52,451 nt of DNA, from positions 1 to 52,451 of the forward strand of contig JAFSGU010000059.1 of assembly GCA_017440665.1 (NCBI GenBank), in the 5' to 3' direction. The notes below the pieces were generated by a model. The model saw only the letters and a list, made by a program, of their open reading frames with translations. It searched no databases and was not told the origin of the DNA. Below, piece by piece: positions 1 to 52,451 of this stretch. Made by a program: the position numbers and the translations under genes. This DNA is from Clostridia bacterium. GTDB taxonomy: Bacteria; Bacillota; Clostridia; Oscillospirales; CAG-272. How positions within the stretch are numbered: the first letter of the stretch is position 1; the number at the start of each line of letters is the position of its first letter.

Positions 1-155
1 ATGGCAGGTATCAGCTCCATGTCGGGATAACCGCCGTTTGCCTCCCAGCGCGAAATTGCCTGAGGGCTGACTCCAAGAGCATTGGCCAAATCCTCTTGTT
101 TTCTGCCATCGCGCTGTCGCAGTTGCTTTATCTTTTCACCTATCTTAATATTCAT
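1..155 (-). CDS. XRE-family helix-turn-helix transcriptional regulator (5' part; runs off the window edge)
   Basis: Not in the ORF track. Manual translation MNIKIGEKIKQLRQRDGRKQEDLANALGVSPQAISRWEANGGYPDMELIPA is a classic HTH_3 pattern; GGAGG RBS upstream. Confidence 0.9.
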   Translation of the reverse strand, partial: MNIKIGEKIKQLRQRDGRKQEDLANALGVSPQAISRWEANGGYPDMELIPA

Positions 156-194
156 ACTCTGACCTCCAGTTATTGATATCACCGGTGTGATTAT

Positions 195-223
195 ATTTTA
201 TCATATAAGGGTGCAATAGTCAA
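195..223 (-). promoter_or_regulatory. sigma-A promoter for the XRE gene
   Basis: TTGACT-17bp-TAAAAT with TG extension on the minus strand. Confidence 0.6.
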
Positions 224-372
224 TTATCAATTCGTTGTTTAGCAATCAAGTATTACTTGTTTTTTTGAAATAAAAAAGACATGCTCAAGACGGAACATGT
301 CTTTTCAAATGTACCTGCTTTATCGCAGGTACGCCAAAGGGTGTTTTTTTGTTTCAGCAGGGATTACGGGGC

Positions 373-541
373 AATGATGTTTGCCTTTGGCAAATGATGT
401 CGCTATGCAAATGATGTCGCTTGGGCTAATGATGTCGGCTTCGCCTAATGGGTTAGGGGCAAACATCGCATCATTGCGGAACGAAGTGGAGAAGCATCAT
501 TATGCGAAGCATAACATCATGTCGCGAAGCGATGCATCATT
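373..541. repeat. Structured repeat element: 4x AATGATGT, then 4x inverted (A/G)CATCAT(T/G), with mini-hairpin spacers
   Basis: AATGATGT at 373, 393, 410, 428; inverted copies at 468, 494, 514, 534. Spacers include TTGCC-ttt-GGCAA, GGC-TTC-GCC, ATGC-GAA-GCAT, TCGC-GAA-GCGA. Confidence 0.85.
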
Positions 542-568
542 GAAAGTTTCTGTATTTTGTGGTATAAT
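540..568 (+). promoter_or_regulatory. sigma-A promoter; its -35 overlaps the end of the repeat element
   Basis: TTGAAA(540-545)-17bp-TATAAT(563-568) with TG extension. Confidence 0.7.
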
Positions 569-591
569 AAATTTGAATAGGAGTGAGATTT

Positions 592-1092
592 ATGTTATCC
601 GGATTGGTTGGAAAGAAATTTAATTGTATCAGCCGTGCGCTTGATATGCTTTGTCTGTTCTTGGGTGAGGATTTTACTTTCGTAGGTACTCGCGGACGGA
701 AGATTCATGTTGCGGAGTACTCGATTCATTTCCAAACCCAATGGCGTTTTAGAGATGATAAGGATATTCTTTTGGCATCCAGAGATGTCTATAAGCCTTA
801 TTGTGAAAATGTACCCGAAGATTGGGAATACGATTTGGTTGGCAGATCGGATGAATTGAGTAGTGTTTTTGATGTGCGGGCAAAAGAACTGATGGCAAAA
901 ATGCAAGGAACGATCGTTACAGATGTTCACCTTTCCGCTGTAAACGATGTAACCATTACATTTTCTAATGGTATCATATTTGAACAGTTCATGCCTGCCT
1001 CGCAAAAAAAAGAAGAATGGCGACTGATTGATTATATAAATGATACACAGATCATATGCTATGACGAGGACGGTAGTATTTCGCACGAATAG
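592..1092 (+). CDS. hypothetical protein
   Basis: ORF 583..1092; AGGAG RBS favours ATG at 592; has its own promoter and a downstream hairpin. Confidence 0.8.
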   Translation: MLSGLVGKKFNCISRALDMLCLFLGEDFTFVGTRGRKIHVAEYSIHFQTQWRFRDDKDILLASRDVYKPYCENVPEDWEYDLVGRSDELSSVFDVRAKELMAKMQGTIVTDVHLSAVNDVTITFSNGIIFEQFMPASQKKEEWRLIDYINDTQIICYDEDGSISHE

Positions 1093-1187
1093 ACGGAAAC
1101 TTGTGTGTCATTTTGCGATTGTTTCTTTTTCAAATACAGATCTGTTTACAAATAAGGGGACGTGGCTCTAAAGCCCCATGATAAACG

Positions 1188-1223
1188 CAAACACCGTTTC
1201 GGCGTAATCCGAAACGGTGTTTG
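1188..1223. terminator. probable bidirectional terminator between convergent genes
   Basis: 15-bp perfect stem CAAACACCGTTTCGG / CCGAAACGGTGTTTG. Confidence 0.7.
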
Positions 1224-1316
1224 TTATGTTTTGAGCAGATTATACGTATCATGTGTTTCAGATCGTGTCTTAATATTTATCACGAAGAAACTCAAAAAGC
1301 ATTTCCCAAAGCTTGA

Positions 1317-1604
1317 TCATGGAAATGACAGCAGTACGGCGCAAAATATTTTGCCAATAAATACCTGTAGTGTTGAGGATAGTTTGTCCGAATATTTTAT
1401 TTCCAAAAATACAAGTAAAACTATTCCCGCAAGAGCCAGTATTCCTGCGGCACAGCAAAAGGACATGAGATAGGGATAATACACGAATCCCGCGAAGATG
1501 TCAAGCGGTAAGGTATAAATAACGCACTGCAGAAGCAGACTTAGCAAAATAGCGTAAAGCAGGGTCATAAGACAATGAATGATGATTTTAGACGTTTTTC
1601 TCAT
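1317..1604 (-). CDS. small multi-pass membrane protein; probably frameshifted near its 3' end (true end about 1270)
   Basis: Three hydrophobic segments; AGGAG RBS. An amphipathic tail MIKLWEMLFEFLRDKY continues in an adjacent frame. Confidence 0.65.
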   Translation of the reverse strand: MRKTSKIIIHCLMTLLYAILLSLLLQCVIYTLPLDIFAGFVYYPYLMSFCCAAGILALAGIVLLVFLEIKYSDKLSSTLQVFIGKIFCAVLLSFP

Positions 1605-1637
1605 GTGGGCAGTTCTCCTGTATTTGATGGTAGCTTT

Positions 1638-1970
1638 TCATACCTTGACTTGTGTTACCGGTACGAACACTATAACAAAAGGGTCGTATCTGTCACCCAT
1701 CGCTGAGTAATGGCATATCTCCAAAAACTTGTCGTCCTTATGGATATCATTGTGTGGAATATATTTATCGAATAGTATTATCCATTCTTTCTCGGTCAAT
1801 GGTTTTATTACTTCCATATCAAAGCTGATATCCGTCATGGAACTGTCTTTGTGGTAAGCTTCTTCCCTGTGTGAAACGTACTTGAGACAGTCTTCACTTT
1901 CTGCCGCGAGCAAGACCTTACTACATATATCGGGGACAAGTTCGGATGCTAATATAAGGTGTATATACAT
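1638..1970 (-). CDS. hypothetical protein
   Basis: ORF 1638..1985; GGAGG RBS precedes ATG at 1970; co-oriented in the run of genes. Confidence 0.7.
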   Translation of the reverse strand: MYIHLILASELVPDICSKVLLAAESEDCLKYVSHREEAYHKDSSMTDISFDMEVIKPLTEKEWIILFDKYIPHNDIHKDDKFLEICHYSAMGDRYDPFVIVFVPVTQVKV

Positions 1971-1994
1971 GAATACTTCCTCCATAACCGATCT

Positions 1995-2744
1995 TTACGT
2001 ATCAGCTCCACTGCTTTTATACCCTTCGAGATATTTTGACTTCAAATAATACTCGAACACGGCGTTTGGTAAACGCTTGGGCGGATAGGTCGAATTGTCC
2101 CACACGTTTTTGAATCCCGCCACACGGATGATTCCGCAAGGCTGTAAAGTGATATTGTTAATACAGAAATCCGTATGTCCGTCTGTGAACTCGCGGTGTG
2201 TAAAGCTTTCCGCAACGGCAAGCGTTTCGGCATCTATTATTTCCCATTTGCGCGCGGTGGCCTTACATACTATATATCTGTTGTCAAGTGAAGTAAATCC
2301 CCATGCGTACGCGGGACGTTTTTCCTTTATGACTTCTCCCGTGTCCACGTCGATCAGGTGCATGGCATATTCATGTACGTGGGCTGTGACCGTACGGTCT
2401 CCGACAAAGATGTTCGTGACACCACGTCGGCTTTTTGTCCGCCACAGCTGCTCACCCGTTTTTGCATTATAGCAAAAAAGTCCCATGTTCCACGTTTGCA
2501 CAAAGACTTTCGTGCCGTCCGCAGAAACTGCGATTCCAAACTGTCCCATATTGTATGAGTCGATATATTTGCTTTTCCACGTGTGCTTTTCACCCGATCT
2601 GTACAGAACCGTGACCGTGCAGTCGGCAGGTGAATAATGAAGTGACGCAACAGGGCCGTCCGAGTAGTAATTTGTCCATTTCTCAGGGTCAGAGTATACA
2701 GAATATTTTTTATGATGAGCGAGCAGTACCGATCCTTCCATCAC
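1995..2744 (-). CDS. PQQ/WD40-like beta-propeller repeat protein
   Basis: Blade motifs IAVSADGTKVFV, CYNAKTGEQLW, LIDVDTGEVI, IIDAETLAV. Confidence 0.75.
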   Translation of the reverse strand: MMEGSVLLAHHKKYSVYSDPEKWTNYYSDGPVASLHYSPADCTVTVLYRSGEKHTWKSKYIDSYNMGQFGIAVSADGTKVFVQTWNMGLFCYNAKTGEQLWRTKSRRGVTNIFVGDRTVTAHVHEYAMHLIDVDTGEVIKEKRPAYAWGFTSLDNRYIVCKATARKWEIIDAETLAVAESFTHREFTDGHTDFCINNITLQPCGIIRVAGFKNVWDNSTYPPKRLPNAVFEYYLKSKYLEGYKSSGADT

Positions 2745-2765
2745 TCCACCACCTTTCTCTCCCTT

Positions 2766-2794
2766 ATTATATCATATAAAGGTGGAGAATTCAA
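2766..2794 (-). promoter_or_regulatory. sigma-A promoter
   Basis: TTGAAT-17bp-TATAAT with TG extension on the minus strand. Confidence 0.65.
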
Positions 2795-2831
2795 GGTGTG
2801 GGACCATGTCTATATACCAACCATACATAAC

Positions 2832-2860
2832 AAAAACGGGTGGATTGTAAGTCCACCCGT
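2832..2860 (-). terminator. intrinsic terminator after the acyltransferase operon
   Basis: ACGGGTGGAC/ATCCACCCGT stem followed by a T-run on the minus strand. Confidence 0.7.
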
Positions 2861-2868
2861 ACGTTATA

Positions 2869-3792
2869 TTAAAGCGTATGTGCGTCTCTCGTGAGAAGCT
2901 TTTCTCCGTCGAAGACGAGGATACCGATGCCCTCACCGGGCTCGCCGCCTTCAAGCATATACTTCTTGAAAGCGCGTCTCATACGTGTGTCCTCGGGATA
3001 GTCCTCCACGGGAAGTTTATTATCGGCTGCAGCACCGAAAACTCTCCAGTCGTCACCGAATTCTTCCTCGGGTCGGCGGCGGATAATATCCCAGTCCTCC
3101 ATAAAGTCACGTGCTCCGCCTCCCTCGGGGAATACGTTTCTGTAATCGGGGAAGAGAAGCCATGAACCGCAGTCACAGTACAGCTTGTCAAGTCCCGTTT
3201 CCTTGGTATAGAAGTCATACGCCATCTTGTAGGACTTGAGACGAGACTCATAATCGAAGGGCTCGCCGCTTGAAGGAATGTGGATACCCTTGATGGGAGT
3301 TCCGTTTGTGATCTTGATGTCGCCAAGCTCGTAGGGATTCATCATTTCAAACTCTCCGTCCTCGTACTCGAAGCGTCCGAACTTGATGATACGGCAGGTG
3401 AAGAAAAGACCGTACCAGCCTGCAACGAAGGTGCCCCATACGCCCTTTACGTTCTTGCACTCGATGACCTTGCATCTCAGGTCTGAGAAGGTATCGTAAA
3501 ATACCTCTTCTGTGACGCCTCTCTTGTCGTACTTAACTTTTGCAGACTCAGTGGCGATAAGAAGAAGGAGCATCCAGCAGGAGTAATAGTTCTCGCCTGT
3601 CTTATCGGCGAATGCGTGGAGCTTTGCGCGGGTAACGTCCGTGTCGATCTCCTTTACGTAGTTGGCAATGATAGCGTCGAACTCTTCCTCGTAACCTGCC
3701 TTTACTCTGTCAAAGAGCTCTGTGAAGTATACCTTAGCCTCATCGGGGAAGGATATCTTGTCCATTAAGTTTTTTGCAAAATCAAATTTCAT
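2869..3792 (-). CDS. DUF5596 / GNAT-like acyltransferase-domain protein (paralog 3)
   Basis: RGV.EEVFYDTFSDL, KFGRFEY, IHIPSSGEP and CGSWLL motifs of the NAT_N/GNAT_C family. Confidence 0.85.
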   Translation of the reverse strand: MKFDFAKNLMDKISFPDEAKVYFTELFDRVKAGYEEEFDAIIANYVKEIDTDVTRAKLHAFADKTGENYYSCWMLLLLIATESAKVKYDKRGVTEEVFYDTFSDLRCKVIECKNVKGVWGTFVAGWYGLFFTCRIIKFGRFEYEDGEFEMMNPYELGDIKITNGTPIKGIHIPSSGEPFDYESRLKSYKMAYDFYTKETGLDKLYCDCGSWLLFPDYRNVFPEGGGARDFMEDWDIIRRRPEEEFGDDWRVFGAAADNKLPVEDYPEDTRMRRAFKKYMLEGGEPGEGIGILVFDGEKLLTRDAHTL

Positions 3793-3836
3793 AGCTTTAA
3801 TTTCCTTTGGCCTTTTTATGTGTAATAATTTATGTG

Positions 3837-4742
3837 TCAGTTTTTTCTTGTGAGAAGACTCTCTCCGTCGAATACCAGGATACCCTCGCCATAACCGTTT
3901 TTGCCGCCGCTTATAAGATGCTTCTTGAAAGCCCGTCTCATACGGGTGTCCTCGGGATAATCCTCGGGCCTTTTGCCCTCTACGTCACCGAACACTCGCC
4001 AGTCGTCATCGAAATCCCCAAAATCGGTTACGGTGTGAAGCCTGAAATCGTTAAAGAAATCTCCTGCGCTTCCGCCCTCGGGGAAAACCTTTTGATATTC
4101 GGGATAGAGAAGCCATGAGCCGCATTCGCACATCAGGTACTCTACTCCATCCTCGCGCTTGAAGAAGTCGTACGCCATTTTGTAAGACTTCATCCTCTCC
4201 TCGAGAGTGAAAGGCTCGCCGGTTGATGGAATATGTATGCCGTACATGGTATAGCAGTCCGGGATAGTAACGTCTCCCACTACGAAGGGCTCGCCTCTGG
4301 CGTACATTCCTTTTATGTACTCAAGTCTGCCAAGCTTGATGATGTTACAGGCGAGAAAGTGACGGTACCATCCGTGTACAAATGTACCCCAGATACCCTT
4401 TACATCCTTGCACTCGATGAGCTTGCATCTGAGGTCGGAGAAGGTGTCGTAGAATATCTCGTCGGATACACCTCTCTTGTCATATTTCTTTTTTGCTTCC
4501 TCGGACACGAGAAGGAGAAGAAGCATCCAGTAGGGGTAGTAGCATCCGCCCGCCTTTTCTGCAAATGCACGGATATTTTTTGAGAAGCCGTCACAGTCGA
4601 TTTCATCGTATGCATTGATGAGGGCATCGAACTCTTCCTCATGATCAGCCTTTACTTTGTCGTAAAGCTCCGCGAAGAAAGCTTTCGCTTCTACAGGGAA
4701 GGACGTTTTGTCCATGAGTGTTTTTGCGAAACTGAAATCCAT
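3837..4742 (-). CDS. DUF5596 / GNAT-like acyltransferase-domain protein (paralog 2)
   Basis: Same motifs: KLGRLEY, IHIPSTGEP, CGSWLLYP. Confidence 0.85.
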   Translation of the reverse strand: MDFSFAKTLMDKTSFPVEAKAFFAELYDKVKADHEEEFDALINAYDEIDCDGFSKNIRAFAEKAGGCYYPYWMLLLLLVSEEAKKKYDKRGVSDEIFYDTFSDLRCKLIECKDVKGIWGTFVHGWYRHFLACNIIKLGRLEYIKGMYARGEPFVVGDVTIPDCYTMYGIHIPSTGEPFTLEERMKSYKMAYDFFKREDGVEYLMCECGSWLLYPEYQKVFPEGGSAGDFFNDFRLHTVTDFGDFDDDWRVFGDVEGKRPEDYPEDTRMRRAFKKHLISGGKNGYGEGILVFDGESLLTRKN

Positions 4743-4766
4743 AACTAAAATTCCTCGCGATTTATA

Positions 4767-5678
4767 TCAGTCTTTTCTTGTGAGAAGCTTTTCGCCGTCG
4801 AAAACGAGCATGCCTACACCGTAGCCGTTATTGCCTCCGCTAAGCAGGTGTTTCTTAAAATTACGTCTCATGCGGGTGTTTTCGGGATAATCCTCGAATT
4901 TTTTGCCGTTAACGTCACCGAATACGCGCCATGCATCACCAAACTCGTCCTCGTCACGGGAGAAGAGCATGTCGAAGTCATGGTAGAAATCCTTCGCGCC
5001 TCCACCCTCGGGGAATACGCTTTGATATTCGGGATACAGCAGCCATGAGCCGCAGTCGCAAATGAGATATTTTGAGCCTGTCTCTCGGGTGTAGAAGTCG
5101 TACGCCATTTTGTATGATTTGAGTCTCTCTTCGAGAGTAAACGGCTCTCCGCTTGAGGGGATGTGTATGCCGAGGATACGGTCGCCCTTCTTTATTACAA
5201 CGTCTCCGAGAACGTAGGGTTCGTCTCTGTTGTATACGTTGTCCTGATATTCAAGTCTGCCGAATTTGATAAGCTCGCAGTCGAAGAAGTGACGGTACCA
5301 GCCTGCAACGAACGTACCCCACTTTCCGTAAATGTCCATGCATTCCATGAGCTTATATTTGATGTCGCAGAACGTGTCGTAGAACACCTCGTCGGACACA
5401 CCGCGGGCGTCGTACTTCGCTTTCACCTTTTCAGCGCCTAAAAGCAGGACGAGTATCCACGTGGAATATACGCTGTAGCCGTGTGACTTTAACAAGACGA
5501 TGAGACGGTTGTCTATGTCGTCAGTATTTACGTCTCTTACGTAATCTTCGACTATGGTGTCGATCACCGATTCGTTTCCGTCGCTGATGATCTTATCCAT
5601 ATGTGCCACGTAGAACTTTTTAGCTTCCTCGGGGAAATCTATCTTATCCATTAAAAATTTTGCATATGTAACGTTCAT
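4767..5678 (-). CDS. DUF5596 / GNAT-like acyltransferase-domain protein (paralog 1)
   Basis: Same motifs: KFGRLEY, IHIPSSGEP, CGSWLLYP. Confidence 0.85.
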   Translation of the reverse strand: MNVTYAKFLMDKIDFPEEAKKFYVAHMDKIISDGNESVIDTIVEDYVRDVNTDDIDNRLIVLLKSHGYSVYSTWILVLLLGAEKVKAKYDARGVSDEVFYDTFCDIKYKLMECMDIYGKWGTFVAGWYRHFFDCELIKFGRLEYQDNVYNRDEPYVLGDVVIKKGDRILGIHIPSSGEPFTLEERLKSYKMAYDFYTRETGSKYLICDCGSWLLYPEYQSVFPEGGGAKDFYHDFDMLFSRDEDEFGDAWRVFGDVNGKKFEDYPENTRMRRNFKKHLLSGGNNGYGVGMLVFDGEKLLTRKD

Positions 5679-5698
5679 AATAGGTCTCCTGTGTGAAC

Positions 5699-6424
5699 TT
5701 ATTTTTTGTCCTTGGCGTCGGGCACCTTGTCACCTGACAGGAAGTATGCGGTGCGCTCCGGCGCGTCCTTTGCACCCTCCCAAGGTTCGTCCGCATAGCG
5801 GTAGTCGAACTTCTTGCAGAAGCGGGAAACGTCATCCTTCAGCGAAGCGATGTACTCAGCCTCAGCCGCGCCGACCGATTTATAGAATTCAGCAAACTCT
5901 CTCTTGGACAGTCTCACCTGTGCCGCAGCAAGGAAGCGGGTGAAGTGATCAAGGCAGAAATGATGCTGAGCGGCGGTCTTGTCACGGAAGGCTGTGTCGC
6001 ACTGCCAAAGAAGAGCCGCGGTTTCTATCATGAGATTGAAGTTGTGCTCGATGCGTGAGCATATGTAGCATCCGTCGGAAATGGAGCGGAGACTCTTTGA
6101 AGCAGCAGCGCCCGATTTTGCGGCGAACATACCGAACTTCATCTGCTCGCTGATATGCTCAAGGTGGCTTTCAAGCATGAGTGCCAAGGGAAGGCGCTTG
6201 CCCATGGTGAAGAGCTGCTCAAGATGGGTGGGGCAAAAGCCCTGAGCGTTGGTTTTGAGCCTTGTGTCCGGCTCCATCATGGACGCGCCGAGGATAAGCT
6301 CGGTCTCGTCGCACTCAAGCTTTTTGTACAGACGGCAGAAGGGGCAAACGTGCACGCCCTCCCCTGAGTCTGCGGCGGAGGCTTCAAATGCCTCGTTGAC
6401 GGGAATGGTGTAGATCTGTTCCAT
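5699..6424 (-). CDS. DUF6062 family protein (putative Zn-binding)
   Basis: IYTIPVNEAF, CPFC, GASMMEPD.R..TN..GFC..H, CYIC, FCLDH, FCKKFDYR. Confidence 0.8.
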   Translation of the reverse strand: MEQIYTIPVNEAFEASAADSGEGVHVCPFCRLYKKLECDETELILGASMMEPDTRLKTNAQGFCPTHLEQLFTMGKRLPLALMLESHLEHISEQMKFGMFAAKSGAAASKSLRSISDGCYICSRIEHNFNLMIETAALLWQCDTAFRDKTAAQHHFCLDHFTRFLAAAQVRLSKREFAEFYKSVGAAEAEYIASLKDDVSRFCKKFDYRYADEPWEGAKDAPERTAYFLSGDKVPDAKDKK

Positions 6425-6519
6425 AAGTTACATCACCTTTTGTATTAGAATTACTTGGATTTTTGTCGTATTTATGATATAATGAAAATGAAATTACGAA
6501 TGAAAATGAGGTTGTCGAT

Positions 6520-7416
6520 TTGAATAAACCTATTATACGTGACACGGGAACACTTGACGGTGTACCCTACGTGAGACTGTCGGACACGGGAAACTTCTCC
6601 GTGTTCAAGACATTTGACTGCGGACAGTGCTTCCGCTTCGATCCCTCCCACAGAGAGGGTGAGCCCTACGCGGTGTCGGGCGTTGCCATGGGACGGCACG
6701 TCACCTTCCGTGAGGAGGATGACGGATTTACCGTTGTCGGTGCCGACGAAAAAGATTTCCACACGTTATGGGAAAAGTATCTGTCCCTTGACGTGGACTA
6801 CGGCGAGATAGATCTGGCGGTGATATCAGCCCTCGACGAAGAGGGAAACGCGGTCATGCGCCGCGCCGCAGAGGTGTCGGCAGGCATACGTATTCTGAGG
6901 CAAGAGCCGTGGGAGGCACTATGCTCCTTTATTATATCACAAAATAACAACATTCCGCGCATAAAAAAGATAATTTCCGCACTTTGTGAAAATTTCGGCG
7001 AGTTGACCATAGACGGCAGGGGAAAAGCCTTTCCCACAGCCCGCGCTTTGGCAGATGCGGGAGAGGAACGCCTCTTCGAGCTGAAGACGGGATTCCGCGC
7101 AAAGTACATAGCGGACGCGGCGCGCCGTGTGGCTGACGGGGAATTGGACCTTGACGCCGTGGTCAGATGCGATAGCTATGCAGAGGCTGAGGCGGAGCTT
7201 ATGAAGATACGGGGCGTCGGTCCCAAGGTGGCGGCGTGCGCGCTTCTCTTCGGCTTCGGCAAAACTGAGGCGTACCCTATTGACACGTGGATGAAAAAGG
7301 TGGCGGCGCGTCACTTCAAAAGCGGCCCCGACCCGCTGAAGTTCGGCAAATATGCAGGTGTTGCCCAGCAGTACCTTTTCTACATGGAAAGATACATGGG
7401 CGGCGGAGAGATGTGA
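6520..7416 (+). CDS. ogg: 8-oxoguanine DNA glycosylase / N-glycosylase-AP lyase (HhH-GPD family)
   Basis: TFDCGQCFR, GIRILRQEPWEALCSFIISQNNNIPRI, GFRAKYI, GVGPKVA, PIDTW, AGVAQQYLF. Confidence 0.9.
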   Translation: MNKPIIRDTGTLDGVPYVRLSDTGNFSVFKTFDCGQCFRFDPSHREGEPYAVSGVAMGRHVTFREEDDGFTVVGADEKDFHTLWEKYLSLDVDYGEIDLAVISALDEEGNAVMRRAAEVSAGIRILRQEPWEALCSFIISQNNNIPRIKKIISALCENFGELTIDGRGKAFPTARALADAGEERLFELKTGFRAKYIADAARRVADGELDLDAVVRCDSYAEAEAELMKIRGVGPKVAACALLFGFGKTEAYPIDTWMKKVAARHFKSGPDPLKFGKYAGVAQQYLFYMERYMGGGEM

Positions 7417-7496
7417 AGTCGTGCCGTATGTGGTGAAATATTCTCCTGCGGAGAGGGATAAATCATTCGCAGGTGTCTGACCGTTATGATAAACAG

Positions 7497-7529
7497 TAGA
7501 GGTGACAGACCGTCACCTCTATTTTTTTT
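7497..7529 (+). terminator. intrinsic terminator
   Basis: TAGAGGTGAC/GTCACCTCTA stem plus T8. Confidence 0.8.
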
Positions 7530-9390
7530 ATTCTGTTGCAGTAACTGTCTTTGTATCGTTGTCTATCACGTATACCGTCCCGTCGCCTTCGAATTTGTAG
7601 CCGAGAGCATGGCAGGACGCGGCAAGCGATGCTTTATCAGCGTCATATACTACGATATACTTACGTAAATTAAGCTGTTCCGCAAGTTTTTCGCTGGCGG
7701 TGACCTCAGCGCTTGACATAAACGCGTAATGAGACGTGAGAAGCTCGAGGCGGACAACGTTCCGATGGAAAAAGTCGCCGTCGTCCGAGTATATGAGAAC
7801 GTAGCTGTCGCGGGGGATGGCTGCGGAAACGTCGTCGTAGAAATCCGAAAGACCCGCACGCTTTTCTGCGTATACTGCTGTATCCGCCCTGTATTCGGGC
7901 AAGTATAACTGAATGAGATTTTCGCGCACGGTGAAAAGTCCCGCGGTGCAGAAGAGAAGTGCTGTCGTTCCGATAAGGAATTTCCGCAAGGCGGGCATCT
8001 CTTCCGTAATATTCTGAAGCTGATCTGCCGATGCCACGGTGAGAGGGATCACCGTGAACAGCACGCCTGTAGTATAGTATCTGTAGAATGACGCAAGTAT
8101 CTCAGCTTCCTCAGGCGGGAAGATAAAGGCGTAGAGGACGAACAGCTCCGCCGCGTACAGCACCTGACATACAAGGCAGAACACCGAAGCACCGATGATA
8201 AACGATGCTTTTCTCTTTTTTGCAAGAGTGAGGATGACGGTGAATAATGCCAATGCCCAGACGACGGCTGTGAAGCAAACGGTCGCTGACGTAAAGTCGA
8301 ACAGCTCACGGAGCATCATGGAAAGGATGTTTTTTATATATCCCGTATCCCGTTCCGCCATGGCGGAGATCACACCCGACGCACTTGACGGGAATTTGTC
8401 CACGTGTGCGGGAAAGGTAAGCTTTACGTACACCTGCCAGAGGTAAGGTGTCAGGAACTGAAGGACGATGATTGAGACAACGGCACACACCCGGTGTATA
8501 GATCCCCTCTTGTCACGGGACAGGCTTTCCTTCGGATGTGTGAATTTTTTAACGTTCAGGCATATAACGAGAACTGTCACGACTGCGGCGAAGATCCTGC
8601 CGCTGCTTTTTACTATCGCCAGGTATGCGAGCATGGGAGCAAGTGTTACGGCGAGCTTTTTGCTGTCTTGTCTGTAATAATATGCCGCAATTACTCCTGC
8701 GGCACCCACGTAACCGATGATGCTGTCGGTGAGGTAGTTGTAAATGCCGAGGGATGCAGATAAAAGCTCGGGCAGGACGAACAGCATGAGGACGAACAAA
8801 AACAGCGGGAGCGCCTTTTTGTCACGAAGCCTTGTCTTGCAGAAAACGGCGGAAAGAGCCGCAGAAACAGCAACTCCGTGGGCAATGAGTCCCACACCCT
8901 CGGTGTATCCCGTAACGTGACAGAAAAAATAGGCAAAGCACGCGCCCCCGGGAGGATAATTGCGGAAGGATACGGCAGTACCCTCTGCGGAGAAGGCATC
9001 CGTCACACACATTTCCTTAAGGATCACAGCCCAATGGGAAAAATTGTCGGGATGAAGCAGCAGCATTCCGCTCATTCTTACGGTACAAAAGAGGGAGAGT
9101 AAGAAAAAGCATATTACAGCAGGTGAGGAAAGAAGCTCTGCGGCGGAATATTTACCGCTGACGGTGCGCCATGCCTCGTAGGCAAAAAGAGCTGTACCGA
9201 TAAGTAAGAATAAAAACGTCCCCTGTGACAGAGCTCCCGCAAGACCTGCGGCGTAAACGCCCAGGGATAGTGCGCTGACAGACAGGACCGGTGCAAAAGA
9301 GGGACAGATCTTAAGTCTGTCGTGTGAAAATGTAATATACCCGAAAAGGGATAAAAACACAAGTGCAAGCTTTAAAGTGCAGATCATCAT
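7528..9390 (-). CDS. polytopic membrane protein, possibly a GT-C-type glycosyltransferase
   Basis: More than 10 hydrophobic segments; external-loop motif DNFSHW...K...NYPPG; soluble C-terminal domain. Confidence 0.7.
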   Translation of the reverse strand: MMICTLKLALVFLSLFGYITFSHDRLKICPSFAPVLSVSALSLGVYAAGLAGALSQGTFLFLLIGTALFAYEAWRTVSGKYSAAELLSSPAVICFFLLSLFCTVRMSGMLLLHPDNFSHWAVILKEMCVTDAFSAEGTAVSFRNYPPGGACFAYFFCHVTGYTEGVGLIAHGVAVSAALSAVFCKTRLRDKKALPLFLFVLMLFVLPELLSASLGIYNYLTDSIIGYVGAAGVIAAYYYRQDSKKLAVTLAPMLAYLAIVKSSGRIFAAVVTVLVICLNVKKFTHPKESLSRDKRGSIHRVCAVVSIIVLQFLTPYLWQVYVKLTFPAHVDKFPSSASGVISAMAERDTGYIKNILSMMLRELFDFTSATVCFTAVVWALALFTVILTLAKKRKASFIIGASVFCLVCQVLYAAELFVLYAFIFPPEEAEILASFYRYYTTGVLFTVIPLTVASADQLQNITEEMPALRKFLIGTTALLFCTAGLFTVRENLIQLYLPEYRADTAVYAEKRAGLSDFYDDVSAAIPRDSYVLIYSDDGDFFHRNVVRLELLTSHYAFMSSAEVTASEKLAEQLNLRKYIVVYDADKASLAASCHALGYKFEGDGTVYVIDNDTKTVTATE

Positions 9391-9701
9391 AATTTTGTCA
9401 GAATAAATTCAATTAATATAACAACGACGGGACAGACGACCGCAACTGTAAACATGCTCTTTCCAAAGGCTGCAAGGATTATTCCCACAACAAGTGCCGC
9501 TCCTCCCGCGATGGGGGAATTCGTAGCGTCGATTATTGCGGGGACAGTCATCACTGCAAGAGTCACGTAGGGTACGTAGTAGAGAAAAGAGCGTACAGTT
9601 TGATTTTTGATCTCGCTTCGTATGAGTATCAGCGGGGTTACTCTGATAAGATACGTGACCGCCGCCATAACGAGTATGTATATCCATATATTATGTTCCA
9701 T
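9387..9701 (-). CDS. azlD: AzlD-family branched-chain amino acid export protein
   Basis: ILVMAAVTYLIR..P, FLYYVPYVTLAVMT.P; GGAGG RBS before ATG 9701; follows azlC. Confidence 0.85.
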   Translation of the reverse strand: MEHNIWIYILVMAAVTYLIRVTPLILIRSEIKNQTVRSFLYYVPYVTLAVMTVPAIIDATNSPIAGGAALVVGIILAAFGKSMFTVAVVCPVVVILIEFILTKL

Positions 9702-9715
9702 TTTTCGTCCTCCTG

Positions 9716-10429
9716 TCATTCGCAGTCCACGTCGGACGGGATGGGGCGGACAAGTGCCGCCGCAAGAGAGATAACCACGGTCAGGAGGATGGTCTTGATA
9801 CCCTGGGAGATACCGTCAAACAGAGGAAGCTTGTTTGCCGCAGTACTGAGAGCGAAGCTGACAAGAACGAGGGCGGCGATAACCTTATTCTTCATGGCGG
9901 GCGGGATGATTATTGCGATGAACATACCGAACAGGGCAACACTCAGAGCGCTTACCGCAAAGGACGGCAAAACGTCTCCCGCGATAACACCGAGGGCGGT
10001 GCCGAAAGCCCAGCCGGGCATTGCCATTCCCATAACACCGTACGAATATGCGGGCTCGATGTAGCCCTTTCTGCCGATATTTGCGGCAAATATCTCGTCG
10101 GTGATGGCGTAGCCTATTATAAGTCTGTGGAAAAAGGGCGTTTCGGGTGAGAATTTCTGGCTGAGGGTACATGACATCAGAAAATATCTGGCGTTTGCGA
10201 TAAATACCATCAGTGCCACCTCAAGATATCCCGCAGACACACCCACAAGGGAAATACCTGCGTATTCTCCCGCGGAGGCGTTGTTGGTAAGGCTTACCAC
10301 GAAAGCCTGAAGTGCCGAAAACCCCACCTTGCCCGCGGCGATGCCAAGGGCGAAGGACACGGCGAAATATGCAAGAAAGATCGGGAATCCGTCGCGGATA
10401 CCTTCTTTTATCAAAGCTTTGATTTTCAT
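9716..10429 (-). CDS. azlC: AzlC-family permease
   Basis: GIRDGFPI..AYFAVSFALG, ASAGEYA, NARYFLMS, TDEIFA motifs; alternative start at 10450. Confidence 0.9.
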   Translation of the reverse strand: MKIKALIKEGIRDGFPIFLAYFAVSFALGIAAGKVGFSALQAFVVSLTNNASAGEYAGISLVGVSAGYLEVALMVFIANARYFLMSCTLSQKFSPETPFFHRLIIGYAITDEIFAANIGRKGYIEPAYSYGVMGMAMPGWAFGTALGVIAGDVLPSFAVSALSVALFGMFIAIIIPPAMKNKVIAALVLVSFALSTAANKLPLFDGISQGIKTILLTVVISLAAALVRPIPSDVDCE

Positions 10430-10467
10430 ATCAAACCTATACCGTCCCATATGATAATTACGTATAT

Positions 10468-10496
10468 ATTGTACTCTTTCTGTCTTGCGTTTGCAA
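10468..10496 (-). promoter_or_regulatory. sigma-A promoter of azlC
   Basis: TTGCAA-17bp-TACAAT on the minus strand. Confidence 0.6.
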
Positions 10497-10545
10497 GAGG
10501 AAGTACGTATTTTCTCACGATTTCGACGGTGATAAGGACTAAAGG

Positions 10546-10574
10546 TTGCAAAATCATAAGAAAACTGCTATAAT
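10546..10574 (+). promoter_or_regulatory. sigma-A promoter
   Basis: TTGCAA-17bp-TATAAT with TG extension. Confidence 0.7.
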
Positions 10575-10613
10575 GTAGACGTAACGCATTGCGATTTACA
10601 GGAGGTGTGAGTT

Positions 10614-13574
10614 TTGAAAACTGTTTTAAAGCTTTGCGCGGCTATTCTGATATTAACATCACTGACACTTTCGGTCTGCGCCGAAAAGGGTGATGGGACT
10701 GAGATGATATATTCTTATGCGGAACGAACAGACGAGGGTAAGTTTGACGGATTGTCTGTTCCCGACGATGCCGGCTTCTATTCCGAAGCAGATGAAGATA
10801 GTGAAGACGAAACAAAGACCGATGAGAAAGATGCAGATGAGGACGCTGAAATTGAAAAGAGGGTAACCTCGTCGGACGGCAAGATAAGCTTCGTCACTCA
10901 CGGTGAAGAAAAATACGTTAAGACACAGATATCTGACGGAAAAAGCGAGGTCTCCGTTAATTTTTCCCTTGCTGATATGAAATGTACGTCGGGAACGGAT
11001 TGCTTTGGCTTTGCCTTCCACGTGAACGGAGAGGCGGTAACGGGTGCCGCGGCGCCTTACGTCAACGTTTCCCTCAGAGTACGTATAAAAAACAGAGAAT
11101 ATGTGTCCGAGGTGCCGATACTTCCGGGTGGAAGCGGAAGGATCTTCGCAGACGCATCGGGTATTGACTGCGACAGCTTTGATGACGTAAGGATCACGTT
11201 TTCGCTGACAGAAGACGTTACAAACGTAACGGAGATCACCCTGACGGAGCCATACGTATCAGACGGATATGATTTTACCTTCCAACGTAAACAGGGCTTT
11301 GAGTATATTTCCGTTTTGAGCGGAAGCATGAAGGCGGACAAGATCTCATTGAACGTACACTCGGAGGACGGCGTAAGCACTTTCCTTGTAGGTACTGCAA
11401 AGGAAGAGCTCAGACGTATAAGGTATCTTGCTGTCGGCTGTCAGGATGCATGTGTTGTCAGCGCGAGAGACGCCGACAACGGTAACAAGTCCCCGTCTGC
11501 GGTAAACGTCAGCGAGGATTCCCCTTCGGCTGTATTCAGGCTTGACGGATGCCCCTCCGTTTTTGTATCGGTGACGGGTGAAGGAACTGTGTCTATAGAC
11601 GAGCTTGAGATATACGGCACGTCAGAGACTGCGGCAAGCACTCTTCACGATCTGAGTATTCTTTCCATAACCGACGGTGAGCTTACAGCAAAGGGAACTC
11701 TGAACAGAGAGTCTGTAAGGGAGTATGCCGGATGCCGTATAGGACTGTTCAGAATACCCGCGACCGGCACTGCCCAGCCTGAGCTTGTGGCTCAGACAAG
11801 GGTGACGTCCCGTTTCTCGTTTAACGTGAAGGACGTGGGCGCTACAGCCTACGACTATATGTATTATGCGGCGATAATCGACAAAAACGACGAATACATA
11901 CGTATCACACCGTCCAAATTCGTGTCTGCGGCGGGTACAAAAAGTACAGCAAGCGGTCTTTACGGCCTTCACGGCGTTGACCCCGTTGCGGTATATGAAG
12001 CGGGAGCGTCTTATGCCATGATAGACGTGGATCTGGCAAAGCTTACTTCAGCCGAAAAAGTATCGGGTCTGACTGTGGCACGAGGAGGATACGTGTTCGG
12101 ACTTAACTCAGAATACGTGGACGAGCTTGATTCCTATATGGAGCTTTACCGTGTGTCGGGTATATCGGTATACGTTAAGCTGTATTGCTCCGAGCCGATA
12201 AAGTCAAGGTATGACGAAAGCTATCTGACGTACAGAAGAAGCTCAGCGGAATATATGCTTCGTTCCGATACTCCCGAGGCTGCGGGAATGTATACCGCAA
12301 TCGTGTCATATCTTTGCAGGAGATATCCGAGCATTACCTCTTTTGTGCTGTCATCGGGTGTAAACTCCGTTGAGCTGACAGGTATGTCTTATACAGATAT
12401 GTACAAAAGTGCGGGGGATATTGCCATGGCGGCAAGACTGGTGTACGGTGCCGCTTCCGAAACATCCGACGTGTTCATTACTGTCCCCGTATGCGAAGTG
12501 GCGGACAGATACGATGCGTCCGCCGAGGTTTTGCTGTCTCTCGTTGCGGAAAAGCTCCTCCACGTGGGACATATCCCGTGGGCTGTTATGTATACCGGGG
12601 GCGAATGTGAGCTGCCTGAGCTCAGCGACAGTATAATTTACTTACAGAGAATGAACAATACCGCTGCCGCGTCTTTTACTGTGTATTGTTATGCTCCCGA
12701 GATATTCGGGGAGACGGAGATCGAGGGGTATAAGGCGCTGTGTAACAGTGCTTCATCTACGCCTGTGAGAACAGTTTTTCTGTCCGGATCACAGCTTGAA
12801 AATAAGATCGGACGTGACGTGCTTAACGGACTGAACAGTGATATGAAGGATGAGACGTCGCATCTGTTTACTTCTGATGCTTTGACAAGCACGGATGTTT
12901 ATTCTTCGGTGACAGGTGTACATACTGTATGGGATTTTTCGTCTGTCCGCAGTACTCTCGGATGGGTAGGCGGATACGGTATTGAGAAGCTGTCGTCGGA
13001 ACCGGAAGCCCTTTACGGCGAGCTGGCTGACAGACGTGTTCTCAGATGCATTACCGCAGACAAGCACGGCAGTGCGGGAATCATCATGTGCAGACAGGAG
13101 TATTCCGTAAACCTTGCGACAGCTCCGCTTGTAGAATTCGTTTATTCGTATGAGTGTGACACAGACGTGAGCATCGTTTTCGTCTTTGCCAACGGCGAGA
13201 ACAGGGCCGAGTTTAAGGTGCCCGCATCACTGGCAAGGGGAGAAGACGGTAAATACACAGCACTCTGTGATCTTTCGGAGTTTTCCAAAATATCTGCGGT
13301 CGCCTACGTGGGCGTACTGATATATTCGGATTCCGCAGTCAGCTTTGAACTGTCGTGTGTGAACGTTATGAGTACAGAGCTTGAGGACGATGATATCGCC
13401 CACTTGTTTGAAAAGAAGGATGTTGCGGAGAAAGAGCCTCTTCCCGTACTGCGTATCGGGGCAGGTGTTGTTTTGGTTGCCGTTACCGTTGTGGTGATGT
13501 CAGTTTGTGTTATACGTGTGCGTAACAGAGACAGGTCTCTTGTTAACGTAATAAAGAAAAGACGCCACAGATAA
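10614..13574 (+). CDS. secreted, C-terminally membrane-anchored protein with a DUF5722-like (GH-type TIM barrel) central domain
   Basis: Signal peptide; C-terminal TM helix plus basic tail; central G.SYAMIDVDL..L...YVFGLN.EYV.ELD...SGISVY resembles DUF5722; AGGAGG RBS with TTG start. Confidence 0.7.
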   Translation: MKTVLKLCAAILILTSLTLSVCAEKGDGTEMIYSYAERTDEGKFDGLSVPDDAGFYSEADEDSEDETKTDEKDADEDAEIEKRVTSSDGKISFVTHGEEKYVKTQISDGKSEVSVNFSLADMKCTSGTDCFGFAFHVNGEAVTGAAAPYVNVSLRVRIKNREYVSEVPILPGGSGRIFADASGIDCDSFDDVRITFSLTEDVTNVTEITLTEPYVSDGYDFTFQRKQGFEYISVLSGSMKADKISLNVHSEDGVSTFLVGTAKEELRRIRYLAVGCQDACVVSARDADNGNKSPSAVNVSEDSPSAVFRLDGCPSVFVSVTGEGTVSIDELEIYGTSETAASTLHDLSILSITDGELTAKGTLNRESVREYAGCRIGLFRIPATGTAQPELVAQTRVTSRFSFNVKDVGATAYDYMYYAAIIDKNDEYIRITPSKFVSAAGTKSTASGLYGLHGVDPVAVYEAGASYAMIDVDLAKLTSAEKVSGLTVARGGYVFGLNSEYVDELDSYMELYRVSGISVYVKLYCSEPIKSRYDESYLTYRRSSAEYMLRSDTPEAAGMYTAIVSYLCRRYPSITSFVLSSGVNSVELTGMSYTDMYKSAGDIAMAARLVYGAASETSDVFITVPVCEVADRYDASAEVLLSLVAEKLLHVGHIPWAVMYTGGECELPELSDSIIYLQRMNNTAAASFTVYCYAPEIFGETEIEGYKALCNSASSTPVRTVFLSGSQLENKIGRDVLNGLNSDMKDETSHLFTSDALTSTDVYSSVTGVHTVWDFSSVRSTLGWVGGYGIEKLSSEPEALYGELADRRVLRCITADKHGSAGIIMCRQEYSVNLATAPLVEFVYSYECDTDVSIVFVFANGENRAEFKVPASLARGEDGKYTALCDLSEFSKISAVAYVGVLIYSDSAVSFELSCVNVMSTELEDDDIAHLFEKKDVAEKEPLPVLRIGAGVVLVAVTVVVMSVCVIRVRNRDRSLVNVIKKRRHR

Positions 13575-13597
13575 GCCGGATAAACCTATGATCATAT

Positions 13598-13634
13598 AAA
13601 AACCGCTGTTTTGATACACAAAACGGCGGTTTTT
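13598..13634. terminator. intrinsic terminator
   Basis: AAAAACCGCTGTTTTG / CAAAACGGCGGTTTTT stem. Confidence 0.75.
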
Positions 13635-13677
13635 GCCTGCAAAATTAAAATTAACACCAAGTATTCCCACGCCCAAG

Positions 13678-13706
13678 TTGACAAAACCGTGCGGGTTTGG
13701 TATAAT
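13678..13706 (+). promoter_or_regulatory. consensus sigma-A promoter of the yybS-gdpP-rplI-dnaB operon
   Basis: TTGACA-17bp-TATAAT with TG extension. Confidence 0.85.
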
Positions 13707-13780
13707 TATAATAATATACAGTATTCTGGCGTCGTGTACGCACGGCGCGATTGACATCACTGAATTGAGGAATAATTAAA

Positions 13781-14803
13781 TTGGATAACAGATCTACCCC
13801 TTCTACTGTTGAAAGCAAAGGGCAGGCATCTTGTGAAACCTCGGGTAACCGTTTTGTCAAGATGATTTTTCTTGTGATGACGTCGATCTTTGCGTTCAAC
13901 TCCCTTAATAGCAAACTTGCGTTTCTTTTTATCACGTTCTACGCTATAGCCGTGGGTATACTTGCGGGCTTTATCAAAGAGAAGAAATACGCTGTGATCG
14001 CTATACCGGTTATCGCATCATTTTGTTGCTATCCGCATTTTCAGTTTTTTGTGCCCGCCCTATTGTTCATGATATTGCTGGCTTTCCTCTGCTCTTCTTA
14101 TCTGAAGGACAGACCGGGACAGTTCGCTTTCTTTACCATGTGTGCCCTGATGTATTCCATGGCGGCTGTCGGTGCGGGCGTGCTTGTGGCTGTACAGTAT
14201 TTCGGCTCTGTTGAGACTTGTCTTGATGCGGTCACCAAGTATGCGGTAAGCGTAGCGGAGCTGTTATATAACAATATTCCCGAAAGGCTTATCGCAAAAG
14301 TTTCAGCTGAGGATCTTTCTTCGCTTAAGGAGGCATATCTCAGCGCCGCGAAACAGGTGGTGTATCTGCTTCCGTCCGCCTTGGTGATATCGTCCATGTA
14401 TGCTGCTTTTCTGACCAAGCGTACGCTTACAAAGACACTCGGCGGAAAGAAGAAGCTTCCCGTGCTGTTCAGCAGTCCCTATTATCCCCCCGCAGTGCTT
14501 GCCATCGGCTACATGATACTTTCGTTTTTGGGTATATTATTTGCGCTCAGCTCCGAAGAGGCATACTATATCTACATGAACTTAATGGCTGTGCTTGGCG
14601 TGGTGTTTGCTTACGTAGGACTTGTGGAATACGTATCCGTGCTGTTACGTCCCGTTCACCCGAAGCAGAGGGTCGTATACGTCGTCATGGGAATCATAGT
14701 TGTGGGATTCCTCACGATGTCTGCGTTTTCCATACTCGCGTATTTCGGTGCGTGCCGTGCAATTTTCTCGCGCGTCAGGGTGATCAGAATAACGAAAAAG
14801 TAA
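13781..14803 (+). CDS. YybS/DUF2232-family membrane protein
   Basis: Multi-TM protein in the conserved position upstream of gdpP-rplI-dnaB. Confidence 0.7.
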   Translation: MDNRSTPSTVESKGQASCETSGNRFVKMIFLVMTSIFAFNSLNSKLAFLFITFYAIAVGILAGFIKEKKYAVIAIPVIASFCCYPHFQFFVPALLFMILLAFLCSSYLKDRPGQFAFFTMCALMYSMAAVGAGVLVAVQYFGSVETCLDAVTKYAVSVAELLYNNIPERLIAKVSAEDLSSLKEAYLSAAKQVVYLLPSALVISSMYAAFLTKRTLTKTLGGKKKLPVLFSSPYYPPAVLAIGYMILSFLGILFALSSEEAYYIYMNLMAVLGVVFAYVGLVEYVSVLLRPVHPKQRVVYVVMGIIVVGFLTMSAFSILAYFGACRAIFSRVRVIRITKK

Positions 14804-14863
14804 TATTTCGGTATTACCACGTTTTTTTGACAACAGAATTTCTCTTCCGAACGGAGGATCAGT

Positions 14864-16942
14864 ATGAAAAAAATATTATCATATATGGAAAAAAACCGTC
14901 AGACGGTGCTTACCGCCGTTTATGCGGTGGTGCTGTTCTCGGCGTATATCGTAGCTGTTGCGCTTGATCTTGACCATCTTCTCAAATTGGGTGTAGCATT
15001 CATAGTCCTGTTTGTGCTCGGTGCCGCGTTTATCAGCTACATGTGTAAACGCCTCTCAGTAAAGCCGGGGCATATTGCAGACAGAGTCGTACTGAGCAGA
15101 TCTCTTTTCGATTCTATCGACAGAATGCATTCTCCTGCCATCATGTGCCATGCAGACGGAAGACTTATATGGTGTAACGAAAGCTTCAGAGATACCCTCA
15201 GCGACGGAAAAAAGCCGTATGGTAAGAATGTGTCCGAAATTCTCGGTATTTCGTTGGAGAGCATCAGAAATGCTCCGGTTGAGGACGGCGTTGGATTTGA
15301 ATACGGTAACAGCTATTACATCGCAAAGTACAGCAACGTAAAGCTTGAAGGCGGCGGAGGACTTATTATCCTTACCGAGACGTCTGAGTTTAAGGCGATG
15401 AGCGACAAGCTTGACATGATCTACGAGAGACTTGACAACAGCGATCCCGTAGTTGCGTACGTGCTTGTGGATAATCTCACTGAGATGATCGAAAACGACA
15501 GTAATTCCTACAGACCTGCTACCGCAAAGGTAGACGAGATCATCAGAGAATGGGCGGCGGATGCCAAGGGCGTCGTCAAGGAGTTTGAGAGAGACAGATA
15601 TATCGTTGTTTTCGAAAAAAGCGGACTTAATCGTCAGATCGAAAGAAAATTCGATATTCTTGATAAGATCAGAAATATAAGAGTGGGAGCTGAACAGCTG
15701 TCAGTCACCCTTTCTGTGGGTATCTCGTCAATACTCGGAAGCTTTGCCGAAAAGGATCAGGCTGCAAGGGTCGCACTTGAACTTGCACTTAGCCGCGGCG
15801 GAGACCAGATCGTTGTTAAGACTGCGGACGGAACACAGTTCTACGGCGGACACGGAAAATCCTCGGTCAGACGAAACAGTGTGCGTTCAAGAGTCGTGTC
15901 AAACGAGCTTCTCATGCATATGGCGCGAAGCTCAAACGTTATAATCATGGGACACAAGTATCCCGATTACGACAGTATTGCCGCATGTGTCGGACTTGCG
16001 CGTCTTGCGCTCTTCTGTGGAGTTGACGTGAATATTATTGCAGACGAAAAGGACGTAAACGTAGCCCTTTGCAAAAAGCTTCTCGAAAGCGTTCCGGAGT
16101 TCAGAGGGGTGTTCACACCGCCTGCTGAAGGGCTGGATCTGATGGAGACCGGGACGTTCGTTGTTGTTGCGGACGTTAATAACCTTGCCATAGTTGAAGA
16201 TCCTGCCATAATCGAAAATGCCAAGCAATACGCAGTTATCGACCATCACAGAAAAACTGCCGAATTTAAGCGCGAGCCGCTGATCGAATACATTGAGCCT
16301 AAGGCATCAAGTGCAAGCGAACTTGTATGCGAAATGCTTGAACATACACTTCCGGAGGATATGCTGACAGGCGCCGAGGCAGATCTGCTTCTTGCCGGCA
16401 TCATGCTTGATACCCGTCAGTTCACCAGAAACACGGGTGCCAGAACCTATGGAGCGGCACTGTATCTCCACGATAACGGCGCTGAGCCGCAAGCTGTTCA
16501 GGATCTGTTTAAATCGGGACTCGAGGATTACCTGAGCGAGGGTCGTTTCAGATCAAACGTAGCGGTGTACCGAGGAGAGTTGGCGATCACAATGTGTGAG
16601 GAGTCGTCGGGAGATGCTGCGGCGGATAAGATCACAGCTTCTAAGGCTGCAGAGGGACTTATCGGTGTGCGCGGGATCAAGGCGGCGTTTGCACTTGTAA
16701 ATCTGGGGGACAGTATGAACGTGTCTGCTCGTTCCACGGGAGAAGTGAACGTACAGCTTATTCTGGAGAAGCTCCACGGCGGAGGTCATTTTGATAACGC
16801 GGGAGCACAGCTGAAGGGTGTCAGTCCCGAGGATGCAGTGAAAATGCTTAAGGAAGCTATTGACGCTCATTTTGCTGAGCTCAAAAAAGATGAAAAACAA
16901 AACGGAAATACACATCAGAAAGTGAAGAGCACCGAGGTTTGA
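14864..16942 (+). CDS. gdpP: cyclic-di-AMP phosphodiesterase GdpP (TM-PAS-degenerate GGDEF-DHH/DHHA1)
   Basis: [34 protein letters not shown] motifs; synteny. Confidence 0.92.
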
Positions 16943-16973
16943 GCGGCTCTTCAATGTGAAAGGAAGGAACAAT

Positions 16974-17417
16974 ATGAAGGTAGTACTTTTAAAGGACGTT
17001 AAGGGACAGGGCAAGAAGGACCAGATAGTAGAGGTATCCGACGGATACGCAAGAAATTTCCTCCTCCCCAAGGGACTTGCCGCTGAGGCAAAGGGCTCTG
17101 TGCTCAACGATATAAAGAATAAGGAATCATCCAAGGCTCACAAGATAGAGCTTGAACGTGCGGCGGCTCGCGAGACCGCGGCGAAGCTTGAAGAGGTTAA
17201 GGTAGTCCTCAAGGTAAAGGCGGGCACGGGCGGAAGAATGTACGGCTCAATTACCGCAAAGGATATCGCAGAGGCGCTTGACGCTCAGCATAAGATCAAA
17301 ATAGACCGCAGAAAGATGATTTGCGACACCATCAAGGCTTACGGTAACTACAAGGTGACGGTCAAGCTTTATCCCGAGATCACGGGTACCGTTAACGTGA
17401 CCGTAACAGAGGCGTAA
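16974..17417 (+). CDS. rplI: 50S ribosomal protein L9
   Basis: [15 protein letters not shown]...[16 protein letters not shown]. Confidence 0.97.
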
Positions 17418-17450
17418 AACAAAGAATAATTCACTCCCGAACGGGACAGA

Positions 17451-18800
17451 ATGGAGAATACCGTGAACGGAAACCTGAATGAGGAAATGGGAAGGCGAAT
17501 GCCGTTTTCCCTTGATGCGGAGCAGTCTGTGCTCGCATCCATAATGATAGATCCTTCATGCATGGACAATATTGCGGCTTTGGTCAGCGCAGATGACTTT
17601 TATCTCACAGAGCACCGTGAGATCTTCTCGGTCATGCAGCGTATGTACCTTAAAAGCAAGAATATCGACGTCGTTACTCTTATAAACGAGCTTGCTGTAA
17701 ACGGCGTATACGACGAGGCAGGGGGCAGAGACTATTTAAGACTTCTTGCAGAGACCGTGCCGACAGCTTCAAACGCCAAGGACTATGCCAAGATCATAAG
17801 AGACAAGGCGATACTCCGTCAGCTTATCGGCGCAGGCGAGGCTATTTCAGAGGCGGCATACGCAGGCGAGGATGAAGCTGAGCGTCTGGTCGAATTTGCT
17901 GAGACAAAGGTCTTCAACATTGCCGAGGGCAGAGAAAACAAAAGCTTCGTACATATCCGTGACGCTATCGTTATGGTATATGACAGACTTAACAATCTGA
18001 AAAACGACCCCGATGCGGTAAAGGGTACGCCTACGGGATTTACCGACCTTGATAACGTAATAGTAGGTCTCGGTAACTCCGACCTTGTGCTTGTAGGTGC
18101 CCGCCCCGGTATGGGTAAGACCAGCTTTACAATGAACCTTGCTACCGCGGCGGCTGCAAAGACGAAAAAGACGGTGTGCGTATTTTCCCTTGAGATGTCG
18201 GCCGAGCAGCTTGCCAACAGAATGCTCTCAAGCGAGGCGCAGATCGACAGCTATAAGATGCGCTCCGGTCAGCTTGACGATCAGGACTGGGAGGCGCTTG
18301 CATACGCGTCCTCAAGGCTTTCGTCTGTCGATATCCTTATCGACGACACGCCCGGCATCACCGTTGCCGGTATGAAAAGCAAGCTGAGACGTGTTAAAAA
18401 TCTCGGTATGGTAGTTATCGACTACCTCCAGCTTATGCAGGGCGACACCAAGACCGACAACCGTGTAAACGAGGTGGGTGAGATATCCCGCGGACTTAAG
18501 CTTCTTGCCAAGGAGTTTAACGTACCCGTTATTACCTGCGCGCAGCTTTCCCGAGGTCCTGAGCAGAGACAGGACAAGCGTCCTATGCTGTCGGACCTTC
18601 GTGACTCCGGTGCCATCGAGCAGGACGCGGATATCGTAATGTTCCTTTACCGTGACGAGTATTACAAGGAATCCTCAGGTGAACAAAGCGTTGCCGAGGT
18701 CATCGTTGCAAAAAACAGACACGGTTCGCAAGACAAGGTAAAGCTTGGCTGGATCGGTCAATATACTAAATTCACAAACCTGACAAACACCGCTGAATAA
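17451..18800 (+). CDS. dnaB: replicative DNA helicase
   Basis: P.SLDAEQSVL, GARPGMGKT, FSLEMS, IDYLQL, QLSR, SDLRDSGAIEQDAD. Confidence 0.97.
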   Translation: MENTVNGNLNEEMGRRMPFSLDAEQSVLASIMIDPSCMDNIAALVSADDFYLTEHREIFSVMQRMYLKSKNIDVVTLINELAVNGVYDEAGGRDYLRLLAETVPTASNAKDYAKIIRDKAILRQLIGAGEAISEAAYAGEDEAERLVEFAETKVFNIAEGRENKSFVHIRDAIVMVYDRLNNLKNDPDAVKGTPTGFTDLDNVIVGLGNSDLVLVGARPGMGKTSFTMNLATAAAAKTKKTVCVFSLEMSAEQLANRMLSSEAQIDSYKMRSGQLDDQDWEALAYASSRLSSVDILIDDTPGITVAGMKSKLRRVKNLGMVVIDYLQLMQGDTKTDNRVNEVGEISRGLKLLAKEFNVPVITCAQLSRGPEQRQDKRPMLSDLRDSGAIEQDADIVMFLYRDEYYKESSGEQSVAEVIVAKNRHGSQDKVKLGWIGQYTKFTNLTNTAE

Positions 18801-18816
18801 GCGGATAAAATGTATT

Positions 18817-20658
18817 ATGCTTGAAAGAATCAATTCTCCGTCGGATGTCAAAGGTCTTTCTTTAGACGAGAAAAAGACGCTTGCCGACGAGATAAGACAA
18901 GAGATCATACGGGTGGTATCGGTAAACGGCGGCCATCTTGCATCCAATCTGGGTGCGGTGGAGCTGACCCTTGCCATGCACACCGTATTCGACTGCCCGC
19001 GGGACAAGTTTATCTTCGACGTGGGACATCAGTGCTACACGCACAAGCTTCTTACGGGACGAGCTGAGAAATTCGATACTCTCCGCACATACGGAGGCAT
19101 CTCCGGCTTTACAAACGTAGACGAGAGTGAGTATGATACCGTTACCGCAGGTCACAGCGGACCGTCTATTTCCACGGCTCTCGGTATCGCGTCCTCCGAA
19201 GCGATAAGGGGAAGCGATTCCGTTACGGTGGCAGTGGTAGGCGACGGCTCGTTCACCAACGGAATGATATTCGAAGCGCTCAATAACTGCTCAGGCAAAA
19301 AGCTGAAGCTGGTTATCATCTTAAATGATAACGGAATGTCCATCTCCGAAAATGTTGGCGGACTTCCGAAATATTTTTCAAGGATCCGAACCAGCGAAAA
19401 GTACTTCGGATTCAAGGATTTTATGAAAACACAGGTGGTGCGTCTGCCATTTGTCGGCAAGCATATCGTAAGGTTTGCCATGCACGTGAAAAACGGCGTG
19501 AAGCGTCTTTTCCTCCACGACAATATTTTCGAAAATCTTGGTATCGAGTATCTCGGACCGGTTGACGGTAACGATCTTGAAAAGCTTACGAAAGTGCTCA
19601 GAGAAGCATCCACACGCGACGAATGTACCGTAGTCCACGTAAGAACGAAGAAGGGTCTTGGCTACGGTCCTGCGGAAAAGCTTCCGGGCAAATACCACTC
19701 TGCATCGGTATTCGACCCTGCTACGGGTGAGAGCGAGCCTTCAGGCATGAGCTTCACCTATGCGGTGGGAGACGTGCTTTGCAGTCTTGCGCAGGAGAAT
19801 GAGAATATCTGCGCTGTATCTGCGGCAATGACCGACGGTACGGGACTTGACGGCTTTGCGGAGCTGTTCCCCCACAGATTTTTCGACGTGGGTATTGCCG
19901 AGGAGCACGCTATCGCCTTCAGCGGAGGTCTTGCGCTTAGCGGACACCATCCGGTGTGCGTGCTGTATTCCACCTTTGCACAGAGAGTTTACGATCAGCT
20001 TTTCCACGATATCGTACTGCAGAAGGTGCCGCTTACGTTCCTTCTCAGCCACGCGGGACTTGTTCCGGGTGACGGAATCACCCATCAGGGGCTTTTCGAC
20101 GTGGCGCTGTTTTCGTCCATCCCCGGGGTGAATATCTATTCCCCCGACAATTATGCAGAGCTTGCTAACATTATAGGAGCGTCCGTTGCGGGACGGGGTG
20201 TGGATATAATCAGATATCCCAAGGGACGCGAGGCTGTATACGACAGAAGCGTGTTTAAGAGAAACGGCGACGTGTTCTCGTGGGTGCCGGAGGACGTGGA
20301 GGCAGTTATCGTGACCTACGGTAGAGTAACCTCCATTGCGGTGGAGGCGGCAAAGATGAGCAGATATAAGGTGGGAGTGGTGAGAGTATCAAGACTTCTT
20401 CCTCTGCCCATAAACGAGATACTTGATGCACTCGGGAACGTACCCTTCGTATACTTCCTTGAGGAGGGTATGCGTCGCGGCGGCTTTGCTGAAAGGCTGT
20501 CTGCACACTTTATTGAGAGAGAGTATTACCCGAGAACGGTCATTCACGCGGTAAACGGGGAGTTCGTGCCGCACGGAGATACGGCAAAGCTGTTCGAGCG
20601 CTTCGGTTTTACAGCCGAAGAGGTGACCTCACGACTTGAAAGAAATATATACAGATAA
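18817..20658 (+). CDS. dxs: 1-deoxy-D-xylulose-5-phosphate synthase
   Basis: GGHLASNLGAVELT, FDVGHQCY.HKLLTGR, GDGS..G, DVGIAEEHA, DGITHQG. Confidence 0.96.
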   Translation: MLERINSPSDVKGLSLDEKKTLADEIRQEIIRVVSVNGGHLASNLGAVELTLAMHTVFDCPRDKFIFDVGHQCYTHKLLTGRAEKFDTLRTYGGISGFTNVDESEYDTVTAGHSGPSISTALGIASSEAIRGSDSVTVAVVGDGSFTNGMIFEALNNCSGKKLKLVIILNDNGMSISENVGGLPKYFSRIRTSEKYFGFKDFMKTQVVRLPFVGKHIVRFAMHVKNGVKRLFLHDNIFENLGIEYLGPVDGNDLEKLTKVLREASTRDECTVVHVRTKKGLGYGPAEKLPGKYHSASVFDPATGESEPSGMSFTYAVGDVLCSLAQENENICAVSAAMTDGTGLDGFAELFPHRFFDVGIAEEHAIAFSGGLALSGHHPVCVLYSTFAQRVYDQLFHDIVLQKVPLTFLLSHAGLVPGDGITHQGLFDVALFSSIPGVNIYSPDNYAELANIIGASVAGRGVDIIRYPKGREAVYDRSVFKRNGDVFSWVPEDVEAVIVTYGRVTSIAVEAAKMSRYKVGVVRVSRLLPLPINEILDALGNVPFVYFLEEGMRRGGFAERLSAHFIEREYYPRTVIHAVNGEFVPHGDTAKLFERFGFTAEEVTSRLERNIYR

Positions 20659-20729
20659 AAACTGCTACAGACGGCAGATTGAAGAATTACAAATCTATTT
20701 AATTGCCGAAAGGCAGAATGGAGTAAATT

Positions 20730-21338
20730 ATGAAAGACAAAATTTATCTTTTTAACGGTGAAAATCTTGACGGTTGGTATGCGTATGATACCATCAAATT
20801 AGCTCCTGCAGATGAGCGCCCCAACTGGGACATCAAGGACGGCGTTTACACCGTGACCAAATATGACATCTACTCTGAGTATGAGTACGGAGATGCACAC
20901 GTGCACGTTGAGTTCAACCTGCCCTATATGCCGGACAGGGAAGGACAGTGGAGAGCGAACAGCGGTCTTTATATCCACGGCTGCTATGAGATACAGATCC
21001 TTGATACCTACGGCAAGGAGGGCGAGACTGCACTTGACGACTGCGGGGCTATCTACGGTATTGCAGCTCCTCTTGTTAATGCTTGTAAGGCACCCGGTGA
21101 GTGGCAGGCATACGACGTATTCGTACGCGCCGCACGTCTTAACGAGGACGGAAGCGTTGCAAAGCACGCGGTAATGACCGTATTCCTCAACGGCGAGCTT
21201 ATCCACAATAACGTTGAACTTCCCCATCACTGCGCCTGCGGCAACTACGAGAGGATCGTTGAGAGAGGTCCTGTGTTCCTTCAGGATCACGCCTGCCCCG
21301 TAAGCTTCAGAAACGTTTGGGTACGTGAGCTTGACTGA
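20730..21338 (+). CDS. DUF1080 (3-keto-glycoside hydrolase-like) protein, paralog 1
   Basis: LFNGENLDGW, NSG, YEIQILD, CGAIYG, PGEWQ.YD, LQDH...VSFRNVW. Confidence 0.9.
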   Translation: MKDKIYLFNGENLDGWYAYDTIKLAPADERPNWDIKDGVYTVTKYDIYSEYEYGDAHVHVEFNLPYMPDREGQWRANSGLYIHGCYEIQILDTYGKEGETALDDCGAIYGIAAPLVNACKAPGEWQAYDVFVRAARLNEDGSVAKHAVMTVFLNGELIHNNVELPHHCACGNYERIVERGPVFLQDHACPVSFRNVWVRELD

Positions 21339-21364
21339 TCTTATTACGCAGAGAGGTAATTGTA

Positions 21365-21958
21365 ATGAAAGAAAAGGTGATTCTTTTTGACGGCACCAAT
21401 CTTGACGGATTCGTAAGCTGTTCCACGGGCGAAAAGGCAGAGTGGGACGTGCATGACGGCATGATGACCGTAGTACCCGGTAAGGGAGACATCAGAAGCA
21501 TATATGAGTACAGCGACGCACACGTACACGTTGAGTTCAATCTCCCCTACATGCCCGAGATGACGGGTCAGGGCAGAGCAAACAGCGGCGTTTACGTTCA
21601 GGGCTGTTATGAGATCCAGGTGCTCGACTCCTCCATGAACGCTCACACCAACTGCTGTGAGTGCGGCGGTATCTACGAGCTTGCAAACCCCATTAATAAT
21701 ATGTGCAAGGCTCCCGGTGAGTGGCAGACGTACGATATCATCCTCAGAAGCGCGCGTCTTAACGAGGACGGCAGTGTAAAAAGCCACGGTATCATCACTC
21801 TTATTCACAACGGAGAGGTCATCCACAATAACGTTATCCTTACAAGCCGTACCCCCGGCGGATGCTACAGATACATAGCTGAGAGAGGTCCCGTAATGCT
21901 TCAGGACCATGACTGCCCCGTAAGCTACAGAAATATCTGGGTACAGCCCCTGGACTGA
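21365..21958 (+). CDS. DUF1080 (3-keto-glycoside hydrolase-like) protein, paralog 2
   Basis: LFDGTNLDG, NSGVY, YEIQVLDS, PGEWQTYDI, LQDH...VSYRNIW. Confidence 0.9.
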   Translation: MKEKVILFDGTNLDGFVSCSTGEKAEWDVHDGMMTVVPGKGDIRSIYEYSDAHVHVEFNLPYMPEMTGQGRANSGVYVQGCYEIQVLDSSMNAHTNCCECGGIYELANPINNMCKAPGEWQTYDIILRSARLNEDGSVKSHGIITLIHNGEVIHNNVILTSRTPGGCYRYIAERGPVMLQDHDCPVSYRNIWVQPLD

Positions 21959-22027
21959 TAAGCCGCCGATTGATAATTGAAGATCGAGTATATTGACGTC
22001 TTCGGCCTTCGATCAATGCATTCTCCT

Positions 22028-22057
22028 GTCACACATTACTGTTTCCGTGCATATTAT
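22028..22057 (+). promoter_or_regulatory. putative sigma-E promoter of spoVM
   Basis: GTCACAC...CATATTAT resembles the sigma-E -35 / CATAnnnT -10 arrangement. Confidence 0.5.
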
Positions 22058-22111
22058 AAAAGCAGAGATATGTAAGACTTGCGATTACATATAACGAAAG
22101 GATGATATGCC

Positions 22112-22195
22112 GTGAAAGTAGTACTCATTAAAAGTCCCCGTACGGTATCTCCGATCCTGAGAAGGATATTCCGTATACAAAAGCGCGGACGCTGA
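22112..22195 (+). CDS. spoVM: stage V sporulation protein SpoVM (27 aa)
   Basis: Below the ORF-track cutoff. MKVVLIKSPRTVSPILRRIFRIQKRGR has Lys7, Pro9 and an amphipathic helix as in SpoVM; AAAGGA RBS and own terminator. Confidence 0.85.
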   Translation: MKVVLIKSPRTVSPILRRIFRIQKRGR

Positions 22196-22211
22196 CATAC
22201 AGACAGAAATC

Positions 22212-22251
22212 ACAGTTCCTTGAGAGTAACGTTTCAGGGAACTGTTTTTTT
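22212..22251 (+). terminator. intrinsic terminator after spoVM
   Basis: ACAGTTCCTTGA / TCAGGGAACTGT stem plus T-run. Confidence 0.8.
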
Positions 22252-22427
22252 GCGCGTGCTTTACAGACGAAAAGAAAAAATATATAAATTACCTAAACTT
22301 TACGTCCCGAAGCGTCAGTTTTCCTTGACAAAACAGCAGATTTATTGTATCATTATATTGTGGGGAAGTGTACGGCTACGTACCTCCACGACTACCGATA
22401 TTATTCGTGAAAGCGAGGCTGATCACC

Positions 22428-23570
22428 GTGAAAAAAATTATAGTTTTAATGCTCGTTGCCGTTATGTGCCTCGGGGTATTGTGTTCGTGCTCTGATGAAA
22501 AGATAGAAACCGGTGTGATCGGTATCGGCGGCATCGGTCCCCTTTCGGGTAATACCTCCGCTTACGGTACCGCAGTAAAAAACGGTGCGCAGCTGGCAGT
22601 TGATGAGATCAACGCAATGGGAGGCCTGCAGTTTGCCCTTAACTTCAAGGATGACAAAAACTCTCCCTCTGTCAGTGCTAAATCATACGATAAGCTCAGA
22701 GAGTGGGGTATGCACGTGCTTTTAGGTGCCGCTACCACTGAGCCCTGCCTCAGAGTGGTTGATCTTGCCGACGAGCACAGAATATTCACCGTAACTCCTT
22801 CTGCTTCATCGCCTGAGGTTACCGAGGGGCACGATAACGTGTTCCGCGTAGCGTACAACGATAACGCGCAGGGTAAAGCGGCGGCAGACTATATCGCCGC
22901 AAACGCCCTTGCTCAGAAGATAGGTATCATCTACAAATCCGACGATACGTACTCAAAGGGTGTTTATGAAGCATTCAAGGCGGAGGCAGAGCGACTGGAG
23001 CTTGAGATCGTGAGCGAGTCCTCCTTTAAAGACGGGAAGAAGAGCTTTAAGAAGAACGTTACCGAGGCGATGGAGGCAGGCGCTGAGCTTTTGTTCTGCC
23101 CCGTATACTACGAGCCTGCGGCAAAGATAATTACTGCATCGTCCGAGATCGAGTATTCTCCCATATTCTTCGGTACCGACGGCCTTGACGGACTTTTCTC
23201 CGTTGAAGGCTTTAACAAGGAGCTTGCAGAAGGCGTTCACCTCCTGAGTCCCATTCCCGCGGACTTCACAAACGATAAAACAAGACAGTTTATGGAAGAA
23301 TACCAGTCCAGTTACGGTGTGCTTCCCAATCAGTTTGCCGCCGATGCATACGACGCTGTTTACGCGATATACACCGCGGCGGTGCATGCGGGAATTACCG
23401 CTGATATGACAGCTGAGGAAATGTGCGACCTTCTGTCTGAAGCAATGACTGAGATCACCCTTGACGGTATCACAGGCTCAGGCAACAGCCTTACCTGGGA
23501 CGCGAGCGGCGAGGTACAGAAAGCCCCCGTCGTGGTAGTTATCCAGAACGGAATGTACGTAAAGAAGTAA
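22428..23570 (+). CDS. branched-chain amino acid ABC transporter substrate-binding lipoprotein (LivJ/K family)
   Basis: Lipoprotein signal ending in Cys; IGGIGPLSG...YG...KNGAQLAVDEINA; FAADAYDAVY. GTG start at 22428 (ORF 22368..23570). Confidence 0.88.
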   Translation: MKKIIVLMLVAVMCLGVLCSCSDEKIETGVIGIGGIGPLSGNTSAYGTAVKNGAQLAVDEINAMGGLQFALNFKDDKNSPSVSAKSYDKLREWGMHVLLGAATTEPCLRVVDLADEHRIFTVTPSASSPEVTEGHDNVFRVAYNDNAQGKAAADYIAANALAQKIGIIYKSDDTYSKGVYEAFKAEAERLELEIVSESSFKDGKKSFKKNVTEAMEAGAELLFCPVYYEPAAKIITASSEIEYSPIFFGTDGLDGLFSVEGFNKELAEGVHLLSPIPADFTNDKTRQFMEEYQSSYGVLPNQFAADAYDAVYAIYTAAVHAGITADMTAEEMCDLLSEAMTEITLDGITGSGNSLTWDASGEVQKAPVVVVIQNGMYVKK

Positions 23571-23652
23571 GTTATAAGCAATTTTTGAAAAATAATGAGT
23601 ACTGTGGCTTTTCGCTTAGGCGGAAAGCTTCAGTAATTGTATCTGAAAGGAA

Positions 23653-25833
23653 ATGAAAATGACAAGTAATCCCCAAATCGACTGCTTTGCCAACGGCTTT
23701 TTGTCAGATCCCTCCCTCCCTTACGAGGAAAGAATAGGTCTCGGCCTTGTGGAAATGGCTAAATATACGGATATCTCCTTTAAGGATTATATCCTGCCTA
23801 CCGCTGAGTGGATGCCCTCCGACAGCGCAGTAGGCTTTATGCACGCGTCGGGTATCAAGGTAATGGCAGACAGATATGACGCCCTTATCGAAAAGTATCC
23901 CGAAGAGGCGGAGGCTCTTGAGGCTCACCGCGAAGAGATGTGCTCTTACCTTAACTACGACTTCCACTATGCGGGAACGGACGTAGGCGCACGCCTTTCA
24001 TCTGCCAAGGCAGGCTGGGGCGGCGGATGGGGCGGACACGCAAATCCCGACTTCGGTAAGATCGTCAACGTGGGTACCGACGGTATCCGCGCAGAGATAG
24101 AAAGATACAGAGCGTTAAATCCCGGTAAGGATGCGTTCTACAACGGTTGCCGCTACGCAATGGATTCACTTGATATCCTGGGCGACAGATTTTTGTCTCT
24201 CGCCCGTCAGATGGCGGAGACCTGCGAAAACGAGGCTGACCGCAAGCGTTACGAGGATGCGGCACGTGCTTTTGAAGTTATTCCGAGACGTCCCGCATAT
24301 GACTTCACATCTGCTGTTCACGCATTCTGGCTCGTATTTGCCGTGGATGCATTCGACTCTCCCGGGCGTCTTGACCAGATGCTCCGCCGTTGTTATGAGG
24401 CAACTGACGACAGGGAAGAGATACACGATATGCTCTCCCGCCTGTGGGATGCTTTCCATGAGACCCGTACATGGCACGTTACCCTGGGCGGTACGGACGA
24501 AAACTGGAACGATATGTGCTTCGGCCTTACCCTTGACATGCTGAAGATCACTGAGGAAAAGGGATACAATACTCCCAACCTTTCCGTGAGGACCCACAAG
24601 GGTACCCCCGAGGAGATATGGCGTGCGGCGGCTGACTGCCTTGCGGCGGGTACCGCGCTTCCCACCCTTTACAACGACCACGTAGTTTGCGCCGCACTCG
24701 AAAAGATCGGTATTCCCCCCCATGACAGTCACGAATACTGCATGAACGGCTGTAACCAGATCGATATCTTCGGAAAGAGCCACATGGGTCTTGAGGACGG
24801 CGAGGTATGCCTTGCAAAATGTGTTGAATTCGCGCTGTTCAACGGTTGCGATCCTATGTGCCCCGTGTGTGACAGATACAGTGTAAATTCGGGTGACGCG
24901 AGAAGATTTAAGACGTTTGAAGAATTTATGCGTGCCGTAAAGCGTCAGATATCCTATGTGGTATACGGTATGACGCAGAACTCCAATGCAAGCCAGCACG
25001 CAAAGTCCTATTCGGGACACAACCCCCTTCGTTCATGCCTTACCGAGGGATGCTTTGAGAAGGGCGTTGACTACCGCGACGGCGGCCCTCTTTATAACCA
25101 CGGACAGATACTTGCAGAGGGTATTGCAGACGCGGGCGACAGCGTATATGCTGTTAAGAAGCTTATTTACGATGAGAAAAAGTACACAATGGACCTGCTT
25201 TTGGATGCGCTTCTTGCCGATTTTGAGGGGTACGAAGACCTTTACCGCGATTTTTCCTCCTGCGCCAAGTTCGGCAACGATATAGAAGAGGTGGATGAGA
25301 TCACGGCTGAGCTTACGAATTACTTCCTCCGCGAGCTTAAGCGCCACCGTACATACAGAGGCGGTATATTCACGGGCGGATGTTCACCTGAGGCGAGAAT
25401 TGCCGATTACGGAAAGCGTATCGGCGCGCTTCCCAACGGAAAGAGACGCGGCACTCCCATGCTTGCGGACAGTATCTGTGCTACTCCCGGTAATGATATG
25501 GCGGGTCCCACAGCGGCAGTAAAATCCGCCCTTCACTACGATCAGGAGGAGGCGTGCAGCGGATTTATCTTCCAGATCAAATTCGAGAAGAAGGCTTTTT
25601 GTACCGAGAAGGGCAAGGAAAGCTTTATCGCCCTTGTAAAGAGCTACTTCGCAGGCGGCGGTCAGCAGGTGACCACTACGGTGGTATCTCCCGAAGATCT
25701 TCGCCGTGCCAAGGAGGATCCCGAAGGCTATGAGAGCCTTAAGGTCCGTATCGGCGGATACAGCGGATACTTTACCGAATTTGACCCCGAGCTTCAGGAT
25801 AATATCATTGCAAGGACCGAGCATATGATGTAA
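23653..25833 (+). CDS. glycyl radical enzyme (PFL-like family, substrate unknown)
   Basis: SPGRLDQ, PNLSVR, Cys loop CMNGCNQ, GPTA, C-terminal glycyl loop LKVRIGGYSGYF..F..ELQD.IIART. Confidence 0.9.
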   Translation: MKMTSNPQIDCFANGFLSDPSLPYEERIGLGLVEMAKYTDISFKDYILPTAEWMPSDSAVGFMHASGIKVMADRYDALIEKYPEEAEALEAHREEMCSYLNYDFHYAGTDVGARLSSAKAGWGGGWGGHANPDFGKIVNVGTDGIRAEIERYRALNPGKDAFYNGCRYAMDSLDILGDRFLSLARQMAETCENEADRKRYEDAARAFEVIPRRPAYDFTSAVHAFWLVFAVDAFDSPGRLDQMLRRCYEATDDREEIHDMLSRLWDAFHETRTWHVTLGGTDENWNDMCFGLTLDMLKITEEKGYNTPNLSVRTHKGTPEEIWRAAADCLAAGTALPTLYNDHVVCAALEKIGIPPHDSHEYCMNGCNQIDIFGKSHMGLEDGEVCLAKCVEFALFNGCDPMCPVCDRYSVNSGDARRFKTFEEFMRAVKRQISYVVYGMTQNSNASQHAKSYSGHNPLRSCLTEGCFEKGVDYRDGGPLYNHGQILAEGIADAGDSVYAVKKLIYDEKKYTMDLLLDALLADFEGYEDLYRDFSSCAKFGNDIEEVDEITAELTNYFLRELKRHRTYRGGIFTGGCSPEARIADYGKRIGALPNGKRRGTPMLADSICATPGNDMAGPTAAVKSALHYDQEEACSGFIFQIKFEKKAFCTEKGKESFIALVKSYFAGGGQQVTTTVVSPEDLRRAKEDPEGYESLKVRIGGYSGYFTEFDPELQDNIIARTEHMM

Positions 25834-25930
25834 TCGACCGTGTGTTTTGTGAACTTTTTTGAAGATTTGCCCCATACCTTCGGTATGCTTTATGAAAGCT
25901 TACAATAACTGAAAAAACTCGTAAAAACAC

Positions 25931-25959
25931 TTGCAATTTTACCTTCAGTATGGTACAAT
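25931..25959 (+). promoter_or_regulatory. sigma-A promoter of the rimP-nusA-infB operon
   Basis: TTGCAA-17bp-TACAAT with TG extension. Confidence 0.75.
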
Positions 25960-25983
25960 AATTAAGGTAAGATCAATATCCTC

Positions 25984-26017
25984 AGGAGAGTGGGCAGAAA
26001 AGTCCACTCTCTTGTTT
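25984..26017 (+). promoter_or_regulatory. rimP leader hairpin (attenuator-like)
   Basis: AGGAGAGTGGGC / GTCCACTCTCTT stem plus weak U-tail in the rimP 5' UTR; matches the GAGTGGG..CCCACTC type of leader. Confidence 0.7.
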
Positions 26018-26070
26018 ATGATATGAAGTTTCACCCAAACTACATTTAACACGAAGAGAGGTTAAAACAA

Positions 26071-26559
26071 TTGAATCCTTACGGAAAGAAAAACATCGCA
26101 GGAACTGTGTGGGATCTGGTTGAACCCACGGCACATGAGCTTGGCTACAGTATTTGGGACGTGGAATACGTGAAGGAAGGTGCGGATATGTACCTGAGGA
26201 TCACTATCGACTCCGAGGAGGGCATCGATATTGACGACTGTGAGCGTATGACCCGCGCTATCGACCCCATGCTTGACGAGGCTGATCCTATCGAGGATTT
26301 CTATTATCTTGAGGTATCCTCTCCCGGAGTTGAGAGAGTGCTTACCATCGACGAGCATTTTGCGGCTATGGCAGGCAGTGAGGTTGAAATCAAGCTTTAC
26401 CGCGCGCTTGACGGATCCAAGGTGTTCCGCGGCGTGCTCGTAGGCAAAGAAGACGGCAAGATCACCATTACAACAGATGCAGGGGATGTCAGCTTTGACA
26501 GTAAGACCGTTGCAAAGTGCACCACCGTATTTGACTGGCAGTCTGCAATGAATAACTAA
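26071..26559 (+). CDS. rimP: ribosome maturation factor RimP
   Basis: LRITID..GIDIDDCE, Y.LEVSSPGVER. Confidence 0.95.
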   Translation: MNPYGKKNIAGTVWDLVEPTAHELGYSIWDVEYVKEGADMYLRITIDSEEGIDIDDCERMTRAIDPMLDEADPIEDFYYLEVSSPGVERVLTIDEHFAAMAGSEVEIKLYRALDGSKVFRGVLVGKEDGKITITTDAGDVSFDSKTVAKCTTVFDWQSAMNN

Positions 26560-26589
26560 AACGTATATATAATAATAGGAGAGACGAAA

Positions 26590-27621
26590 ATGAGCAAAGA
26601 ACTCTTTGAAGCGCTGGAGCTTCTTGAAAAGGAAAAGGGTATTCCCGTAGATTATATGCTTGAGAAGGTTGAGGCGGCTCTCGTTTCAGCTTACAAGAGA
26701 GAGTCCGGAAGCACGTCTGCACGCGTTGGTATCAACCGTGAAAAGCGTCAGCTTAAGCTTTACAGAATGAGAACAGTTGTTGAAGAGGTTCTTGACCCCA
26801 AGAGCGAGATCTCCCTTGAAGAGGCACAGAAGATCTCTCGCCGTTACGTTCTCGGCAGTGTAGTTGAGGACGAGGTCAAGACTAAGAACTTCGGACGTCT
26901 CAGCGCACAGACAGCAAAGCAGGTCATCGTTCAGGGTATCAGAGAAGCTGAGAAGAGCAATATCCTCAAGGACTATGAGAAGAAGCGTGAGGAGATCATC
27001 TCCGCTGTCGTAGTCAAGAGAGAAGAGGCTACCGGTGACGTTGTCGTTGACACAGGTACAAGCAACGCGCTTCTCCCCCGTGCAGAGCAGATCCCCGGCG
27101 AGGAGCTTTACGTTGGCGACCGTGTTAAGGTATTCGTTACCGAGGTCGGTAAGGCAGATGAAAAGGGTCCCATGGTAACTCTTTCAAGAACACATCCCTC
27201 TATGGTAAAGCGTATGTTTGAGTCCGAGATCCCCGAGATCCACGACGGCATCGTTCTTGTTAAGGGTATTTCCCGTGAGGCAGGCTCCAGAACGAAGATC
27301 GCAGTTGAGTCAAGAGACGAAAACGTAGATGCAGTAGGTGCTTGTATCGGTAACCGCGGAATGAGAATCTCCGAGATCGTAAACGAACTCCACGGTGAAA
27401 AGATCGACGTTGTTCAGTATTCCGAAAACGTAGAAAAGTACATCGCGGCGGCTCTCTCTCCCGCAACCGTAAGAGAGGTAGAGTTTGACGGCGAAAAGAG
27501 CGCTAAGGTAACGGTTGACGGCGACCAGCTTTCCCTTGCTATCGGTAAGGAAGGGCAGAACGTTCGTCTTGCCGCAAAGCTTACAGGCTGTAAGATCGAT
27601 ATAAAGGGTGTTAAGATCTGA
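26590..27621 (+). CDS. nusA: transcription termination/antitermination factor NusA
   Basis: FGRLSAQTAKQVI, SREAGSRTKIAV, GACIG, LSLAIGKEGQNVRLAAKLTG. Confidence 0.97.
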   Translation: MSKELFEALELLEKEKGIPVDYMLEKVEAALVSAYKRESGSTSARVGINREKRQLKLYRMRTVVEEVLDPKSEISLEEAQKISRRYVLGSVVEDEVKTKNFGRLSAQTAKQVIVQGIREAEKSNILKDYEKKREEIISAVVVKREEATGDVVVDTGTSNALLPRAEQIPGEELYVGDRVKVFVTEVGKADEKGPMVTLSRTHPSMVKRMFESEIPEIHDGIVLVKGISREAGSRTKIAVESRDENVDAVGACIGNRGMRISEIVNELHGEKIDVVQYSENVEKYIAAALSPATVREVEFDGEKSAKVTVDGDQLSLAIGKEGQNVRLAAKLTGCKIDIKGVKI

Positions 27622-27622
27622 A

Positions 27623-27931
27623 ATGAAGAACGGCGCACCTAAAATGAAAAAAGTTCCCGAGAGACGCTGCACGGGATGCGGACAGAGCTTCCCCAAAAAG
27701 GATCTGATCCGCGTGGTACGCTCTCCCGATGGAGAAGTTTCACTTGACTTCACCGGAAAGAAATCAGGCAGAGGGGCATATATTTGTCCTAACAGCACCT
27801 GCTTCAAGAAAGCGAGAAAGCAGGGCAGGATCGCAAGAAGCCTTGAAACCGAAATATCCGATGAGCTTTACGACATCCTCGAGCACGAGGTAAAGGTAAG
27901 CGAAGCGGAAGCGGCAGAAAAGATCGACTGA
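27623..27931 (+). CDS. ylxR: YlxR/RnpM RNA-binding protein
   Basis: P.RRC.GC...KKDLIRVVR...D.TGKK.GRGAY.C; synteny. Confidence 0.93.
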   Translation: MKNGAPKMKKVPERRCTGCGQSFPKKDLIRVVRSPDGEVSLDFTGKKSGRGAYICPNSTCFKKARKQGRIARSLETEISDELYDILEHEVKVSEAEAAEKID

Positions 27932-27932
27932 T

Positions 27933-28283
27933 ATGGATGCGGTGACACAGAAGATACTGTCCCTTTCGGGACTTTGCAGAAGAGCGGGCGGAGTGGTCCC
28001 CGGTGCGGACGCCGTTATAACGGCTGTGCAGAAAAGATCTCATATGCCCGTAGCAGTCGTGATGTCAAGCTTTGCATCAGACAGAACGAAAAAGCAGATA
28101 ACAGACAAGACCGCGAACGCGGGTATTCCACTGATCATAATTGAAGCAGACGCATACGATATCGGCGAAAAGCTTGGTATCATATCGTCCTGTGCGGTAT
28201 ACGCACTGACCGGCAAGGGTCCGGCGGCCAACATACTGCAGATAGCCCGCGAAGCGAATATAGTCCGCAAGGCGGACAGATAA
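27933..28283 (+). CDS. L7Ae-family RNA-binding protein (YlxQ)
   Basis: LSLSGLCRRAG...G...V, AS.RTKK; lies between ylxR and infB. Confidence 0.8.
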   Translation: MDAVTQKILSLSGLCRRAGGVVPGADAVITAVQKRSHMPVAVVMSSFASDRTKKQITDKTANAGIPLIIIEADAYDIGEKLGIISSCAVYALTGKGPAANILQIAREANIVRKADR

Positions 28284-28373
28284 ACACAAAACGTGAAAAA
28301 TACGACGATTGCAGTCGTAAGTCCAAGTTTTCACGTATGCTTTGAAACGAAGCAGGAAAGCACGGTAATTAGT

Positions 28374-31264
28374 ATGGCAAAAACAGCGCCTATGTTTAAA
28401 ATCAACCAGATCGCTAAGGACCTCGGTATGAAGACCAAGGAAGTTACCAGCGAGGCTGAGGCTGCAGGTGTGGCAGGCAAGACCACATCCGCATCATTTG
28501 AGGCTGAAGAATTCAATATGTTCTTCGATCATATTACCTCAAACAACCAGATAAAGGATATGGACGGCTACCTTAAGGGTAAGACCGTTATCAAGACTGC
28601 CGAAGTTCAGGCGGCTGAAAAGGCAGCAGCTGAGAAGGCGGCAGCTGAGAAGGCGGCAGCTGAGAAGGCAGCGGCTGAAAAGGCGGCAGCTGAGAAGGCA
28701 GCGGCTGAAAAGGCGGCAGCTGAAAAGGCAGCGGCAGAGAAGGCAGCGGCTGAAAAGGCAGCGGCTGAAAAGGCGGCAGCTGAGAAGGCGGCAGCTGAGA
28801 AGGCAGCGGCTGAAAAGGCAGCGGCTGAGAAAGCGGCAGCTGAAAAGGCTAAGGCGCCTCAGCGCGACGTTAAGAAGGATGAACCCCGCCGCGATAACAG
28901 AGATAACAGAGGCGACCGTCCCCAGGGCGACCGTCGTGACAACCGTGACGCTCGTCCCGATAACCGCCAGGGCGGCTATCAGAACAGAGGTCAGGATGGC
29001 GGCAGAGGTGACCATCCTCAGGGCGACAGACGCGACAATCGCGACTCCCGTCCCGATAACCGTCAGGGCGGATACCAGAACAATCGTCAGGACGGCGGAT
29101 ATCAGAACAGAGGTCAGAGTGCTCCCCGTGACGACCGTAAGGGTCAGTTCGATAAGGGAGGGGATCGCAGATTCGATAAGGGCGGCGACCGCGGCTTTGA
29201 CAAGGGTGGACGCGACAAGGGATACGGCCTTGACCGTGCTCCCATCAAGCCTCAGCCCAAGCCTCAGGTAGAGACCGGCGTTGAAAAGAAGAAGACCGGT
29301 AACGTACGTGTGGTAGACACAAGAACCACAAACGTTAACCTTTCCAAGTATGACGAGAAGCTGGATTCCTTCGTAGGTGACGCACACGACAATACCGCAA
29401 ACAAGCAGAAGCTCAAGAAGAAGGGCGACAACAAGTTTGGCGGTAAGAAGAACGATAAGGAACGCCAGGCAATGGAGAAGCTCCATCGCGCTAATATTGA
29501 GAAGGCTAAGAAGATGCCCCTCAAGGTAACCATTCCCGACGAGATCTCCGTTGGAGAGCTTGCAAGCAGACTTAAGGTAACTGCGGCTGAGGTCATCAAG
29601 CGCCTTATGATGATGGGCGTTATGGCTACCGTTAACCAGGAGCTGGACTATGACACAGCTTATCTCGTAGCTGATGAGCTTGGTGCAGAGGTAACTAAGG
29701 AAGTTACCGTTACCATCGAGGAAAAGCTCTTCGGTGCAATCGAGGAAGAGACAGACGACAACCTTCTTCCCCGTGCTCCCGTTGTATGCGTAATGGGTCA
29801 CGTTGACCACGGTAAGACCTCCCTCCTTGACGCTATCAGAAATGCAAGAGTTACCGCAGGCGAGGCAGGCGGTATCACACAGCACATCGGTGCGTACAGA
29901 GTTGATCTTGACGGCCGTGAGATCACATTCCTTGATACCCCCGGTCACGAGGCGTTCACCGCAATGAGAGCGAGAGGTGCTAAGTCCACCGATATCGCCA
30001 TTCTCGTTGTTGCAGCTGACGACGGTATCATGCCCCAGACGATTGAGGCTATCAACCATGCCAAGAGCGCAGGTATTGATATAGTAGTTGCCATCAACAA
30101 GATGGATAAGCCCACAGCCAACCCCGAAAACGTTAAGGCGGAGCTTACCAAGTACGAGCTGGTTCCCGAGGAATGGGGCGGTGACGTAATGTGCGTTCCC
30201 GTATCCGCTATCACACGTCAGGGTATCGATGAGCTTCTTGAAAGCGTGCTTCTCGTTGCTGAAATGAAGGAGCTTAAGGCAAATCCCGACCGCCGTGCAA
30301 AGGGACTTGTTATTGAGGCAAGGCTTGATAAGGGCCGCGGTCCCGTAGCAACCGTTCTCGTTCAGAACGGTACTCTCCACGCAGGCGACACGGTTATCGC
30401 AGGTACCTCCGTAGGTCACGTAAGAGCAATGCTCAACGACCGCGGCGAGAGAGTAAGGTTGCAGGTCCCTCCGTTCCCGTTGAGATCACCGGTCTTTCCG
30501 AGGTTCCCATGGCGGGTGACGAGTTCAACGCAGTTGAAGACGAAAGAATGGCACGTGAGCTTGCAGAGCAGAGACGTATGAAGGCTAAGGAGGAGCAGTT
30601 CAAGCTCAACTCCAAGGTCAACCTTGACGATCTGTTTGCACAGATCTCCGAGGGCGCGAAGGAGCTTTCCGTTATCGTTAAGGCAGACGTTGGCGGTTCC
30701 GCAGAGGCTGTTAAGTCCTCTCTCGAGAAGCTTTCCAACGAAGAGGTCAAGGTCAGAGTTATCCACAGCGCGGTTGGCGGTATCACCGAGGGTGACGTTA
30801 TGCTCGCGGCTGCGGCAAACGCGATCATCGTAGGCTTTAACGTACGTCCCGACAAGGGTGCGGTTGATTCCGCAGAGCGTCAGAACGTTGACATCCGTAC
30901 GTATCGTATCATCTACGAGTGCATCGAAGAGATCTCCGCGGCTATGAAGGGTATGCTTGCTCCTACCTTCAAGGAAGTTGTTATCGGACGCTGTGAGGTT
31001 CGCCAGACTATCCGTGTTCCCGGTATCGGTATCATCGCAGGTTCTTACGTTACCGACGGTAAGGTTCAGAGAAATGCGCAGATCCGCGTAGTACGAGGCG
31101 GTATCGTTGTGTTTGAGGATAAGATATCCTCTCTCCGCCGTTTCAAGGACGACGTACGTGAGGTAGCTCAGGGCTACGAGTGCGGTATCGGACTTGAAAA
31201 GTGCACCGATATCAAGGAAGGCGACCAGCTTGAAGCATTCATCATGGAAGAAGTCGCAAGATAA
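28374..31264 (+). CDS. infB: translation initiation factor IF-2; reading frame interrupted by a 1-nt deletion near 30455
   Basis: [33 protein letters not shown] in ORF 28293..30581; C-terminal domains in ORF 30509..31264. One added base restores [16 protein letters not shown]. Confidence 0.95.
28611..28850 (+). repeat. 15-bp tandem repeat, 16 copies, encoding AAEKA in the IF-2 N-terminal region
   Basis: GCRGCWGARAARGCN units over 240 bp with synonymous variation. Confidence 0.95.
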
Positions 31265-31280
31265 ACTGAATAGATAAAAC

Positions 31281-31317
31281 AAAAAGGGGCTTTCCCGATG
31301 AGGGAAAGTCCTTTTTT
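31281..31317. terminator. bidirectional intrinsic terminator
   Basis: AAAAAGGGGCTTTCCC / GGGAAAGTCCTTTTT between convergent genes. Confidence 0.85.
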
Positions 31318-32456
31318 CATCTTACGAAATTCGGATCGTATTTATTGTTTGTAAACATACCGCGCATGGAGAAATATCTTTCATGTGTTCTCCAGCCGCT
31401 GGAGACGGAGTTTTCGTCGGCGAAAATAATAGTCGCCTCGGGGAAATTCTCTCTTATCTCGCCGTGCTTTACCTCGGACACGGGATTTGTGGGGAGCCAC
31501 AGACGCTCGATCTTGGGGAGGGAATAAATGCACGACAGATCGTACACTCTGTTCCAGCCGAAGTTAAGATCCACAAGCTCCGTACATTCTGCAAGGGGAG
31601 AAAGGTCAGTAATACTGTTTACGAAAAGCTCAAGATACTGCAGATTCTTAAGATTTGCAAGAGGTGAAAGATCGGTGATCTTGTTGTCTGCAAGTATAAG
31701 TACGCGAAGATCGCTAAGCCCTCCGATGGTCGTAAGATCGGTGATGTCCTGATGACCAAGGTCTATGGCGTAAAGATTCGTGCAGTATTTAAGAACTTCA
31801 ATGTCTTTGCTGGTCAGTCTGTCGTAGGTGTCGGACGCGTATATCATAACGGAGAAAGCCTCGTCGTCGGTACGGAGAGACCATTTTCCAAGATAAATGC
31901 GCCATACGAAGTCTATACCCGTATACTTTTCGCGGAGAGCGCCCATTTCCTCATTGGTGTAACCGCAATCACACATAACGAGCTTCGTGCCGTCTCCAAG
32001 TCCTGCCATGACCTTTTCAAGCGCAGCCTTGTCGGTGACGGTGTTGCCGCTGATGTCGATCTCAGTGGCTGTCATGTCGATGGTGAACGTACCGAAACCG
32101 ACCTTGGTAATAAGTCTGACGGAAGGATACTTTTCGGTAAGTGAAGCATATTCCTCGGCGGTGAGTGTCGTTCCGGGGGATGAGAGAAGCTTCAGGCTTC
32201 CTCTTTTCAGATAGCTTTCCACAGTCCCTGTAGTTAAGCTTACCGAGCTGTCGAGGATGATCTCTTCTTCGGTGACGACCTCTTCCGTATCAGCTCCGCC
32301 GATTGCGGACTGAGAAGTCTCCTCGCCGCTTTGCACCTGAGTCTGTGAGCTGTCCTTCTGAGGAAGATCAGCGTCGGTTACGTCTCTGCAAGAGACTGCA
32401 CATAAGGTAAGCGCGGCGATACAGAGCACCGCCGCGATATATTTGAAACGTCTCAT
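31317..32456 (-). CDS. leucine-rich-repeat lipoprotein (internalin-type LRRs)
   Basis: Lipobox AVSC; L..L.L..N.ITDLSPLA repeats. Confidence 0.88.
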   Translation of the reverse strand: MRRFKYIAAVLCIAALTLCAVSCRDVTDADLPQKDSSQTQVQSGEETSQSAIGGADTEEVVTEEEIILDSSVSLTTGTVESYLKRGSLKLLSSPGTTLTAEEYASLTEKYPSVRLITKVGFGTFTIDMTATEIDISGNTVTDKAALEKVMAGLGDGTKLVMCDCGYTNEEMGALREKYTGIDFVWRIYLGKWSLRTDDEAFSVMIYASDTYDRLTSKDIEVLKYCTNLYAIDLGHQDITDLTTIGGLSDLRVLILADNKITDLSPLANLKNLQYLELFVNSITDLSPLAECTELVDLNFGWNRVYDLSCIYSLPKIERLWLPTNPVSEVKHGEIRENFPEATIIFADENSVSSGWRTHERYFSMRGMFTNNKYDPNFVR

Positions 32457-32932
32457 TAGTCTTCGATAACTGTAACGCTTTCCATGACCTGATCACGGAG
32501 AGGCTTGTCCATAAAGTTGGTCTGTACGTTTGCGATCTTGTCAACAACGTCCATACCCTCAACTACCTTACCGAATGCGGCATACTGACCGTCAAGGAAG
32601 GTGGAGTCCTTGTGAACGATGAAGAACTGGGATGATGCGGAGTTGGGGCTCTGTGCGCGAGCCATGGAGATTACGCCGCGTACGTGGGAGATGGGGTTTG
32701 CGTGTCCGTTGATGGCAAACTCACCTACGATGTTTTCGTCGCTTCCGCCCATACCGCTGCCTGTGGGGTCGCCGCCCTGGATCATAAATCCTGCGATAAC
32801 GCGGTGGAAGATAAGGCCGTTATAAAAGCCTTCCTTTGCGAGCTTTAAAAAGTTTTCTACTGTCTTGGGAGCAGCTGCAGCATCAAGCTCAAGCTTGATT
32901 ATGCCGCCGTCCTGCATTTTGATCTCTACCAT
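32456..32932 (-). CDS. ppiB: cyclophilin-type peptidyl-prolyl cis-trans isomerase
   Basis: APKTVENF, FHRVIAGFMIQGGDP, SMAR..PNSASSQFFI, LDGQYAAFG. Confidence 0.95.
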   Translation of the reverse strand: MVEIKMQDGGIIKLELDAAAAPKTVENFLKLAKEGFYNGLIFHRVIAGFMIQGGDPTGSGMGGSDENIVGEFAINGHANPISHVRGVISMARAQSPNSASSQFFIVHKDSTFLDGQYAAFGKVVEGMDVVDKIANVQTNFMDKPLRDQVMESVTVIED

Positions 32933-33009
32933 TTTATTTTTCTCCTTGGATTTGAAAATCTATTTGATATTGTAACAGATTGACAGGGGTTTGTCAAGAG
33001 GGATCGGCC

Positions 33010-33435
33010 TTACTGTACCGCCGGCTTCGGCTCGTGGGGATTTCCCGTAACAATGGGTACACCGCCCGCAGATGAGGTTATCTGCGAAACCAGCAGAGTT
33101 GTCCTTGCGTTAAGTTCACTCATAATGGCGGGATTAGCCTTTGTGAATTCGTTTACGATATTCACCTCCTGCCAGTTTACCTCGCCGATGCGGGAGGGAT
33201 CAAATCGGAGGAATACCCCGAATGAAACTGAAAGGGTGAAAAGAGCCTCAGGCTCAAATGCGAGACGGCGGTTGAAGATCACCTTCACTCCGCGGTCAGC
33301 GATAAGCTGAGCGACGACGGTGTCGCGGCAACCGAGACGCATCAGGGCTTTTTTATCTGATTTTACGGTCTCGTAATTGATATTTTCAAGAAACAGTTTT
33401 TTCTCTTTTAAAAAATAGCCGTTGAAGTTTTCCAT
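33010..33435 (-). CDS. hypothetical protein, probable SecB-like fold
   Basis: Strand-rich N-terminal part, then a helix and R..L.SQITS..G..PI C-terminal motif typical of SecB-like proteins. Confidence 0.6.
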   Translation of the reverse strand: MENFNGYFLKEKKLFLENINYETVKSDKKALMRLGCRDTVVAQLIADRGVKVIFNRRLAFEPEALFTLSVSFGVFLRFDPSRIGEVNWQEVNIVNEFTKANPAIMSELNARTTLLVSQITSSAGGVPIVTGNPHEPKPAVQ

Positions 33436-33473
33436 TGAATCTACCTCATTATGTACTGATGCAGAAAGGGTAT

Positions 33474-33694
33474 AAAAAAGCCCCGCGTGTGCCGATGAAA
33501 GCGAAGAAGAAACCCTGCTAATGCAAGGGCGGTGCCCTCTCGTCCGGTTCGTGCTCCCAGCATCCTGCTACCGCAGAGGCGCAAAGTGCGCGATGGCGGT
33601 AGAGGGAGGTCTGCATCCTCACGGCCGAAGCCCGGGCTCCTTTTTACTCTTTGTGGGTTTTTATCGCTCGTCAGTCGAACACCGCAGGGGTTTT
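33474..33694 (-). ncRNA. ssrS: 6S RNA
   Basis: Minus strand: 5' CCCCUGCGGUGUUCG pairs with 3' CGGCACACGCGGGG plus U-tail. A-rich bubble followed by GGAGCCCG, and GAGGGCACC..CUUGC..GCAGGGUU, as in Firmicutes 6S RNAs. Confidence 0.85.
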
Positions 33695-33710
33695 AACCTT
33701 GCCTGTATAC

Positions 33711-34007
33711 TCAGTTCTGGTCGTCGTAGAAGATATCAGCAAACTCATCGTCGAAAATGTCAGCGATGGTGTCGAACTCCTCGTCGTCCTCGATGGTCTC
33801 GAGAACTACCTCGCCGTCCTCAAGAGCTACGCACTTAAGAACAACGTACTCGTCACTTGTCTCTTCGCCGTTTTCGTCAACGGGGATGAGAGCCTTGTAC
33901 TCGGTGCCCTCATGCTCGAGAGTAGCGAGAAGAGCAAAATTAAGCTCGTTGCCTTCTTCGTCTGTGAGAGTGTATATTTCGGGATCGTAGATTTCGTTGT
34001 TTTCCAT
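33711..34007 (-). CDS. DUF1292 family acidic protein
   Basis: TLTDEEGNE..F......EG.EY.AL.P, L.TIEDDEEFD. Confidence 0.88.
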   Translation of the reverse strand: MENNEIYDPEIYTLTDEEGNELNFALLATLEHEGTEYKALIPVDENGEETSDEYVVLKCVALEDGEVVLETIEDDEEFDTIADIFDDEFADIFYDDQN

Positions 34008-34135
34008 TATCGGGAACCAAACCTTTCTTCGTTATTTATCATTCTCTGTACAGCTATATTTTATACCAAAAACGCCGTTTTGTCAAGACGCTTTTTTTGT
34101 CGCATGTGAATTTTAACTTTTTTGACACGTAAGTG

Positions 34136-34339
34136 TCAATTCTGCTTTGCTACGGTCTTGTACTCGTCATAGGGCTTGAAATAGGGGCAACCGCCCGAAA
34201 AAGTACCCATAAGGTACATTCTGTAGTCGTCCTCGTCAAGGTCGGCGTGACATATCTTCTCACCGAGGCCTTCGTCATCGTCAGCTATATCGTAATATTC
34301 ACATTCTTCGCAAATTCCGTGAATCTTTTTACCCTTCAT
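34136..34339 (-). CDS. DUF6472-like small Cys-rich protein
   Basis: CEECEYY...C..DLDEDD...CPYF...DEYK.V.KQ; GGAGA RBS. Confidence 0.75.
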   Translation of the reverse strand: MKGKKIHGICEECEYYDIADDDEGLGEKICHADLDEDDYRMYLMGTFSGGCPYFKPYDEYKTVAKQN

Positions 34340-34364
34340 GGTTTTCTCCGTTTTTATAAAAATT

Positions 34365-35747
34365 TTATTCCTTCACCACGCGGAAACAGTTGTCTTCCAT
34401 GCCGCGCAGGTCAATTCCCGCAGCCTTTAATACCAATGCTTCCGTGACGGTAATGTGGTCTATTACCTCGCCGGGGACACATATGGGAATTCCCGGAGGG
34501 TAAGCGTATACGTAACGAGCCGATATCTTTCCCACCGCTTCATAGCCTTTACAGTATTCGCCGGGAAGAAGCACGGCTTCGGCTATAGACATTTTACAGG
34601 TGGGTATGTGAGTACGTCCCATGGGGATATTTGTACCGTAAGTGTATATTTTTTCATCAGCTGCCTCAGCCGCCCTTGCAAGAGCGTCCAAGGTCTCGGG
34701 GGTGTCTCCCGCGCCCGTCATGGCAACGGTATAGTATTTACTTACCATTTCGGGCTCAACGTTATTTTCACGCAGGATAGAGGCAAGCTCCGCTCCGCCT
34801 CGTAAGACGATCTTTGATACGTCCAGGTCGTACACATCATACAGTCCGTCAAAAACGTATGCGTTTTGCAGGATGCTGAGGCGGTCGCGTATCATCATTA
34901 CCGCATCATACCACTCACGGAGACACCGCTCTCCTTCAGCCGATGCTAAAAATTTCACCGCGCCGTCGATGGATGCAGACAGGATATATGACGGACTGCT
35001 GGTCTGAAATATGGTCATCTGCCTCTTTATCTCACCGTAGGGGACAAGCTCTCCGCTTAAGTGGAGAAGTGCCGTCTGCGTCAGTGAGGGTAGGGTCTTG
35101 TGTATACTTTGTACCACAATGTCCGCTCCGCACTTTACCGCACCGTCAGAGAAGATCCCGTAAAGACCGAGATGCGCACCGTGTGCCTCGTCCACCATAA
35201 GCGGGACACCTCTGCGGTGGCAGATATCAGCGATAGCTCTAACGTCGCTTATAACACCCTCGTAGGTGGGACTTGTGATGATAACAAGCTTTACGTCGGG
35301 ATAAAGCCGAAGCTTTTCTTCCACCTCATCTGTCGAAACTGATGAGGAAAAACCGAATGCTGTAAGGTCAGTCTTAAGATATACTGCCTCAGAACGGGTC
35401 AGCTCAAGAGCGTGGTATACCGATCTGTGGCATCCGCGGCTCATCAGCACGCGTCCTCCGTTACCCAAAACGCCTCTTACAGCGGCAAGGATGGCGCCGC
35501 TGCTTCCGTTTACCGAATAGATGCACTCTGCGCTTCCCCAAAGGGATGCGGCAAGACGTTCCGACTCAAGGAAGATGCCGTCGGGGGAATTCAAGTCGTC
35601 AAAGCCTTCGATCTCGGTGATGTCAAGAGTGCCGCCGATGGGGGCAAGATGAGCAAAGGACGGATTTCTCTTGTGCCCCGGCATATGCATGGGGACACGT
35701 CCGAGACGGGAATTTTTCTGCAGCTTTTCAAGTATGCTCCCCTTCAC
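34365..35747 (-). CDS. Orn/Lys/Arg decarboxylase family PLP enzyme (YaaO-like)
   Basis: HMPGHK, DITEI.GFDDL, VNGSS, TSPTYEG, DEAHGAH, QSIHKTLP, TSSPSY, YPPGIP. GTG start at 35747 after AGGAGG; the ORF-track extension overlaps the upstream gene. Confidence 0.9.
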   Translation of the reverse strand: MKGSILEKLQKNSRLGRVPMHMPGHKRNPSFAHLAPIGGTLDITEIEGFDDLNSPDGIFLESERLAASLWGSAECIYSVNGSSGAILAAVRGVLGNGGRVLMSRGCHRSVYHALELTRSEAVYLKTDLTAFGFSSSVSTDEVEEKLRLYPDVKLVIITSPTYEGVISDVRAIADICHRRGVPLMVDEAHGAHLGLYGIFSDGAVKCGADIVVQSIHKTLPSLTQTALLHLSGELVPYGEIKRQMTIFQTSSPSYILSASIDGAVKFLASAEGERCLREWYDAVMMIRDRLSILQNAYVFDGLYDVYDLDVSKIVLRGGAELASILRENNVEPEMVSKYYTVAMTGAGDTPETLDALARAAEAADEKIYTYGTNIPMGRTHIPTCKMSIAEAVLLPGEYCKGYEAVGKISARYVYAYPPGIPICVPGEVIDHITVTEALVLKAAGIDLRGMEDNCFRVVKE

Positions 35748-35769
35748 GTTACGCCTCCTTTCTTCAAAT

Positions 35770-35801
35770 GGCGGAGAGGATATTCGTACATCCTCTCCGC
35801 C
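35770..35801 (-). terminator. strong intergenic hairpin (terminator or mRNA-stabilising)
   Basis: 12-bp perfect stem GGCGGAGAGGAT / ATCCTCTCCGCC; weak U-tail. Confidence 0.55.
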
Positions 35802-35820
35802 TGTGAATTTATTTAGAATT

Positions 35821-37038
35821 TTATGCTCTTGTGATCTTGATAACTTCCATATGACCGGGAGCAAGGCACATGGGAGAAGACTTTCCGGGACCCTTGAGAT
35901 CGCCTCTTGTGAAGCAGTCAACAAGCTTGTCGCCGTTGTAGTATACGAACTCAGCCTTTGCAACCTTTTCGGAGAAGTGGAGAGTCATGTGATATGAGTT
36001 TTCCATGTCGGTGTTGACAACTGCGATGTAATCGTTGCCGTCTTCATCCTTGAAGAAGCTGAGCATACCGCTTCTGCAGTCTGCGTGCTCGATAAGGTCG
36101 GATGCACCGGGAGTGAAGTAGGGGTAACCGCCGAAGCTTACACCCAGACCGTAGGACTCAATGTGGGACAGACGGTTGAAGAGACCGCCGTAGAGGATGT
36201 TGAACTTCTTCTGAACTCTTGCAAGGTCATAGAAGTGTCCGGTCTTGATGCCGAACTCGTCGATGGGAGACTCTCTGTAGTCGAAAGCCACGATCTTGTC
36301 GTAAAGTCTGAACCAGACCGCACCCTTACATCCGCATGCTACGGGTACGTTGATCTGCCAACGGAAGTCGTCAACTGTGGGAGCACGGTAGAAGTCGTGT
36401 GCGCTGGAAAGGGGAGTGACCCAAACGTCAACGCCTGCCTTTTTACCTGCTTCAACGAAGGTACGGATATTATACATTGCCTCGAACACGCCGCTCTTGT
36501 CGCGGAAGAGCTGAGAATATACGCCGAAGCCGATAATGTCGGCGCCTGAGTAATCCTTGAACTTCTTTACCCAGTCGTTGATATTCTGCTCGCCCTTAAG
36601 GAGCATACGCTCAGTACGCTCGATGCTTCCGAAGTTGGTGTATACGTGGCACTCGGGATGGCACTCGCGGATGATCTTCATACCTTCGAAATATGCCTCT
36701 TCACTGTCGGTGTTGGGCTCCTCACCTACGTAGTAGCCGTAAACAGCGGGGTGACGGCCGAAGGTGTCTACGATGGTCATAACGTCTGCTCTGTAAACGT
36801 CAGCGCCATTGTAGTAGTTTTCAAGGAACATCTTGTCAAACTGAAGGATGACCTGGATGCCGAGAGACCGGGCGTCGTCAAGAATTGCGATAAGGTCCTC
36901 GTTTTTGTCGTGTCCGAGCGTGAACACGGGAAGAGTGGGAGTTGTGATACCAAGCTCGATCCAGTCGCGGAGCATCTGAGACTTGTAGTCCGCAAATGCG
37001 TTGTAGTTCCAAAACGTGGTATGTATGATGTTTGCCAT
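35821..37038 (-). CDS. cytoplasmic glycoside-hydrolase-like TIM-barrel protein (clan GH-A like)
   Basis: HPAVYGYYVGEEP, RWQ....VACGCKGAVWF, C-terminal beta domain ending L.PG; ATG 37038 after GGAGAG. Confidence 0.7.
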   Translation of the reverse strand: MANIIHTTFWNYNAFADYKSQMLRDWIELGITTPTLPVFTLGHDKNEDLIAILDDARSLGIQVILQFDKMFLENYYNGADVYRADVMTIVDTFGRHPAVYGYYVGEEPNTDSEEAYFEGMKIIRECHPECHVYTNFGSIERTERMLLKGEQNINDWVKKFKDYSGADIIGFGVYSQLFRDKSGVFEAMYNIRTFVEAGKKAGVDVWVTPLSSAHDFYRAPTVDDFRWQINVPVACGCKGAVWFRLYDKIVAFDYRESPIDEFGIKTGHFYDLARVQKKFNILYGGLFNRLSHIESYGLGVSFGGYPYFTPGASDLIEHADCRSGMLSFFKDEDGNDYIAVVNTDMENSYHMTLHFSEKVAKAEFVYYNGDKLVDCFTRGDLKGPGKSSPMCLAPGHMEVIKITRA

Positions 37039-37332
37039 AAAGCTCTCCGTTCTGCCGATATCGGCGGGGTCAGTGCGCGTTTGTGCTTTTTCCGCGTTGG
37101 GAAATAACACCGCAGAAATATGACCCGTTATGAATTTGGGTGTACGTCAATGCCGTACCTATCTTCTTATAATATATCATGGGAAACGTTTTTTGTCAAG
37201 TAAAATAAGCGTATATAACGCCTTGTGAGTTGCACCCGCGCTTGAAAATTAACAGTTTTTATATTGACTTTTTCTCTTTTTCCTATTATACTGTTCTTAA
37301 TAAGTATAATATTGAAAAAACAGGAGACACAT

Positions 37333-38310
37333 ATGAAAATATACAGGATCTTGGCAGCTTTTCTTGCCGTCTTAATGATGCTCGCGGTGCTTGTTTCATG
37401 CGGAAAAGAGGATGAGACCGTACTGTCGATTGGCGGCTTTGACGTGCCCTATCACGTTTACAGATATATTGCGGTAAACTCAAGACGTGACGTTGAAGCT
37501 CAGTTCGGTGAGGACGTTTGGAGCTCCGATAAGGCTGACGAAGCGAGGGCTATCCTTGAAGAAAACGTAAAAGACTCCCTTCTCAACCTTTACACCGTAT
37601 GCTCACTGGGAGCGGATTTCGGCGTTTCATGGAGCGATGACTTAGTTTCGGCTCAGGCCGAGCTTCAGTATCAGAGCGCTGTTGCCGAATACGAAAACGA
37701 ACGTGAATTCAAGAAGGCGCTTGAAGAGATGGCAATGACTGAGGATACCTTCAGATTCATCCTTTCAAACAGCATCCTCAACAACGAGGCATACGCGGCA
37801 ATGATCGCGTCCGACAAGAAGTACACCGACAAGGAATACCTGCAGGATATCTTTGACGGTGACGAATTTATAAGAGTCAAGCAGATACTTGTGGGAGATG
37901 CTTACTCCGCAAGCGACGAAGCAAAGCTCGAAAAGGCGCAGGACATCAAGGCAAGCCTTGACGCGGGCGAGGATTTCGACGATCTTTGCAGAGCCTTCAA
38001 CAACGATCTTTACATGTTTGAAAATGACGACGGTTATTACATAATGCGCGGTACACGCAACTTCGAGTTCGAAGAGGCGGCGTTTGCCCTTGAGGTGGGC
38101 GAGACGGGCGATATCGTAAAAACCGACGTGGGCTACAGCATAATCAAGCGTTACGAGAAGGACGCGGAATATATTGCTGAGAATTTCGATGCTCTGGCTG
38201 CGGAATACTATGAGTCCGTATACAGTATCATGTACGAGGAAAGATACGAAAAGCTTTCAGGCGAGCTTAAGAGTCTGCCTGAGGCTTACGACGCTACAGA
38301 GATAGAATAA
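37333..38310 (+). CDS. PrsA/parvulin-type peptidyl-prolyl isomerase lipoprotein (foldase)
   Basis: Lipobox LVSC; RVKQILV, GEDFD.L, FEEAAFALEVGE...IVKT..GYSII; AGGAG RBS. Confidence 0.85.
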   Translation: MKIYRILAAFLAVLMMLAVLVSCGKEDETVLSIGGFDVPYHVYRYIAVNSRRDVEAQFGEDVWSSDKADEARAILEENVKDSLLNLYTVCSLGADFGVSWSDDLVSAQAELQYQSAVAEYENEREFKKALEEMAMTEDTFRFILSNSILNNEAYAAMIASDKKYTDKEYLQDIFDGDEFIRVKQILVGDAYSASDEAKLEKAQDIKASLDAGEDFDDLCRAFNNDLYMFENDDGYYIMRGTRNFEFEEAAFALEVGETGDIVKTDVGYSIIKRYEKDAEYIAENFDALAAEYYESVYSIMYEERYEKLSGELKSLPEAYDATEIE

Positions 38311-38343
38311 AAAACGCAGAAAACTGACAAGGGGGGAACGGAT

Positions 38344-39579
38344 TTGAAAAAACAAAAGCTGAAGAGACGGACATACAGACCCGTTTCAAAGAAAGTTAAA
38401 ACCGTAAAGAAGATCGTATGGCGTATTCTGTTCGTTCTCATCTGTGCCGCGGCGCTTTGCGTTTTCTCTGTGTATCTGGGGTCATGGCTGAAGGAAAGAG
38501 CGGCTCAGATCGACGGTATTCTGCAGGCGGACACCCAGCAGAGCGAAAGTGTGTCTGAGGAGACTCTCCCTCCCCCGACAGAAGCTCCCGAAGAAGGAGT
38601 GCCCGCTCGTGCGGCATATCTTGACGTTCTCGGAATGTCCGGCGCTGATATTGAAAAGTATATTTATAACCTTCACGAAAGCTATAACACGGTAAGCATT
38701 GATATCACGTCAGAGGACGGTAAGCTGGTTTACGTCTCTCCCGCACTTCTTGAGTACGTCAAGCTTGATCCGTCAGCCGTGACCGCTTCTCCCGTTGTGG
38801 GCAGTGTGAAGGGGGATGACGGAGAATATACCGAGTACGAGATCGACGTGCTTTCCAATATCAAGACGGCACTTGATGCGGCAAAGAGAAAAGATCTCCG
38901 CGTTTGTGCAGTGTATTCCACTACCTCTGCCGTGATGCAGAGCGAGGCATACGAGAGCGCGTGGGATATCGATGCTGTCGTTGCAAGCGAGCTTTACAGC
39001 CTCGGCTTTGACGAGGTGATGATCGACGGCCTGTTTTCAGAGGAGCATCCTCTTGACGCAGAGAACGTGAACAGAGCTGTACGGTATACTGCGGAGCTTA
39101 AAAACAGGGCGGAAGGCTTTGATATAGGTCTTGTAATTCCCGAGGAGGCTGTTTTTGTACCCGCTAATGCCAGCATTGTCAATATGCTCTCGGAATATAC
39201 CGATTTCTTATGTGTGTACGTTTCGGGAGAGGGCGCAGATGCTGAAGAAGCTTATTCTGTAGCGTACGAGGAATTCCATTCCGTAAAGGGCGCACTTTCT
39301 GCATATAACGTGAGAGCTGTCATACTTAACGGGGATGGGGAACGGGCGGCGGCTGTAGCCACTGCACTTACTGATCTGACGTCTGTCGGCGTACAGTTCA
39401 CCTGTGAGGTCACCTCTCCCGTATATTCACCCGAGAGTGCAGATGATACTGACGAAACGGAGACTGAGTATCCTGCGGACACGGGCTATAATGAAAACGC
39501 AAACAGGAAAGACGATTATACAAATGATACCGAATATAAAGAAGAAACGGCAGAGCAGGATACGGGAGCGATCGACTGA
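38344..39579 (+). CDS. membrane-anchored putative glycoside-hydrolase-like protein (DUF4015-like)
   Basis: Basic N-terminus plus TM helix; YNTVSIDITSEDGKLVY.S and LGFDEVMID motifs; acidic tail. Confidence 0.6.
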   Translation: MKKQKLKRRTYRPVSKKVKTVKKIVWRILFVLICAAALCVFSVYLGSWLKERAAQIDGILQADTQQSESVSEETLPPPTEAPEEGVPARAAYLDVLGMSGADIEKYIYNLHESYNTVSIDITSEDGKLVYVSPALLEYVKLDPSAVTASPVVGSVKGDDGEYTEYEIDVLSNIKTALDAAKRKDLRVCAVYSTTSAVMQSEAYESAWDIDAVVASELYSLGFDEVMIDGLFSEEHPLDAENVNRAVRYTAELKNRAEGFDIGLVIPEEAVFVPANASIVNMLSEYTDFLCVYVSGEGADAEEAYSVAYEEFHSVKGALSAYNVRAVILNGDGERAAAVATALTDLTSVGVQFTCEVTSPVYSPESADDTDETETEYPADTGYNENANRKDDYTNDTEYKEETAEQDTGAID

Positions 39580-39592
39580 ATCCGAAACGCTG

Positions 39593-40597
39593 ATGACTGA
39601 CCCCGTGAGCGGGGTATCAGCCGAAGCGTTTGCGGCACTTTCGGCATCAAAGCCGCTGCTGTTTCTTGACAGAAACGCAAATATTACAGATACGAGTGCA
39701 AAATACAAGTCCTGTCACGGCAAAATATGTGACAGGACTGTTTTGCAAGGTGCCGTCGGGGACGGCTATGAGCTTTTCCGCGCCATGTGCCGCGGTACTT
39801 CGGAGAGAGGACAGGAATGCTCTCACGTGTTCCGCTTGGATCTGTATTGTTACAGATATGCGGTGTTGTACCGTCTTGACGTCTGCGGCGAGGCAGTAAA
39901 CGTGCTTTGCCTTGCAAAGAACGAAGCAGAGCTTGACTGCTGCCGTGCATCAAATGAAACAGCGGGAGTACCGTGGGGTCCCTGCGACGTAGCTACGATG
40001 CCGTCTGTCTTATGTGAAGAGGACGACATGAGCGCTTACGAGGCGTATCTTGTAGCACGGGGACTTGCAGAAAGGTGGGGCAGACGGCTGACATGTTCCA
40101 AGATCAGCTTCAGCGGATATGCAGATGACAGAAGCTCATCTCACGTGGAGGGGCTGAGCCCGAGTGCTTTTTCACTTACCGTGATGTCGGTCATAAAACT
40201 GCTGGACGCTTCTACTGACAGCAGAATGATAAAAATATGCTTCTACGGAGGAAGTGCGGTACAGATGGAAGCGTCGACCGACGCACTGTCGTTTTTCGGC
40301 GTTTCACGGTATTCGGGACGTCTTACCGGGCTTTTGTCCTGCGTCACGGAAGGTACCGTGCCTCTTATATGTGCGGTGCTTGCGGCTGAAAGTGCAGGGC
40401 TTACCGCAGAGGCGGAGGTTTGCGACGGTATGATCAGTATCGTGTTATCCTCGACAGGTGCGCAGTATCCCGCCATGGATTTCAAGTTCGACGATATCCC
40501 GGATAGGATCGATAAGCTGTTCGATAAAGCTTCGGTACTGCTGTCAGCGGCATCAGACATCACTTTGCCGCAAGAAGGAGCAGAAGGAGAAGAGTGA
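39593..40597 (+). CDS. hypothetical protein
   Basis: Long ORF 39404..40597; non-overlapping ATG at 39593; no family recognised. Confidence 0.55.
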   Translation: MTDPVSGVSAEAFAALSASKPLLFLDRNANITDTSAKYKSCHGKICDRTVLQGAVGDGYELFRAMCRGTSERGQECSHVFRLDLYCYRYAVLYRLDVCGEAVNVLCLAKNEAELDCCRASNETAGVPWGPCDVATMPSVLCEEDDMSAYEAYLVARGLAERWGRRLTCSKISFSGYADDRSSSHVEGLSPSAFSLTVMSVIKLLDASTDSRMIKICFYGGSAVQMEASTDALSFFGVSRYSGRLTGLLSCVTEGTVPLICAVLAAESAGLTAEAEVCDGMISIVLSSTGAQYPAMDFKFDDIPDRIDKLFDKASVLLSAASDITLPQEGAEGEE

Positions 40598-40961
40598 CGT
40601 CATAGGTGCTCTCACCTTTTTCCGAAATAAGCAGTATGAGGCAGATGATAAGTATGTCCTCGTAGCCTCGCGGAGTCAGATCAGAGAGGGAGAACACATG
40701 CGATGGTGCCGCCTCACCTGGGTTTGCAGGCGAAGCCGATTGGTTTTCTGCATTTGACGAACATGCTTCTTCGGGCGTGACCGATGCTTTTTTGCCGACG
40801 CTCACGTCCTCTTCAGGAGCTTCGGGACGGTGCCTGAAACGGCTGCCGTCGTATCTTGGAGGCAGATTGTATCTGTAAAGCTCATATTCATCGTCGCTCA
40901 CGTCCGTGAAACCGTCACGGTCACGGTGGTCGTATGTGGCATTTTTGTATCTGCTGTACAC
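40560..40961 (-). CDS. hypothetical protein, probably sporulation-associated
   Basis: AAGGAG RBS with GTG start; LPP.YDG motif and C-terminal EDILII.LILL.....D..LLLLLLL. Confidence 0.7.
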   Translation of the reverse strand: MYSRYKNATYDHRDRDGFTDVSDDEYELYRYNLPPRYDGSRFRHRPEAPEEDVSVGKKASVTPEEACSSNAENQSASPANPGEAAPSHVFSLSDLTPRGYEDILIICLILLISEKGESTYDVTLLLLLLLAAK

Positions 40962-41015
40962 GTTTTTTCTCCTTTACGTTACACCGTCCCGTGGACGGTC
41001 AGATGTGCGGAACGG

Positions 41016-41420
41016 TCATTTGCCATTGTCAGCTCCGCCTCCGTTTTTCAGCACGTCAAGTATTCCCGTCATTCCCGAGAGGGAAGTGAACGTGTCTATC
41101 ATATTCTGCCTTTCGGGACTGAGATACGGCTTCAGCGCGGAAAGCAACTGATTCCGCCTTTTGACATCGGGAGAATCTGCCCCGCCGCTTTTGCCGAGAC
41201 TGTTTAAAAGAGGCGCCACCGATGAAATAAGAGAAGAGACGTCCGTCGGATCTTTTTCTGCGTTTGTTTCAGTCGGGGGTGAAGGTACGGCTTCGTTCAG
41301 GCTTTCCGATGAAAGCATCCCCTGCTTCAGCTTTTGTACCATTTCCATAGCCCCGGGGTCGCTCATCAGCTTTTCGATCATCCGTGAAAGGTCTGCGTTG
41401 TTATCCATTATTTCTTCCAC
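41016..41420 (-). CDS. hypothetical protein, probably sporulation-associated
   Basis: L.S.P..M..V N-terminus and R.QLL.ALKPYLS.ER...ID motif; start probably ATG at 41408. Confidence 0.75.
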   Translation of the reverse strand: MEEIMDNNADLSRMIEKLMSDPGAMEMVQKLKQGMLSSESLNEAVPSPPTETNAEKDPTDVSSLISSVAPLLNSLGKSGGADSPDVKRRNQLLSALKPYLSPERQNMIDTFTSLSGMTGILDVLKNGGGADNGK

Positions 41421-41646
41421 CTGCTTTCTTGCCCAGCTTATACTGTTCTATAAGCTCACATGCTCTGCTGATATCTCCGTCGGTTACTTGACTCAGCATG
41501 TGCCTCAGTCCCGCGATTGTACATGCGTCCGTCCGCTTTGATGGGAACTCACCTTTGGATATCACCCGCATCATCCCGACGAGCTGTTCATCGGGTAAGC
41601 TTAAAAGGCTGTCGAGAGCCTTTTTGTCAAATTTCAATAGTGTCAC
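41401..41646 (-). CDS. hypothetical protein
   Basis: AAAGGA RBS with GTG start; first gene of an overlapping run. Confidence 0.6.
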   Translation of the reverse strand: MTLLKFDKKALDSLLSLPDEQLVGMMRVISKGEFPSKRTDACTIAGLRHMLSQVTDGDISRACELIEQYKLGKKAGGRNNG

Positions 41647-41675
41647 CGTCCTTTTGTGAGTAAAGGTTTCCTTAA

Positions 41676-41704
41676 AGTATATGTGGACACCGCTGAGATA
41701 GAAC
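41676..41704 (-). promoter_or_regulatory. putative sigma-E promoter
   Basis: GTTCTA-15bp-CATATACT on the minus strand. Confidence 0.5.
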
Positions 41705-41758
41705 GTCTATAGCATAAACATGATTTAGTCAAATGCCTATATGGATACAGGAGTAATT

Positions 41759-42238
41759 ATGAAAATACTTGTTTTTTCCGATTCCCACGGCAACACCTCG
41801 CGAATGAAGGAGATAATCTCCATGCACGGCGCGTCGTGCAAATTGATAATACATCTGGGTGACGGCGTGAGAGATATTTCCTACGTTTCGTCATTTTTTC
41901 CCGAGATACCCGTCATATCCCTTAACGGAAACGGCGAAAGCCTGAAGCGGGACGTCCGTATATTCGATGAGTGCGGCGTAAGATTTATGTGTATGCACGG
42001 GCATAGCTATAACGTGAAATTCGGCATTGACCGTGCGGTGTATGCTGCAATGGAAGCAGAAGCGGATGTTTTGCTGTACGGTCATACTCATACTCCCCAC
42101 GATACGTCGGTCCCCTATGAAAACGGAAAATATCTGAAGGTGTTCAATCCCGGCTCTGTCGGCAAAGGATATCCGCCGTCCTACGGAATTGTGGAAATAT
42201 CCCGCGGACAAGTGCTGACGTCCCACGGAAAGTATTAA
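41759..42238 (+). CDS. YfcE/MJ0936-family metallophosphoesterase
   Basis: SDSHG, HLGD, GN, HGH, GHTH, NPGS motifs; AGGAG RBS. Confidence 0.92.
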   Translation: MKILVFSDSHGNTSRMKEIISMHGASCKLIIHLGDGVRDISYVSSFFPEIPVISLNGNGESLKRDVRIFDECGVRFMCMHGHSYNVKFGIDRAVYAAMEAEADVLLYGHTHTPHDTSVPYENGKYLKVFNPGSVGKGYPPSYGIVEISRGQVLTSHGKY

Positions 42239-42243
42239 ATACG

Positions 42244-42268
42244 TCCCGCCCTCTCGGCGGGATTTTTT
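42244..42268 (+). terminator. intrinsic terminator
   Basis: TCCCGCC/GGCGGGA stem plus T6. Confidence 0.8.
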
Positions 42269-42351
42269 ATTCCCGTGCCATTTCGGGGCATTTGGTAATT
42301 ATATCCAAACTTATATGGTAAAATTTGGTTACAATTTATCGTCCGTGCTTA

Positions 42352-42380
42352 TTGCAATTTCTTCCAAATTATGGTAGAAT
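42352..42380 (+). promoter_or_regulatory. sigma-A promoter of spo0A
   Basis: TTGCAA-17bp-TAGAAT with TG extension. Confidence 0.7.
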
Positions 42381-42497
42381 AATTGCAAGCAATACCAAAT
42401 AATGGAAAATAAAAGACGGCGGGCAGGGTGAACACCGTCCCACGTTCCGAAATTTGTACATATTAGGTCAACCAAAAGAAAGGCTTGGGGGAGAAAA

Positions 42498-43283
42498 ATG
42501 AATCAGGAAATACGTATTTTGATCGCAGACGAGAATGCAGAGACAAGGAAGAACATCCGCGACGTGCTTGACGGAGGCGGACGCTTTGCAGTTACGGAAA
42601 CGGACAACGGGAACACGGCATACGATAAGATAAAAAACGGAGGCTTTGACATCGTTATATGCGACGCATGGCTGACGGGTATCGACGGAGTGTCGCTTAT
42701 CAGACGTTGCTCCGAGCTTAAGGGCGCGATACCGACTTTTATACTCGTGACACAGATGGCAAGCAGAAATATCTTTGTTGAGGCAAACCGCGCGGGGGCT
42801 GAGCTGTGCCTTACAAAGCCGATCGACTATACTACCTTTGCGTCTCAGCTTGAGACTATCTGCCGTAACAGGGGCTACGTTAAAAACATCAGCGGAGGCA
42901 GGGAAAAGCTGTCCCTTCCCATATCTCAGGACGATATCGAATCTCAGGTGACGAAGATAATCCATCAGATAGGCGTGCCCGCCCATATCAAGGGCTATCA
43001 GTACCTGAGAAGCGCTATTTTGATGACGGTCAATGACAACAATATTATCAACTCCGTGACAAAGGTGCTTTATCCTACGGTGGCAAAGCAGTATTCCACC
43101 ACTACGTCGAGAGTTGAGCGCGCCATCCGTCACGCCATTGAGGTGGCGTGGGACAGAGGCGATATCGATACTCTCAACTCATACTTCGGATATACCATAC
43201 AGAACAATCGGGGTAAGCCTACCAACAGTGAGTTTATCGCCATGATAGCGGATAATCTGAGACTGAAATACAAGATAAAATAA
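42498..43283 (+). CDS. spo0A: sporulation master regulator Spo0A
   Basis: Receiver domain plus [51 protein letters not shown]. Confidence 0.96.
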
Positions 43284-43292
43284 TAGGTACAC

Positions 43293-43336
43293 AGCAGAGA
43301 GACGTTTTACGGAAAAGGCGGCTCTCTGCTTTTTTT
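43293..43336 (+). terminator. intrinsic terminator after spo0A
   Basis: AGCAGAGAG / CTCTCTGCT stem plus T-run. Confidence 0.75.
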
Positions 43337-43339
43337 CTA

Positions 43340-43369
43340 TTGACATTAAAGAAGAACTTATAGTATAAT
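43340..43369 (+). promoter_or_regulatory. sigma-A promoter
   Basis: TTGACA-18bp-TATAAT. Confidence 0.65.
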
Positions 43370-43419
43370 TAAAGTATAATTAAATCAAAGAATTACTTAC
43401 AAAAGAAAGGTACGGTAAA

Positions 43420-46257
43420 ATGAACGCGAAAAAACTTTTATCACTAATTCTTGCGGCGCTGATGCTTTTAAGCGTAGGTGCACTTGGGATCACTGCGGCA
43501 GACGACGCTCTTCCTTTTACGGACGTGGCGGAGGGCGCATGGTACTATGATTCTGTGAAATACGTTTACGCAAACGGGCTTATGAACGGAACGGGAAACG
43601 GAAATACGTTTTCTCCCGCTGTAGGCCTCACCCGCGGTATGGTAGTTACGGTACTCTACCGTATGTCAGGCTCCCCTGAGGCGGAATATGACGATTTTGC
43701 GTATTCCGACGTTCCCGACGGTGAGTTTTATACTCTCCCCGTAATGTGGGCGAAGGAGGCAGGTGTCGTTACCTCTACAGGTATGGATGACGTAGGCTTT
43801 GAGCTTTTCTCCCCCCTGCGTACCATCACCCGTCAGGAACTTGCTACCATGTTCGTCCGTTACGCGGCGTACGCAAGCATAGACACGGATAAAAAGGCGG
43901 ATATCTCCTCCTTCAAGGACGTGGCTCAGGTAGCGGATTGGGCATCTGATGCTATGGCGTGGTGTAATGAGGTCGGACTTATCAAGGGTACGGGAAACGG
44001 CGACATGCTCTCTCCGTTGATGACTGCAACCAGAGATCAGTTTGCTACCATCATTCACCGCTTCAAGACGACTGCTTTTGAGTATCTTTACAAGTACAAT
44101 GCTCCGAAGCTCATATCTCAGTTTACAGAGAAGGAATATTCTCCCGTTGAGGATGCGGATATCTACGTAGCAGTGGACGGTAATGACAGTAACCCCGGTA
44201 CAAAGGACAAGCCTCTTGCAACCTTCGAGGGCGCAGTTAAGAAGGTTCGTGAGCTTAAGAAGGATTCCTCAAGAGACGGTATTACAGTAGCCTTCAAGGC
44301 AGGAAACTATGGTATGCTTGATCTGGAGCTTACTGCTGAGGACTCCGGTAGCGAAAAATGCCCCATTACATATTGCGCTTACGGCGACGGCGAGGTAGTT
44401 TTCTCTAACGGATTTGAAATTTTCCTTGATGAGTTCAAGCCCATTGAGGACGGTGACAGATATCTCTTTGACGATAAGTCTGAAAATAAAATTTACAAGG
44501 TAGATCTTAAGGACAAGTCCTACGAGGGTACGCTTACACACGTTCTTCCTCTTTACGGTGACTACTACTTTGGAAACGGAACCTGCAACTACAAGGGCGA
44601 CGTTACCTTCATAAGCGGTCTTTATGACAGCGAGCAGAGCCTTGAGCTTGCACGCTTCCCCAATAAGAAGTCTGCTGACGGCGAGGACCAGTATATGGAC
44701 CTTGGCAAGGAGGTTCACCATCCCTTTGACGTTGTAGCTGAACGCATTTTTGCGAACAGACTTGCTACATATCACGAGTATAACAATATTCAGTTTATCG
44801 GTATGTTTGCCGCTGAGTATGAGTCTAACTTTGCTGCTATCGAAAGCTACAACAAGGAGACAAATACCATCACGTTCCAGAACTGGATATCCAACGGTAT
44901 CAGAGCGAATCCGGACGGATTCTTGCAGAACATTTCTGAAGAACTCGACTTTGAGGGCGAATATTGGTTAGACGTTGAAAACGAGGTGCTTTACGTTTAT
45001 GATCCTACGTCTGACGTTTATACTCTCTCTACCGCAGGAACACTTCTCAAGGTAACAGATGCGGAATACATCAGCTTCATCGGCCTTGATTTCAAGCATT
45101 CCATGGATGAGGGAATTATCGTAAACGGTAACAACATCACCATTTCCGACGCAGAGATCTTCGGTATCCACGGCTCATACGTTAGAGATACTGATTTCGG
45201 TACCTACGCGGTGATCCTTAACGGAAACAATAATGCGCTGAAGAACTCAACTCTCAGCCACCTTGGCGGCGGCGGTGTTACCATCAGTGGCGGTGATCCG
45301 GACTATCTTATTCCTTCAAACAGCGTGATCGATAACAACCTTATCACTCAGTTTGGTCAGGTATTCCAGGCATGGACTCCCGGTGTTCGTATTTTTGACT
45401 GCGTGGGAGCAACCATTTCCCACAACGAGATCAGCCATACTCCTCACCAGGCGATCCATTTCGACCGTGCGTATGAATACATTGACGGCGAGGTTCGTGC
45501 TATCGATAACGTAATAGAATATAACTATATCCACGACACTATTACTCACTACAGAGATGCAGGATCCATCTATCACGGTGAGTGTCAGACCAACAGAGGA
45601 AACATCATCCGTTACAACCTTATCAGTAAGGTTGGTGTCGGCGGATGGGGACTGTACCTTGACGACGGTATCAGCGGACAGACCGTGTATGGAAACATAT
45701 TCCACAATACGGGTGTTTGCGGTATCATGGGCGGTGCAGGACGCGATAATTTCGTGTATGACAATTATTTTATCCAGGAGGGAAATGTTCCTGTGGATAT
45801 GAGTCCGATGTCTATAGGCGCAAAGTATGCGGATATGCTGGCGGATGAGGGAGTTGACAGACTGTGGAGTTCAACATGGCCGGGAACCTACGGACAGACT
45901 ATGGCTGATATTCCCACCGATCCTGCGGCACTTAAGATCTGGCAGGAAAGATGGCCGGAGCTGTTTGAATGTCTTGATGAGAGAGACGAGATCACGCCTG
46001 ACCGTATTACAGACCGTACTCTTATGGTAAATTCTGCCGGCAGTATTTATAAGAACAATTTCGCTTACGGTGTCACAAGAATGAAGGATTTCAGCTTTGA
46101 TCCCTCTGCATTATGGTTCAACGAGGTTGAAAATAACGTTCTCTATACTGACGAGACCGATCCGCAGATATTTGTAAATCCTGCGATTGGAGACTATTCC
46201 GTTAAGCCCGGAATGGGATTTGCCGACAATCATTTCGCAGAAATCGGAAGGTATTGA
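43420..46257 (+). CDS. secreted SLH-domain + right-handed beta-helix protein (GH141-like), paralog 1
   Basis: Signal peptide; 3 SLH repeats (FTDV...W, TR motifs); YVAVDGND.NPGT, LARFPN, DAGSIY, LYLDDG; C-terminal IGRY. Confidence 0.88.
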   Translation: MNAKKLLSLILAALMLLSVGALGITAADDALPFTDVAEGAWYYDSVKYVYANGLMNGTGNGNTFSPAVGLTRGMVVTVLYRMSGSPEAEYDDFAYSDVPDGEFYTLPVMWAKEAGVVTSTGMDDVGFELFSPLRTITRQELATMFVRYAAYASIDTDKKADISSFKDVAQVADWASDAMAWCNEVGLIKGTGNGDMLSPLMTATRDQFATIIHRFKTTAFEYLYKYNAPKLISQFTEKEYSPVEDADIYVAVDGNDSNPGTKDKPLATFEGAVKKVRELKKDSSRDGITVAFKAGNYGMLDLELTAEDSGSEKCPITYCAYGDGEVVFSNGFEIFLDEFKPIEDGDRYLFDDKSENKIYKVDLKDKSYEGTLTHVLPLYGDYYFGNGTCNYKGDVTFISGLYDSEQSLELARFPNKKSADGEDQYMDLGKEVHHPFDVVAERIFANRLATYHEYNNIQFIGMFAAEYESNFAAIESYNKETNTITFQNWISNGIRANPDGFLQNISEELDFEGEYWLDVENEVLYVYDPTSDVYTLSTAGTLLKVTDAEYISFIGLDFKHSMDEGIIVNGNNITISDAEIFGIHGSYVRDTDFGTYAVILNGNNNALKNSTLSHLGGGGVTISGGDPDYLIPSNSVIDNNLITQFGQVFQAWTPGVRIFDCVGATISHNEISHTPHQAIHFDRAYEYIDGEVRAIDNVIEYNYIHDTITHYRDAGSIYHGECQTNRGNIIRYNLISKVGVGGWGLYLDDGISGQTVYGNIFHNTGVCGIMGGAGRDNFVYDNYFIQEGNVPVDMSPMSIGAKYADMLADEGVDRLWSSTWPGTYGQTMADIPTDPAALKIWQERWPELFECLDERDEITPDRITDRTLMVNSAGSIYKNNFAYGVTRMKDFSFDPSALWFNEVENNVLYTDETDPQIFVNPAIGDYSVKPGMGFADNHFAEIGRY

Positions 46258-46278
46258 TTTGTTCCTTGGAACAAATCA

Positions 46279-46443
46279 ATGAATTGCCCGTGCGGGCATG
46301 AATTGGCAGGGACCGTGAATTGCACCTGCAGTGCATGAATTGTCTTCGACATATATAGGACGGGCAATTCAAATCATAAAAGCATTAGCTTTCAATTCAT
46401 GAATTTGAAAGGTTCAATTCATGACGGTTTACCGTCAATTCAT
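46279..46443. repeat. Structured repeat element: 4x (A/G)TGAATTG, then 4x inverted CAATTCAT (first degenerate), with mini-hairpin spacers
   Basis: Direct copies at 46279, 46298, 46315, 46335; inverted at ~46365-46377 (CAATTC+AAATCAT), 46393, 46415, 46436. Spacers TGCCCG-tg-CGGGCA, TGCAC..GTGCA, TGTC-TTC-GACA, AAAGC-atta-GCTTT, TGACGGT-tt-ACCGTCA. Confidence 0.85.
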
Positions 46444-46487
46444 TTCATATATCAATAAATTAATATACCAACCAAGGAGACAAACAA

Positions 46488-49262
46488 ATGAATGCAAAAA
46501 GAATTTTGGCATTTGTCCTTTCATGCATCATGCTGCTTGGCACGTGCGTGATGGGAATTGGTGCCGCTGAAGAAAAGCTGCCCTTTACCGACGTTCCCGA
46601 GAATGAATGGTTTTACGGAGCAGTAGAGTACGTTTATGCAAACGGACTTATGAACGGTACGGGTAACGGAAGCGTATTCTCACCCAAAATGAATCTGACA
46701 CGAGGAATGGTAGTAACCGTTCTTTACAGAAATGACTCATCTCCCGCCGGCAAATATCCAAATGTTTTTGCTGACGTTGCAGAGGGTACGTACTACGCTA
46801 CAGCCGCGGCATGGGCGTACAAGAACGCGGTCGTAACCGGTACGGGCTTTGACGAATGGGGCGATCCTCTTTTCTCCCCCGACCGCAATATCACCCGTCA
46901 GGAGCTTGCGGCAATGTTTGCAAGATACGCGGCGTACCGTCACGTTGATACGACCAAGAACACAGCGGAGCTTGACAGCTTCCCCGACAGCGGAAAGGTT
47001 GCGTCCTGGGCTGAAAAGGAATTCAAGTGGTCGTCAGGTACGGGTATCATCACGGGTAAGGCGAACGGAGGCGTGACGACTCTCGCTCCCGAGGATCTTG
47101 CTACACGTGCTGAATTTGCAACGATGATCCAGCGTTATAACGTAAAGGATGACGCACGTGAATTTTCATATCTTCACGCGTACGAGACCCCTGTACTGAA
47201 ATCTCAGTATACCGAAAAGGAATACCTCCCCGTAACGGATGCTGACGTCTACGTTTCCGTTGACGGCAGTGATAAGAACGACGGTTCATTTGAAAAGCCC
47301 CTTGCTACGTTTGAGGCAGCTGTTGAAAAGGTGCGCGAGATCAAGGCTACAAAGAAAACGGGCGGGATCGTGGTTGCCTTTATGGCAGGCGAATACGAGG
47401 CTCCTGTAGACCTTGTACTCACCTCTGCAGATGCAGGTACTGCTGAATGTCCCATCTCCTACGTGAAGTACGGCGACGGTGAGGTAATATTCAATGCGGG
47501 CATGAGCTTTTCATCAGAGGATTTCACTGCGTTAACCGACGCTGAGCGTGAGATGTTCCCCGCAGAGGCACAGAACAAGATCAAAAAGATAGATCTTGGA
47601 AAGTATGGGCTTGATGCATCAAAGCTTACTGAAGACAATGCGGTGTTTGCAGGCGAGGAGAGAATGGATCTTGCCCGTTGGCCGAACAAAACCATTAAGG
47701 GGAATGACGATTTCGTTGACAAGCATTATGTTGCTTCAGTCAACATAGAGGATAAAAGCTTGGTTCTCAGAGACAGTGTGGCTGACAGGCTTAACAAATA
47801 CCATAACATTGATGATATGTATATGCTGGGATATTACAAGTACGACTGGTCTTATTCACAGGGAAAGATCATAGCATATGATGCTGAGACAGGTACTATA
47901 AAGCCTACGATCAACGGATACGGTCTCGGAACTTCCAGCGAATTCAATCTTCCTTGCTTCTATTTCTACAACATCCCCGATGAGCTTGACAGAGCTGATG
48001 AGTATTACATCGACCGTAAGACGGGAACACTTTACGTAATGGATCCTAAGGGAACGTACACTTTAGCCAAGACAGGTCAGATGATGACTATGACGGATAC
48101 GGACTACGTAAGCTTTGTTGGTCTCGAGTTCTGCTACGGAACAGGAACGTTTATGTCTGCAACGGAATCTGATCACGTTACATTCGACAGACTTTACGTT
48201 CACAATATGCGCAGTAAGGGTATTTCCATAACCGGTGATAAAGTTACTGTTACCTCTTCCGAATTCTATGACGTAGGTGCAAGAAACGTTGAACTTGTAT
48301 CGGGTGACAGAAATACTCTTACCAAGGGTAACAGCGAGATCGTTAACTGTCTCTTCGACAAGTTTGGATCTGTTGAAAAGACGGGTCAGTCCGCGATCTA
48401 CGTCTGGGGATGCGGTATCCGTATCGCACACAACGAGATATGTAACTCCTCCAATATGGGTATCTACTACAGCGAATACATCCAGGCAAGTAACTATATT
48501 ACCATTGAGTACAACTACATCCACAACGTAGTAACTCAGACTAATGACTCCGGTGCTATCTACGGCGGACGTAACCTTGCAGGTCACGGCTCCGTAGTCA
48601 GATATAATCTGATAAGCAATATCGGTGATGCTGATGAGGGATACAATCCGATCGCAATTTATCTTGATGACTATATGTCCGGTCAGGAAGTGTACGGCAA
48701 TATTATTTTCAGCAGTGCAGGCGGAAACTCCATCTTTATGCACGGAGGACGCGAGAATAAGATACACGATAATATTTTCATCACGTTAAAGGGTAGTGCA
48801 TGGCAGTCTGACGTCAGACTTAACTCAGAGGATCACGAGATAATGGCTGACAGAACTGAAGACTTTACAAAGCCTATCGGAGACCATGAGCATTTAATGA
48901 TCTTGGAGCTTGTTCCCTTCAGAAGCGAGATATGGGCACAGCATTTCCCCACTCTTGCGAAATGCAAGTACGACAAACAAGAACCCATGGCATCCATTAA
49001 GGATGACATAGATTTCATTATCAATTCCTCTTACAATGAGGTGTACGATAACCATTCGTTTACAAGCGATGTTGGACTTAAGAGTGAGTATCTCACTGAA
49101 TTCAGTGACAACGTGCGTAAGCATGCCACGAGAATCGAAGAAAACAAAAAATATACACTTGAAGAAAATCCCTACTTTGTCGATCCTACCCACGGTGACT
49201 ATACCGTAAAGGATGGCGCAGGTATTCTTGACATTCAGTATGAGAAGATCGGTAGATATTGA
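46488..49262 (+). CDS. secreted SLH-domain + right-handed beta-helix protein (GH141-like), paralog 2
   Basis: Same architecture; LARWPN, DSGAIY, IYLDDY, IGRY. Confidence 0.88.
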   Translation: MNAKRILAFVLSCIMLLGTCVMGIGAAEEKLPFTDVPENEWFYGAVEYVYANGLMNGTGNGSVFSPKMNLTRGMVVTVLYRNDSSPAGKYPNVFADVAEGTYYATAAAWAYKNAVVTGTGFDEWGDPLFSPDRNITRQELAAMFARYAAYRHVDTTKNTAELDSFPDSGKVASWAEKEFKWSSGTGIITGKANGGVTTLAPEDLATRAEFATMIQRYNVKDDAREFSYLHAYETPVLKSQYTEKEYLPVTDADVYVSVDGSDKNDGSFEKPLATFEAAVEKVREIKATKKTGGIVVAFMAGEYEAPVDLVLTSADAGTAECPISYVKYGDGEVIFNAGMSFSSEDFTALTDAEREMFPAEAQNKIKKIDLGKYGLDASKLTEDNAVFAGEERMDLARWPNKTIKGNDDFVDKHYVASVNIEDKSLVLRDSVADRLNKYHNIDDMYMLGYYKYDWSYSQGKIIAYDAETGTIKPTINGYGLGTSSEFNLPCFYFYNIPDELDRADEYYIDRKTGTLYVMDPKGTYTLAKTGQMMTMTDTDYVSFVGLEFCYGTGTFMSATESDHVTFDRLYVHNMRSKGISITGDKVTVTSSEFYDVGARNVELVSGDRNTLTKGNSEIVNCLFDKFGSVEKTGQSAIYVWGCGIRIAHNEICNSSNMGIYYSEYIQASNYITIEYNYIHNVVTQTNDSGAIYGGRNLAGHGSVVRYNLISNIGDADEGYNPIAIYLDDYMSGQEVYGNIIFSSAGGNSIFMHGGRENKIHDNIFITLKGSAWQSDVRLNSEDHEIMADRTEDFTKPIGDHEHLMILELVPFRSEIWAQHFPTLAKCKYDKQEPMASIKDDIDFIINSSYNEVYDNHSFTSDVGLKSEYLTEFSDNVRKHATRIEENKKYTLEENPYFVDPTHGDYTVKDGAGILDIQYEKIGRY

Positions 49263-49276
49263 TCTGTAAAAGCAAC

Positions 49277-49312
49277 GAGCCGTACGCCTGTGGGTGTACG
49301 GCTCAACTTTTT
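49277..49312 (+). terminator. intrinsic terminator
   Basis: GAGCCGTACGCC / GGTGTACGGCTC stem plus T-run. Confidence 0.7.
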
Positions 49313-49331
49313 GTTTGTGCGGCCAAGTTTA

Positions 49332-49360
49332 TTGACTTTAAGAGCTAACTGCTGTATAAT
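49332..49360 (+). promoter_or_regulatory. sigma-A promoter
   Basis: TTGACT-17bp-TATAAT. Confidence 0.75.
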
Positions 49361-49400
49361 GAAGATAGTATCAAAATTCCAAATTACAAGGAGACATAAA

Positions 49401-52076
49401 ATGAACGCAAAAAGATCTTTATCGGCACTTCTTGCCCTTATCATACTTCTCACCACGTGTGTGATGGGTGTGAGTGCGGCTGAAGAAAAGCTGCCCTTTA
49501 CCGACGTTCCCGAGAACGAGTGGTACTACGGCGCGGTAGAGTTCGTGTATGAAAACGGACTTATGAACGGTACGGGTAACGGCTCAACCTTCTCACCCAT
49601 GGCAAAGCTGACAAGAGGTATGGTTGTAACCGTGCTTTACCGCAACAACTACTCTCCCGCTGTTGCTAATGATGAGATATTCGTTGACGTTGCAAAGGGT
49701 CAGTACTACGCAAAGGCGTCCGCATGGGCGTACGAAAACGGTATCGTTACAGGTACGGGCTTTGACGATTGGGGCGAGCCCATCTTCTCTCCCGACCGAA
49801 ACATCACCCGTCAGGAGCTTGCGGCCATCTTCGGCAGATACGCAAGTTTCAAGAACGTTGACGTAGACAAGAATACCGCAGACATTACAAAATTCCCCGA
49901 CAGCGGCAAGGTTGCGTCCTGGGCTGAAAAGGAATTTAAGTGGGCGTCAGGAAACGGCATTATCAACGGTAAGACCTCCGGCGGCGAGAGCTATCTTGCC
50001 CCCACAGATACCGCAACGAGAGCGGAATTTGCTACCATCATTGAGCGTTTCAACAGTGCGGAATTTGAGTACGTGCTCAAATATGCCACACCCGACTACA
50101 ACAGATACCGCGAAAACAAGATGGAGCTTGTAACTGACGCTGACATCTACGTGGCGGTAGACGGTGACGACAGAAACGACGGATCTTTAGAAAAGCCTCT
50201 CGCAAGCTTCGAGGCTGCCCGCGATAAGGTACGCGAGCTGAATGACGGAACGAGAAACGGTATCACCGTTGCCTTCAAGGCAGGCGACTACGGTGCGCTT
50301 AACATAAACTTTACTGAAGAGGATGCAGGTACTGCAGACTGTCCCATCACATACTGCGCTTACGGTGACGGCAAGGTTACCTTCAACAACGGTATGGCTA
50401 TCGCCTCAGGTGAGTTCAAGCCTCTTGATGAGGCTGATAAGAAGCTCTTCGGAGAATCTTACGTGAACGATATCAAGAAGGTATACATCGGCGACAGACT
50501 CGGTGATAACGTAGATATCAGCAGTGTTTATCTCTTCTCCGCAGATGGCTTCTGCAATTTCGCAAGGTTCCCCAACAAGGGTACTGTCGACACCTTCCTC
50601 AGCAACTTCTTTGAGAAGGCAGGCGACTCCTCCATCAAGGTGCTTGTAAGCAAGGAAAAGTTTGATAACTACCATACCTTCGATGGTGTACAGATCGTTG
50701 GTCACTTCATGTACGAGTGGGCAACTGCTAACGCCGGTGTTGTCTCCTACGATAAGGAAATAGGTGTGTTCCAGCTTTCCGGTACTTCAGGCTACGGAAT
50801 CAGCGAAGACAAGGCAGATATAAAGCTTTACATCAACAACGTTTCCGAGGAGCTTGATTTTGAAAAGGAATTCTGGATTGACAGAAATACAGGAATGCTT
50901 TACGTATACAAGCCTGCAGGAAACTACAGCCTTGCAACTTACGGAACGTTCGTGAATATGCTCCATTCCGATTACGTTACCTTTGAAAACCTTGACTTTA
51001 CCACTACCACAGCGAAGGCAATGCACATCTATGCTGACAACGTAACGCTCAGAAACTGTGACATTTCCTACGTTGCAGGTGACATCATGATCCGCTTTGA
51101 TAACGCAGGTGTTTCAAACTGTGTTGTTGAGGGATGTAACTTCTCTTACCTTGCAGGCAGCGGTATCCGTATCGACGGTACCTCTCCCGAGCTTGTAAAT
51201 GACGGCAACAAGTTTATCAACAACGGCTTTGACAACTACTGTATCGTTTACACCAGCGGTAACGGACTCCATATCAACCATTGTATGGGCACGCTCGTTG
51301 CAAATAACGTATTCTCCAACTCTCCCCGTACAGGTCTTGACGTATACGGATGTATCGATTGTGTAATTGAGTACAACGTATTCGACAACGTAATGACCAA
51401 CTCTGCCGACGGCGGCGCACTTTACTTCGGCGGAACAAGATGGGGCCGTGCCAACATCGTAAGATACAATCTGTTTACCAACATCAAGGTTGGCGCAGGT
51501 ATCTTCACGATTTATCTTGACGACGGCACCTCCGGTCAGATTCTCTACTCCAATATCTTCTACAACTCCGGTGACTATTCCATTATGATCTCCGGCGGAC
51601 GTGATAATCAGCTTTATGACAACATCACTATCGTTGAGGACGGAAACCGCAAGGGATTCTGGACACATGATAAGTATTACAACATGTGGCATGACGGAGA
51701 GCTTGATCCCGGCAGATGGAATGAGATCGCTGACGATTACGTCAGAATGCAGAATGAGAGCGATCCCGTAAAGCTTAACTTCTATAAGACTCGCTTCCCC
51801 GAGGTGTTCACAATGATCCTTACCTTTGAGGATTACAAGGATTCTAACTGCATGATCAACCCCAAGAACTACTACTCAAAGAACTATGTCTTCGGAAGCA
51901 CTCATGTATACCGTCAGAGCGCACTTGACTGCTCTACGATCATCGAGAACAAGGATGATATTTCACTCGATACCAACGATTATTTCGTAAATCCCTCTAT
52001 TGGTGACTACTCCATCAAGGATGGCGCGGACTTTGCAGATAATCACTTCGACAAGATCGGACGTATCGCTCCGTGA
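49401..52076 (+). CDS. secreted SLH-domain + right-handed beta-helix protein (GH141-like), paralog 3
   Basis: ATG 49401 after AAGGAG (same MNAK start as its paralogs); FARFPN, DGGALY, IYLDDG. Confidence 0.88.
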   Translation: MNAKRSLSALLALIILLTTCVMGVSAAEEKLPFTDVPENEWYYGAVEFVYENGLMNGTGNGSTFSPMAKLTRGMVVTVLYRNNYSPAVANDEIFVDVAKGQYYAKASAWAYENGIVTGTGFDDWGEPIFSPDRNITRQELAAIFGRYASFKNVDVDKNTADITKFPDSGKVASWAEKEFKWASGNGIINGKTSGGESYLAPTDTATRAEFATIIERFNSAEFEYVLKYATPDYNRYRENKMELVTDADIYVAVDGDDRNDGSLEKPLASFEAARDKVRELNDGTRNGITVAFKAGDYGALNINFTEEDAGTADCPITYCAYGDGKVTFNNGMAIASGEFKPLDEADKKLFGESYVNDIKKVYIGDRLGDNVDISSVYLFSADGFCNFARFPNKGTVDTFLSNFFEKAGDSSIKVLVSKEKFDNYHTFDGVQIVGHFMYEWATANAGVVSYDKEIGVFQLSGTSGYGISEDKADIKLYINNVSEELDFEKEFWIDRNTGMLYVYKPAGNYSLATYGTFVNMLHSDYVTFENLDFTTTTAKAMHIYADNVTLRNCDISYVAGDIMIRFDNAGVSNCVVEGCNFSYLAGSGIRIDGTSPELVNDGNKFINNGFDNYCIVYTSGNGLHINHCMGTLVANNVFSNSPRTGLDVYGCIDCVIEYNVFDNVMTNSADGGALYFGGTRWGRANIVRYNLFTNIKVGAGIFTIYLDDGTSGQILYSNIFYNSGDYSIMISGGRDNQLYDNITIVEDGNRKGFWTHDKYYNMWHDGELDPGRWNEIADDYVRMQNESDPVKLNFYKTRFPEVFTMILTFEDYKDSNCMINPKNYYSKNYVFGSTHVYRQSALDCSTIIENKDDISLDTNDYFVNPSIGDYSIKDGADFADNHFDKIGRIAP

Positions 52077-52140
52077 GTCAATAAAAACGCATCCCGAATT
52101 GGCGCGATACTCTTAACGGAGAATTCGTAAGCACAGAATG

Positions 52141-52168
52141 TCGGCAGAGAACTTGTTTTCTCTGCCGA
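52141..52168 (+). terminator. hairpin / probable terminator
   Basis: TCGGCAGAGAA / TTCTCTGCCGA 11-bp stem. Confidence 0.55.
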
Positions 52169-52188
52169 TTTGTGTTATAATGAAGTTC

Positions 52189-52213
52189 GTAGGGCGGGGG
52201 CTTGCTCCCGCCG
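52189..52213 (+). repeat. GTAG-type REP-like palindrome
   Basis: GTAG followed immediately by a GC-rich imperfect hairpin GGCGGGGGC-TT-GCTCCCGCC. Confidence 0.6.
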
Positions 52214-52424
52214 TGACAAAAGATTTATACCGATAAGGCTACAGAGGGGTATGGGCTTTGCCCGATGCGTTTGTAATACAAAGGCGAAACTGGCAATAAA
52301 ACGGAACGATAAATAAGAATTTGTAGGTATGTAAAGTCATGTTGCGGAAATGTAAAGTTGGTGCGGTGGTGTTTTTGCTCGTTTTTTCATATAATGAAGT
52401 CATCACAGCCAAGGAGGTTTTTCT

Positions 52425-52451
52425 ATGACATTGTCAGAAAAAATAGTTAGC
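52425..52451 (+). CDS. start of a CDS running off the window (MTLSEKIVS..., possibly an XRE-family HTH protein)
   Basis: AAGGAGG RBS, ATG, and an N-terminus typical of HTH_3 proteins; only 9 codons visible. Confidence 0.55.

What the first reader, a model, noticed from the sequence alone, without database searches (positions are those of the whole stretch)
373..541. ~170-bp 'ladder of four-way junctions' element built on AATGATGT; candidate undescribed structured ssDNA or mobile element
Seen: four direct AATGATGT copies spaced 17-20 bp apart, most followed by a mini-hairpin. Then a short centre ending GGGC plus a partial copy (AAACATC), then four inverted copies separated by mini-hairpins. 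Left and right spacers are not complementary to each other but mostly self-pair. Pairing the 8-mers would give a long helix interrupted by stacked four-way junctions. Loops are C-GAA-G on the right arm (ACGAAGT, GCGAAGC twice) and TTC or TTC-like on the left arm, so each strand carries GNA triloops on its 3' arm. Established: d(GCGAAGC) is an exceptionally stable DNA mini-hairpin, and folded ssDNA sites are substrates for HUH transposases (REP/IS200) and integron integrases (attC). Inference: structure, not sequence, is under selection; the element may be a folded-ssDNA recognition site or a non-autonomous element moved in trans. The same design recurs with another core at 46279-46443.
Basis: partly seen in the sequence, partly recalled or inferred. 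Interest (0 to 1): 0.85.

Follow-up and report, generated by a model that had tools for sequence, protein, structure and literature searches.

The report
Hairpin-spaced heptamer array, Gut-1 family
The 170-bp element is real and belongs to a large family of interspersed repeats in gut Clostridia, one arm of which is already filed as the orphan "Gut-1 RNA" motif, and these repeats turn out to be tightly linked to small Avd-like four-helix-bundle protein genes sitting just behind tRNA genes.

Summary
Observation confirmed: window 373-541 has 4 direct AATGATG(T) and 4 inverted CATCAT(T) cores separated by mini-hairpins. The same design occurs at 46279-46443 and about 40 more loci of this 1.57-Mb genome, with none in shuffles. 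It is not undescribed. Rfam RF01706 (Gut-1, function unknown) models one arm of the TGAAAT-core subfamily. Sister copies score 50-70 bits; the window copy scores 24 (cut-off 50), so it is a core variant.

The "ladder of four-way junctions" is not general: single arms, hybrid arms, 10-unit arrays and arms separated by a gene all exist. Hairpins covary and carry GNA/GNNA loops on one defined strand (113 versus 6).

New result: the arrays go with Avd-like four-helix-bundle genes (PF05635/TIGR02436).
- Across 151 genomes: both 59, array only 9, gene only 13, neither 70.
- All 3 such genes in this genome, and 21 of 21 close relatives inspected, lie beside an array.
- Protein clades match core types.
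- The usual order is tRNA, terminator, array, promoter, gene.
- One orthologous tRNA-Glu site carries different array-gene pairs in two species.

Best reading: cis arrays bound by cognate pentameric proteins; the window copy is an orphan fused to a promoter. Binding and the nucleic-acid form are inferred.

The parts
281..359 (+). Two hairpins upstream of the element. The second (331-344) is followed by a T-run and is terminator-like. The left end of the element follows this T-rich stretch, as in most relatives.
   Evidence: Sequence; terminator-like site 331-344 plus TTTTTTTGTTT. Relatives show 'ttttttg|AATGATG' junctions.
373..437 (+). Left arm: four AATGATGT cores (373, 393, 410, 428) with spacers that are mini-hairpins or degenerate ones (TTGCC-TTT-GGCAA and others).
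   Evidence: aligned with 12 relatives.
436..467 (+). Centre: the mini-hairpin GGC-TTC-GCC, the hairpin CCTAA-TGGG-TTAGG, and GGCAAACATC. The last is conserved in the subfamily and is complementary to GATGTTTGCC at 376-385.
   Evidence: (I6).
468..541 (+). Right arm: four inverted cores (CATCAT at 469, 495, 515, 535). Its spacers are one imperfect hairpin (GCGGAAC-GAA-GTGGAG) and two C-GAA-G hairpins.
   Evidence: Weak Gut-1 match at 489-554 on the - strand: 24.2 bits, E 0.012.
540..568 (+). Sigma-70-type promoter whose -35 box overlaps the last core: TTGAAA, 17 nt, TGgTATAAT.
   Evidence: 11 of 12 matches, TG before the -10. The same arrangement occurs in G004, C83 and many relatives.
579..1092 (+). 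Ribosome-binding site AGGAG (579-583) and an ORF of 166 aa (ATG at 592) with no Pfam or NCBIfam family. It is not a four-helix-bundle protein, so this copy of the array-plus-promoter drives a different gene.
46279..46443 (+). Second element of the same family with a TGAATT core (4 + 4). It lies between the stop codon of an 824-aa gene (46257) and the start of an SLH-type surface-protein gene (46489).
   Evidence: TGAATT-core arrays sit beside their own four-helix-bundle clade in other genomes.

Best explanation
Window 373-541 is an orphan (gene-less) member of the Gut-1 repeat family of Oscillospirales-type gut Clostridia. The AATGATG core marks its subfamily.

The unit of the family is a 7-8-nt core followed by a mini-hairpin of variable sequence capped by a GNA or GNNA loop. 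About four units make an arm. Two arms in inverted order make the common ~165-bp form.

The arrays are the cis partner of small Avd-like four-helix-bundle proteins (PF05635/TIGR02436), which in solved relatives are pentamers. Each protein clade goes with its own core sequence. The standard module is: tRNA gene, terminator, array, strong promoter, four-helix-bundle gene. This module is exchanged as a cassette.

I infer that the protein oligomer binds the repeated cores and hairpins when the array is single-stranded. My odds for the bound form are RNA 45%, ssDNA 35%, duplex 20%. I also infer that gene-less copies such as this one are spread or decayed derivatives, analogous to MITEs. This copy keeps the module's promoter and drives an unrelated 166-aa gene.

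Shown here: family membership, hairpin covariation, loop strand bias, linkage to the protein gene, and tRNA adjacency. Inferred: direct binding, the nucleic-acid form, and how copies spread.
For: 1. Family. RF01706 matches arms of sister elements in the same genome at 70.1, 58.6 and 50.8 bits (cut-off 50), on opposite strands for the two arms. The window copy scores 24.2 bits. Gut-1 matches occur in 68 of 151 genomes of the order.

2. Hairpins. See the covariation figures. Of 202 non-redundant spacer hairpins, 113 have GNA/GNNA loops on the strand where the core reads ..TCAY, and 6 have them on the other strand.

3. Protein link, phyletic. Both 59, Gut-1 only 9, PF05635 only 13, neither 70 of 151 genomes; odds ratio 35, not corrected for kinship. 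The RAYT control gives an odds ratio of 1.8.

4. Protein link, physical. All 3 PF05635 matches in this genome lie right behind an array plus promoter. A strict detector finds arms in 15 of 30 PF05635 loci, against 2 of 30 Y1_Tnp loci, one of which is the query's own locus. By eye, 21 of 21 genes scoring 100 bits or more to the seed have arrays upstream or flanking.

5. In L209 and L227 the gene lies between the two arms.

6. In a tree of 91 four-helix-bundle domains the core type clusters with the clade: 19 label changes against a shuffled mean of 48.7, reached in 0 of 200 shuffles.

7. At the orthologous tRNA-Glu plus terminator site, G000 has an ATGAAG array with one clade of the gene. G019 has a GTGATG array with another clade.

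8. In 49 of 91 cases a same-strand tRNA or tmRNA ends within 600 bp upstream of the gene; 16 tRNA types and tmRNA are involved.

9. Established knowledge. Avd is a positively charged pentamer. All five of its protomers contact one RNA stem-loop capped by a tetraloop, with flipped-out bases in the crevices between protomers. GNRA or UNCG caps are common in such stem-loops (passages of bioRxiv 10.1101/2023.10.23.563531). PDB 2RLD, the closest solved relative (E 1.5e-30), has 5 chains.
Against: - No binding data exist. Linked inheritance of a gene and its neighbouring array would by itself produce the clade-to-core match.
- Most copies are gene-less. G134, G153 and G155 have many TGAAAT arms, but the only PF05635 gene found in each belongs to another clade. 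A cognate protein is therefore not needed for copies to persist.
- 9 of the 68 Gut-1-positive genomes show no PF05635 match.
- In the standard module the array lies upstream of the promoter, so it is not obviously transcribed. This weakens the RNA reading.
- Stems are almost purely Watson-Crick (4 G-T against 5 A-C odd pairs). That is unusual for an RNA-only structure.
- Orientation of single arms relative to the downstream gene is not constant (C7 versus C2).
- No target-site duplication or clean empty site was found.
Confidence: 0.6

Rival explanations
1. A stand-alone structured non-coding RNA, which is the Rfam/Weinberg reading of Gut-1. Each arm would be a small RNA of three hairpins acting on its own, and the protein linkage would be incidental.
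For: Weinberg et al. 2010 list Gut-1 as an RNA, neither cis-regulatory nor a riboswitch, 'human gut only' (table and one sentence seen). The hairpins covary. Some copies lie inside transcription units: between stop codon and terminator in 7 of 12 intergenic regions of contig C32. AGCTAAAT arms abut a ribosome-binding site and start codon. Contigs from RNA libraries hold pieces of the family.
Against: Both strands match the model because the arms come as inverted pairs. Orientation to neighbouring genes varies. Many copies lie between a terminator and a promoter. C-GNA-G triloops dominate, and G-U pairs are nearly absent. The RNA-library contigs do not prove transcription, and their depth tracks DNA copy number. 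This reading does not explain the protein-clade to core match.
Confidence: 0.15
2. A selfish MITE/REP-like element mobilised by a transposase in trans, for example a REP-associated Y1 (HUH) transposase acting on folded ssDNA. The four-helix-bundle gene would be mere cargo.
For: High copy number. Discrete boundaries recur in BLAST hits at 372/373 to 541/545. A 251-bp TGAAAT element is 88-100% identical across at least 8 families of the order. One Y1_Tnp gene (C52:11368-11907) lies 100 bp from an element.
Against: Only the query's own Y1_Tnp locus among 30 clearly has arms; one other hit looks like noise. Y1_Tnp-like genes occur in 32 of 151 genomes and are unlinked to Gut-1 (odds ratio 1.8). 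Array-rich genomes G021, G026, G027, G031, G036 and G170 show none. No target-site duplication was seen. No match was found in 50,697 phage or 72,556 plasmid records.
Confidence: 0.12
3. A duplex operator array for a conventional transcription factor, such as the neighbouring XRE-family repressor, controlling the adjacent promoter.
For: The last core overlaps the -35 box. The cores repeat at roughly two helical turns. An XRE-type gene lies upstream at window 3-182 on the - strand.
Against: Core-to-core spacing varies from 16 to 26 bp and more, so the helical phase is not kept. Spacer hairpins with compensatory changes and strand-biased GNA loops have no role in a duplex site. Copies occur in 3' UTRs and beside terminators with no promoter nearby.
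Confidence: 0.06
4. One reading: a folded single strand in which left and right cores pair into a ladder of stacked four-way junctions, recognised by an HUH transposase or an integron-type integrase.
For: Two-armed copies can fold this way. The fold z-scores are -4 to -5. GNA loops suit DNA mini-hairpins (recalled: d(GCGAAGC) is very stable).
Against: The minimum-energy folds are not ladders. Single arms, 10-unit one-way arrays (C51, C24), hybrids with non-complementary cores (C46: a GCTAAAT arm with an AATTCAT arm; C74:16635: ATGAAG then ATATCA) and arms 0.5 kb apart around a gene all exist. There is no HUH link.
Confidence: 0.05

Closest known systems
Rfam RF01706, Gut-1 RNA motif (Weinberg et al. 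2010, Genome Biol 11:R31)
   Same: It has four UGAAAU-type cores separated by three covarying hairpins with 3-5-nt loops. This is exactly one arm of the TGAAAT-core elements of this genome, which score 50.8-70.1 bits.
   Different: The model covers one arm and one core type, and it is oriented on the strand with UUC-type loops. The window copy, with an AATGATG core, scores only 24.2 bits. I did not find the inverted two-arm form, the other cores, or the link to four-helix-bundle genes and tRNA flanks in the main text I could read.
23S rRNA intervening sequences (IVS) carrying an S23p ORF, e.g. Coxiella burnetii and Leptospira
   Same: These are small 'selfish' elements next to or within stable-RNA genes. 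They encode a protein of the same family (PF05635) between terminal inverted repeats (abstract and passages of PMC4990558). The layout resembles L209 and L227 here.
   Different: The IVS lies inside helix 45 of 23S rRNA. It has a plain 28-bp terminal stem and is cut out of the rRNA by RNase III. Here the modules lie behind tRNA or tmRNA terminators, the 'repeats' are arrays of cores plus mini-hairpins, and most copies have no gene.
Avd of diversity-generating retroelements and its RNA stem-loop
   Same: It is a homologous pentameric four-helix-bundle protein. It binds a stem-loop capped by a tetraloop, using the same residues from different protomers (passages).
   Different: No reverse transcriptase was found in this genome's assembled 55.6% or within 1.4 kb downstream of 21 modules. 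No template or variable repeats were seen. The target here would be a repeated array, not a single stem-loop.
REP/BIME elements with RAYT transposases; BOX elements of pneumococci (recalled)
   Same: These too are extragenic, modular, palindromic units. They occur singly, in inverted pairs or in clusters, often at operon ends and sometimes inside transcripts.
   Different: No association with Y1 transposases was found. The units here are far smaller (about 20 nt) and have sequence-variable stems and a conserved single-stranded core.
Integron attC sites
   Same: Both are imperfect palindromes whose structure is more conserved than their sequence. Both lie between small accessory genes.
   Different: I saw no R/L box layout and no integrase. 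I ran no search for tyrosine recombinases, so membership was not tested.

Membership tests
Rfam RF01706 Gut-1 | Covariance-model score at or above the curated gathering score (50 bits) | tested here: not met
   Window 489-554 (-) scores 24.2 bits, E 0.012. Nothing in the window reaches the gathering score. Sister elements in the same genome score 70.1, 58.6 and 50.8 bits.
Rfam RF01706 Gut-1 | Architecture: four repeated short cores separated by three covarying hairpins | tested here: met
   The model consensus is shown.
REP/RAYT system | Repeats flank, and co-occur with, a Y1 (HUH) REP-associated transposase | tested here: not met
   Arms clearly present in only 1 of 30 Y1_Tnp loci. The phyletic odds ratio is 1.8.
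MITE | Terminal inverted repeats | tested here: met
   The two arms are inverted copies of the same core array.
MITE | Target-site duplication and empty orthologous sites | tested here: inconclusive
   No direct repeats at the ends. The orthologous site in G004 and a contig of run X5 carry a 1+1 form, not an empty site. Other loci lacked conserved synteny.
MITE | A cognate autonomous element encoding a transposase with the same ends | tested here: not met
   The only gene found between arms is the four-helix-bundle gene (L209, L227), which has no known catalytic domain.
23S rRNA IVS with S23p | Insertion within a 23S rRNA helix, excised by RNase III | tested here: not met
   Copies lie in intergenic DNA, often behind tRNA or tmRNA genes. 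RNase III cleavage cannot be tested with these tools.
23S rRNA IVS with S23p | A PF05635 ORF enclosed by inverted repeats | tested here: inconclusive
   Met in relatives L209 and L227. Not met for the window copy, whose neighbouring ORF has no family.
Diversity-generating retroelement | Reverse transcriptase plus template and variable repeats next to the Avd gene | tested here: not met
   No PF00078 match in G000, which is 55.6% complete. No such gene lies downstream of 21 modules.
Integron attC | R''-L''/L'-R' boxes, extrahelical bases, an IntI integrase nearby | not tested
   No search for IntI or for the box motifs was run.

The most novel reading that the evidence does not exclude
Non-DGR Avd-like four-helix-bundle pentamers and their heptamer-plus-hairpin arrays form a previously unrecognised two-part system. 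It would be a small cassette that homes to the 3' flank of tRNA and tmRNA genes without any recombinase of its own. The protein clade would set which heptamer is read, giving a simple, evolvable protein-to-nucleic-acid recognition code. The hundreds of gene-less arrays, including the orphan Rfam motif Gut-1, would be its dispersed binding sites or non-autonomous copies.
Probability: 0.3. Interest if true: 0.85.

Novelty: new variant of a known kind. Interest (0 to 1): 0.7.

Why it matters
Gut-1 has been in Rfam since 2010 with no organism, partner or function attached. TIGR02436/PF05635 is a very large family whose only understood member is the DGR protein Avd.

Three points make both problems directly testable. 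First, Gut-1 is one arm of a much wider family of arrays. Second, these arrays travel with four-helix-bundle genes whose clades match the core sequence. Third, the pair sits behind tRNA genes and is swapped as a cassette. Together these suggest a gel-shift or cryo-EM experiment with defined cognate and non-cognate partners.

If the match reflects recognition, it is a compact way of reading short sequences in folded nucleic acid. The repeats also break assemblies and could be mistaken for CRISPR-like arrays, which matters for annotating gut MAGs.

Tried and rejected
**RAYT/HUH idea.** PF01797 gave 4 matches in G000, one beside the C52 element. The wider test failed.

**Empty sites and target duplications.**
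- Window 1-1500 against 40 relatives found only G004 with the same flanks, and it carries a 1+1 form.
- For window 45500-47200, G016 has lost synteny. G019 has a different small 2+2 element with a TTATGA/TCATAA core at the same place.
- The C5 and C65 loci had no usable orthologous intergenic region.

**Expression.** One run search and one lay of reads returned only contigs. RNA-library contigs contain pieces of the family, but depth follows DNA copy number. No claim of transcription is made.

**Vectors.**
- No match to the window element or to the conserved 251-bp element in the phage collection, and none to the window element in the plasmid collection.
- In IMG/VR, about 6 of the 119 returned stretches are genuine TGAAAT arrays.

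**The genome contigs pattern scan** is unspecific. Of the 120 stretches returned, 31 passed my filter (2 spacer hairpins or at least 2 inverted copies); those that are real arrays all come from Clostridia-type MAGs, the rest are simple tandem repeats from other phyla.

**Protein libraries.** PADLOC and PHROGs give no match for two four-helix-bundle proteins.

**Literature.** Searches found no paper linking Gut-1, or arrays of this kind, to PF05635 genes or tRNA flanks. Supplements were closed. Additional file 1 of Weinberg 2010, which describes Gut-1, may bear on the two-arm form and on gene context.

**Rows dropped.**
- In some searches, arms on contigs C21, C32, C38, C41, C53 and C75, and at C68:7401, were set aside by eye as noise. 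The C32 arms (GTTATG core) were dropped from these counts although one search had already shown them to be real. The figure of 40 element loci therefore leaves them out.
- The 60 extra PF05635 loci were taken from the upper part of the list (about 84-99 bits), leaving out some rows, including those already held. They are not a random sample.
- Three weakest rows (score under 60) were left out of the tree.

Full report
**1. The observation**

Window 373-541 holds four direct AATGATGT cores at 373, 393, 410 and 428. A short centre follows, with a partial copy AAACATC at 461-467. Four inverted cores then follow, with CATCAT at 469, 495, 515 and 535. The right-arm spacers contain ACGAAGT and two GCGAAGC.

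The second element, at 46279-46443, has the same plan with a TGAATT core.

A genome-wide scan of the window's own assembly (G000: 1.57 Mb, 88 contigs, 55.6% complete) looked for any 6-mer with at least 3 direct then at least 3 inverted copies. It found 15 loci, 14 of them convincing, and none in five shuffles. The single strands fold better than shuffles, with z between -3.6 and -5.0.

One correction is needed. The left and right spacers are partly complementary to each other (GCTTCGC versus GCGAAGC). The minimum-energy folds pair them across the arms rather than forming a clean ladder.

**2. It is a large family, partly described already**

A permissive Rfam scan matched window 489-554 (- strand) to RF01706, the Gut-1 RNA motif. 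The score was 24.2 bits (E 0.012, cut-off 50). TGAAAT-core elements elsewhere in the genome match the full 77-nt model at 70.1, 58.6 and 50.8 bits, and the two arms match on opposite strands.

The model consensus is four UGAAAU cores separated by three hairpins, which is one arm of these elements. Weinberg et al. 2010 list Gut-1 only as a likely non-coding RNA, 'human gut only'. The details are in a supplement I could not open.

RF01706 matches 68 of 151 sampled genomes of the same order, 51 of them above the cut-off. Some genomes have up to the cap of about 29 scored matches. Named relatives from a pattern scan are Oscillospiraceae, Ruminococcus, Faecousia and 'Eubacteriales'/Clostridia MAGs from animal guts. 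The sequencing runs that hold the window are gut metagenomes, among them bovine and goat.

**3. Anatomy of the family**

G000 holds about 60 arms by a strict detector. On the strand carrying the GNA loops, the cores read CATCATT, ATTTCAC, ATATCAC, AATTCAT, GCTTCAT, AACATCA, ATTTAGC and CATAAC. Most therefore end in TCAY.

The two-armed palindrome is only one of several arrangements:
- single arms (C24:2184, C7:1766, C85:8291);
- one-way arrays of at least 10 units (C51:13-198, C24:341-520);
- hybrids whose arms cannot pair (C46: GCTAAAT then AATTCAT; C74:16635: ATGAAG then ATATCA);
- arms in the reverse order (C74:26305).

Cross-arm pairing, and hence the 'ladder', cannot be the common functional form.

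The spacer hairpins are clearly selected. On 13 AATGATG-type elements from different genomes, 89% of cells pair, against 27-49% when partners are slid. Compensatory changes occur in 11 of 28 pairs. No shuffle out of 500 reaches the observed values.

Loops are strongly strand-biased. Of 202 non-redundant hairpins, 71 have GNA and 42 have GNNA loops on the ..TCAY strand. Six have TNC and none has TNNC loops there. Stems are almost purely Watson-Crick.

**4. Where the elements lie**

All copies are intergenic.
- Many sit between a terminator and a promoter. At the finding, the last core overlaps the -35 box of TTGAAA-17-TGgTATAAT (540-568; 11 of 12 matches).
- Others lie inside transcription units. 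In the 13-gene SLH paralog array on C32, 7 of 12 intergenic regions carry a GTTATG/CATAAC element between the stop codon and the terminator, and 5 carry none.
- AGCTAAAT arms abut ribosome-binding sites.

The number of units is labile. The orthologous site in G004, and a contig of an independent DNA run (X5), have a 1+1 form of the finding with the same promoter.

A 251-bp TGAAAT element is 88-100% identical in genomes of at least 8 families. It always lies just behind the terminator of a tRNA or tmRNA gene. This argues for horizontal spread.

**5. The HUH idea fails**

G000 has several Y1_Tnp-like genes, and one is next to an element. However, only that locus among 30 clearly has arms. The genes occur in 32 of 151 genomes with no real link to Gut-1 (odds ratio 1.8). 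Several array-rich genomes show none.

**6. The link to four-helix-bundle genes**

Genes downstream of AATGATG elements in other genomes are often PF05635/TIGR02436 proteins. The tests gave the following.

- **In this genome.** All 3 PF05635 matches in G000 lie directly behind an array and a promoter: C5:24111, C74:25968 and the fragment at C83:464.
- **Across the order.** In 151 genomes the two features co-occur: both 59, Gut-1 only 9, PF05635 only 13, neither 70. Kinship is not corrected for, but the pattern also holds within families.
- **Physical adjacency.** The strict detector finds arms in 15 of 30 PF05635 loci, and they sit right beside the gene. By eye, all 21 genes scoring at least 100 bits to the seed have arrays upstream or flanking.
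- **Gene between the arms.** In L209 and L227 the gene lies between the left and right arms.
- **Clade matches core.** In a tree of 91 domains, TGATG, TGAAG, GAAAT, TGAATT, TGATAT, TTATAT and GCTAAA arrays each go with their own clade or clades. This needs 19 label changes, against a shuffled mean of 48.7, and 0 of 200 shuffles are as low.
- **tRNA adjacency.** In 49 of 91 cases a same-strand tRNA or tmRNA ends within 600 bp upstream, typically about 260 bp, and many different tRNAs are involved. The order is tRNA, terminator, array, promoter, gene.
- **Cassette swap.** At the orthologous tRNA-Glu locus with the same terminator, G000 carries an ATGAAG array with one clade of the gene. G019 carries a GTGATG array with another clade.
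- **A second class.** A separate clade of PF05635 genes is preceded not by hairpin-spaced cores but by contiguous heptamer repeats such as GCATAAT, GCAGAAT and TAGTTGC.

**7. How it probably works**

Avd, the one studied member of this protein family, is a positively charged pentamer. In the DGR ribonucleoprotein all five protomers contact one RNA stem-loop capped by a tetraloop, and flipped-out bases sit in the crevices between protomers. GNRA or UNCG caps are common in such stem-loops (passages read). The closest solved relative of the proteins here is PDB 2RLD, deposited with five chains.

I therefore infer that a four-helix-bundle oligomer binds an arm of about four cores. The mini-hairpins would bring successive cores close together when the array is single-stranded. 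A hairpin-spaced array would then resemble the contiguous heptamer repeats of the other clade.

Whether the bound form is RNA, ssDNA or extruded duplex is open:
- Avd's precedent and the copies inside transcripts favour RNA.
- The C-GNA-G triloops, the near absence of wobble pairs, and the position upstream of the promoter favour DNA.

No reverse transcriptase was found in G000 or next to 21 modules. These are not DGRs.

**8. The finding itself**

The window copy has the AATGATG array and the module's promoter, but it drives a 166-aa protein of no known family. Its paralog at C83:221-452 is 89% identical through the promoter and is followed by a 50-aa fragment of a four-helix-bundle gene.

The simplest history is that the window copy derives from such a module by recombination or gene replacement. 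It is an orphan.

**9. Caveats**

- Linked inheritance alone could give the clade-to-core match.
- G134, G153 and G155 have many TGAAAT arms, but the only PF05635 gene found in each belongs to another clade.
- Nine Gut-1-positive genomes show no PF05635 match.
- No target duplications or clean empty sites were found.
- All genomes are MAGs.
- The extra loci were chosen from the top of a ranked list.

**10. Verdict**

The feature is real. It is a core variant of a known but unexplained motif family. The ladder-of-junctions and HUH readings are not supported. The link to Avd-like four-helix-bundle genes and to tRNA flanks appears to be new in the literature I could search, and it is directly testable.

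Noticed in passing
G000 contig C32:170-38850 (outside the window); window 46489 onward and 49387-50049 are paralogs: Thirteen tandem paralogs of a ~920-aa SLH-type surface protein lie on one strand. Their intergenic regions come in two forms: with a GTTATG/CATAAC two-armed element before the terminator (7 of 12), or without it (5 of 12).
   Followed up: partly
L142, L214, L171, L152, L222, L219, L230; G000 C74:26480-26530 and C5:33770-33800: The terminator between the tRNA and the array is itself a conserved module. Its inner stem and loop read CTTTTGTC-TACCn-GACAAAAG. Its outer stem varies with compensatory changes.
   Followed up: no
L208, L213, L215, L216, L232, L205, L203 (upstream of the PF05635 genes): A second clade of four-helix-bundle genes is preceded by 4-7 contiguous heptamer repeats (GCATAAT, GCAGAAT, TCGGAAT, TAGTTGC...). 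The repeats start directly after the stop codon of the upstream gene. I could not name the upstream genes because the script failed.
   Followed up: partly
G000 C52:1-330, C11:1-200, C81:1-200, C80:16650-16821, C74:6230-6440, C68:5100-5300: ATGAAGC/GCTTCAT arms are followed by a conserved ~120-nt non-repetitive tail. In C52 the arm-plus-tail unit is repeated in tandem. Many of these lie at contig ends, so the repeats break the assembly.
   Followed up: no
L024:1695-1745 and about 25 other places: The last ~50 nt of the conserved 251-bp element (query positions about 201-251) also occurs on its own in many genomes at 88-100% identity. The family is thus a mosaic of separate modules.
   Followed up: no
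G000 C52:11368-11907, C59:2272-2760, C82:9262-9651, C47:10379-10930, C35:17737, C86:4695, C41:34215, C75:49757: At least eight Y1_Tnp (IS200/RAYT-like) genes of 160-183 aa occur in half a genome. Some are embedded in operons. They are not linked to the arrays.
   Followed up: yes
L297 (G016:C78) 1580-1800 and L298 (G007:C165) 3290-3477: Downstream of the orthologous tRNA-Glu, two relatives carry fragments resembling the T-arm and 3' end of a tRNA (..GGTTCGATTCCC..). G016 also has an array with yet another core (TGGAAT). This flank looks like a hot spot for insertions.
   Followed up: no
Literature: PMC10910872, figure legend: '23S rRNA IVP' is listed among genes linked to CRISPR arrays in a large clustering study. 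Arrays of core plus variable hairpin, like those here, might be picked up as CRISPR-like arrays. This is only a thought and was not checked.
   Followed up: no
Window 3-182 (- strand): The N-terminal part of an XRE-family helix-turn-helix protein runs off the start of the contig. The same gene and terminator arrangement precedes the element in G004.
   Followed up: partly
L069 (G019:C230) 2250-2400: At the site orthologous to window 46279-46443, a relative with 75% identical flanking genes has a small 2+2 element with a different core (TTATGA/TCATAA). The core and the hairpins turn over while the design stays.
   Followed up: partly

Follow-up and report, generated by a model that had tools for sequence, protein, structure and literature searches.

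A hairpin-spaced word array between two SLH genes of a Clostridia bacterium is a probable gene-less copy of a repeat whose full copies carry Avd-like genes

What is the 165-bp stretch of short repeated words that lies between two surface-layer homology (SLH) paralogs of a Clostridia bacterium of the order Oscillospirales? The window analysed here is the whole of contig JAFSGU010000059.1 (assembly GCA_017440665.1), 52,451 nucleotides in length. A preliminary description, made from the sequence alone, reported at positions 46279–46443 four direct (A/G)TGAATTG copies with hairpin spacers, a centre, and inverted copies, in an arrangement matching a second element at 373–541. This observation is confirmed by direct reading of the sequence. 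The forward arm (46279–46342, + strand) contains the word ATGAATTG at 46279–46286, 46298–46305 and 46335–46342, and GTGAATTG at 46315–46322, with start-to-start spacings of 19, 17 and 20 and spacers of 11, 9 and 12 nt. The spacers GCCCgtgcGGGC and GCACctgcaGTGC are G+C-rich mini-hairpins, whereas the second forward spacer (gcagggacc) is not a hairpin (stems of 5, 2 and 5 bp; loops GTGC, none and CTGCA). The central spacer (tcttcgacatatataggacggg; 46343–46364, + strand) ends ...GGGC, with GGG just before the first inverted word, and forms the apical part of the rod in the minimum-energy fold. The reverse arm (46365–46443, + strand) comprises five inverted copies, one partial, one degenerate and three exact: CAATTCA at 46365–46371 overlaps a degenerate AAATCAT (46371–46377), and exact copies of CAATTCAT follow at 46393–46400, 46415–46422 and 46436–46443. 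Its spacers aaagcATTAgcttt and gacggTTTAccgtc are hairpins (stems of 5, 4 and 6 bp in the arm; loops ATTA, AGG and TTTA).

The sibling element at 373–541 (+ strand) has the same plan but a different word pair (AATGATGT / ACATCATT). Its right end, TCATTGAAA, supplies a −35-like TTGAAA located 18 nt upstream of TGgTATAAT. Near-copies of this element at 284–411 and 628–792 of contig C83 flank a truncated PF05635 gene (C numbers denote contigs of this genome, G numbers other genomes and L numbers array loci recovered elsewhere). Neither megablast nor blastn links the two elements of the window, and blastn-short returns only a 7-nt match (E = 1.2).

The element at 46279–46443 lies in the gap between SLH/beta-helix paralog 1 (43420–46257, + strand), whose stop codon is 21 nt before the element, and SLH paralog 2 (46488–49262, + strand), whose RBS (aaggag) and start codon follow 44 nt after it. 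No sigma-70-like promoter match was found in this gap, and the only terminator-like match is a weak one on the last hairpin of the reverse arm. A consensus promoter (TTGACA-18-TATAAT; 43340–43369, + strand) ahead of paralog 1 is the only strong promoter match upstream of the element. Together with an intrinsic terminator after paralog 2 (49277–49304, + strand), it brackets a likely two-gene transcript that contains the element. Co-transcription, as suggested in the preliminary description, is therefore plausible and probable, although inferred from sequence alone; the two RNA sequencing runs that were found contained only 4% of the sampled words.

Is the element part of a family? A scan blind to the word (at least three direct copies of any 7-mer spaced 12–32, plus at least two reverse-complement copies within 160 bp) found 17 two-armed loci in this 1.57-Mb, 55.6%-complete genome, against 0 in each of five order-3 Markov simulations. 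One-armed arrays are at least as common. Sixty-one arrays pass a hairpin filter, of which 55 belong to family words, and about 196 units match 8 word patterns. Contigs break at these arrays. At least 10 word subtypes were counted overall. TGAATTG arrays occur in 20 of 301 genomes of the order, spread over 10 families, while the reversed control pattern gives 0. The preliminary description had set fixation at this locus alone, without dispersed copies, as grounds for rejecting its reading; copies are in fact dispersed in this genome and in many other Clostridia. A scan of viral contigs for the three-word pattern gave no support for a phage origin: only 1 of 120 loci (L230, a 5-kb contig with several arrays) holds true hairpin arrays, the rest being plain tandem repeats.

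The repeating unit is an A/T-rich word followed by a G+C-rich mini-hairpin, in which hairpin sequences differ but pairing is kept. Of 94 distinct spacers, 65% have a stem of at least 4 bp, against 7% of shuffled spacers, and paralogous copies retain the words but change stems compensatorily (for example, C68:10214 versus C68:11148). The loops are strand-specific. Forward arms have TNC/TNNC loops in 29 of 67 and GNA/GNNA in 1 of 67, while reverse arms have GNA/GNNA in 35 of 66 and TNC/TNNC in 7 of 66. The unpaired linker between hairpins is most often 7 nt (26 of 68; 58 of 68 are 5–8 nt). The folding energies of the element are below those of every one of 200 dinucleotide shuffles, with z = −4.75 as RNA on the + strand, −4.38 as DNA on the + strand and −3.90 as RNA on the − strand. 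Pairing between the two inverted runs appears in the minimum-energy fold. It is not, however, what defines the family, since one-armed arrays are common and chimeric elements carry different words in their two arms (C74:16635 in this genome; L117 and L069 elsewhere).

The main new result is a link to a gene family. Full-length copies of the repeat carry a small gene for a four-helix-bundle protein of the PF05635/TIGR02436 family, that of the 23S rRNA intervening-sequence (IVS) protein S23p and of Avd. The ORF beside the element in genome G299 matches PF05635 at E = 5.6e-24 and TIGR02436 at E = 6e-29. All three PF05635 hits in the present genome abut arrays (C5:24111, C74:25968 and C83:464), and gene-bearing copies were also found in G299, G286, G021 and 10 or more further loci. 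Among the 29 best PF05635 loci in other genomes, 12 pass the strict array filter, against 1 of 29 RAYT loci, and by eye the remaining PF05635 loci have tandem heptamers. Of 19 other genomes with TGAATTG arrays, 18 have PF05635, against 112 of 281 without such arrays (odds ratio 27, p = 1.7e-6, although related genomes are not independent). The copy at 46279–46443 has no such ORF, and no PF05635 gene with the TGAATTG word was found in this incomplete genome. Its link to the protein thus rests on other genomes, and it is regarded here as a gene-less derivative.

Each word type is associated with its own protein clade, across host families. On a tree of 41 proteins, 10 word labels need 9 changes, the minimum possible; the shuffled mean is 19.3, and 0 of 200 shuffles are as low. 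The 20 hairpin-array-linked proteins form one clade (support 100/96) that cuts across host families. Proteins of different clades include those of C5:24087–24440 (word ATGAAGC), C74 (TGATATA) and L287:1700–2065 (TGAATTG). TGAATTG arms flank or precede PF05635 genes at L045, L062, L090, L099, L106, L287 and L345, and these proteins form one clade (support 96/91) or have it as their best hit. A prospective check in G021 agrees. The TGAATTG loci were picked by their word, which is an ascertainment bias for that one label, and physical linkage alone would make arms and gene co-diverge, so that the congruence does not prove recognition.

The arrays also show turnover. One orthologous site in genus g35 occurs in four states: a solo arm (G246), arm-arm-gene-arm (G286), a cassette with a different word (G299), and no array (G042). 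For the element itself, strain contigs from two sequencing runs lack 43 nt (two units, 46392–46434) or 21 nt (one unit) of the reverse arm. Contigs from strains of about 95% identity cover the element and none skips it entirely; depth spikes over the arms reflect copies elsewhere in the metagenomes. No precise empty site could be read in the nearest genomes, which are only about 74% identical: G019 has a different-word remnant plus a terminator and promoter at the matching SLH junction, and G016 has different synteny. When solo arms were compared with local gene orientation as a proxy for replication direction, no strand trend appeared (8 of 17 forward and 4 of 13 reverse arms lie in plus-rich neighbourhoods), although several of these arms are halves of two-armed elements that missed the filter.

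The best explanation, to which a probability of roughly 0.7 is assigned, is that the sequence is a gene-less, two-armed copy of a modular selfish repeat family of gut and rumen Clostridia with order-level spread. In this view, an arm is a run of 3–5 units, sometimes up to 10, all with the same word and with about 7 nt left unpaired after each hairpin folds, and a two-armed element is two such runs in inverted orientation. Full-length members carry the PF05635 gene next to or between the arms, each word subtype travelling with its own clade of the protein. Two-armed elements such as this one, and solo arms, would be the more numerous non-autonomous or decayed forms, arising by recombination between arms, with unit number drifting by slippage at the identical words. 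In a single strand, either transcript or ssDNA, the hairpins would fold out and the words line up as a quasi-contiguous heptamer array, the same layout as the plain tandem heptamers flanking related PF05635 genes, and this array would be the ligand of the cognate pentameric protein ring. As RNA, the present copy would fold into a stable branched rod of about −56 kcal/mol. Movement of the elements, binding of the words by the protein, and transcription of this copy are inferred. PF05635 has no known catalytic activity, no recombinase was seen next to the cassettes, and mobility is inferred only from comparison. Both gene/arm orders (F-R-gene and R-F-gene) exist, as do chimeric arms, and a simple one-mechanism model does not explain these.

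The interpretation in the preliminary description is thus supported in part. The two elements of the window are indeed sequence subtypes of one architecture-defined family that BLAST does not link, and the suggestion that different words reflect different cognate proteins gains real support from the clade association, albeit by correlation rather than binding data; its emphasis on arm-to-arm pairing is not supported as stated.

Among alternative explanations, a free-standing structured RNA (a cis-acting stabiliser or processing site, or a protein sponge), dependent on the branched rod and independent of any linked gene, survives best but is unlikely. It could account for folding z-scores of −3.5 to −4.75, arm-to-arm pairing with side hairpins, compensatory stem changes, and positions inside likely transcripts, as here, in the 3′ UTR of the SLH genes on C32, and in 5′ UTRs (C20; G299). 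However, solo arms cannot form the rod and are common, chimeric arms exist, many copies lie upstream of promoters rather than inside transcripts, and all flanking-gene orientations occur, as judged from crude longest-ORF gene calls. No Rfam family matched at gathering score in the whole window, and the five matches over 46230–46490 all had E > 4 and scored far below gathering. The loops are mostly GNA triloops, which are typical of stable DNA mini-hairpins rather than RNA.

Arrays of double-stranded operator sites for a DNA-binding regulator, possibly the PF05635 protein itself, with binding that controls the adjacent promoter and incidental hairpins, are a still less likely alternative. The right end of several subtypes supplies the −35 box (TCATTGAAA), the last word of the TGATATA subtype is an extended −10 (TGATATAAT) of the PF05635 gene, and the commonest period is 20–22 bp, about two helical turns (50 of 94 spacers). 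Periods nevertheless range from 14 to 33 bp within single arrays, so there is no fixed helical phasing. Strong selection for hairpin potential with free sequence, and strand-specific loops, have no role in a duplex-binding model, and most copies, including this one, are not next to a PF05635 promoter.

REP/BIME-type repeats moved by RAYT (IS200/IS605-like Y1) transposases acting on single-stranded hairpins, each word being the tag of a different RAYT paralog, were considered first and rejected. REP/BIME/REPIN elements are likewise short intergenic hairpin repeats that occur in clusters and in many copies per genome, with a single-stranded tag next to each hairpin. The genome has four PF01797 hits and 10 matches to a RAYT-like protein, one RAYT gene (C52:11368–11907) lies about 120 bp from the element at C52:12029–12182, and GTAG-plus-hairpin REPs abut several ATGAAGC solo arrays. 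The other three RAYT genes examined in this genome have no array beside them, the single one of 29 RAYT loci elsewhere that passed the array filter has an unrelated word (GAGATC), and no RAYT homolog was found in the 120 array-bearing loci. Only 3 of 19 array-bearing genomes have a RAYT, against 61 of 281 others (odds ratio 0.68, p = 0.77), and G021, with 51 pattern matches, has none at E ≤ 1e-10. The words, (A/G)TGAATTG and similar, carry no GTAG or CGTC tag, the conserved part is the linker rather than the hairpin, and units are direct within an arm, not alternating as in BIMEs. A chance or low-complexity tandem repeat is refuted by the simulations, the reversed control pattern and the conservation of architecture and centre sequence across many genomes, even though outside Clostridia the three-word pattern does hit plain tandem repeats, with only 2 of 68 loci not labelled Firmicutes passing the hairpin filter.

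The 23S rRNA IVS with an S23p ORF, found in Coxiella, Leptospira and others, has a linked protein of the same family and terminal inverted repeats that can form a stem. In Coxiella, tandem heptamers (GACAGAT) lie upstream of the ORF in 2 or 3 copies depending on the strain, and the IVS is described as a selfish element (PMC4990558). Related genes in the present order are flanked by inverted runs of tandem heptamers. The elements described here differ in lying between protein-coding or tRNA genes rather than in rRNA, in having heptamers separated by mini-hairpins in the clade studied, and in the amplification of gene-less two-armed and one-armed copies to dozens per genome. The Rfam scan detected no rRNA in the window, and the flanks of this copy are protein-coding genes rather than a 23S rRNA helix from which RNase III excises the IVS.

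PF05635 is described as resembling Avd, the accessory protein of diversity-generating retroelements (PMC10053308). S23p of Xanthomonas is described as a homopentamer (PMC4990558), and the closest solved relative, 2RLD, has five chains (E = 1.4e-33). By eye, no reverse transcriptase or template/variable repeats were seen beside the genes in the flanks read. As in MITEs, the element is small (about 165 bp), intergenic and has inverted ends, and gene-less copies outnumber gene-bearing relatives that share the same ends. The gene of those relatives, however, encodes PF05635, which is not a known transposase, no target-site duplication was seen by eye at the flanks of the 17 elements, and the ends are arrays of repeated words whose two arms can be of different subtypes. 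BOX elements of Streptococcus pneumoniae are also modular intergenic repeats with a variable number of internal units and a strong predicted secondary structure, but BOX modules are 45–59 bp conserved sequences that are not known to have a word-plus-variable-hairpin unit or a linked protein gene. Literature searches, including PMC6006769 and preprint 10.64898/2026.09.22.753630, found no description of hairpin-spaced word arrays or of PF05635 clades tracking flanking repeats, although most papers were seen only in outline and supplements, which may hold relevant repeat tables, were not covered.

A more far-reaching possibility, which remains tentative, is a previously unrecognised protein-and-repeat selfish system. 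Pentameric Avd/S23p-like proteins would each recognise their own 7–8-nt word, displayed as a multi-copy single-stranded array of plain tandem heptamers or, in this Clostridia clade, of heptamers brought together by fold-out hairpins. This recognition would drive the maintenance, regulation or spread of the cassettes and of their far more numerous gene-less copies. If true, it would give the orphan S23p/IVS protein family a ligand, explain rRNA intervening sequences as one niche of a much wider element class, and reveal a simple, evolvable protein-to-word recognition code.

The family represents a large class of bacterial repeats that sequence similarity cannot find, since the conserved part is only 7–8 nt and the rest is structure, and these repeats break assemblies of gut and rumen Clostridia. 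Elements of this kind can replace the terminator-plus-promoter module between genes, as here between two SLH genes, and can also bring promoters with them, so they matter for operon annotation. PF05635, annotated as "four helix bundle protein", occurs in 131 of the 301 genomes sampled in this order and, apart from the role of Avd in diversity-generating retroelements, has no known function; the repeat word next to each gene is now a concrete candidate ligand. The old question of what rRNA intervening sequences are and how they spread becomes approachable, as their heptamer repeats and inverted ends look like one case of a general cassette design.

Positions 46279–46443 of the window contain four direct copies of (A/G)TGAATTG, starting at 46279, 46298, 46315 and 46335, followed by a 22-nt centre ending in GGG, a CAATTCA (46365) that overlaps a degenerate AAATCAT, and three exact copies of CAATTCAT (46393, 46415 and 46436). 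The arrangement reported in the preliminary description is thus confirmed. Two of the three left spacers and at least two of the right spacers are small G+C-rich hairpins. The companion element at 373–541 (element 1) has the same plan, but is built from AATGATGT / ACATCATT, and BLAST does not connect the two. As a single strand, the element at 46279–46443 folds far better than any shuffle, with z-scores of −4.75 (RNA, + strand), −4.38 (DNA, + strand) and −3.90 (RNA, − strand), and 0 of 200 shuffles folding as well. In the minimum-energy fold, the left words pair with the right words and the spacers protrude as side hairpins. Element 1 behaves alike (z = −3.48). No Rfam family matches. The ORF downstream of element 1 (window 583–1092; 169 aa from the listed GTG, with an ATG at 593) has no Pfam match, and is driven by a promoter whose −35 box lies in the end of the element.

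The whole assembly (1.57 Mb, 88 contigs, 55.6% complete) was scanned without specifying a word. Seventeen two-armed loci were recovered, against none in five order-3 Markov simulations. Their words are ATGATGT, ATGAAGC, TGAATTG, TGATATA, TGAAATA and GCTAAAT, to which GTTATGG, GTTATA and GTGAAAT were subsequently added. A looser scan shows many one-armed arrays of 3–10 units, several of which are located exactly at contig ends. When a hairpin filter is applied, 61 arrays remain, of which 55 carry family words, and about 196 units match eight word patterns. The arrays are intergenic and, using crude ORF calls, are found with every combination of flanking-gene orientation. A ten-unit ATTTAGC array at a contig end (contig C51:13–198 of this genome) is built from alternating pairs of hairpins, which points to growth by duplication of two-unit blocks. 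At C46:9867–10195, a GCTAAAT arm, a CAATTCA arm, a TGAATTG arm and a second, identical CAATTCA arm form a composite that looks like tandem or nested elements.

Within an array the word is constant while the hairpins differ. Paralogous copies keep their flanks and words but change their stems in a compensating way, for example C68:10214 versus C68:11148. Among 94 distinct spacers from other genomes, 65% have a perfect stem of at least 4 bp, against 7% of shuffled spacers, and the hairpin takes up 82% of the spacer on average. The loops are strand-specific: arms with the forward word have TNC/TNNC loops (29 of 67, against 1 GNA), while arms with the reverse word have GNA/GNNA loops (35 of 66, against 7 TNC). 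The two arms are therefore inverted arrays of one oriented unit. The unpaired stretch between successive hairpins is most often 7 nt (26 of 68; 58 of 68 are 5–8 nt), whereas start-to-start periods range from 14 to 33 bp. The arms are separable modules, since solo arms are common and chimeric elements exist with different words in the two arms (C74:16635 in this genome, and the loci L117 and L069 elsewhere; L numbers denote extracted comparison loci). Left-right pairing is therefore not what defines the family.

A scan of one genome per species for three TGAATTG words returned at least 120 loci. Among 120 of these, 30 of 52 Firmicutes-labelled loci hold hairpin arrays under a strict filter, against 2 of 68 others. 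One of these two is a true element in a MAG labelled Synergistes sp. (L114), and the other is a Bacteroidales tandem repeat. By visual inspection, most of the remaining Firmicutes loci are arrays with 3-bp stems. The carriers are gut and rumen MAGs labelled Clostridia, Acutalibacteraceae, Oscillospiraceae, Ruminococcaceae, Christensenella, Ca. Scatosoma and Faecousia. The TGAATTG subtype keeps a recognisable centre across genomes (CAATTCAATTCAtGGAGC...GCGAGAAATCATG). In an even sample of the window's order (genomes with G numbers), 20 of 301 genomes carry the pattern. They are spread over 10 families with very uneven counts (51 matches in G021 and 23 in G299), while the reversed control pattern gives 0 everywhere. 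Among viral contigs, only 1 of 120 loci is a true case, a 5128-bp IMG/VR contig that holds several arrays (L230). The occurrence of true TGAATTG elements in L114 and L230 could possibly be explained by mis-binning, misclassification or transfer.

An association with RAYT-like Y1 transposases was considered first, and was rejected. The window's genome has several RAYT-like genes (about 10 matches despite its incompleteness) and GTAG-type REP hairpins, and one RAYT gene lies about 120 bp from an element. GTAG-tagged REP-like hairpins (for example GTAGGG plus a bulged hairpin) and other short palindromes also form composite repeats together with ATGAAGC or ATATCA solo arrays at C11:1–255, C52:1–406, C81:1–276, C80:16546–16821, C18:15–388 and C24:191–623, many of them at contig ends. 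However, this link does not generalise. No RAYT occurs in the 120 array loci, 1 of 29 RAYT loci in other genomes passed the array filter, with an unrelated word, and 3 of 19 array-bearing genomes have a RAYT, against 61 of 281 others (odds ratio 0.68, p = 0.77).

A different gene link emerged from a genus with uneven array counts (g35), in which one orthologous site, between a promoter and the RBS of a release-factor-2-like gene, is found in four states. Genome G246 has a solo arm with the word CTCGATATG; G286 has an arm, an inverted arm, a small ORF and a second copy of the first arm; G299 has a two-armed TGAATTG element plus a small ORF; and G042 has no array. The ORFs are PF05635 (E = 5.6e-24) and TIGR02436 “four helix bundle protein” (E = 6e-29). 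The G286 state relative to that of G246 is what recombination between two copies of an arm would make or undo, comparable to a solo LTR, although this is an inference. In the window's own genome, all 3 PF05635 hits abut arrays. C5:24111 follows an ATGAAGC two-armed element whose right end, TCATTGAAAAA, supplies the −35 box. C74:25968 follows the TGATATA element, the last word of which, TGATATAAT, is an extended −10. A truncated copy on C83 lies between two ATGATGT elements that are near-copies of element 1. PF05635 genes are also found next to TGAATTG arrays in L045, L062, L090, L099 and L106, and a homolog in L121 that is 83% identical to the C74 protein has the same TGATATA element.

In the order sample, PF05635 occurs in 131 of 301 genomes. 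Of the 19 other TGAATTG-array genomes, 18 have it, against 112 of 281 of the rest (odds ratio 27, p = 1.7e-6), although related genomes are not independent and one of the 19, G253, is a coding repeat. Of the 29 best-scoring PF05635 loci, 12 pass the strict array filter. By visual inspection, the other loci are flanked by inverted runs of plain tandem heptamers, and Tandem Repeats Finder confirms period 7 in L319 and L320. PF05635 genes of other clades (L313–L322, L325–L329, L331, L333, L334, L342–L344 and L349) are flanked by such runs, each gene with its own heptamer, and several are wedged between unrelated genes, for example ahead of restriction-enzyme-like ORFs. In G021, the nine PF05635 loci comprise three hairpin-array cases, five tandem-heptamer cases and one that is unclear.

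Every arrangement of gene and arms (F, forward; R, reverse) was observed: F-gene-R in L345, L090 and L323; R-gene-F in L106 and L348; F-R-gene in C5, G299, L062, L099, L332b, L337 and L341; R-F-gene in C74, L121 and L347; and F-R-gene-F(-R) in L293 and L339. Eight of eight cassettes checked lie just 3′ of a tRNA gene and a terminator, with different tRNAs at different loci. The same terminator hairpin (aaagcacttcgaaagaagtgctttttt) follows different tRNA genes in different genomes, just ahead of the cassettes (L310:1233–1290, which is C5 of the window's genome, L336 and L335), and may itself be part of the mobile unit.

The repeat word and the protein go together. On a maximum-likelihood tree of 41 PF05635 proteins, ten labels (nine words plus “tandem heptamer”) need 9 changes, the minimum possible, whereas the shuffled mean is 19.3 and 0 of 200 shuffles are as low. 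The 20 hairpin-array-linked proteins form one clade (support 100/96) nested among the heptamer-linked ones. The proteins linked to TGAATTG (96/91), TGATATA (100/100) and ATGAAGC (100/95) each form one clade, and each clade contains hosts of different families. It should be considered that the TGAATTG loci were chosen by their word, and that linkage alone can produce this pattern. Similar words have sister proteins, for example GTGAAGT with ATGAAGC, and AATGATG with GTGATGC. A prospective check in G021 agrees: the TGAATTG-flanked protein best-hits three TGAATTG-clade proteins, and the CTCGATATG-flanked one best-hits L293 at 69.6% identity.

At the locus itself, a consensus promoter lies ahead of SLH paralog 1 (43340–43369) and a strong terminator follows SLH paralog 2 (49277–49304), while the gap at 46258–46487 has no promoter-like match and only a weak terminator-like match on the last hairpin. 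Other SLH junctions, on C32 of this genome (26751–26900, 32766–32900 and 35894–36020) and in G019 (locus L126), share a fixed module comprising a stop codon, a GTTATGG/CCATAAC two-armed element, a terminator and a consensus promoter, which appears to have been duplicated together with the genes. The element at 46279–46443 is therefore probably co-transcribed with both SLH genes, as inferred from sequence alone. Strains in gut metagenomes keep the element at this locus, but have lost one or two units of the right arm. A Spo0A gene (Spo0A_C, E = 7.8e-47) lies just upstream of the SLH cluster, at window 42498–43283, so the organism is an endospore-lineage Firmicute.

PF05635 is the family of S23p, the ORF of some 23S rRNA intervening sequences (IVS). 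The Coxiella IVS is described as a selfish element with terminal inverted repeats forming a 28-bp stem that is cut by RNase III. It has tandem heptamers (GACAGAT) upstream of the ORF, the number of which differs between strains, and the S23p of Xanthomonas is described as a homopentameric ring (PMC4990558). PF05635 is also said to resemble Avd of diversity-generating retroelements (PMC10053308). The closest solved relative of the C5 protein is 2RLD (E = 1.4e-33, five chains). Literature searches found no paper describing hairpin-spaced arrays or the match between word and protein clade.

The finding is real, and leads to a larger result than the preliminary description had anticipated. The interpretation offered there is supported in part: its core idea, of two sequence subtypes of one structure-defined family that BLAST would not link, is right, except that pairing between the arms was treated as the defining feature. 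The repeat family, its hairpin-spaced unit, its linkage to PF05635 genes and the match between word and protein clade rest on the sequence comparisons, whereas recognition of the words by the protein, any movement of the DNA, the origin of the gene-less copies, and co-transcription at this locus with any effect on the mRNA are matters of inference. In duplex DNA the words are 14–33 bp apart. In the model that we infer, the hairpins would fold out in a single strand and the roughly 7-nt linkers would become neighbours, in the same layout as the plain tandem heptamers of the sister clades. In this view, it is understandable that only hairpin potential, and not hairpin sequence or length, is kept. 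We propose that gene-less copies are non-autonomous or decayed relatives, and that the array thus formed is the ligand of the cognate pentameric protein.
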